DNA of 63,623 nt, filler included, from Octopus bimaculoides (GCF_001194135.2; 5 parts of 5 records of this genome joined end to end with filler, not necessarily neighbours in it), one strand, 5' to 3'; counted from the first letter of the whole stretch, positions 1 to 63,623 are shown. Translations and numbers: made by a program. Notes: generated by a model from the letters alone, not told the origin.

Positions 1-47
1 TATATATAATGTATATGTGTGTGTGTCTGTGCATATATATATATATA

Positions 48-852
48 CAGGCTTTGGACAAAATAATGGAAACACCTTTAAATTTTTTTATTTTTATTAT
101 TTTAATACGGAGTAGGACCGCCTTTGGCAGTAATTACAGCTTGAGTTCTACGAAGTATGGACTGGTACAAAGTTTAAATTATTTCCAAAGGAATTTTTAT
201 CTATTCTTCAGCTAAAACAGTCACCAGTTCTTGTAGTAATGATGATGGAGGATATCGATTCCTTACTTGTTTTTCTAAAATGCACCTTAAATGTTCAATG
301 ATATTGATATCTGGGAACTGTTGTGGCCAGATAAGATATTCAACTTCACTAGAACGTTCCTCGTGCCATTCAGTAACAACTTTAGCTGTGTGAATTGGTG
401 CATTATCATCCTCAATGATTGCGTATCCCTCCGGAAATAGTTCCGCCACCATAGGATGAATTTGATCAGATAAAATGCTTAAATAGTCTTGACTATTAAT
501 TCTGCTATGAAGGGAAACCAATGGGCCGGCGGATTTCCAAGGCTGTCATTACTTTCGAGACAGTACTTCTTGATACACCAAACATTTCGGCAGTTTTCGT
601 TACGCTAGCGCCTGCCATACGAGCACCAACAATTTTACCTCTTTGAAAGTCGGATAGATCTGTCATTTTAATGAATTTTTATTACCTTTTTTATGATATC
701 TGAAAAGAAACAGCAATTTTAGCAAAACCTATTAAGCAACACTGATAATAAATCAAAAACATAAACATAAACAAGCTTTTGACGGTTTTATAGACATTTC
801 AAAATTATGATGCTATGATGCTAGGTGTTTCCATTATTTTGTCCAATCCCTG
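48..852 (-). mobile_element. Internally deleted Tc1/mariner DNA transposon (DD36E spacing, Incomer-like)
   Basis: 30-bp TIRs at 48-77 and 823-852 (28/30 match), with TA on both flanks (46-47, 853-854). The minus-strand ATG at 666 gives an HTH N-terminus (MTDLSDFQRGKIVGARMAGASVTKTAEMFGVSRSTVSKVM), fused at about 534-541 to the catalytic C-terminus (DDNAPIH...WPQQFPDINIIEHL). Confidence 0.92.
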
Positions 853-917
853 TACATACATATATATATAGAGAGAGAGATACACGTGTTTGCCTGTGCA
901 CGCGCGCGCGCGTGCAC

Positions 918-918
<1 letters not shown>

Positions 919-978
<60 letters not shown>

Positions 979-1093
979 TTTATATAAGGGCATTACTATA
1001 CAAGAATACCTCTCGCTATGAGGGACGCTAGCTACTTGATAAATTCTTGTAAAAGAATTCATCCTATTATTGAATTTAGATAGATAAATAGAC

Positions 1094-1137
<44 letters not shown>

Positions 1138-1144
1138 GTACACA

Positions 1145-1230
<86 letters not shown>
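919..1230. repeat. (GATA)n and (GT)n microsatellite cluster
   Basis: (GATA)n at 919-977 and about 1080-1136; (GT)n at 1146-1230. Confidence 0.95.
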
Positions 1231-1232
<2 letters not shown>

Positions 1233-1550
1233 GCTTTGTTTTTTAGTTTATTTTTTCAGATGTTGCTAACGGTGGTTGTCATCCTCTAATGACTACGGCA
1301 TTAACTTAGTTCAAAATTTTCGCTCAGTGGGGAATTTCGAAGGCCATCGGGATTTCAACATTTATAACTTTGAATAAGTATGACCTTCACGTTATGGTGT
1401 TAATGTACTCGGTTTGGTATTACATTAGCACTTGGTTTTAAACTATATTCTGTTAGCGACATCAACAAAGTAGTAGGAACTTAATCTTGTTCCAATTGCG
1501 AAGGCGGTATGATTCGTTGGTAGTCACAAAATCATAATACATAAAGGCAT

Positions 1551-1596
<46 letters not shown>

Positions 1597-2124
1597 CGTG
1601 CGTGAGTACACGCAGAGTAACACGCAAGTATCCACATATACAAACTCACTGAGTCTAGACGTGTATATATATATATATATATATACATACACAAACATAC
1701 ATACATATATACATTCACAACATACCTATACACACACTCATACGTACACATATATATATATAAATTATGCACAAAAACAAATATATATTTATAGAGAGGT
1801 ATACAAGTATATATATACANNNNNNNNNNNNNNNNNNNNNNNNNNNNNNNNNNNNNNNNNNNNNNNNNNNNNNNNNNNNNNNNNNNNNNNNNNNNNNNNN
1901 NNNNNNNNNNNNNNNNNNNNNNNNNNNNNNNNNNNNNNNNNNNNNNNNNNNNNNNNNNNNNNNNNNNNNNNNNNNNNNNNNNNNNNNNNNNNNNNNNNNN
2001 NNNNNNNNNNNNNNNNNNNNNNNNNNNNNNNNNNNNNNNNNNNNNNNNNNNNNNNNNNNNNNNNNNNNNNNNNNNNNNNNNNNNNNNNNNNNNNNNNNNN
2101 NNNNNNNNNNNNNNNNNNNNNNNN

Positions 2125-2166
<42 letters not shown>

Positions 2167-3099
2167 TGTGTGTGTGTGTGTGTTAGTATATACCCTTTCT
2201 TGTTTTGTTTTGTGTTTTTTTTTCTTGTCGTTTCAGTGTTTGGATGTGTTATCATTAATTCATTTTATAGTTATTGATTGGTATGTTCGCTACTTTATTT
2301 TGTTTTTTGTTTTTTCTATTTTCCATAACGTCGTTAGATTCTCTCCATTTTTGTTATATATTTTACAGAAGTTTTGTTATTTTTGTTAACGTTTTAGCTG
2401 TTCTTGTTGTTGTTGTTAATCTTTTCGTTGACCAAAATGTGTTTATAATGTTTTGTTGTTAGTCACTTTTAGTGTCAGTGTTGATATCGCTTGTAATGGT
2501 TTGGATGGTTGTAGAGATGGTGCTTGTGTTGGTGGAGGTAATGACGATGACGCTGTAGATACTGAAGCATCATATAACTAAAAATTACTCGCTTAGTCAA
2601 GTCGATGATACTGTTTCAATTCAAAGTTGTAACTAATGTATTCAGTTTTATTGTTTTATGATCTCCAGAAATATGATATTTTCTCCTAAAACTATCTTTT
2701 ATTTTGTTTTCAATCAATGTATTTTGTTTCTGTTATCATCGCCGCACTTTTAGGCGGCGGCACGAGTTAACAGCCCCATTGTAGCAATGACAATGAGAAA
2801 CGTGTGATACCTCAGAAAATTCTAGTTACCTTATTCTCAAAAACATTTCTTTTTGAACAATGCATATTCCTTTCATTTATTTCCCATCGCATTTGATATC
2901 TTTGCCTTGCCTTGCCTTACTTTGCCTTGGATCTTCAGCTCTTTCATGGAATTTTAGGGGAATCGCTGGGATATAGGAAGTATTTTTGGCATTTGCAGAC
3001 TCAGCGGCTTATCCGTATGCAAGGATGATTAAAACCAATTTCTTCCTGAAGAGAGAGACCGTCAGACACAAAGAGAACGTAATAAAAAGAGAAATATCT

Positions 3100-3235
3100 T
3101 TCCCAGTACAGAACTCGTACTTTATTCATCTCCGAAAAGATGACAAGTAGATTTGATCTCGGCAAGATTCGGATTCAGAACGTACTCCAAATAATCTACC
3201 CGACATTCTAACAGCTTTAACAATCTGCCGCCATA
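3100..3235 (-). mobile_element. Degenerate SINE family A copy
   Basis: Diverged reverse-strand match to the family A head and core seen intact at 26265-26492. Confidence 0.45.
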
Positions 3236-6200
3236 TTTGATAGATATGAAAGAACCAAAAGAACAGTTGAATTTAATGAAATCATCATGATTTGATCCTG
3301 GGTTTCATAAAAAGTATCGGTCTGTCAAGAGCGGACTCCTGGATTTCTGACATCTTCCTCAAAACACTCATGGTTCCTGAGAACCGAAAGCAGTTCACAT
3401 TGAAAAATTTCCCTTGATGGCTCTGGTTTAATCAGAAGAGAAAAACTGTTCATGAGATTTTACAGGAACTCAAAGACTTGAGATAGAAAAGAGATAAGAG
3501 ACCACAAGGACTAGAAGTATCTTCAGACTAGAGATCTGGCCTTAATGTTTGCAATAGAGAGATTTTCTCTTTTTTATTATTTACTGTGTCTGGAAGAAAA
3601 AGCAGTGTCTGTGATCGTTGCAGGCCCTCCGAAATGGGTGAATTGATACTGTTCATACTCTAAACGTTTCTAAGCTAATACCAGCAGGAAAGACATGAAA
3701 ACATGAGAAGTGAAGATATTCCGGAAAATCGATGTTTTAAGGACGAAGAACTGGGCATATTAGTTAGTGCAAGACTAGAGAGGTTAAACAGAACAACAAT
3801 GAGATGTAAGCAGAAGCGTAGATTGGAGGTACATAGACAGAGAGAGTGCTAAACTTACGAAATAGGAGGAAGAGAGGCCATTGTAGTAGCAATAGAAAAG
3901 TCAGAGACGAGACAGTACGACTAAAGATCAATAAACTCACACAAGAGCCAGAAGGTTATATTAAACTAGATGATGGAACGAACTACCAACAAGAACAAAT
4001 ACAGTATATCTGTTGGGTTTTTATCCGCCCTAATTTTCTAACAAGACTTAGGTTGGACCATAGTATATAGCACTTGCAATGGTTTGTTACAAAAGAGTTG
4101 AACACAGAGCCATATGGTTGCAAACTAAAGTTCTTAACCACACAGCCATGTTTGTTCCCTCAAATTGAGCTGCATTCAAAACACCGGATAAATAAATACA
4201 TCTCATAAGATACTATTTTCTTTTACCCATAAAAAATATTTTTCAGGAAAATTAATAATTCATAATTTCTTAATTCCATTTCCATACAAATATTTACATT
4301 TCATACATAAGTAACAAACTGTAATTTTTCAGAACTGAAAATACCACTGAAGCTGATGCAGTAAGTAATAAACTGGCCTAGATGTATTTACGACGTCCAT
4401 TTCAACGATTCTCTATGCTGCATCTTAATCACACTTAAGCTTCTAGTAAATTAACGATCAGAAATACTACTAAAGGTTAATCCTACGCCCTGCCAAATAT
4501 GCATCAGTTTTCGGTTATAATACCAAGTTCGACAAAGGGGAGAAAAGGCAGTATCTAGTTCGATATGATAACAAGAGTATTTGGAAGTAACTTTAATTCC
4601 GCCTACGGCCTGTGGACGTGCAAAGGGACTTCAATTTAGCACGACAAACTCATGACACAATAAATAATAAAGGTGCAACTGTTATGTCTAGCAAACTGGT
4701 AGACGATGTAAAAGCCTTCCATGTTGTCTTCGTGCTGACTTTTACAGTATTGCTGTTTCTATTCTTAGCTAAGCAGACTTATTGAAAGAGACTTGCCTTG
4801 GTGTATACAAAGTCTTTACCGTATTAGGTTGCAAACACGGTGACGAAAGATCTAGAAATAGCCTGGCACACCCGGTAAAATCCCTCCAGTGATGATTACA
4901 CATTTTGTTCCTTTAAGAATATCTAAAAATTAAGACGATAGTAGAGAGTACCCATGCCCTTGCAGTTCTAATCTTATATTCAGCTTCAGCCTCTGAAGAT
5001 GGGCATGTAAGTAGAAAAGATGTGGTTTGTAAGGATGACTGGTTACAGACTATTGTTTTACATTGTTGAAAGGACTGGGAAATGTTTCGTACTGAGATTT
5101 GTGGACAGATGAGTCAACAATAGGAAGAATCCGAAGAGGGGGAGTCAGGTGCACTAGATTATTGTTGATGTTTGCTAATTGATAAGAAGAGGCTCTATGA
5201 GAAATTATGTGGAGTTTTGCCAATAAACCGCACGGTTTTTGTGAATTCAAAAACTGCACCATTTCAGTTATGAACACCTAAATTTACTATATATTATAGA
5301 GTATCGGCAGTTTGTTAAGAGTAAAATATTCTTTGCGAAGAAGCCTTGACCATTTCTATATAAGAACGTCATTAGAGAGTGTAGCACATACCGCGAGTTT
5401 AATCGCATACTTTAGATACCTGAAATCATTACAGTGAATTTGTTTTCTCATCAAAGAAAAATGATTTTTTTTTTTCTCCTTGCTAAATAAACATTATTAT
5501 CGTTTGAACTAAATACAAAGGGTTTTTATTCTTTCAAATATTATAAAACAGGAAGTCGTGTCTTAACCTACGTCACTAATGACGTACAATGAAAGAATGT
5601 GGCCTCAACATAATCTAAATTACAACTAAGTTTCTCGTCACCGGTTATAATGCTTAGCACAGGCTTCACTGTGTATTTAAGAATTTCGCATCGCAAATAC
5701 GTGTTTCGGGTTCACTCCCACCCCCATGGCATACTGGATAATACTATTTAGCTATTGGGTTAGACAAAACTTTATCAGCGAAATATGGTTGGTAGAAACT
5801 ATGCTGAATCCCACGGTTCCTGTCATTGGTTAGTAGACTTAATCTTTTACTATCTTTAATACCGGCGAAGACCAAAATAATGCAAAGTATATTTTTAAAA
5901 CAAGTGAATCCGCTCTCATTCACTTCACGCTACGATAGCTTTTAACTCCAAAGAAATATTTTATTTCATCAAATTTGAAGATTTACCTAGAATTCTTTAA
6001 AAGACAGCAATTTGTTCTTTTTATTGTAGAGTTCATGATAGCATTCTTATGTAATGAATATAGAATTAGTTCCAAATTTGTAAATTTGGGCTCTGTTGTT
6101 ACAAAATGTTTGTCACCTAATAATACACAATTTACTCATTTGTTCTTTTCCAGTTTGCTTATCTTAATAGTCATTCAACTATACAATCGAATCTAGATAA

Positions 6201-7075
6201 TTTATACATATACATTGACTGTGAACCTCCTTCCTTTAACAAAGCTGTTGACCTTCTACCTAATGAAAAAGTACATAATGTAACAAATAATAGAAGCAAA
6301 AAATATATTCAAAAAAATTGACTGTTCTTCTTACATAGAATACTTTAAAATTTATGATGTGTCATTTAAATTCCATTCAGTATCCCCACAGACGAACCTA
6401 TTTTCAAAATGACAATAGAAGCATTGAGTCACTCCCAGACCCTGCAGCCACTGAATGCCTGGTAATAATTTGTCTACTATTTTTAATAAATGGAAATCAA
6501 ATATTAGCTGGAGCTATTTAGATGCAATATTTTTTATCGCTCAAAAATAAATGTGACCTTTTCAAAATTTCAAACAATATCGGAAAATACTTCACTACTT
6601 AAATTTATACTTGAACTAAGTGCACAGGGTAAAATACATTTTTTTATGTACATATAGATAAAACAATAATAACCAAAATATGACTAAAGCTTCTAATAAA
6701 TGAATATATTTAAATGTTAAGAATGGGTGTCCAGAGAGAATTATATGGTTTAAGTCATTTAGACTATACTTAAAACATCAAACGCGGTAGTTAACTCTAT
6801 CGGTATTTTGTACATCAAAACAAATATATAACAAAGCAGATATTTATGAATATAACGAAATAGACATTTATAACGGATATTCTTATAAGTTAATCAATAA
6901 AATTACAAGGACATATAATAATTTATTTTGATAAGGAAGAAGGTCAATTTATGGTCAATTCTACTGACTCTGCTCTCTCAGTTTTTAGTACTTTAGCAAA
7001 CCCGAGGGTATGACTGACAAAATACGGAAACACTAAAATAGTTTTGTTAAGCAGCTAACGATGATCCATTTAGAG

Positions 7076-7642
7076 GTATGACAGTGTGGTAAGAAGCTTG
7101 CTTCCTAACCACATGGTTCCGGGCTCAATCCCACTGTGTGGCACCTTGGGCAAGTGCCTTCTATTATGGCCTCGGGCTAACCAAAGCCTTGTGAGTGAAC
7201 TTGGTAGACAGAAACTGAACGTCCATGCTTGATCGCTAAATCCACAAGTGTTTTATTCTTTCTCTGTTTATTTTCTCTTGTTCCTTTCTGCTGAAGAGCG
7301 TAGGCTCAAAATGTTAAGGACTTTCTCACTTTCCCGAGTGTCAAACTAATACATCTGCTTGTTGTTCATACACTTGTCTTCGTCTTCTGTTTTTCTGTAA
7401 ATTTCAACTATACATACATGTGTGTGAGTGTTTCCACCCCACCCATCACTGCTTGACAACCGGTGTTGGAGTGTTTGCGTCTCCGAACCCAGCAGTTCAA
7501 GAGACTGATAGAATAAGTACGACAAGTACTAGGCTTTAAGAAAAATAGGTCCTGGTATCGATTTGTTCGACTAATGCCCTTCAAGGCGGTGCTCCAGCAT
7601 GGCTGTAGTCAAATTACTGAAACAAGTAAAAGAATAAAAGAA
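7076..7642 (+). mobile_element. SINE family B (tRNA head + CCTTGGGCAAGT core + internal microsatellite + 3' body), interrupted by a Penelope-type 3' fragment
   Basis: Head 7076-7220 and 3' body 7420-7642 match the other B copies; the insert at about 7222-7410 is not part of the B consensus. Confidence 0.85.
7222..7410 (+). mobile_element. Probable Penelope-like element terminal fragment with a degenerate hammerhead-like motif
   Basis: CTGAAGA-GCGTAGGCTC-AAAA at 7291-7311 inside a pyrimidine-rich terminus; sits within the SINE's microsatellite. Confidence 0.45.
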
Positions 7643-7700
7643 TTTAGCCATATATAGTTATACGATGAAGGAGAGAAATGTGAACGTCGACTGCTTAGAC

Positions 7701-7938
7701 CAGTGGTTCTCAACCCTTTGATTCCTGTTTCACTCGGATGGATCCTCATGAACATTTGATGTTTTTAAAAATCCTATTATATTTTTAATATCAAATATTA
7801 TTAGGAATTGTATGAAATAATTTCTTGAAATATTTTGTGTATTGTTTAAATATTACTAATTTATTGCACATAAATTTTAACAACAAAATTTTATATTGGA
7901 CCTTCAAGAGCCGTATGGACCCTGATTGAGAACCACTG
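7701..7938. mobile_element. hAT (Charlie-like) MITE
   Basis: Perfect 13-bp TIRs CAGTGGTTCTCAA (7701-7713) and TTGAGAACCACTG (7926-7938); AT-rich interior; 8-bp flanks gcttagac/ctttaaac match 5/8 (decayed TSD). Confidence 0.85.
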
Positions 7939-8451
7939 CTTTAAACCATCTCAGTGTGGGTTACATAAACAACTTGGTGAGACTAATACAAGGTAAACAT
8001 TTTCATGTTGGCGTTTATGAAGACAAAGGTAAGTAGAAAGGAAGTTATAGGAAGATATGATTTGGGTTCGTGAATTTATCAGACTCGAAAGAAGTTAACA
8101 GTCATAATTCTGGGTTACATGCATGTGTGTGTGTGCGTGTGTGTGTTTGTGTGTTTAAACACACACATACACATGTAAACAAATAGTATAACCTAGGTTA
8201 TGACCAGGAGGAGTCACCTACGTTGCCAAGTGCAATAGAGAACGTGAAGCCGAGGTTAACTTTATGACTGGCTATTACCAAAGATATACCACTCGACTAC
8301 ATAAAATGTAACTGCTCAAAATTTCTTTTGGAGTGTGCCTCTAAACTGACCGATTATTTTCATGTTTGTTTGTGTATGCGTGTGTGTGTCTGTCTGTCTG
8401 TGTCTGTGTACGCGTGTGTAACCGTGCGAGTATGTGTATGTATGCGTGCAG

Positions 8452-8772
8452 TGAAGTCGCGTTGTTAAGTGGTTAGGACATTCGACTCAGGATCGTTAAG
8501 TTCGTGTTTGATACCAAGCGGTGTGTTGTGTTCTTGAGCAAAACACGTTATTTCACGTTGCTCCAGTCCACTCACCTGGCGAGAATGAGTAGTACCTGTA
8601 TTTCAAAGGGCCAGGCTTGTCACATTTTATGCCACTCTGAATCTCCCTAAGAACTACGTTTAGGGCACGCGTGTCCGTGGAGTGCTCAGCCACTTGCACT
8701 TTAATTTCACGAACAGGCTGTTTCGTTGATCGGATGAACTGGAATCCTCGTCGTCGCAACCGACTGAGCGCC
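8452..8772 (+). mobile_element. SINE family D (3' half shared with family C)
   Basis: tRNA-like head, TTGCTCCAGTCCACTCA core, then a 3' half matching 12250-12420 and 22210-22380. Confidence 0.75.
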
Positions 8773-9039
8773 GGTTATGTATGTATGCATGCGTATGAAT
8801 ATTTAAGATGTAATGGAATTGTTAGTGACTACATAGCAATAGTGCAGCAAGACGACCAATTTTTTTACATTTTATGGTACATAGTTATGAGTAGGAAATA
8901 TAAGAACGATAATGTTAATAGATTTTTTGTCTCTTCTTGAGTGTCTAAAATGACTCACCTATAATATATATGTATATATACGCATATAAATACGTATATA
9001 AATATATATACGTACACACAGCACGCATAACACATACGT

Positions 9040-9101
<62 letters not shown>

Positions 9102-9127
9102 GCATACATATTAGTAAAAATGTACGT

Positions 9128-9174
<47 letters not shown>

Positions 9175-9264
9175 TAAATATGCATACACAAATAAATAGT
9201 TAAATTGTTATATACATATAGTCATATGTATATATATATACTATATCTGAAAATATGTGTGTGC

Positions 9265-9298
<34 letters not shown>

Positions 9299-9720
9299 CG
9301 CATACACACACATGTGAATGTAAATATATATATATTGAGATAGATAGATAGATAGACAGATAGATAGACAGATAGATAGATAGATGTATTTGTGTGTGCG
9401 AAGCGAGAGGAGTGTCTGCTTGTATTTTAATATCCTAGAAAGAAAAAATAAGACATGAAAACTTGATAAATCAGAAGTTAATCACGGGAATTGTAAGTTT
9501 GCAAGAGATGACATTGGAGAATTCTCTTGGAGATATTTATGTTTCTCAAATTGGCGTTCACTAAATTCGGATAAGTCTTACAGGAGATTATTGAAACCAA
9601 AATAAAGTATTTCCATCTTAGCCGATGTGATCTCCAGCCTGCTTTATCAAGTAACTCTAGATTTTACATTAAATATAATTTGGATGTATCTGATCAGCTT
9701 GAGATTATGCTAACAATAAA

Positions 9721-10125
9721 GGTGCGGAGGTGTTGCTGTGTAGTAAGAAGTTTGCTCCCGCAACCGTATTGTTCCGGGTTCAGTCTTACTGTGTAGCACC
9801 TTACGTATGTGTCTTCTATGATACTATAGCCTCGAACCAATCAAAGCCTTGTGAGGGTATTTGGTAGACGGAAACAGAAAGAAACCCATCGTGTGCGTGT
9901 GTGTCATTTTGTCAGTGTTTGTCTCCAACCACCGCTTGACAACCAGCGCTTGTGTATTTACGTTTCTGTAACTTTGCGGTCCGGCAAAAAACACAGATAG
10001 AATAAGTACTATCTTTACAAAGAAAATAAGTACTGGGTCGATTCATTCCACAAAAATTCTTCAAGGTGGTGACCCAACATCGCCGCAGTCTAATGACTGA
10101 AACAAGAAAAAGAAACAAAAAAATA
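9721..10125 (+). mobile_element. SINE family B, full length, diverged
   Basis: Head, internal (GT)n and 3' body collinear with the other B copies. Confidence 0.85.
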
Positions 10126-10126
10126 T

Positions 10127-10325
10127 AGGCACATGTGTAGCTGTGTGGTAAGAAGTTTGCTCCCTCAACCGCGTAGTTCCAGGTTCAGTCCTCCTGCGTG
10201 GCACCTTGACAAAGTGTCTTTTTTGCCCCGGGTCGACCAAAGCCTTGTGAGTGGATTTGAAAGACGAAAAGTGAAAGAAACCTATCGTTGTGTGTGTGTG
10301 TGTGTGTGTGCGTGTGCGCGCGCGC

Positions 10326-10360
<35 letters not shown>

Positions 10361-10605
10361 GTTTTTGTTTCTGTCTTCCATATTGACAACCGTCGTTATT
10401 TTGTTTACATCCCCGTAACTTAACAGTTCGGCAATATGAGATCGATAGAATAAGTACCGGATTTAGAAAAAAAATAAGTACCGGATTTAGAAAAAAGTAA
10501 GTACCGGATTCAGAAAAAAATAAGTACTCGGGTCGATTTGTTGGACTAAACCCTTGAAACTTGTGCCCCAGCACGGCCGCAGTCTGATAACTGAAACAAG
10601 TGAAA
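10127..10605 (+). mobile_element. SINE family B, full length, head-to-tail with the preceding copy
   Basis: Same three-part structure; internal AATAAGTACCGGATTTAGAAAAA unit repeated 3 times at about 10450-10527. Confidence 0.85.
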
Positions 10606-11093
10606 ATATGTATCTTCAGTATTCACACAACTTCAGTACTCACGCAAATCCCTCCAGATACTCCGTTCTATAAATCAGGTGGTTTTGCGGCGTTTAGGAA
10701 ACGGGGCACCAAAAGACTCGTGGCTTACTGGTCAAAATACTGGGCCCAAGACCATGAAGACGTTGAGTTGTTCAGTTCCCGGATCGTGTGTTACTTTATG
10801 GCCTTGAGCGAGAAACGTCGTTTCATGTTACACCAGTCTACTCAGTTGAAAACGAATAGAAGCCAAATACTGATGTAGCCTTCTCTCTCAATCTCTCACT
10901 CTATCTATCCTTCTCACTTTCTCTTTCTTTCTCTCTCCCAGACACACACACTCTCTCTCTCACACACACATACACACATACTCTCTTTGTCTCTCTCACT
11001 CTCTCACTCTCTCTCACACACACACACACACTCTCTCTCTCACACACACTCTCTCTCTCACACACACACGCACACTCTNNNNNNNNNNACACA

Positions 11094-11142
<49 letters not shown>

Positions 11143-11440
11143 ACTTTCTTTTTCTCTCTTTCTCACTGTCTCTCCTTCTTTCTCTGTCTCTCACACATAC
11201 GCGCACATACGCACACCGAAAGATCAGTGTCTGTTCGCGACTACATGGGCACCAAAAATAATTAGCATGTTACATATAACCAGGTCATACTCGATTGCAA
11301 GTGATGCATATAGTTTTTGATTGAGTGCAGGCTAAATTTTTTTGTATCATATCGTATATATTTTTATTCTAATTCGTCTTCCATATATCACGGGAAGACG
11401 AAAAACCGTACCAATCCGCAAGTTTCACCAAATCTATAAC

Positions 11441-11471
<31 letters not shown>

Positions 11472-11480
11472 TAATAATAA

Positions 11481-11691
11481 TATTTCCTACTCTAGGCACA
11501 AGGCCCAAAATTTGGGGGGCGGGGGCCAATCGATTAGATCGACCACAATACGCAGCTGGTACTTAATTTATCGACCCTAAAAGGATGAAATGCCAAGTCG
11601 ACCTGGGCGGAATTTGAACTCAGAACGAAAAGACAGACGAAATACCACTAAGTAGTTCGCCCAGCGTGCTAACGATTCTGCCAGCTCACCG
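11481..11691 (-). mobile_element. SINE family A (tail type 2)
   Basis: Reverse complement of the A head and core (A-box TGGCAGAATCG, B-box GAGTTCAAATTCC); (TAA)n at 11439-11480 abuts the 3' end. Confidence 0.88.
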
Positions 11692-11829
11692 ACTTAATAA
11701 AATTAATAACATTATGCTTTTGGTTTCTTTTCAAAGTTAAGATTGTTTAAGATATTTGCTACATACAATAATATATGTTGTAGCAAAAAGTTTAAACAAT
11801 CGTAACTATGGAAAGAAATCAAAGACAGT

Positions 11830-12050
11830 ACATCTATAATCTTTCAAGAGATTTTCAATAATTCTAATAACACAGTCACAATGGGAAGACGTAGAAAAGT
11901 GAGACAATATTCTTCACGGGCAATTGTATGTAGCTCTATCTATAATGAGTTTTTGTTTTGACGCATCAATAGAAATAATAAATAACAATTCTCGAGGCAG
12001 ATGACATGATATATGTATAACAAAGAATATAGTTTTCAGAGATGTTCCCT
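11830..12050 (+). mobile_element. Decayed Helitron PIF1-helicase C-terminal fragment
   Basis: Translates with frameshifts to ITQSQ (INKSQG-like), FTGQLYVALS and TKNIVFRDV, the terminal motifs of Helitron RepHel helicases, in the correct order. Confidence 0.55.
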
Positions 12051-12249
12051 CCTACGATTTCTTCCCCCTATGTAAGGAATTATCCTTCTCAAGAATTGAA
12101 CGCTTAAGGGGAAAATACAATTTCCAAGAAGGAAAAGTATTACATGATTCCTCATAAGCATCCAACAGTTTTAAAGTTTTTGAAAATAACCGTGAAATAT
12201 CTACAGGTACTGCCACTTCAGTTAATACTATTTAGGAATTACATATTGG

Positions 12250-12637
12250 TCGTTGTTGTTGGCACTCCGTCGCTTACGACGTCGAGGGTTCCAGTTGATC
12301 CGATCACCAAAACAGCCTGCTCGTGAAATTAACGTGCAAGTGGCTGAGCACTCCACAGACACATGTGCCCTTAACGTAGTTCTCGGGGAGATTCAGCGTG
12401 ACACAGAGTGTGACAAGGCTGACCCTTTGAATTACAGGCACAACAGAAAGAAGTAAGAGTGAGAGAAAGTTGTGGTGAAAGAGTACAGCAGGGTTCGCCA
12501 ACATCCCCTGCCGGAGCCTAGTGGAGCTTTAGGTGTTTTCGCTCAATAAACACTCACAACGCCCGGTCTGGGAATCGAAACCGCGATCCTGTGACCGTGA
12601 GTCCGCTGCCCTAACTACTAGGCCATTGCGCCTCCAC
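12250..12637 (-). mobile_element. SINE family C, full length, with 17-bp TSD
   Basis: Exact TSD TAGGAATTACATATTGG at 12233-12249 and 12638-12654; tRNA-like head GTGGAGGCGCAATGGCCTAGTAGTTAGGG; (CAA)n tail; close match to 21997-22392. Confidence 0.95.
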
Positions 12638-13112
12638 TAGGAATTACATATTGGAAACATAAACATAAAACGGTGTATTCAGCGAGAAGAAAAAACTATG
12701 TTAACAGTAAAAGGCAGAGAACTGAACTCAAATACGCTATAATATTTGTTCGCGTCCCTCTGCGTTCTTAGTTGAAATCCCACTCAGTGATTCGTATTTG
12801 CATATCTGTCATCACTTGATTAATTAAACACCATTAATTTTCATGGTTCGTTTTAATCGATTATACCTTTTAAGACGTTAGACTTAATCCATGACCCGCT
12901 TTTACACCACCACCTGGTCCTTTAGTGTCTTTAGCGGAGTCCCCTCCCTTGCAAGCATTCAACACAAGTCTCCTAGTTAAGAATACCTTCCTCCAATTAT
13001 TACACCAGTTTCAATGATCCATTAAATGGTGATGGGCACCCACTTTCTTCCCGACTAAACGATTAAATAACGACTTCACTATGAAACTTTGTGTCAATAT
13101 AAGAAAAAACAT

Positions 13113-13330
13113 AAGGCGGTGATCTGACAGAATCGTTAACACACTAGGCAAAATGCTTAGCGGTATTTCTTCCGTCGTTACATTTTGAGTTCAAATTCCG
13201 CCAAGATCGACTTTGCCTTTCATTCTTTCGAAGTCGATAAAATAAGTACCAACTGAAAACTGAGAACGATGTAATCAACTTATTCCCTTCTCCGAAATTA
13301 ATGATTATGTACCAAAATTTAAAATCAATA
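13113..13330 (+). mobile_element. SINE family A, diverged
   Basis: Matches the A head and core (GAGTTCAAATTCCGCC, CTTTGCCTTTCAT, GTCGATAAAATAAGTACC). Confidence 0.8.
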
Positions 13331-14382
13331 TGAGAAAAACCAAAGTGATGCCGCAGGGAAAAAGGGCAGCAAAATGCTGAAAGCGATAAAGCACTGAACT
13401 AAATGCCGCCTGGTGTTGTTTCTTTTTCTCTCTAGGTGCTGAGTTCGAATCCCACTGATGTTGGCATAAAATAGTTATTATATATGTGTTGTGAGATTAT
13501 TCAGTCGAGTAGAGTACTTTTCTACAAATAGCTTTGTACTATTGGTAAAACCAATTGTTTACTGAAATAAACTGAAGCCGTTTGATATTAACGAAGTAGT
13601 GGAGAACAATGCTTCTACACAGAACAAATGTCTAAGACATTTGTTCTGTGCCAATAAACAGTCGGTTTTACGCCAGCGAAATACCGACAGTCACTTGGTG
13701 CCAATGAAATGTCAACAATCTACTTGAGAAGAAGAAAAAGCCACCAGTTTCATGGCGGCAATAAAATGTCCGCAATTGTTCGATGCCAACAATCGAGAGA
13801 TATTCGATCCATTCCAACGAAATACCGCTCTATGGCAGGCTTTCAGTCCTGCTTACACACAACCAGTTAGAGCGGCAACGCACAACCAGTTATCTCAGTG
13901 TTATTTGTTCACTGCTAAACAAACATTGCTGAAACCTCGGTATGTTTGAAGTTTAGTTCACTGTGGATTTATGAAAAAAAGACAATACATAGCTATTACA
14001 CATGACCAACAAATAAGGACAGACTGTCTGTGTACTAGCAGTTTCCGACATTAGATAATCTCTTATAACGACCATGAACTAAATTACGGACCACGTCTTG
14101 CCACTCGGCCTCCTAAAAAGACCAGTTGAATATCCCTGAAATTAAATTCTATCATTTAAATATTAGGGAAAAGACACAATTGATGATGTAGGACCAGTTT
14201 CATTTTCTTTTGTTTTTTCTTCTTTCTTTTTCTTTTTTCTGGATGTGAAGAAACGAATAACACCAGGGTCCTTTGGCAGGTCTGCAACATAGTTAAAGCT
14301 GTCATAGCTGCAGCATTGATTTATAAATCGGCTTAATTAGAGCTGATCTGTGGCTAAGTAACAACAATAAATGAAGCAAGGT

Positions 14383-14816
14383 AAGGCGGTGAGCTGGCAG
14401 AAACTTTAGCGCGCCATGCGAAATGCTTAGCGATATTTCGTCTGCCGCTACGTTCTGAGTTCAAATTCCGCCGAGGTCGACTTTGCCTTTCATCCTTTCG
14501 GCGTCGATAAATTAAGTACCAGTTACGCACTGGGGTCGATGTAATCGACTTAATCCCTTTGTCTGTCTTTGTTTCTCCCACTATGTTTAGCCCCTTGTGG
14601 GCAATAAAAAAATAAGAAACGTTAGCATACCAGGCGAAATGCTTAGCAGTATTTCGTCTGTCTTTACGTTCTGAGTTCAACTTCCGCCCAGGTCAACTTT
14701 GCCTTTCATCCTATCGGGGTCGATAAACTAAGTACCTGTTGCGTATTGGGGTCGATCTAGTCGACTGGCCCTCCTCTCCCCAAATTTCGGGCATTGTGCC
14801 TGGAGTAGAAAAGAAT
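14383..14816 (+). mobile_element. SINE family A dimer (full unit with tail 1 + 5'-truncated unit with tail 2)
   Basis: Unit 1 at 14383-14614 ends GGGCAATAAAAAAATA; unit 2 starts AGAAACGTTAGC at 14615 and ends GGAGTAGAAAAGAAT. Confidence 0.9.
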
Positions 14817-14859
14817 AATTGAAGCAAGGTATATATATTTCAAAACCGAAAGCTATTAA

Positions 14860-14902
<43 letters not shown>

Positions 14903-14999
14903 TGTAGAACCTCAAGTGAGATGGTTCCATCGAGAAATGAGTTCACATAAGACACATGTCTCACCTACATTAGAGTACCGTTTAACGGCTTACATCAAC

Positions 15000-15260
15000 T
15001 GGACTAGTACAACTACTACTACACACACACGCAATTATGTACATGCATACATAAACACGCACATACGCAATAGATTCCTACATACATACATACATACATA
15101 CATACATACGCTCACACATGCACATGTCCCTTCATACACGTTCACTTTTGAATGGTGAATTACACACATACACACATACACACATCTGTTCATACACACA
15201 CTACTACACTCACACACATGCGTCCATACACACATACACGCATCTCCAATCAATACCTCA

Positions 15261-15299
<39 letters not shown>

Positions 15300-15540
15300 A
15301 CAGATACATACACTCACATATTCACACAAACACGCACAAACGCGCATGCACCTACTCACTATTTCACTTGCATACATACGCCCACATTCGCATACACCCA
15401 CTCGTACACTCACAAACAGACAGGTGAGCACACATTCACTCACACACGTTCACACAGCTATTCACACATACACGCACACACATTCAGACATATACGCTCG
15501 AAGTCTGACAGAACAACAAACACAGATCCTCTATAAAATG
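15000..15540. repeat. CA/CATA/CT low-complexity tract
   Basis: Degenerate mixed microsatellite; it is the source of the His/Thr- and Val/Cys-rich spurious ORFs. Confidence 0.9.
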
Positions 15541-15585
15541 AACCACACAATTTACCAAGTCCCCACTATTAGCGTACATGGATCC

Positions 15586-15700
15586 TAACCACATGAATTC
15601 GGGTTCAGTCCCACTGCGTAGCACCTTGGGCAAGTGTCGTCTACTATAGCCTCGTGGCGACTACGCCCTGTGAGTAAATTTCTTCAACGCCGTTGTATAT
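15586..15700 (+). mobile_element. SINE family B head fragment
   Basis: GGGTTCAGTCCCACTGCGTAGCACCTTGGGCAAGTGTC matches the B head. Confidence 0.75.
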
Positions 15701-15707
15701 AAATATA

Positions 15708-15926
15708 TTCTTTTATTCTTTTATTGGTTTCAGTCATTTGACTGCGACCATGCTTCAGCACTGCCTTAAAAGTTTTTTTTAGTCGAAGAAATCGACCTCA
15801 GGACTTAGTCTTCCCTTTTTTAAACCTAGTATTTATTCTATCGTTGTCTTTTGCCGAACCGCTAGGTTACGGGGAAGTAACCACAACACCGGTTGTCAAG
15901 CGGCGAAAGTCGGGGGGACAAACACA
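15708..15926 (-). mobile_element. SINE family B 3' body
   Basis: Reverse match to the B 3' body (TTTCAGTCATTTGACTGCG...TTTTGCCGAACCGCTA). Confidence 0.85.
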
Positions 15927-15948
15927 GAAACAAAGACACACACACATA

Positions 15949-16002
<54 letters not shown>

Positions 16003-16003
16003 T

Positions 16004-16035
<32 letters not shown>

Positions 16036-16319
16036 TCAATATTAAGGATATAAATAAATCAGGTACTTAAATGATAGGCACCAGGATGGGTCGAATTAAC
16101 TTGTAAAACAGCACTTTTAGTCGAATAAATATCACGGTTACCGAAGTACATCCAGTGAAATATTCATGTTATGTATACAGACAATTTAAACCTTGTAAGT
16201 ATTTTTATTGCTTAAGGGCTAATCCAAAAATGTGCGTTGTATCGGTCGTATGGTATTTGGTGTACTCTAGAATACCTGACACATAAGTGTGTATATCTAC
16301 TATTGTGCGTCTTTGTGCG

Positions 16320-16518
16320 TGTGTTTGTCCCCCACCATCGCTTGATAACTGGTGTTGGTGTATTTACGTCCATGAAACTTAGCGGTTCGGCCTAAGAGAC
16401 GATAAAATAAGTACCCAAGCTTAAGAAATAATGAAAAAGAAGTACTCAAGTCGGTCGGTTCGACTGAAATATTTGGCCACAGTCTAATCACTGAAACAAG
16501 TAAAAGAAAAAGAAAAAG
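16320..16518 (+). mobile_element. SINE family B 3' body
   Basis: Forward match to the B 3' body; inverted relative to 15708-15926. Confidence 0.8.
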
Positions 16519-16609
16519 TACTAACATGCTACAAACCTACATTCTTTAGAGGAACATATCCTACAAAGAGGGAAAAACTAAAAGTTATCAGTATATATAT
16601 ATGTTTACG

Positions 16610-16829
16610 AAGGCGGCGAGCTGACAGAAACGTTAGCACGCCGGGCCGAGTGCTTGGCGGTATTTCATCTGTCTTTACGTTCTGAGTAGTTCAAATTCCG
16701 CCGAGGTCGACTTTGCCTTTCATCCTTTCGGGGTCGATAAATTAAGTACCAGTTGCGTACTGGAGTTGATGTAATCGACTGGCACCCTCCCCAAAAATTT
16801 AGGGCTTTGTGCCAAGAGCAGAAAAGAAT
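16610..16829 (+). mobile_element. SINE family A (tail type 2)
   Basis: Near-consensus head and core, followed by (GT)n. Confidence 0.9.
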
Positions 16830-17502
16830 GTGTGTGTGTGTGTGTGTGTGTNNNNNNNNNNNNNNNNNNNNNNNNNNNNNNNNNNNNNNNNNNNNNNNNN
16901 NNNNNNNNNNNNNNNNNNNNNNNNNNNNNNNNNNNNNNNNNNNNNNNNNNNNNNNNNNNNNNNNNNNNNNNNNNNNNNNNNNNNNNNNNNNNNNNNNNNN
17001 NNNNNNNNNNNNNNNNNNNNNNNNNNNNNNNNNNNNNNNNNNNNNNNNNNNNNNNNNNNNNNNNNNNNNNNNNNNNNNNNNNNNNNNNNNNNNNNNNNNN
17101 NNNNNNNNNNNNNNNNNNNNNNNNNNNNNNNNNNNNNNNNNNNNNNNNNNNNNNNNNNNNNNNNNNNNNNNNNNNNNNNNNNNNNNNNNNNNNNNNNNNN
17201 NNNNNNNNNNNNNNNNNNNNNNNNNNNNNNNNNNNNNNNNNNNNNNNNNNNNNNNNNNNNNNNNNNNNNNNNNNNNNNNNNNNNNNNNNNNNNNNNNNNN
17301 NNNNNNNNNNNNNNNNNNNNNNNNNNNNNNNNNNNNNNNNNNNNNNNNNNNNNNNNNNNNNNNNNNNNNNNNNNNNNNNNNNNNNNNNNNNNNNNNNNNN
17401 NNNNNNNNNNNNNNNNNNNNNNNNNNNNNNNNNNNNNNNNNNNNNNNNNNNNNNNNNNNNNNNNNNNNNNNNNNNNNNNNNNNNNNNNNNNNNNNNACAT
17501 AT

Positions 17503-17541
<39 letters not shown>

Positions 17542-18712
17542 CATACATACATACATGCATACATAAATACATACATACATACATGCATACATACATACAT
17601 ACATACATACATACATACACACATAAATATATGCATGAATATTTTCATATACACATGTAGATGTATGCATATGTAGATGTATGCATCTGCATATGTATGT
17701 ATAAGCACTAAACTTTGGTATCCAATTTATTTTCTTTCAGATTCCATTTATAAATAAATCATTCGGGCTTTCTATATTAATCAAGTAACTTTAATTTCCA
17801 TTGTATTGACCACAGAAACTCATAGATACACATACACACACACAGACTTTTATACGTTTGCGAGTATATGTGTGCTTTGCGAGTATGCGTGTGCATTGTA
17901 ATATAGTAAACCGAAAATCTGTCCCTGAATTAAGTTTATCAAAAGAATTTTTTAAATAGTACAAAAGCACCCCCTATTTGCGTTTACAATAAAAAAAACA
18001 AAGAAATCAGCAGCGGGTACATCACCAGAGGAAGTTTTGTCTGCCGGTTACTTGGGTAATCTTAGTTGATCATTCGAGTTTTTCAATTTACAATACTACA
18101 TAAAGTAAAATCCTCACATATTTGCATTTTGCAAGCTTACTTCTCCCTAGACATATTTTTCTCCGCCATATTGTTAAAAGTCAAACTGAACAGAAAGCTG
18201 TTATTTACCGAAAACAGAACCTCTATGTATCGCTCGACCTGTTGGAAATGGAAGCGAAATATCCCTCGAATACCATATACAATTACCTTGGAAGATGACA
18301 TGTTGGATAATATCTCTGTATTGTATTTGACGTTATCGTTCCCCTAGCCAGTGACTGTTCGGTAGAGTCGTAAATTGTGCAGCAAGTCAATAATAAACGA
18401 AATGTTTGTTTGTGATCTTAAGTCTCGTTTGACGCCGATGTAAGGGAAAAAAATTAAAATTCAACAATCTAGAAGGTTCCGCAAAGCCGATAACAACTAC
18501 CTTCATCTTCGACTTAAAAACAAATATTATTACTTATAATATCATAAATATATATCAATGTGTGCATGCGCAGCCGTATGAACGTGTGTATGTGTGAGTG
18601 TTTAACTGCAAGTATGATTCGACCTTCATATTAGTGACTGTAAATGATTTTATACACATACATATAGAAATACATATGTATGTATGTAAGTGTAAATATA
18701 TAGACGCACATG

Positions 18713-18747
<35 letters not shown>

Positions 18748-18871
18748 GCATGTATGCATGTACGTGTAAATATATAGGCACACATACAGACACATGAAAT
18801 ATAGACATATACACAAACACAGATGTGTATATGTGTGTGTATGCATATATATATATATATATATATATATA

Positions 18872-18971
18872 NNNNNNNNNNNNNNNNNNNNNNNNNNNNN
18901 NNNNNNNNNNNNNNNTTAATTAATTAANNNNNNNNNNNNNNNNNNNNNNNNNNNNNNNNNNNNNNNNNNNN
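18872..18971. other. Artificial scaffold-join spacer N44-TTAATTAATTAA-N44
   Basis: Exactly 44 N + a 12-mer giving stops in all six frames + 44 N; identical at four sites. Confidence 0.97.
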
Positions 18972-19059
18972 AGAGAATGTGTATTGGTATGTTTGTAAGA
19001 TCCTGTGAGTGCGTATGCATATGTATTTATTTATGTATATATGCATATATGTATGAGTG

Positions 19060-19098
<39 letters not shown>

Positions 19099-19154
19099 TA
19101 TTCTATACATACATACATAGATACATATATATATATGTGTGTGTATGTGTGTGA

Positions 19155-19186
<32 letters not shown>

Positions 19187-19362
19187 ATGTATACACACAT
19201 ATATACTGTTGTGTCTGGGCAGAGTCATTTTCTTATTGTGTCTTAAAATTTAACACACTCACTGGTAAAATTTCCACTTATTTTTCTTTTTTATTTTCCT
19301 AAAATTTTCGTTGTGTCTTGCAACCTTATCAATAGTCAAGACATATAAAAAACACTGTCCAT

Positions 19363-19520
19363 TCTATGGGATGGTTGCTGTTAGGAAGGGCATCCAGCCA
19401 TAAAAACTGTGCCAAAACAGGCACAATAGTCTGGGGTAGTCTTCTACCTGGCCGGCTCCTGTCAAATAGTCCAACCCATGCCAGCAGGGAAGGTGGACAT
19501 TAAATGATGATGATGATGAT
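19363..19520 (+). mobile_element. 3' end of an RTE-type LINE/SINE with (GAT)n tail
   Basis: GGCATCCAGCC...CCCATGCCAGCA...GGACATTAAATGATGATGATGAT; a short-repeat tail of this kind is typical of RTE-clade ends. Confidence 0.6.
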
Positions 19521-19894
19521 ATATTTATATATATATATATATATAATATACAGGGATTAGCATTGAGTTGCTTCTCCAACATACTGAAAATTTAGAAATA
19601 GCAGTCAAAGAACTACTGATTCTAAGCTACAAATTTTTCTCTAAATGGATGGCGATATTTATGGCACACATAGAACAAAAAACCGGAGGGGAAAGCATAA
19701 ACAAAACAAGTCTTTAGTTAATCGGATACGATCGTTTCATGGTTAAGAGAATGAAAAATCCCTATTCCAATCCTCAGTCCGATATTCTGATAAATTTGAA
19801 AGTGTCTCTACTTGGCAAAATTGTTAATTATTAATTCTATTATTAATTGACGATTCCCTGCCCTTATTCTTGTATATATATATATATATATATG

Positions 19895-20067
19895 ATGGGC
19901 TTCTTTCAGTTTCCATCTATGAAATCAGTGCACTAGGTTTTTGTCAGCCTGGAGCTATATAGTAGAAGACACTTGCCCAAGGTGCCATGCAGTGGGATTG
20001 AACCTGGAACCATAATGGTTGGGAAGCAAGCCTTCTTATCACACAAGCTCACAGCCACAGCTGCCCC
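19895..20067 (-). mobile_element. SINE family B head
   Basis: Reverse match including CACTTGCCCAAGGTGCCA and GAACCTGGAACC. Confidence 0.8.
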
Positions 20068-20596
20068 ATTAGGCTTTTGCTTTTGCTCTTAAAAAAAATC
20101 CAAAACCATTTATTACTCTTTTGTTTAAATGCAGGCAGCAAACTTAATGCAGTAAGTTGAAAATAATCTTTACACAATTAATATAATATTCGTTATGAAA
20201 AGAAATTTCATTAGCATTGACGGCAACTCTTACATATTAATCAAGCAGAAAGAATTCCTGGGAAATTTTCCCATGTCAATTTACTGCACTTTTGATCTAT
20301 CTGATACAGTTTAACGGAGACAAGTTCCAGCCTACCCCTGACATTACAGTTGAGTGTGCTTAGATGTAAAAAGAGACGTCACATCCGAACAGCTGTTTAA
20401 ACAACCATATCAAACAGCAGCAATGAGGTAAGCTACTTGTCAAGAAAGACTAACCTCTATGCTAGTGGTAGCCTGTATGTGGTGCTCCGTATAATAGGAA
20501 GCACTAGATGCACTCAGACTGAAAAAAAGAAAGAAAGAAAAGAAAACTGGTAATTTTCGAAGCTGTAAAATCCTTTGATGAGAAATGAACCTTGTG

Positions 20597-21480
20597 TTAA
20601 CTCCTTTACATTTAATCTGGCCATATCTGGCCAATATGTCCTACCTCTTTTATGTTCAAAGCAGTCAGATCTGGTCTTTTTCACACCTACTCTAAAATGT
20701 CATTCTAAAACTAAACAATCCCATCATTGAAATCTCAAAGCTACGAGATAAAACATGATTGATAGAGAACAATGTGAATAAATAAGCGATGGCATTTGAC
20801 AGAATAATCCGAACACTAAAGGGTTAATGTTTAAACTAGCCAGATCCAGCCTCTTGTACCTACCCTACAATATCATTCTAAAAATAAGCAACCATGTTAT
20901 TGAAATCTTGAAGCTCCAAGATAAGACATGATTAATTCAAAACTATGTGAATAAATAAGCATTGCATTTGATGGAGTAATATGAATGTGAAAGGGTTCTA
21001 CTGGCCATATCAGGCCCAAATATTCTACTTGTTTTATGAGCAAACTGGCCAGGTCTGGCCTTTCTCACCTACCCTACAATGTCACTCTAAAAATAAACAA
21101 TCACATCATTGAAATCTCAAAGCTAGAAGATAGTGCATGATTAACACAAAACAATGGCAATAAATAATCCATTACATTTGACAGAGTAATCTGAATGTAA
21201 AAAGTTATGCCAGCCATATCTGGTCTCTCATACCTACCCTACAGTGTCATTCTAAAAATAGACAATCACAATATCAAAATACATAATTATTCAAAATTAT
21301 GTGAATAAATAAGCATTACATTTGATGGAGTAATCTGAATGCAAAAGGGGGAATGTTTAAAGTAGCCAGATCCAGCCTCTCATGCCTATCCTACATTGTC
21401 ATTAAAAAATAAACACCATTGAAATCTTGAAGCTACAAGATAATGCATAATTAACACAAAACAATGTGAATAAACAAGTC
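20597..21480. mobile_element. Tandem array of about 5 copies of a ~230-bp TTAA-bounded MITE-like element
   Basis: Copy 1 (20597-20827) is bounded by TTAACTCCTTT...AAAGGGTTAA. The core ACCTACCCTACAATGTCATTCTAAAAAT...GTGAATAAATAAGC recurs at about 20690, 20860, 21070, 21235 and 21385. Confidence 0.8.
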
Positions 21481-21654
21481 TTAGATTTTAAATAGTTTGA
21501 AGGCTGAACAACAATACCAACTAAATATACTAGACTTTAAGTGGCACCACATGAACAATAATGGTTTTTAGACCTCTGTAATAAAACTCAGAAACACACA
21601 CACACACATGCATTTATAAGTGTGAACATAAGTACAGTAATACTTCACTCTACG

Positions 21655-21985
21655 AGAATCTGCTTTACAAGACCCTGGGTTTACGAGTTTTATTTTTCAA
21701 GGACAAGATCTAAATTTTAGATGACATGCATAAGTTTCTACTACCATAACAAATGCAAGTCCACGAAAGCATTCCTTCAGAATCAAATTCCAAAGGGCAA
21801 AGATGTAGAAGAAACTTGAATAATATCTGTCCCTTGTGCTTCAAACCCTGTCAGTCAACAGCTGGTCTTAAAAGTCATCTGAGGGCTCATCAACGGAGTG
21901 ACTGTACTGTGTGATAGTGTGATGAGTGTATGTGTTGATGGGACAGCTATCATCTCTCAAGATGAAGCAATCATCATTATGATAT
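21655..21985 (+). mobile_element. RTE-clade LINE ORF2 3' end (terminal zinc finger) + 3'UTR
   Basis: CPLCFKPCQSTAGLKSHLRAH-QRSDCTV* at 21828-21915, followed by a short 3'UTR ending in (ATC)-type repeats. A single terminal CxxC..HxxxH is typical of RTE ORF2. Confidence 0.62.
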
Positions 21986-21996
21986 ATGTATGTATG

Positions 21997-22392
21997 TGTG
22001 GAGGCACAATGGCCCAGTGGTTAGGGTAGTGAACTCGCGGTCATAGGATCACGGTTTCGCTTCCCAGACTGGGTGTTGTGAGTGTTTATTGAGCGAAAAC
22101 ACCTAAAAAGCTCCACGAGGCTCCGGCAGGGGATGGTGGTGAACCCTGCTGTACTCTTTCACCACAACTTTCTCTCACTCTTACTTCCTGTTTCTGTTGT
22201 GCCAGTAATTCAAAGGGCCAGCCTTGTCACACTCTGTGTCACGCTGAATCTCCCCGAGAACTGCGTTAAGGGTACACGTGTCTGTGGAGTGCTCAGCCAC
22301 TTGCACGTTAATTTCACGAGCAGGCTGTTCCGTTGATCGGATCAATTGGAACCCTCGATGTCGTAAGCGATGGAGTGCCAACAGCAACAACA
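21997..22392 (+). mobile_element. SINE family C, full length, with 11-bp TSD
   Basis: TSD ATGTATGTATG at 21986-21996 and 22393-22403; collinear with 12250-12637. Confidence 0.92.
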
Positions 22393-22850
22393 ATGTATGT
22401 ATGGTGCTGTCAACATCAGACATACCTTGAGGACCGTTAGAATATGTTTTTGAATGTTTTCTTCCACATTTATGCCGGCTCCTCATCCCTAAATCAGTGA
22501 CCGGTTTATTTCTCCCGTTATAAATAAGAAAAACACCTTTTACTTAACACCGGATCATTATTCAGATCGGGTTTTAGAAACATATGTGTTCTGTCCCGTG
22601 GAATTTCGCTAACACGACGATCATGACATGTACGTACGAAATTACATACATATATACATACGTACATACTTACAGACACACGTTGGTATAGAAATATAAT
22701 TTGTAAACCAATTAATTAATCAACTAATTAATCTTGACCTAAAATTTGTTTAACAGATTGTAATCCAATTGGTGTAATTAAGTTGAAATAGCAGACAATC
22801 TAAGATAGTGTTTTGGTTAGTGTACAACAACAGCAACATTAATAAGAATT

Positions 22851-23120
22851 AAGGCAGCGAGGTAGCAGAATCGTTAGCACGCCGGGCGGAATTCTTAGCG
22901 GTATTTTGTCTGCCGTTACATTCTGAGTTCCAATTCCGCCGAGGTCAACTTTGCCTTTCATCCTTTCGGGGTCGATAAATTAAGTACCAGTTACGCACTG
23001 GGGTCGATGTAATCGACTTAATCCCTTTGTCTGTCCTTGTTTGTCCCCTCTATGTTTAGCCCCTTGTGGGCAATAAAGAAATCGTTAGCACGCCAAGCAA
23101 ATTGCTTAGCGGTATTTCGT
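22851..23120 (+). mobile_element. SINE family A (tail 1) followed by the start of a second unit
   Basis: Full unit ends CAATAAAGAAAT at 23082; a second head CGTTAGCACGCC...GGTATTTCGT occupies 23083-23120. Confidence 0.9.
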
Positions 23121-23206
23121 ACGACGGTAATTCCCTATTTTACATTCGTCAAATAGATTTGTTCTGGACCACATTGAGAACACTACGCACAATCAAACAC
23201 ATATGT

Positions 23207-23552
23207 TTTTACTCTTCTTCTTATTTCAGTCATTTGACTGCGGCCATGCTGGAGCACTGCCTTTCGTCGAACAAATCGGCCCCAGGACTTATTCTTTGTA
23301 AGCCTAGTACTTATTCTAACGGTCTTTTTTGCCGAACCGCTAGGTTACGGGTATGTAAACACATCAATGTCAGTTGTCAAGCGATGGTGGTGGGAACAAA
23401 CACAGATACACAGTGGGCTTCTTTCAGTTTCCGTCTACCAAATCCACTCACAAGGCTTTGGTCGGCCCGAGGCTAAAGTAGAAAACACTTGCCCAAGGCG
23501 TCACACAGTACCATGTGATTGAGAAGCAAGCTTCTAATCACACAGCCACACC
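23207..23552 (-). mobile_element. SINE family B, near full length
   Basis: 3' body, short microsatellite and head in reverse orientation. Confidence 0.9.
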
Positions 23553-23782
23553 ATAATGTGAGAAAACGAGAAGACAAAGAAATAATCAATTATGTTATGA
23601 AGTTCATTAGCATACAAGTGTTTCTGCTATAAGATGCAGTGTACTCATAGTTGAGTGGCTTCATCAGAGCTTTATATATGATGTGCTCATTTTCTTATTC
23701 TCATTCTGTACTCGACTGTACTTCATTTTGAAGCAGTGGATATTGAGCTCTACACCAGGATATTAATATCACAATGCTGAAG

Positions 23783-23818
<36 letters not shown>

Positions 23819-24452
23819 NNNNNNNNNNNNNNNNNNNNNNNNNNNNNNNNNNNNNNNNNNNNNNNNNNNNNNNNNNNNNNNNNNNNNNNNNNNNNNNNNN
23901 NNNNNNNNNNNNNNNNNNNNNNNNNNNNNNNNNNNNNNNNNNNNNNNNNNNNNNNNNNNNNNNNNNNNNNNNNNNNNNNNNNNNNNNNNNNNNNNNNNNN
24001 NNNNNNNNNNNNNNNNNNNNNNNNNNNNNNNNNNNNNNNNNNNNNNNNNNNNNNNNNNNNNNNNNNNNNNNNNNNNNNNNNNNNNNNNNNNNNNNNNNNN
24101 NNNNNNNNNNNNNNNNNNNNNNNNNNNNNNNNNNNNNNNNNNNNNNNNNNNNNNNNNNNNNNNNNNNNNNNNNNNNNNNNNNNNNNNNNNNNNNNNNNNN
24201 NNNNNNNNNNNNNNNNNNNNNNNNNNNNNNNNNNNNNNNNNNNNNNNNNNNNNNNNNNNNNNNNNNNNNNNNNNNNNNNNNNNNNNNNNNNNNNNNNNNN
24301 NNNNNNNNNNNNNNNNNNNNNNNNNNNNNNNNNNNNNNNNNNNNNNNNNNNNNNNNNNNNNNNNNNNNNNNNNNNNNNNNNNNNNNNNNNNNNNNNNNNN
24401 NNNNNNNCGTATATATATATATATATATATATGTATATGTTTGTGTGTTTGT

Positions 24453-47738: not shown

Positions 47739-48919
47739 CTGAAAACAATGAAGAAATAGTTAGAGATGTAAATATTTCTGGGGATATTTTCTGTTCCTAC
47801 AAATATATAAATACATATGATAATATATTTGTAATAAACTATACGATATTNNNNNNNNNNAAGAAAATATTCGTTATATATTCACATGATATATACAGAG
47901 ATTTAAACATCTATTGGATATACTCATACATTAAAATGCTCATCAGTTATATTGGAAGATTAACATATCACATAGACTTATAGACACTTTAAAATATTAA
48001 TTTGACATATTCACCAATTAAAGATCAATATGTCGATAGATTAAATATTAAAATATATATTTGGATTAATAGGTTACATAAAGGAATGCACGTGTAGAGA
48101 TTAAATTATGATATTGCATAATTATATACACTAATATCCATGTGTTGTTAAACGTATGTAAATCGGTACTTATGTAGAGGAAACGATTCAAAGTAACATA
48201 TAATCCAAAAATCTACTGAATAGGGTGGGAATCGATTAAGCTGTCTCTATTAATTGGTGGCTGATCGAATTACAGATTATATCAAAAAATGAAAGACAGA
48301 CACTCACACAAACGCTCACATATTTAATTTAGGATATTTTTATGAACGGGTTAGTTGGTGGAAGTTGTCTTATTCTCTGCCTTGACTGCCTCCATTTCAC
48401 GGTCTTTTACTTTTTATACCATTGTCTTGACTCATGTCACCATTCTCATCTGCCCCCTTATAATACACAGATTAATAGTAAATAGAGACATCGACCTAAC
48501 GAAATAATATCAACAAAGAACATGTTATCTATTAACAATTCTTCATCATCCTCAACGTTTCATCTGTTGTCAATATCTACAAGTACAACTCAACTTTCAG
48601 ATCAACTGAACGGTGGGTAGTCATTGATTCCAATTTAACAACGTTTAACATTTCGACCGTCTTATTCACCTGAATGGTACTGTTTTGGATGGTGATTCTT
48701 CAAACTATAGCACTTCATGTAGGCCTTATCATTCTCACAGCATATCTCGTGTGTATGTAAATGAAACTCTACTTTCATCTCTCTATAATGAATAAATCTA
48801 TCATTTAACAAGTTATATCATATATTTAGGGACTGGCTAAGCGCATTGCAACGGTTTTCAAATACACATTATTTGTGTATAAAGATATAAAGCAAAATAT
48901 TATTCAAATTTTGATTCAC

Positions 48920-48959
48920 CTGCAACAAAGAGGGCCGCGATAAGTATATACTTGTACAT
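48920..48959 (-). CDS. Gene 1 exon 1 CDS: signal peptide MYKYILIAALFVA, phase 1. Product is a small secreted Cys-rich protein of unknown family.
   Basis: ttcaacATG context; 40 nt followed by donor gtgaat; TATA box 94 nt upstream of the ATG; splices in frame to exon 2. Confidence 0.88.
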
Positions 48960-49045
48960 GTTGAAAGATGTTTTTACTGGTATTTCAGATGGTCTCAGCA
49001 GTAGTTCAGTAAGGCGTTGAATAATTATAGTGAAAACGCTCCTTA

Positions 49046-49053
49046 TATTTATA
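49046..49053 (-). promoter_or_regulatory. TATA box of gene 1
   Basis: TATAAATA, with an Inr-like TTATTC about 30 nt downstream. Confidence 0.7.
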
Positions 49054-49097
49054 GTTACATATACCTCATTAATATTAATTACATTATTGATTGCTAC

Positions 49098-49108
49098 CAA
49101 CATATGTG
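49098..49108 (-). promoter_or_regulatory. CATATG E-box (CACATATGTTG), 45 nt upstream of the gene 1 TATA box
   Basis: The same 11-mer, in gene orientation, occurs upstream of gene 2. Confidence 0.4.
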
Positions 49109-49884
49109 TCCCATACGTTCTGACATTATTTGAACATTAATTAAATTTCATTCAAATATTTCAGTAGAATATTTACACTATAGTCTTGTATTGTTTCTCT
49201 TTTGTGTAAATACATATGTAAATAAGTTAATTACCCATCATTCAATGTTCACAATTAAAGTCCCAATACCGTTAGCTTTACTTTATAAACATCTGTCATA
49301 CTTTTACACCTGAATTAATACTAGTAATATAGATTTTGTTTTTAGAATTCCTTTCAATTTGTAAACTAAGAGTTTCGATATAAATGAATAAAGTTTTGAA
49401 ATTAAGAACAAAAGCCAAATAAATTATTTCCCTACCTCATTATCATTGACACGTGGTAAAATTGAACTCTGAATAATAAAATAAGAAAGCATACTATCAT
49501 GCAACTTGACGATTTTGTGATACGGTTTCGATTTTTGGAAAAGCGGCAATGACCATTGGAGCTCAAAAATTTCTCATCAATCTAAAATCGTGGATTAGAG
49601 AAGAGTGGTAATATGGTGAGAAATTACAGGCTTTTCTGAAAGGGAAAAATATCCACAAATAAATTAATCAACTAGCGTATGTGGTGTTTTGACCTGCCAA
49701 TAATAGCAGCGAAATACTGCTCATTCCACATATAAATACTCTTTGGAATAAATACCGTTGTTGATCTAGCTATAGACCTAGCTGTAGACCTAGCTATAGA
49801 CACCTTTAATTTTCAAAATCTTTTATTTCGTACGCAAAGCGAACAATCGAAATGTAACCGATAGGTAGGACTACATACTTTAGT

Positions 49885-51050
49885 ATTTAGCTGACAGTCC
49901 CTTTGCAGTTTTTTTATTCAGAAACTCTTTTTGTCGTTGAACTGATGAGCTTTGTGATTGTCTCTTGTGAAATCTCTGCTCACTTTTCACGCAAAAATCG
50001 AATCAATTCAACTTTAGATTTAGGTTTTTGTCGAGTTCTCCGTATAGTTCTATCTAGTATGCTCCAAAGATTTTCAATTGGGTTCATGTCNNNNNNNNNN
50101 CTATCTAGTATGCTCCAAAGATTTTCAATTGGGTTCATGTCAGGAGATTGACTCGACCAAGGAAGATTTTTGATCCCATTTTCAGTCAGCCATTGCTGAT
50201 TCCTTTTCGCTGTGTGGCATGGAGTCCCATCTTCCATGAATAAAACTCTTTTTTTGTTATGTTATCTTGTGAATACATCGGATGTAGTCCTTGCTTAAGC
50301 ATTTCGATGTGTTTATCAGTTTATGGTTCCAATACATTTGATCAGCTCTGAACGACCATTGCTGGTGACAGCTCCCCATGCCATTACAGAGATACCTCCT
50401 TGTTTCACAGTCGGCTGGAGTAGTTTCAAATCAAATTCTTGATTAGGAAGCCTCCACGGACAAATACGTCCACTGTCTGAAAATAATGCAAATATAGATT
50501 CATCTCAGAAATCACTCTATCCCAAAATGAAGTGGATTTTTCTGACATCTCCTTAGCCNNNNNNNNNNATCCCAAAATGAAGTGGATTTTTCTGACATCT
50601 CCTTAGCCCATTTCTTTCATTTTATGATATTAATTGGTTGAAGGAGAGGTGTTCTTCTAGCTGCTCGTCCATAATACCCAAGGTTATGCAGATATGTAAC
50701 ANNNNNNNNNNATAATACCCAAGGTTATGCAGATATGTAACACATGTTCTTGGACTAACTTTGACCTGTTTGCAATCTCAGAAGCCTTCGAACGGGGTTC
50801 GTTTTCCACAATTCTCTTCAAACAGCGNNNNNNNNNNTCTCTTCAAACAGCGAAGCTTCCTTTCCGAGGGCTCAGGTCGGCCGGGACGAGAATTTGTTGA
50901 TTCTTTTCCTTGGCTTATGAATTGCACTATAATTCTATTATTAACAGTAACAAGAGGGATTTGAAGATTTTGGGCAATCTTTCGCTGGCTAAGACCAGCC
51001 TCAGTTTGCCCAACAATACGACCTCTATGAAAATCTAACAGATTTGCTGA
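49885..51050 (-). mobile_element. Decayed Tc1 transposon (DD34E transposase)
   Basis: N-terminal [28 protein letters not shown], followed by first-D (DES), MAWGA, MEDGTPCH and SPDMNPIENLW motifs; 34 residues between D and E; stops and frameshifts; TIRs not located. Confidence 0.9.
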
Positions 51051-51086
51051 ATATATATATATATATATATATATATNNNNNNNNNN

Positions 51087-51111
<25 letters not shown>

Positions 51112-51118
<7 letters not shown>

Positions 51119-51482
51119 TGGAGTTGGCCCCTTTGACTACTACTGTATGATCTCTATCTTTCAGAAAATTATATAGGCACTTCCCTAGTATTCCCATTGG
51201 ACGGAGATCATGCAGTTTATAACATATTATACGATGATCGACTTCATCGACGACTTTCAGAAAGTTGAGATTTATCCTATCCACATTTGAATGGTTAAGC
51301 AAGTGCTTCAGCACCCGGTTATAGTGTTGTAAGAACTACTTCAGTCAGCTATTCCTTCGTCGGAAAGCATTTTGGGTGTTGTGAGAAAGTAATTTTCTTC
51401 CAATAACGTGATTAGTTTCCCTCGGATAACTGTTCCATCGTCCCATGGCTTTGCTGACGTGCGAGATTATAGAGATGGCGTA
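51112..51482 (-). mobile_element. CR1-type LINE reverse-transcriptase fragment, decayed
   Basis: LLNHSNVDRINLNFLKVVDEVDHRIICYKL..GILGKCLYNFLKDRDHTVVVKG corresponds to the YLDFAKAFDKVDH...WIxxFLxxRxQxVxVNG region. Confidence 0.75.
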
Positions 51483-52572
51483 CATAGAAAGGGGTGGATT
51501 TACAAATGACGCTGACAAATAAATATAAAATCAAAGAGTGTGCTGAGGTATTAGGGCATTAACAATATATTCAAATTCATATATTGCCAACTGAAAAAAT
51601 ATTAGATTCGCACATTCACCTGGAGAAAATTATTTCGTATAATTCCAAATCCATATCAACTGATGTAAGCAATATGAAATAAAAACACCGACAATGATAT
51701 ATTAACGATTACACATAGATTCCTCCTTCACATTATCTTTTATTTTTTCTCTACTACTATTGTCTGTTATGATTCTGAATATTTCCAATGTAGTCGCTGC
51801 TCACACTTGAGTATAGAACTATATAAATACAAGTAAAATCTTTCAGAATCACTCTCCTTATCTCTGCACTTTTCTGTAAGAAAACCTGTTAATTAAATTG
51901 AGAAGTTTTGAACTCGAAAAGTAGAATTAAAAATTTCCTAAATTTAAACTAATTTCATGATTTAATAACGACCACAAGAATGAGTTTTTCTTCAAATTTT
52001 ATATATGTTTTCAACAAGATTGCGGATTATAAGTGTTTATCTGTTAATCCTTTATAATACTTTCTAATATTTATATGAGCAAAATATTTCTTTTCTAGAA
52101 TTAAAACCTATCATGTAGAAACAAATTGATATTTCTTAAAATGTATTTAAAGAAAGTATTAAATTAATTAACTTGTATGAAAATTCATAGGTATATATGC
52201 AAAGGGATTTATTGTTCAAAGATTAACGATGACAGATATCATTTTATGAGGAAACAATATTGAAATAAAATTGAAATATCTTTCATTAAGAATATTAAAA
52301 TCTTGATGCTTGGACAGTTGGTAAAAGTTAATAAATATCATATATAGATATTCCACCCAATCTGATTTCGAAACCTTAACATTTATTTTGAATAATTGAG
52401 AAACATATTAACATCTACTGTGTCACATTTTGTAAAGAATTATTTCAGCTAAAAGAATTATTATTGTAAATAATTTATCAATAACATCTAATTAATGTAA
52501 TTAAAATCAACTTTCGATAATGAAGAGAAATGAATTTCAATGCCTCAATATAGATTATGAAGAAGACCTTGT

Positions 52573-52583
52573 CACATATGTTG
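52573..52583 (+). promoter_or_regulatory. CATATG E-box (CACATATGTTG), 90 nt upstream of the gene 2 TATA box
   Basis: Identical 11-mer to the gene 1 promoter. Confidence 0.4.
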
Positions 52584-52672
52584 CACTCTTTTTGTGCATG
52601 TCTTTCAAAAGAACATTTCATTCAGAGATATTTCAATGAATAAATTAGCCTATCGATTCAACTTTACACTCT

Positions 52673-52680
52673 TATAAATA
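52673..52680 (+). promoter_or_regulatory. TATA box of gene 2
   Basis: TATAAATA 88 nt upstream of the ATG at 52761. Confidence 0.68.
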
Positions 52681-52760
52681 TGCTTCGTTGTTGCTTGTAA
52701 AACACTCACATCACAACACAGCTGAAGAGATCCTCGCCGAGAAGATAAAAACATATCAAA

Positions 52761-52800
52761 AATGTTGAGACTTATCGTACTTGTCACCGTCTGCATTGTG
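52761..52800 (+). CDS. Gene 2 exon 1 CDS: signal peptide MLRLIVLVTVCIV, phase 1 (secreted protein)
   Basis: caaaaATG context; 40 nt followed by consensus donor gtaagt; basic n-region plus hydrophobic h-region; same length and phase as gene 1 exon 1. Confidence 0.78.
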
Positions 52801-53159
52801 GGTAAGTCAGCTTCTATGTCATTCTCTTAGATGATGCTGTTATTGAAATTTAAAGAAGCACTAAGTATCACATGTATATGTTTATTAATCCTGTTGTATA
52901 TGATTATATATGCAGTTTGTTTATATTGCTTCTGTATAGGTTTTCGTTTCGTAGATGCAATTAATGAAGCAAGCGGCATTAAGAAGACTTGAGAGGCTGA
53001 TACATATATCAGTTGATCCGTCATCTTCCTTCTAACGAAGCTTCGGTGCCGTCCATATACTATACATTCCCTCTNNNNNNNNNNTTCCTTCTAACGAAGC
53101 TTCGGTGCCGTCCATATACTATACATTCCCTCTTCCTTCTCTTCATTACACACATATGT

Positions 53160-53370
53160 AGCGAAGGTGCATGGCCTAGTGGTTAGTGTGCTGGTCTCAC
53201 AATAGCAAGATTGTGGCTTCGATTTCTGCGCGGAGCGTTGTGTCGTTGAGCAAAACACTTCATTTCACTTTCCTCCGGTCCACTCAGCTACAAATAAGTG
53301 GATATACCATAGACTGGAGACCCACATAGCGGGTGGGAACGTTGTGATCCCGATCACTTCCACAGAGTAG
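53160..53370 (+). mobile_element. SINE family D-like copy with a different tail, diverged
   Basis: GGCCTAGTGGTTAGTGTG head and GAGCAAAACACTTCATTTCAC..CCACTCAGCT core. Confidence 0.65.
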
Positions 53371-54805
53371 CCGTTGTATAAGTTCTAAGACCTGTCTAGC
53401 ACCATAAGTTGCACAGCCGTTCAGATACGGTAGCTTCGAATGGCAAATGCATTATGAACTTAGGTTGTCAATATATTAAGTATTTTGTAACAATGTGAAC
53501 AAGATTAGTCGACTGTTTGCAATCTTTATGCACGAAACTAAGTATCTTTAGTGTAAGAACTACACTCATTGAAGTTACCAATGGTTTGAGGAAAATACAC
53601 GCGCCACTTGTTGTGCTTTCAAAACATTTTCTTCATCATTATGTATAATATTTTAAAATATATGAAAGAAGANNNNNNNNNNAATTCAAGTGACTTGGAA
53701 ATGTGTAAATTGGGTTACAGGAAATTCTGAGCCTTTTAGTCGTAATGCGTTAACGACACAGTAAATTTACATATTGGTTTTGCTAAGTTATCCTTTCTCA
53801 CTGATTCAAAAAATTTATGCATATATTTATATATGCATACATTGAATAATAATTATGAATGCACACACACACAAACATACATACGCGATAAGTATGGCCG
53901 AATGCTTCCACTCGCAAAGATGCAGGCCTGCGTTGAAACCTCTGCATTGTCATTTGGTTAAATGTTATTTCGTACTTGCAGGTCGACCCATAGGGGTTTG
54001 GGTAGATGGAAAACGTAGGGATTCGAAACATATAGTCTTGTAACAAACTGATTCATGCTCATTCTGCTTGAGTATTCCGGTAAGGGTACATGCATCCTTG
54101 GAATACATAGCCACGTACATATTTATTAAGAAGTACAATTGTCTGATACCCTGAATCCTCACCGTCAAAAAAAGTGTGTGTGTGNNNNNNNNNNNNNNNN
54201 NNNNNNNNNNNNNNNNNNNNNNNNNNNNNNNNNNNNNNNNNNNNNNNNNNNNNNNNNNNNNNNNNNNNNNNNNNNNNNNNNNNNNNNNNNNNNNNNNNNN
54301 NNNNNNNNNNNNNNNNNNNNNNNNNNNNNNNNNNNNNNNNNNNNNNNNNNNNNNNNNNNNNNNNNNNNNNNNNNNNNNNNNNNNNNNNNNNNNNNNNNNN
54401 NNNNNNNNNNNNNNNNNNNNNNNNNNNNNNNNNNNNNNNNNNNNNNNNNNNNNNNNNNNNNNNNNNNNNNNNNNNNNNNNNNNNNNNNNNNNNNNNNNNN
54501 NNNNNNNNNNNNNNNNNNNNNNNNNNNNNNNNNNNNNNNNNNNNNNNNNNNNNNNNNNNNNNNNNNNNNNNNNNNNNNNNNNNNNNNNNNNNNNNNNNNN
54601 NNNNNNNNNNNNNNNNNNNNNNNNNNNNNNNNNNNNNNNNNNNNNNNNNNNNNNNNNNNNNNNNNNNNNNNNNNNNNNNNNNNNNNNNNNNNNNNNNNNN
54701 NNNNNNNNNNNNNNNNNNNNNNNNNNNNNNNNNNNNNNNNNNNNNNNNNNNNNNNNNNNNNNNNNNNNNNNNNNNNNNNNNNNNNNNNNNNNNNNNNNNN
54801 NNNNN

Positions 54806-54838
54806 GCGTTGCAAAGAAAATGTATATGAAATTATGTG
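54806..54838 (+). CDS. Gene 2: candidate 3' end of an internal exon emerging from a gap (VAKKMYMKLC + G, phase 1)
   Basis: Consensus donor gtg|gtgagt at 54839; this frame ends on Cys + phase 1, like gene 1 exon 3 (FMDSVC). An alternative frame, RCKENVYEIM, is also open. Confidence 0.45.
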
Positions 54839-55071
54839 GTGAGTTTTAGGTTCATGTTCTTTCATTAATATGTGTAGATACGGAATAATTTTGCATTCTG
54901 ATCTCTTCCACATGTATAGATTATAGTCATAGACATATACATATAATTGTGTGAGGATGTGTGTGTGTGTTTGTGTGTGTGTGTTTGTTTGTGTGTGCCT
55001 GTGTATGTGTGTGTGTACATATGTATATAATGCAATGCCACGTTCGCGGAATGACTTGTATTATATTACAT

Positions 55072-55102
<31 letters not shown>

Positions 55103-55360
55103 ATTTGTGTGTGTGTGTCTGTGTGTGAGTGTGTGTATGTGTGCATATACATGTATGTGTGTGTCTTCATACATGTGTGTGTGTGAGTGTATACATATAT
55201 GTTCCTGTACTTTGAACTAATTTGGTTTTTTATAACTNNNNNNNNNNNNNNNNNNNNNNNNNNNNNNNNNNNNNNNNNNNNNNNNNNNNNNNNNNNNNNN
55301 NNNNNNNNNNNNNNNNNNNNNNNNNNNNNNNNNNNNNNNNNNNNNNNNNNNNNNNNNNNN

Positions 55361-55386
55361 GCTGCCGGTTATCAAATGCTGCAAGG
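55361..55386 (+). CDS. Gene 2: candidate 3' end of a further exon emerging from a gap (frame undetermined)
   Basis: Consensus donor agg|gtgagt at 55387; CTAAT branch-like motif and a T-tract sit just before the gap (55217-55237); all three frames are open over the visible 26 nt. Confidence 0.4.
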
Positions 55387-55729
55387 GTGAGTTATTATTA
55401 TTATTATTATTATTATTATCATTATTATTATAATTTTATGTTTGACATTTGCTTTACATTTGTTACAATTTTGCTCCATGTCTCACCCAGAATCTTCAAG
55501 AGACAAGTTAGAAGTTCAAGTTGGTGCTTAGAGTGCCATATATTTGGTTTTGTACATAGTGTTGTTCTAGAGAANNNNNNNNNNTATATTTGGTTTTGTA
55601 CATAGTGTTGTTCTAGAGAATGTTTAAGAAACCACAAGAAGATTATGTTTGTTTTAAAACATGAGATTAAATAGAAAGAATTTCGCGTAGGATATGGGCA
55701 GTTTCCATGAGCACTATCTTTTTAATTTC

Positions 55730-55829
55730 NNNNNNNNNNNNNNNNNNNNNNNNNNNNNNNNNNNNNNNNNNNNTTAATTAATTAANNNNNNNNNNNNNNN
55801 NNNNNNNNNNNNNNNNNNNNNNNNNNNNN
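55730..55829. other. Artificial scaffold-join spacer N44-TTAATTAATTAA-N44
   Basis: Same 100-bp structure. Confidence 0.97.
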
Positions 55830-55874
<45 letters not shown>

Positions 55875-55877
<3 letters not shown>

Positions 55878-55944
55878 GTTTAGCTTAATGGTTAGAGCAC
55901 TCAGCCAGTATCTGCTGGGTACGGGTTCGAATCCCGTAGTTGCC
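55875..55944 (+). mobile_element. tRNA-derived SINE head or tRNA pseudogene
   Basis: A-box TAGCTTAATGG, T-arm ACGGG-TTCGAAT-CCCGT and a plausible D-arm, but no acceptor stem and a weak anticodon stem. Confidence 0.6.
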
Positions 55945-56917
55945 TGCTTACAACATTTCACTGGTGGTGCTCTAGCATGGATGCAGCTTTACGGCTAAAA
56001 CATACACAAGAATAAAAGAATATGTATATATGTATGTGTGTGTGTGTATATGTATCTATGAATGCATGAATATATGTCTGTATTGGGTTGTCAGATAAAT
56101 GTGTTTGTACACCCCTCCCCGCATTTATTTTAATCTTTTCCAATGCTATTTGAATTAAGACGAAACATATTTTCAAGCCTATCTTGCCTGAACATCCTGC
56201 AGGACGAAAAGCAAAACTTATCAAATGGCGGATAAACTCAGAAGACTCCAACAATCATCCGAAAAATTGCGAGTCAGAGACCATAAGTCTCTGTTCACTC
56301 GTCTCTCTTGGAGAAAGAAAACTCTGATGTAAAACCTACGACTTCGTTTGCATCCAACGATGTCGACAAGTTCTTCGTTTTGGGCAAATGCATATGTTGT
56401 TCAGAGAGTGGGATTGGCCCTGTACAAGGCCTTAACTTCACTTTTAAAAGCTTCAGGCACACGCATCACTTTTTTGACGATGTATGCGTTGCATACTGTA
56501 ACTTGCCGTAACCGAGAACGGAAAAACACTCAAAGCAAAAATTCCATGAATGAATAAAGGTATTTGTAGCGTGGATGGTAACTCTCCTAACATTTGTAGC
56601 AAGAAGCACCCATCATTGCAACATGTGTACAAAAATATAAAGGCCTTTAGCGGGGAAGAAAAGCCACTTTTGTGGTGCTTTAAGAAAACAATCAAGTCAT
56701 GTCATTGCTCGAACTCGAGCGGCAACCATGATGCATGTATAACACTGTACTTCCCTTTTTGACGACCGTTCAAACAGCAACTTGATATGAACAGTTGATA
56801 AAGACGAGCTCTATCATTTTAATATAATTAATTAAATTCTTCATTAAGATATAAATATATTGCTTAATTAGGCTCACCAGTGGTTGTCTTACCTAACATA
56901 TTAGATTATATATATGT

Positions 56918-57006
<89 letters not shown>

Positions 57007-57007
<1 letters not shown>

Positions 57008-57489
57008 CCTTCAAACGAGCCCACAACCTAAGTGACCTCCTGGTCCACAGTTTCTTCCCTAACCCCACCTACCAACCCGGCTCGTTCCCATGCTGCCATT
57101 CACGCTGCCGCACTTGCCCCTACCTCTCCAACACTACCATCTTCACAAGCACCCATCATCGACCCTATCATATCACTGACTCTTTCACCTGCACTTCTAG
57201 CAACGTCATTTACTGCATCTCCTGCTCTGTCCTTCTCTGTACATCGGTCAAACGAGACGCCGCTTGGCTGACCGGTTCGCAGAACACTTCCGAGACATCA
57301 GACTCCGCAACGACACCCCGGTCTCGCCCATTTCCGCTTTACCGGTCATCCTTACAACACCTGTCTGTGTTCGGATTGTCCTTGCACAGGGGCCATCCGG
57401 ACTCCCGTCTTCACCGTGAACAGGATTTAATCTTCTCTCTTCGCTCCTTTGCGCCACATGGGTTCAATTCCCTTCCCCTCTTCATCTGA
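57007..57489 (+). mobile_element. Penelope-like element GIY-YIG endonuclease C-terminal fragment (frameshifted)
   Basis: CxxxRCRTCPY...FTCTSSNVIYCISC, then after a frameshift YIGQTRRRLADRFAEHFRDIR...REQDLIFSLRSFAPHGFN; followed by a pyrimidine-rich 3' region. Confidence 0.9.
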
Positions 57490-58711
57490 CTCCTTTATCC
57501 TCTTTTCTTCTCACACCTACTTCCTCTCTTCACTCCCACCCACCTCTCATCTCTCTTGCTTTGATACCTACTTCCTCTCTTCATTCCTACCCACCTTCTC
57601 CCTTCCATCCTCTCCCTTCATCCTCACCCCCTCCATCGTTACCTACACATCCCAACCCCACCATCCCTATACATCCCATCTCACCTCCACCCCGCCCTCA
57701 CCCTTACACCTCACTCCCACATTCCCCACCCTACCCCTACACCTCACCACAACCCACACCACCACACCACAACACCACACCATCACAACACAGCACACAA
57801 TNNNNNNNNNNNNNNNNNNNNNNNNNNNNNNNNNNNNNNNNNNNNNNNNNNNNNNNNNNNNNNNNNNNNNNNNNNNNNNNNNNNNNNNNNNNNNNNNNNN
57901 NNNNNNNNNNNNNNNNNNNNNNNNNNNNNNNNNNNNNNNNNNNNNNNNNNNNNNNNNNNNNNNNNNNNNNNNNNNNNNNNNNNNNNNNNNNNNNNNNNNN
58001 NNNNNNNNNNNNNNNNNNNNNNNNNNNNNNNNNNNNNNNNNNNNNNNNNNNNNNNNNNNNNNNNNNNNNNNNNNNNNNNNNNNNNNNNNNNNNNNNNNNN
58101 NNNNNNNNNNNNNNNNNNNNNNNNNNNNNNNNNNNNNNNNNNNNNNNNNNNNNNNNNNNNNNNNNNNNNNNNNNNNNNNNNNNNNNNNNNNNNNNNNNNN
58201 NNNNNNNNNNNNNNNNNNNNNNNNNNNNNNNNNNNNNNNNNNNNNNNNNNNNNNNNNNNNNNNNNNNNNNNNNNNNNNNNNNNNNNNNNNNNNNNNNNNN
58301 NNNNNNNNNNNNNNNNNNNNNNNNNNNNNNNNNNNNNNNNNNNNNNNNNNNNNNNNNNNNNNNNNNNNNNNNNNNNNNNNNNNNNNNNNNNNNNNNNNNN
58401 NNNNNNNNNNNNNNNNNNNNNNNNNNNNNNNNNNNNNNNNNNNNNNNNNNNNNNNNNNNNNNNNNNNNNNNNNNNNNNNNNNNNNNNNNNNNNNNNNNNN
58501 NNNNNNNNNNNNNNNNNNNNNNNNNNNNNNNNNNNNNNNNNNNNNNNNNNNNNNNNNNNNNNNNNNNNNNNNNNNNNNNNNNNNNNNNNNNNNNNNNNNN
58601 NNNNNNNNNNNNNNNNNNNNNNNNNNNNNNNNNNNNNNNNNNNNNNNNNNNNNNNNNNNNNNNNNNNNNNNNNNNNNNNNNNNNNNNNNNNNNNNNNNNN
58701 NNNNNNNNACC

Positions 58712-59112
58712 CATATCTTTTATCTTTTCTTATACTTGTTTCTGACATTTGACAGCGGCCATGCTTCGGCACCAACTTGCAGGATTTTAGTCGAATAAAT
58801 CAACCCTAGTACTTATTCTATCGACCTGTTCTCCGAACCGCTAAATTAAAGGGACGTAAACGCACCAGCACTGGTTGTCAAGTGGTGGTGGTGGTGGTGG
58901 ACAAACATAGACACACATATAAACATATACAGACTCATATATACATATACGATGATCTTCCTTCGGTTTCCGTTCACCAAATCCACTCACAAGGCTTTGG
59001 TCATTCCGAGACTGTAGTAGAAGATACCTGCCCAAGGTGCCATGCAGTGGAACTGAACCCGGAACCATGTGTTTGGGAAGTAAGCTTCCTACTACACAGC
59101 CACGCCTGCGCC
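58712..59112 (-). mobile_element. SINE family B, full length
   Basis: Body, microsatellite and head ending CCACGCCTGCGCC. Confidence 0.88.
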
Positions 59113-59129
59113 TCTGTGTGCGTATAGAT

Positions 59130-60397
59130 ATTCTTTCTTTTATTCTTTCATTTTTTACTTGTTTCAGTTATTTGACTGCTGTCATACTGGAGCACCGCCT
59201 TTAGTCGAACAAATCGACCTCAAGGCTTATTCTTTGTAAGCCTAGTACTTATTCTATCGGATTCTTTTGCTGTACCGCTAAGTTACGGGGACGCAAACAC
59301 ACCAACATCGGTTATCAAGCTATGGTAGAGACAAGCAGAGACACACAAATACATATGTCTCATTCTAAGAACTCTTATATCATGAACTACAAATGGTAGC
59401 ATGATTGAACTGGTGCTATTTAAAAGGTAAAAGTGTCGAGTTTTCTATTAATTTCATTCTAATTTAATTTGTTTTTTGTTTTTGTTTTTTGTCTCTTTTC
59501 AGATCCAATAATGTCATTTACAAAACAAGAGAAATCATTTTGTGTTCTAGAATACGCTAAACCTGAACCATGGACACATGTTCAACGCAAATTTCGTGCA
59601 ACGTTTACCAAGCAGGCACCAGACAGACATTCCAGTTTGAATTGGCATGCAAAATTTAAGGAGGAAGGGTGTTTGTGCCCGGCAATAAGAACAGGACGCC
59701 TCTGTGCAAAATTCATGGCAAATAAGTTTATCAGTGTCCTTCAACTGTTGAACCAATTGCAGTTTGTATGATGTGGACTACAGCCGTCTCCTGAAGACGC
59801 GCCAAACAGTTGTTGATGGGAGCTGAAGTTCTTGATTGGCTATTCTGAGTAATTTCTGGGGGCTGCGCGGGAAGGCTTGTTGAACTTATTCAACCGTATC
59901 ATTTGAAGTTGAAGGGACTCTGTTCTCTCCATTCCAATTCAAAATGTCTGGTGCCTACTTGGTAAACTTTGTACGAAATTTGCGTTGAACAAGAGACCCT
60001 GATTCAGTTTTAGCGTATTCTCGGACGCAAAATGACTTCTTTTGTTTTGTGAATGACATTACAGGATCTGAAGAGAAACAAATAACAAAATTAAATTAAA
60101 TTGATTATATTAACAGAAGAAAACTCAACACTTTTAGCTTTTAAATGGTACCGGTTCAATCATGCTACCACTTGTAGTTCATGATCTAAGAGTTCTTAGA
60201 ATGGGTCATAAACTTTTGAAACACCCTCTATATACAATGGGCTTCTTTTAGTTTCCGTCTGCCAAATCCACTCACAAGGCTTTTGTCGACCCGACGATAT
60301 AGTAGAAGACATTTGCCCAAGGTGCCACGCAGTAGAAATGAACTCGGAACTATGTGTTTGGGAAACAAGTTTCTTACCACAAAGCCACTCCTGCGCC
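59130..60397 (-). mobile_element. SINE family B split by a DNA-transposon insertion in its internal microsatellite
   Basis: 3' body at 59130-59345, head at 60237-60397, insertion at 59354-60228. Confidence 0.85.
59354..60228. mobile_element. Fold-back non-autonomous mariner-type element built from two inverted 5' ends
   Basis: Arms 59354-~59630 and ~59945-60210 are inverted copies. Each holds a transposase start (ATG 59511 plus, 60059 minus; MSFTKQEKSFCVLEY..VQRKFR). The right end is TA-GAGGGTGTTTCAAAAG; the left arm lacks the outer ~18 nt. Confidence 0.85.
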
Positions 60398-60465
60398 TAT
60401 ACATATAAATATATCTATATAATATATCTATATAATATATCTATACATACATACACATATATATA

Positions 60466-60955
60466 TTCTTTTATTCTTTTACTTGTTTCAGTCATTTGAC
60501 NNNNNNNNNNNNNNNNNNNNNNNNNNNNNNNNNNNNNNNNNNNNNNNNNNNNNNNNNNNNNNNNNNNNNNNNNNNNNNNNNNNNNNNNNNNNNNNNNNNN
60601 NNNNNNNNNNNNNNNNNNNNNNNNNNNNNNNNNNNNNNNNNNNNNNNNNNNNNNNNNNNNNNNNNNNNNNNNNNNNNNNNNNNNNNNNNNNNNNNNNNNN
60701 NNNNNNNNNNNNNNNNNNNNNNNNNNNNNNNNNNNNNNNNNNNNNNNNNNNNNNNNNNNNNNNNNNNNNNNNNNNNNNNNNNNNNNNNNNNNNNNNNNNN
60801 NNNNNNNNNNNNNNNNNNNNNNNNNNNNNNNNNNNNNNNNNNNNNNNNNNNNNNNNNNNNNNNNNNNNNNNNNNNNNNNNNNNNNNNNNNNNNNNNNNNN
60901 NNNNNTGAACCCGGAACCATGTGGTTGGGAAGCAAGCTTCTTACCACAAAGCCAC
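60466..60955 (-). mobile_element. SINE family B spanning a gap
   Basis: 3' end at 60466-60500 and head end at 60905-60955 flank the N-run. Confidence 0.75.
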
Positions 60956-61474
60956 CCTGTTTCGGGAAAGATATCTGGCTGAACTTAGGTCAAGCTGTCA
61001 CCTCTTTTTCTGTCATTCTCCAGGTCTGTCTCTAGTCTGCTTCAAAGATAACTGTCGGTAACGCGGGATTTTATGAGAAAAAAATGACACCGTTGTAATA
61101 TACATGGATAGTTTCAAGTGACGTTTATCTAAAAAAACTCAGTTACCAATAACTGGATTTTAAAGCATAACTAATGGTAGACATACCATGTGCTTGTGGT
61201 AGAGGCACCAGCTTGAACTAACTTCAACCAGATATCCCAATCGGGTGCTTTATTTTTGCTGAATCTATCAACAAACGACCAGCACAAAGAAAATGTTGAA
61301 AGCGACTACGATTTTCGGATCATTAATATTCTAGACACTGCTTGATGAAGGCAACTGAGTCGAACCTTCGAAGTTACTATCAACCTTTTCCCTGTAAATG
61401 TAAAATAAGTGTGATATTCTACTTACATGTATTATCTTTCAGATAGAGTTTGATTATTTTCACAAATAACAGTA

Positions 61475-61477
<3 letters not shown>

Positions 61478-61512
<35 letters not shown>

Positions 61513-61696
61513 TACATACATATATACATACATACACACAGACACACACACACATAAATATATATATATAGATATATATATAGGAATACATACAAACGTG
61601 TGTGTGAATGTATGTTGGTGTGTGTGTATGCATGTATGTATGTTTGTATGTATGCATGTACGTACTTATGTATATGCATGTATATACATGTATGTG

Positions 61697-61759
<63 letters not shown>

Positions 61760-61760
61760 G
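61478..61760. repeat. CA/TATG/TA compound microsatellite
   Basis: Direct reading. Confidence 0.93.
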
Positions 61761-62253
61761 GTAAATGTTTCCTGCTCTCTCTTTACATATTTCCTGTCAC
61801 TTTTTGTCTTTGTGATTCGCATTTATTTTTGTTTCTTTCCCTTTACGCACTCACCCCCGTCCTCCTCACTCACTCACTCACTCAGTCTCTGTCTCTCTTC
61901 CTTTTCTCCCCCCCCCCCCTTCACACGCACATATTTCGCCTTATTTAATGCGCGCCTTTAGAATTATTCCTTCGTTCCAATCTCTCTCAGCGTTCCATAA
62001 TAGCAATCTTCTCATACTGTAGGCATTTTACTTTTTTTCTTTCTAGTCGTCTATCTCCCCCTCCTCCTCTTCTCTCTCTGCTTGTCTCCTTCTCTCTATT
62101 CTCTTTCTCCGCCTCCTTTTCCCTCTCTCTTCCTCCTCTTTCTATCTTTTTCTTCTATTTCTTGTTTTAGCTCCTCTTCCCGCCGCTCAACACAGACATA
62201 CATACGCTCACACAAACATTTTCAAATTCCACTTCATATTCCATTTCTCTCTA

Positions 62254-62322
<69 letters not shown>

Positions 62323-62839
62323 TATTCTCTTTCTCACCCTCTGTCTCCTCTCTCAGTCTCTCTCTGTAACAAACATCAAGGCTTAAAGTTAAGATAATTT
62401 CAACGTTAGGCAACAATACCCAGTCATTTTGTTCCAGATAAAAATATAGATTAGCTGGCGGATAAAGTGAAGGAAAAACCTCATAAAAAGAAAAAACACG
62501 AAAAACCCACACAAAACTTTAAAAAGAAAGAAAAATGAATGAAAAAATTTAAAGACAGAAAGACAGCGGAGAAAATTAAGGACATACATGTTTAATAAAC
62601 GGAAGAAAGCAGCAGATAAAACAGGTATACAAATGCACACACACACACACACACATATATATCTATATATATAAGCGTGACTAAAGAGAGAAAAAAAATA
62701 AAGAAACGAAACGAAACGCACATGAACCAAAAACGAAAAAAAAAAAGTTATATAAAATGCTAAATATATTCTTTTGTGTATAAAGTGTATCAACATCATA
62801 GAATGACTTAGATTTTTGATCAAACACATTCAGTGCTGA

Positions 62840-62881
<42 letters not shown>

Positions 62882-63409
62882 ACCTGAAACCACCCCCAAC
62901 TGCCACTGACGCCGCCTTCACTGCCACCACTGTCACCATTACTGCCACCACCGCCACAACGGCCGCCATGCTGTGTACTACGTGTTGAGTCGCTTCATTC
63001 GCATTTTCTTCGTCTCATTCGCAATGCGCGGGGGTGTGTGTGTTTGTGTGTGCGCGCGTGCGTAATTATATATATATATTATATACAAACTATATGTGTA
63101 TGTGTGTGTGTGTGTCTATGTCCATATATGCATTTGTATGTATAGCAGGTATGAATGTACATATCTAATTATCCATCTATACGTATCTAAATGCATCTCT
63201 ATCTACAAAAATTAATAACGATACATCAAAACACACGCACGCGCGCTCGTATTCACACAGATTCCTGTAAAACGATCCATATCACTTATGTGTCCATACT
63301 TGTATACTTCTTTATGCAATTAGAGTACACGTGTGCGTTTACATACATACACACGCGGATGTATACACATTGACATACATCTACATATATATATATATAT
63401 ATATATATA

Positions 63410-63587
63410 TACTCTTTACTCTTCTACTTGTTTCAGTCATTTGACTGCGGCCATGCAAATCGACCCCGGGACTTTTTCTTTGTAAGCCTAGTACTTATTC
63501 TATCGGTGTCTTTTGCCGAACCGCTAAGTTACGGGGACGTAAACACACCAGCATCGGTTGTCAAGTGATGTTGGGGGGAAAAACACA

Positions 63588-63623
<36 letters not shown>
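63410..63623 (-). mobile_element. SINE family B 3' body with a small internal deletion, running off the window
   Basis: Reverse near-consensus body followed by (CA)n. Confidence 0.88.

What the first reader, a model, noticed from the sequence alone, without database searches (positions are those of the whole stretch)
48920..55386. Head-to-head pair of secreted-protein genes with matching first-exon architecture
Seen: gene 1 (minus) and gene 2 (plus) diverge from a 3.6-kb interval. Both have TATAAATA about 90 nt before the ATG and a 40-nt, 13-codon, phase-1 signal-peptide exon. Gene 2 has two more consensus donors at gap edges (54839, 55387), the first ending ...MYMKLC + G in the same phase as gene 1 exon 3 (...FMDSVC + G). 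Inference: an inverted paralog pair or a co-regulated secretory locus, with most of gene 2's coding sequence hidden in the 621-N and 123-N gaps. An alternative short exon 2 at 52940 would give MLRLIVLVTVCIVGFRFVDAINEASGIKKT*.
Basis: partly seen in the sequence, partly recalled or inferred. Interest (0 to 1): 0.72.

Follow-up and report, generated by a model that had tools for sequence, protein, structure and literature searches.

The report
Two head-to-head small secreted-protein genes
Two small genes for secreted proteins face away from each other in an AT-rich animal genome; one is complete and has no known relatives, the other is known only from its first exon, and nothing shows they are copies of each other.

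Summary
Gene 1 (minus strand) and gene 2 (plus strand) each have TATAAATA at -94 and -89 from the first ATG. Each then has a 40-nt, 13-codon, hydrophobic, phase-1 first exon with a GT donor. This composite is expected about 0.02 times per piece by chance and is seen twice. The six 10-N gaps in the finding are unmerged contig overlaps (15-49 bp duplicated flanks) and none touches an exon.

Gene 1 splices cleanly into a 101-aa pre-protein from 4 exons. It has a signal peptide and an 84-aa acidic mature part with 8 Cys. Exons 2 and 4 share an internal repeat. No Pfam, PDB or protein-database relative was found.

Gene 2 is only a first exon plus two exon-end fragments at the edges of large gaps.

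Paralogy is not supported:
- No protein or DNA similarity beyond the 5' layout.
- The 5'UTR similarity is weak (p about 0.01).
- A phase-1 Gly-splitting intern boundary after a signal-peptide exon is the generic pattern for secreted-protein genes.

The 3.6-kb spacer is about one third decayed Tc1/mariner transposon, and each gene has its own TATA box, so this is not a shared bidirectional promoter. Verdict: an ordinary, probably lineage-restricted, secreted-protein locus of low to moderate interest.

The parts
49046..49053 (-). Gene 1 TATA box (TATAAATA), 94 nt upstream of the ATG
48920..48959 (-). Gene 1 exon 1 coding part, 40 nt, MYKYILIAALFVA + G, phase 1, donor GTGAAT
   Evidence: GC 0.42 against 0.30 in intron 1
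47642..47738 (-). Gene 1 exon 2, 97 nt, (G)VYGECNTGVAFSCVVSKFNELGRAFDRATLC + AA. Acceptor TTGTTTTCAG, donor GTAAGA. Holds the predicted signal cleavage site VYG|EC and the first copy of the C-x7-C-V...LG module
46940..47016 (-). Gene 1 exon 3, 77 nt, (N)DLSGVSDCMKAADCADGASFMDSVC + G. Acceptor TGTATTACAG, donor GTATGT
   Evidence: GC 0.51
46732..46823 (-). Gene 1 exon 4, 92 nt including the TAA stop, (A)DPNCDANVASECVLRMSASLGILSAGGAM*. Second copy of the C-x7-C-V...LG module. The stop overlaps a possible donor GCTAT|GTAAGA
   Evidence: GC 0.51
49881..51050 (-). Decayed Tc1/mariner transposase relic with frameshifts and stops and no terminal inverted repeats found; it fills about a third of the intergenic interval (boundaries approximate)
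   Evidence: (DDE_3 E = 4.2e-10)
51051..51112 (.). (TA)n microsatellite containing the 10-N gap at 51077
52673..52680 (+). Gene 2 TATA box (TATAAATA), 89 nt upstream of the ATG
52762..52801 (+). Gene 2 exon 1 coding part, 40 nt, MLRLIVLVTVCIV + G, phase 1, donor GTAAGT at 52802
   Evidence: GC 0.45 against 0.28 downstream
52940..52993 (+). Good acceptor, but no internal donor and no poly(A) signal nearby; probably not used
54806..54838 (+). Fragment F1 at the edge of the 621-N gap, followed by GTGAGT. ...VAKKMYMKLC+G (phase 1) or ...RCKENVYEIMW (phase 0). GC 0.30 is intron-like, so it is a weak exon candidate
55361..55386 (+). Fragment F2 at the edge of the 123-N gap, followed by GTGAGT. All three frames are open; the Cys frame ...LPVIKCCK+G is phase 1. 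GC 0.54 is exon-like
55491..55671 (+). Candidate terminal exon after a strong acceptor (CTCCATGTCTCACCCAG). It gives short ORFs in all three entry phases. It ends at ATTAAA (55666-55671), the only poly(A) hexamer on this strand downstream of gene 2 exon 1
53151..53345 (+). SINE-like insertion (GC 0.49) in the presumed first intron of gene 2. Neither ARAGORN nor Rfam recognises it as tRNA
   Evidence: the SINE reading is by eye and from memory

Best explanation
These are two separate, TATA-driven animal genes for small secreted proteins. They lie head to head by about 3.6 kb, and each has its own promoter.

Gene 1 is complete in the readable sequence. Transcription would start about 30 nt after the TATA box at 49053. 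Four exons splice (phases 1, 2, 1) into a 101-aa pre-protein. The N-terminal signal peptide directs it into the ER and is probably cut after Gly17 (AGVYG|EC). The released product is an 84-aa, 8.5-kDa, acidic (pI 4.1) protein with 8 cysteines, enough for four disulfides. It contains a duplicated C-x7-C-V-x8-LG module encoded by exons 2 and 4, both of which start in phase 1. It has no dibasic processing sites, no transmembrane segment and no recognisable domain. It most likely acts outside the cell as a compact, disulfide-stabilised soluble protein of a lineage-restricted family. Its particular role (signal, defence or matrix) is not determined.

Gene 2 starts the same way, with a TATA box, a first AUG and a 13-codon hydrophobic exon in phase 1. 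The rest of it is unread or unrecognised. The plus-strand exon-end fragment at 55386, the acceptor at 55491 and the ATTAAA at 55666 probably mark its 3' part.

The matching first-exon layout mostly reflects the general rule that secreted-protein genes carry a phase-1, Gly-splitting intron near the cleavage site. It does not show recent duplication.

Shown here: the sequence features, their improbability by chance, the nature of the gaps, and the lack of similarity. Inferred: transcription, secretion, disulfides, and the linkage of the downstream fragments to gene 2.
For: - The spliced gene 1 ORF is 306 nt, is a multiple of 3, has GT/AG at all three introns with pyrimidine-rich acceptors, and ends in TAA.
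- Exon GC is 0.40-0.51 against 0.28-0.30 in the introns. Only 3% of 90-nt windows reach 0.47.
- The composite start signature is expected 0.0225 times per piece and is observed twice.
- The hydrophobic cores have a maximum 9-residue Kyte-Doolittle mean of 3.2 and 3.5.
- Mature gene 1 has 8 Cys and pI 4.1. The exon 2 / exon 4 repeat has p about 0.002.
- No paralogous exon is found, and no DNA-level inverted duplication.
- A Tc1 relic lies between the genes.
- The excess of phase-1 introns at signal-peptide cleavage sites, at Gly codons, is documented (PMC1626468).
- No phase-compatible exon of gene 2 is found in readable sequence.
- A strong acceptor and the only ATTAAA lie at the plus-strand 3' end.
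Against: - There is no transcript evidence of any kind.
- No homologue was found for gene 1, so conservation cannot support the gene model.
- No AATAAA or ATTAAA follows within 725 nt downstream of the gene 1 stop. The stop also overlaps a possible donor, so the true C-terminus could differ.
- Gene 2 consists of a single 40-nt exon plus unlinked fragments. F1 has intron-like GC.
- The identical 40-nt exon length, the similar TATA spacing and the 5'UTR similarity (p about 0.01) are mild evidence for common ancestry, which this explanation treats as unproven.
Confidence: 0.6

Rival explanations
1. Inverted paralog pair. An old inverted duplication produced two related secreted Cys-rich protein genes, and the homologous exons of gene 2 lie in the unread gaps.
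For: - Both first exons are 40 nt and phase 1, with TATAAATA at -94 and -89.
- The global TATA-to-donor alignment beats all 612 control windows, though most of that score comes from the three features that defined the pair.
- The 5'UTR alone gives p about 0.01.
- A shared TAAAAACAT lies 7-8 nt before each ATG.
- F1 ends ...KLC+G in the same phase as gene 1 exon 3, which ends ...SVC+G.
Against: - No protein similarity in any readable part.
- No intron or flank similarity above the control orientation.
- F2 ends in a donor, so the plus-strand gene has more exons than gene 1.
- Readable gene 2 fragments are basic, whereas gene 1 is acidic.
- F1 has intron-like GC.
- Phase 1 with a split Gly is generic for secreted proteins.
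Confidence: 0.2
2. Gene 2 is not a working gene. Its first exon is a stranded remnant, for example of a duplicate disrupted by the transposon and SINE insertions. The fragments at 54838 and 55386 would then belong to another transcript or to none.
For: - No phase-compatible exon in the 1.4 kb after exon 1.
- A SINE-like insertion and large gaps follow.
- F1 is compositionally intron-like, and GTGAGT is seen 7 times against 3.3 expected, partly inside (TG)n runs.
Against: - The promoter, first AUG, hydrophobic exon and GTAAGT donor are all intact, and GTAAGT occurs only once in the piece.
- F2, the strong acceptor and ATTAAA form a coherent 3' end on the same strand.
- 744 unread bases could hold the missing exons.
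Confidence: 0.15
3. Neither is a gene: chance ORFs and chance motifs in AT-rich DNA.
For: - No homologues and no transcripts are available.
- TATAAATA is fairly common here, with 7 copies.
Against: - The composite signature is expected 0.02 times per piece and is seen twice.
- Gene 1 has a 4-exon open frame with three consensus introns, exon-specific GC enrichment, an even number of Cys and an internal repeat.
Confidence: 0.04

Closest known systems
Lineage-restricted small secreted cysteine-rich proteins of animals (general class)
   Same: - A short pre-protein of about 100 aa with an N-terminal signal peptide.
- An even number of Cys in a small mature chain.
- No recognisable domain.
- A signal-peptide exon followed by a phase-1 intron.
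   Different: This is a descriptive class, not a homologous family. No member with sequence similarity to gene 1 was found.
Attractin, water-borne protein pheromone of Aplysia (PDB 1T50)
   Same: - A small acidic secreted mollusc-type protein with closely spaced Cys.
- A local match between DPNCDANVASEC (gene 1 exon 4) and DQNCDIGNITSQC (attractin N-terminus).
   Different: - The match covers only 13-16 residues, with p about 0.02 for a comparison chosen after seeing the data.
- Gene 1 has 8 Cys with different spacing, against 6 in attractin.
- The IEECKTS-type motif (recalled from memory as conserved among attractins) is absent.
- phmmer finds no PDB hit.
Gene 1 is not a member.
Bidirectional (head-to-head) promoter gene pairs
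   Same: Divergent orientation of two neighbouring genes.
   Different: - The starts are about 3.6 kb apart. The usual definition (from general knowledge) is less than 1 kb.
- Each gene has its own TATA box.
- The spacer contains a transposon relic.
Tc1/mariner DNA transposons (the spacer element)
   Same: The DDE_3 catalytic domain and an N-terminal HTH-like region are recognisable. The nearest database proteins are Tc1-type transposases.
   Different: It has frameshifts and stop codons, and no terminal inverted repeats were found. It is a dead copy.

Membership tests
Secretory pre-protein with a cleavable N-terminal signal peptide | Short polar or basic n-region, a hydrophobic h-region of 7-15 residues, and small residues at -3 and -1 before the cleavage site | tested here: met
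   Gene 1 reads MYK-YILIAALFVA-GVYG|E, with V at -3, G at -1 and a maximum 9-residue hydropathy of 3.2. This was judged by inspection; no SignalP was available. Gene 2 shows MLR-LIVLVTVCIV (hydropathy 3.5), but its c-region lies in an unknown exon.
Inverted paralog pair | Detectable similarity between the two protein products | tested here: inconclusive
   No similarity in any readable part. Most of gene 2 is unread.
Inverted paralog pair | Shared intron positions and phases | tested here: inconclusive
   Exon 1 is identical in length and phase. This is also the generic pattern. Downstream structure differs: gene 2 has at least one more donor than gene 1.
Inverted paralog pair | DNA similarity of introns or flanks in inverted orientation (for a recent duplication) | tested here: not met
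   Best blastn hits are E = 0.003 in both the paralog and the control orientation, and are low-complexity.
Bidirectional promoter pair | Transcription starts less than 1 kb apart with a shared promoter region | tested here: not met
   TATA to TATA is 3620 nt raw, about 3.4 kb after collapsing the gap artefacts. There are two separate TATA boxes.
Attractin family | Significant sequence similarity, the six-Cys pattern and the conserved IEECKTS-type motif | tested here: not met
   Local score p about 0.02. Gene 1 has 8 Cys with spacings 7, 17, 8, 5, 10, 4, 7. The motif is absent.
Neuropeptide or prohormone precursor | Dibasic (KR, RR, KK) processing sites flanking the peptides | tested here: not met
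   The gene 1 product has no dibasic site (sequence).
Tc1/mariner transposon (spacer element) | DDE transposase domain | tested here: met
   PF13358 DDE_3, E = 4.2e-10, 40.1 bits against a cut-off of 28.6.
Tc1/mariner transposon (spacer element) | Intact ORF and terminal inverted repeats (an active element) | tested here: not met
   There are several stops and frameshifts. No flanking inverted repeats were found.

The most novel reading that the evidence does not exclude
The two genes are anciently duplicated members of an undescribed, lineage-restricted (possibly cephalopod) family of secreted disulfide-rich proteins. The family would be built from a repeated C-x7-C-V-x8-LG module bounded by phase-1 introns, with further copies nearby, acting as extracellular signals or secretion components.
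Probability: 0.12. Interest if true: 0.4.

Novelty: new member of a known kind. Interest (0 to 1): 0.2.

Why it matters
If gene 1 is transcribed, it adds one unannotated small secreted cysteine-rich protein with no detectable relatives to the gene list of its host. Such lineage-restricted secreted proteins are often tied to specialised tissues, so it would be a modest lead for secretome or tissue-expression studies.

The practical lessons are larger:
- The 10-N gaps in this assembly are unmerged overlaps that can simply be collapsed.
- A shared short signal exon, phase-1 intron and TATA box should not be read as evidence of paralogy.

No long-standing question is made testable by this locus.

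Tried and rejected
1. Homology for gene 1 found nothing: Pfam, the word-indexed 5.8-billion-protein search, PDB sequences and JGI metagenome contigs.
I did not submit it for structure prediction because that tool states the same restriction. Single exons (at most 31 aa) are too short to be worth submitting.
3. I tried to identify the organism through the Tc1 relic. The best hits are only 35-43% identical over most of the query and come from unrelated sources. The database therefore lacks close relatives of the host, and the empty gene 1 search is weak evidence for orphan status.
4. The attractin resemblance was validated against PDB 1T50, then rejected at p about 0.02 with the motif and Cys pattern not met.
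5. An inverted duplication at the DNA level was rejected.
6. A reverse-transcriptase reading of 51113-51430 (minus strand) is not supported by Pfam.
7. A tRNA origin for the SINE-like element at 53151-53345 is not supported by ARAGORN or Rfam.
8. All Rfam microRNA hits lie in microsatellites, far below gathering scores.
9. An alternative downstream exon for gene 1, using the donor that overlaps its stop codon, has no acceptor candidate in the piece.
Full report
**What the piece is.** The 9.7-kb piece (46007-55729) is AT-rich (33% GC). It carries (TATG)n, (TG)n, (TA)n and (TTA)n microsatellites, GT/AG-bounded exons and transposon relics. It is therefore animal nuclear DNA. From memory, the repeat landscape and a SINE-like element at 53151-53345 resemble octopus genomes. 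I could not test this. ARAGORN and Rfam do not recognise a tRNA there, and the nearest database relatives of the resident transposase are only 35-43% identical and come from unrelated sources.

**Gaps.** All six 10-N gaps inside the finding have the last 15-49 nt of the left flank repeated at the start of the right flank. They are contig overlaps that the assembler failed to merge. After collapsing them, the Tc1 transposase reading frame runs straight through the joins at 50091, 50702 and 50828, and the Pfam DDE_3 match spans the 50091 join. This independently confirms continuity. The 51077 gap is inside a (TA)n run. The 53075 gap is in an intron. None touches an exon of either gene. The 621-N and 123-N gaps show no flank overlap and hide real sequence.

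**The observation.** It is accurate.
- Gene 1, minus strand: TATAAATA at 49053-49046 (-94), ATG at 48959, a 40-nt exon MYKYILIAALFVA+G, donor GTGAAT.
- Gene 2, plus strand: TATAAATA at 52673-52680 (-89), ATG at 52762, a 40-nt exon MLRLIVLVTVCIV+G, donor GTAAGT.
- GTGAGT donors follow short readable stretches at 54839 and 55387.

I scanned both strands for a composite signature: TATAAA 50-130 nt upstream, an ATG, an open hydrophobic exon of 31-70 nt, and a good donor. It is expected 0.0225 times per piece in Markov simulations and occurs exactly twice, at these two sites. Both starts are therefore very probably real.

**Gene 1.** Four exons (48959-48920, 47738-47642, 47016-46940, 46823-46732) join through consensus GT/AG introns in phases 1, 2 and 1. 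They form a 306-nt ORF ending in TAA. Exon GC is 0.40-0.51 against 0.28-0.30 in the introns.

The 101-aa product is MYKYILIAALFVAGVYGECNTGVAFSCVVSKFNELGRAFDRATLCNDLSGVSDCMKAADCADGASFMDSVCADPNCDANVASECVLRMSASLGILSAGGAM. It has a typical signal peptide, with likely cleavage at VYG|EC. The 84-aa mature chain is 8.5 kDa, has pI 4.1 and 8 Cys, and has no dibasic sites. Exons 2 and 4 both begin in phase 1 and encode a similar module, CNTGVAFSCVVSKFNELG and CDANVASECVLRMSASLG (p about 0.002 by shuffling). This suggests an internal exon duplication.

No relative was found in Pfam, in the word-indexed protein collection, among PDB sequences or in metagenome contigs. Because the databases also lack close relatives of the host's own transposon, the empty result does not establish that gene 1 is an orphan.

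A remembered resemblance to the Aplysia pheromone attractin was checked against the deposited sequence (PDB 1T50) and is not significant (p about 0.02, 13-16 residues, different Cys pattern).

One caveat concerns the 3' end. The stop codon overlaps a possible donor (GCTAT|GTAAGA), and no AATAAA or ATTAAA follows in the remaining 725 nt. No acceptor candidate exists there either, so the four-exon model stands for now.

**Gene 2.** Only the first exon is secure. In the readable 1.4 kb before the 621-N gap there is no convincing phase-1-compatible exon. However, it ends in a stop with no poly(A) hexamer for 2.7 kb.

Fragment F1 (54806-54838) is open in two frames but has intron-like GC of 0.30. 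GTGAGT is also over-represented here because of the (TG)n runs. Fragment F2 (55361-55386, GC 0.54) is more exon-like. It is followed by a 104-nt intron and a strong acceptor at 55490/55491. All three entry phases then give short ORFs ending before the only ATTAAA on this strand, at 55666. A plus-strand gene therefore probably ends near 55690. Its linkage to the exon at 52762 is an inference.

**Are they paralogs or co-regulated?** Beyond the features that defined the pair, similarity is weak.
- The 5'UTRs give p about 0.01 against real-sequence windows.
- Exon 1 similarity is what two hydrophobic leaders would show.
- tblastn finds no gene 1-like exon on the gene 2 side.
- blastn finds nothing in the paralog orientation that the control orientation does not also give.
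- The readable gene 2 fragments are Lys-rich whereas gene 1 is acidic, and the plus-strand gene has at least one more intron.

A phase-1 intron splitting a Gly codon (G|G) close to the signal-peptide cleavage site is a documented general property of secreted-protein genes (PMC1626468). Only the identical 40-nt length and the similar TATA spacing remain as mild hints of common descent.

The spacer is about 3.6 kb after collapsing the artefacts. About a third of it is a dead Tc1/mariner copy (49881-51050; DDE_3 E = 4.2e-10; stops and frameshifts; no terminal repeats). Each gene has its own TATA box. This is not a bidirectional promoter.

**Verdict.** Gene 1 is a plausible, complete, previously undescribed small secreted Cys-rich protein gene of unknown family, and gene 2 is unresolved. 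This is a new member of a familiar kind of gene and is of low to moderate interest.

Noticed in passing
window 49881-51050 (minus strand): Decayed Tc1/mariner transposase with DDE_3 and HTH regions recognisable, several stops and frameshifts, and no terminal inverted repeats. It sits between the two genes.
   Followed up: yes
window 51113-51430 (minus strand): By eye the translation resembles a reverse-transcriptase fragment (QNAFRRRNS ... INLNFLKVVDEVDH ... GILGKCLYNFLKDRDHTVVVKG). Pfam gives no RT match. GC of 0.39 is above the local background.
   Followed up: partly
window 53151-53345 (plus strand): GC-rich (0.49) SINE-like insertion with a tRNA-like head by eye. From memory it resembles an abundant octopus SINE. 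ARAGORN and Rfam find no tRNA.
   Followed up: partly
window 47392, 50091, 50559, 50702, 50828, 51077, 53075, 55575: These 10-N gaps are flanked by 15-49 nt exact duplications, which marks them as unmerged contig overlaps. The 10-N gaps at 47851 and 53673 show no such overlap.
   Followed up: yes
window 47642-47738 and 46732-46823 (minus strand): There is an internal repeat within gene 1. Exons 2 and 4 both start in phase 1 and encode a C-x7-C-V-x8-LG module (p about 0.002).
   Followed up: partly
window 46732-46736 (minus strand): The gene 1 stop codon overlaps a possible donor (GCTAT|GTAAGA), and no AATAAA or ATTAAA lies in the 725 nt downstream. The true 3' end of gene 1 is uncertain.
   Followed up: partly
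window 51822-51885 (plus strand): Another TATAAATA lies 940 nt upstream of the gene 2 ATG, followed about 50 nt later by GTAAGA. It could be an alternative non-coding first exon or chance. TATAAATA occurs 7 times against 1.9 expected in the piece.
   Followed up: no
window 47310-47505, 51043-51124, 54958-55220: Numerous sub-threshold Rfam microRNA hits (mir-297, mir-466 and others) all fall in microsatellites and are artefacts.
   Followed up: yes
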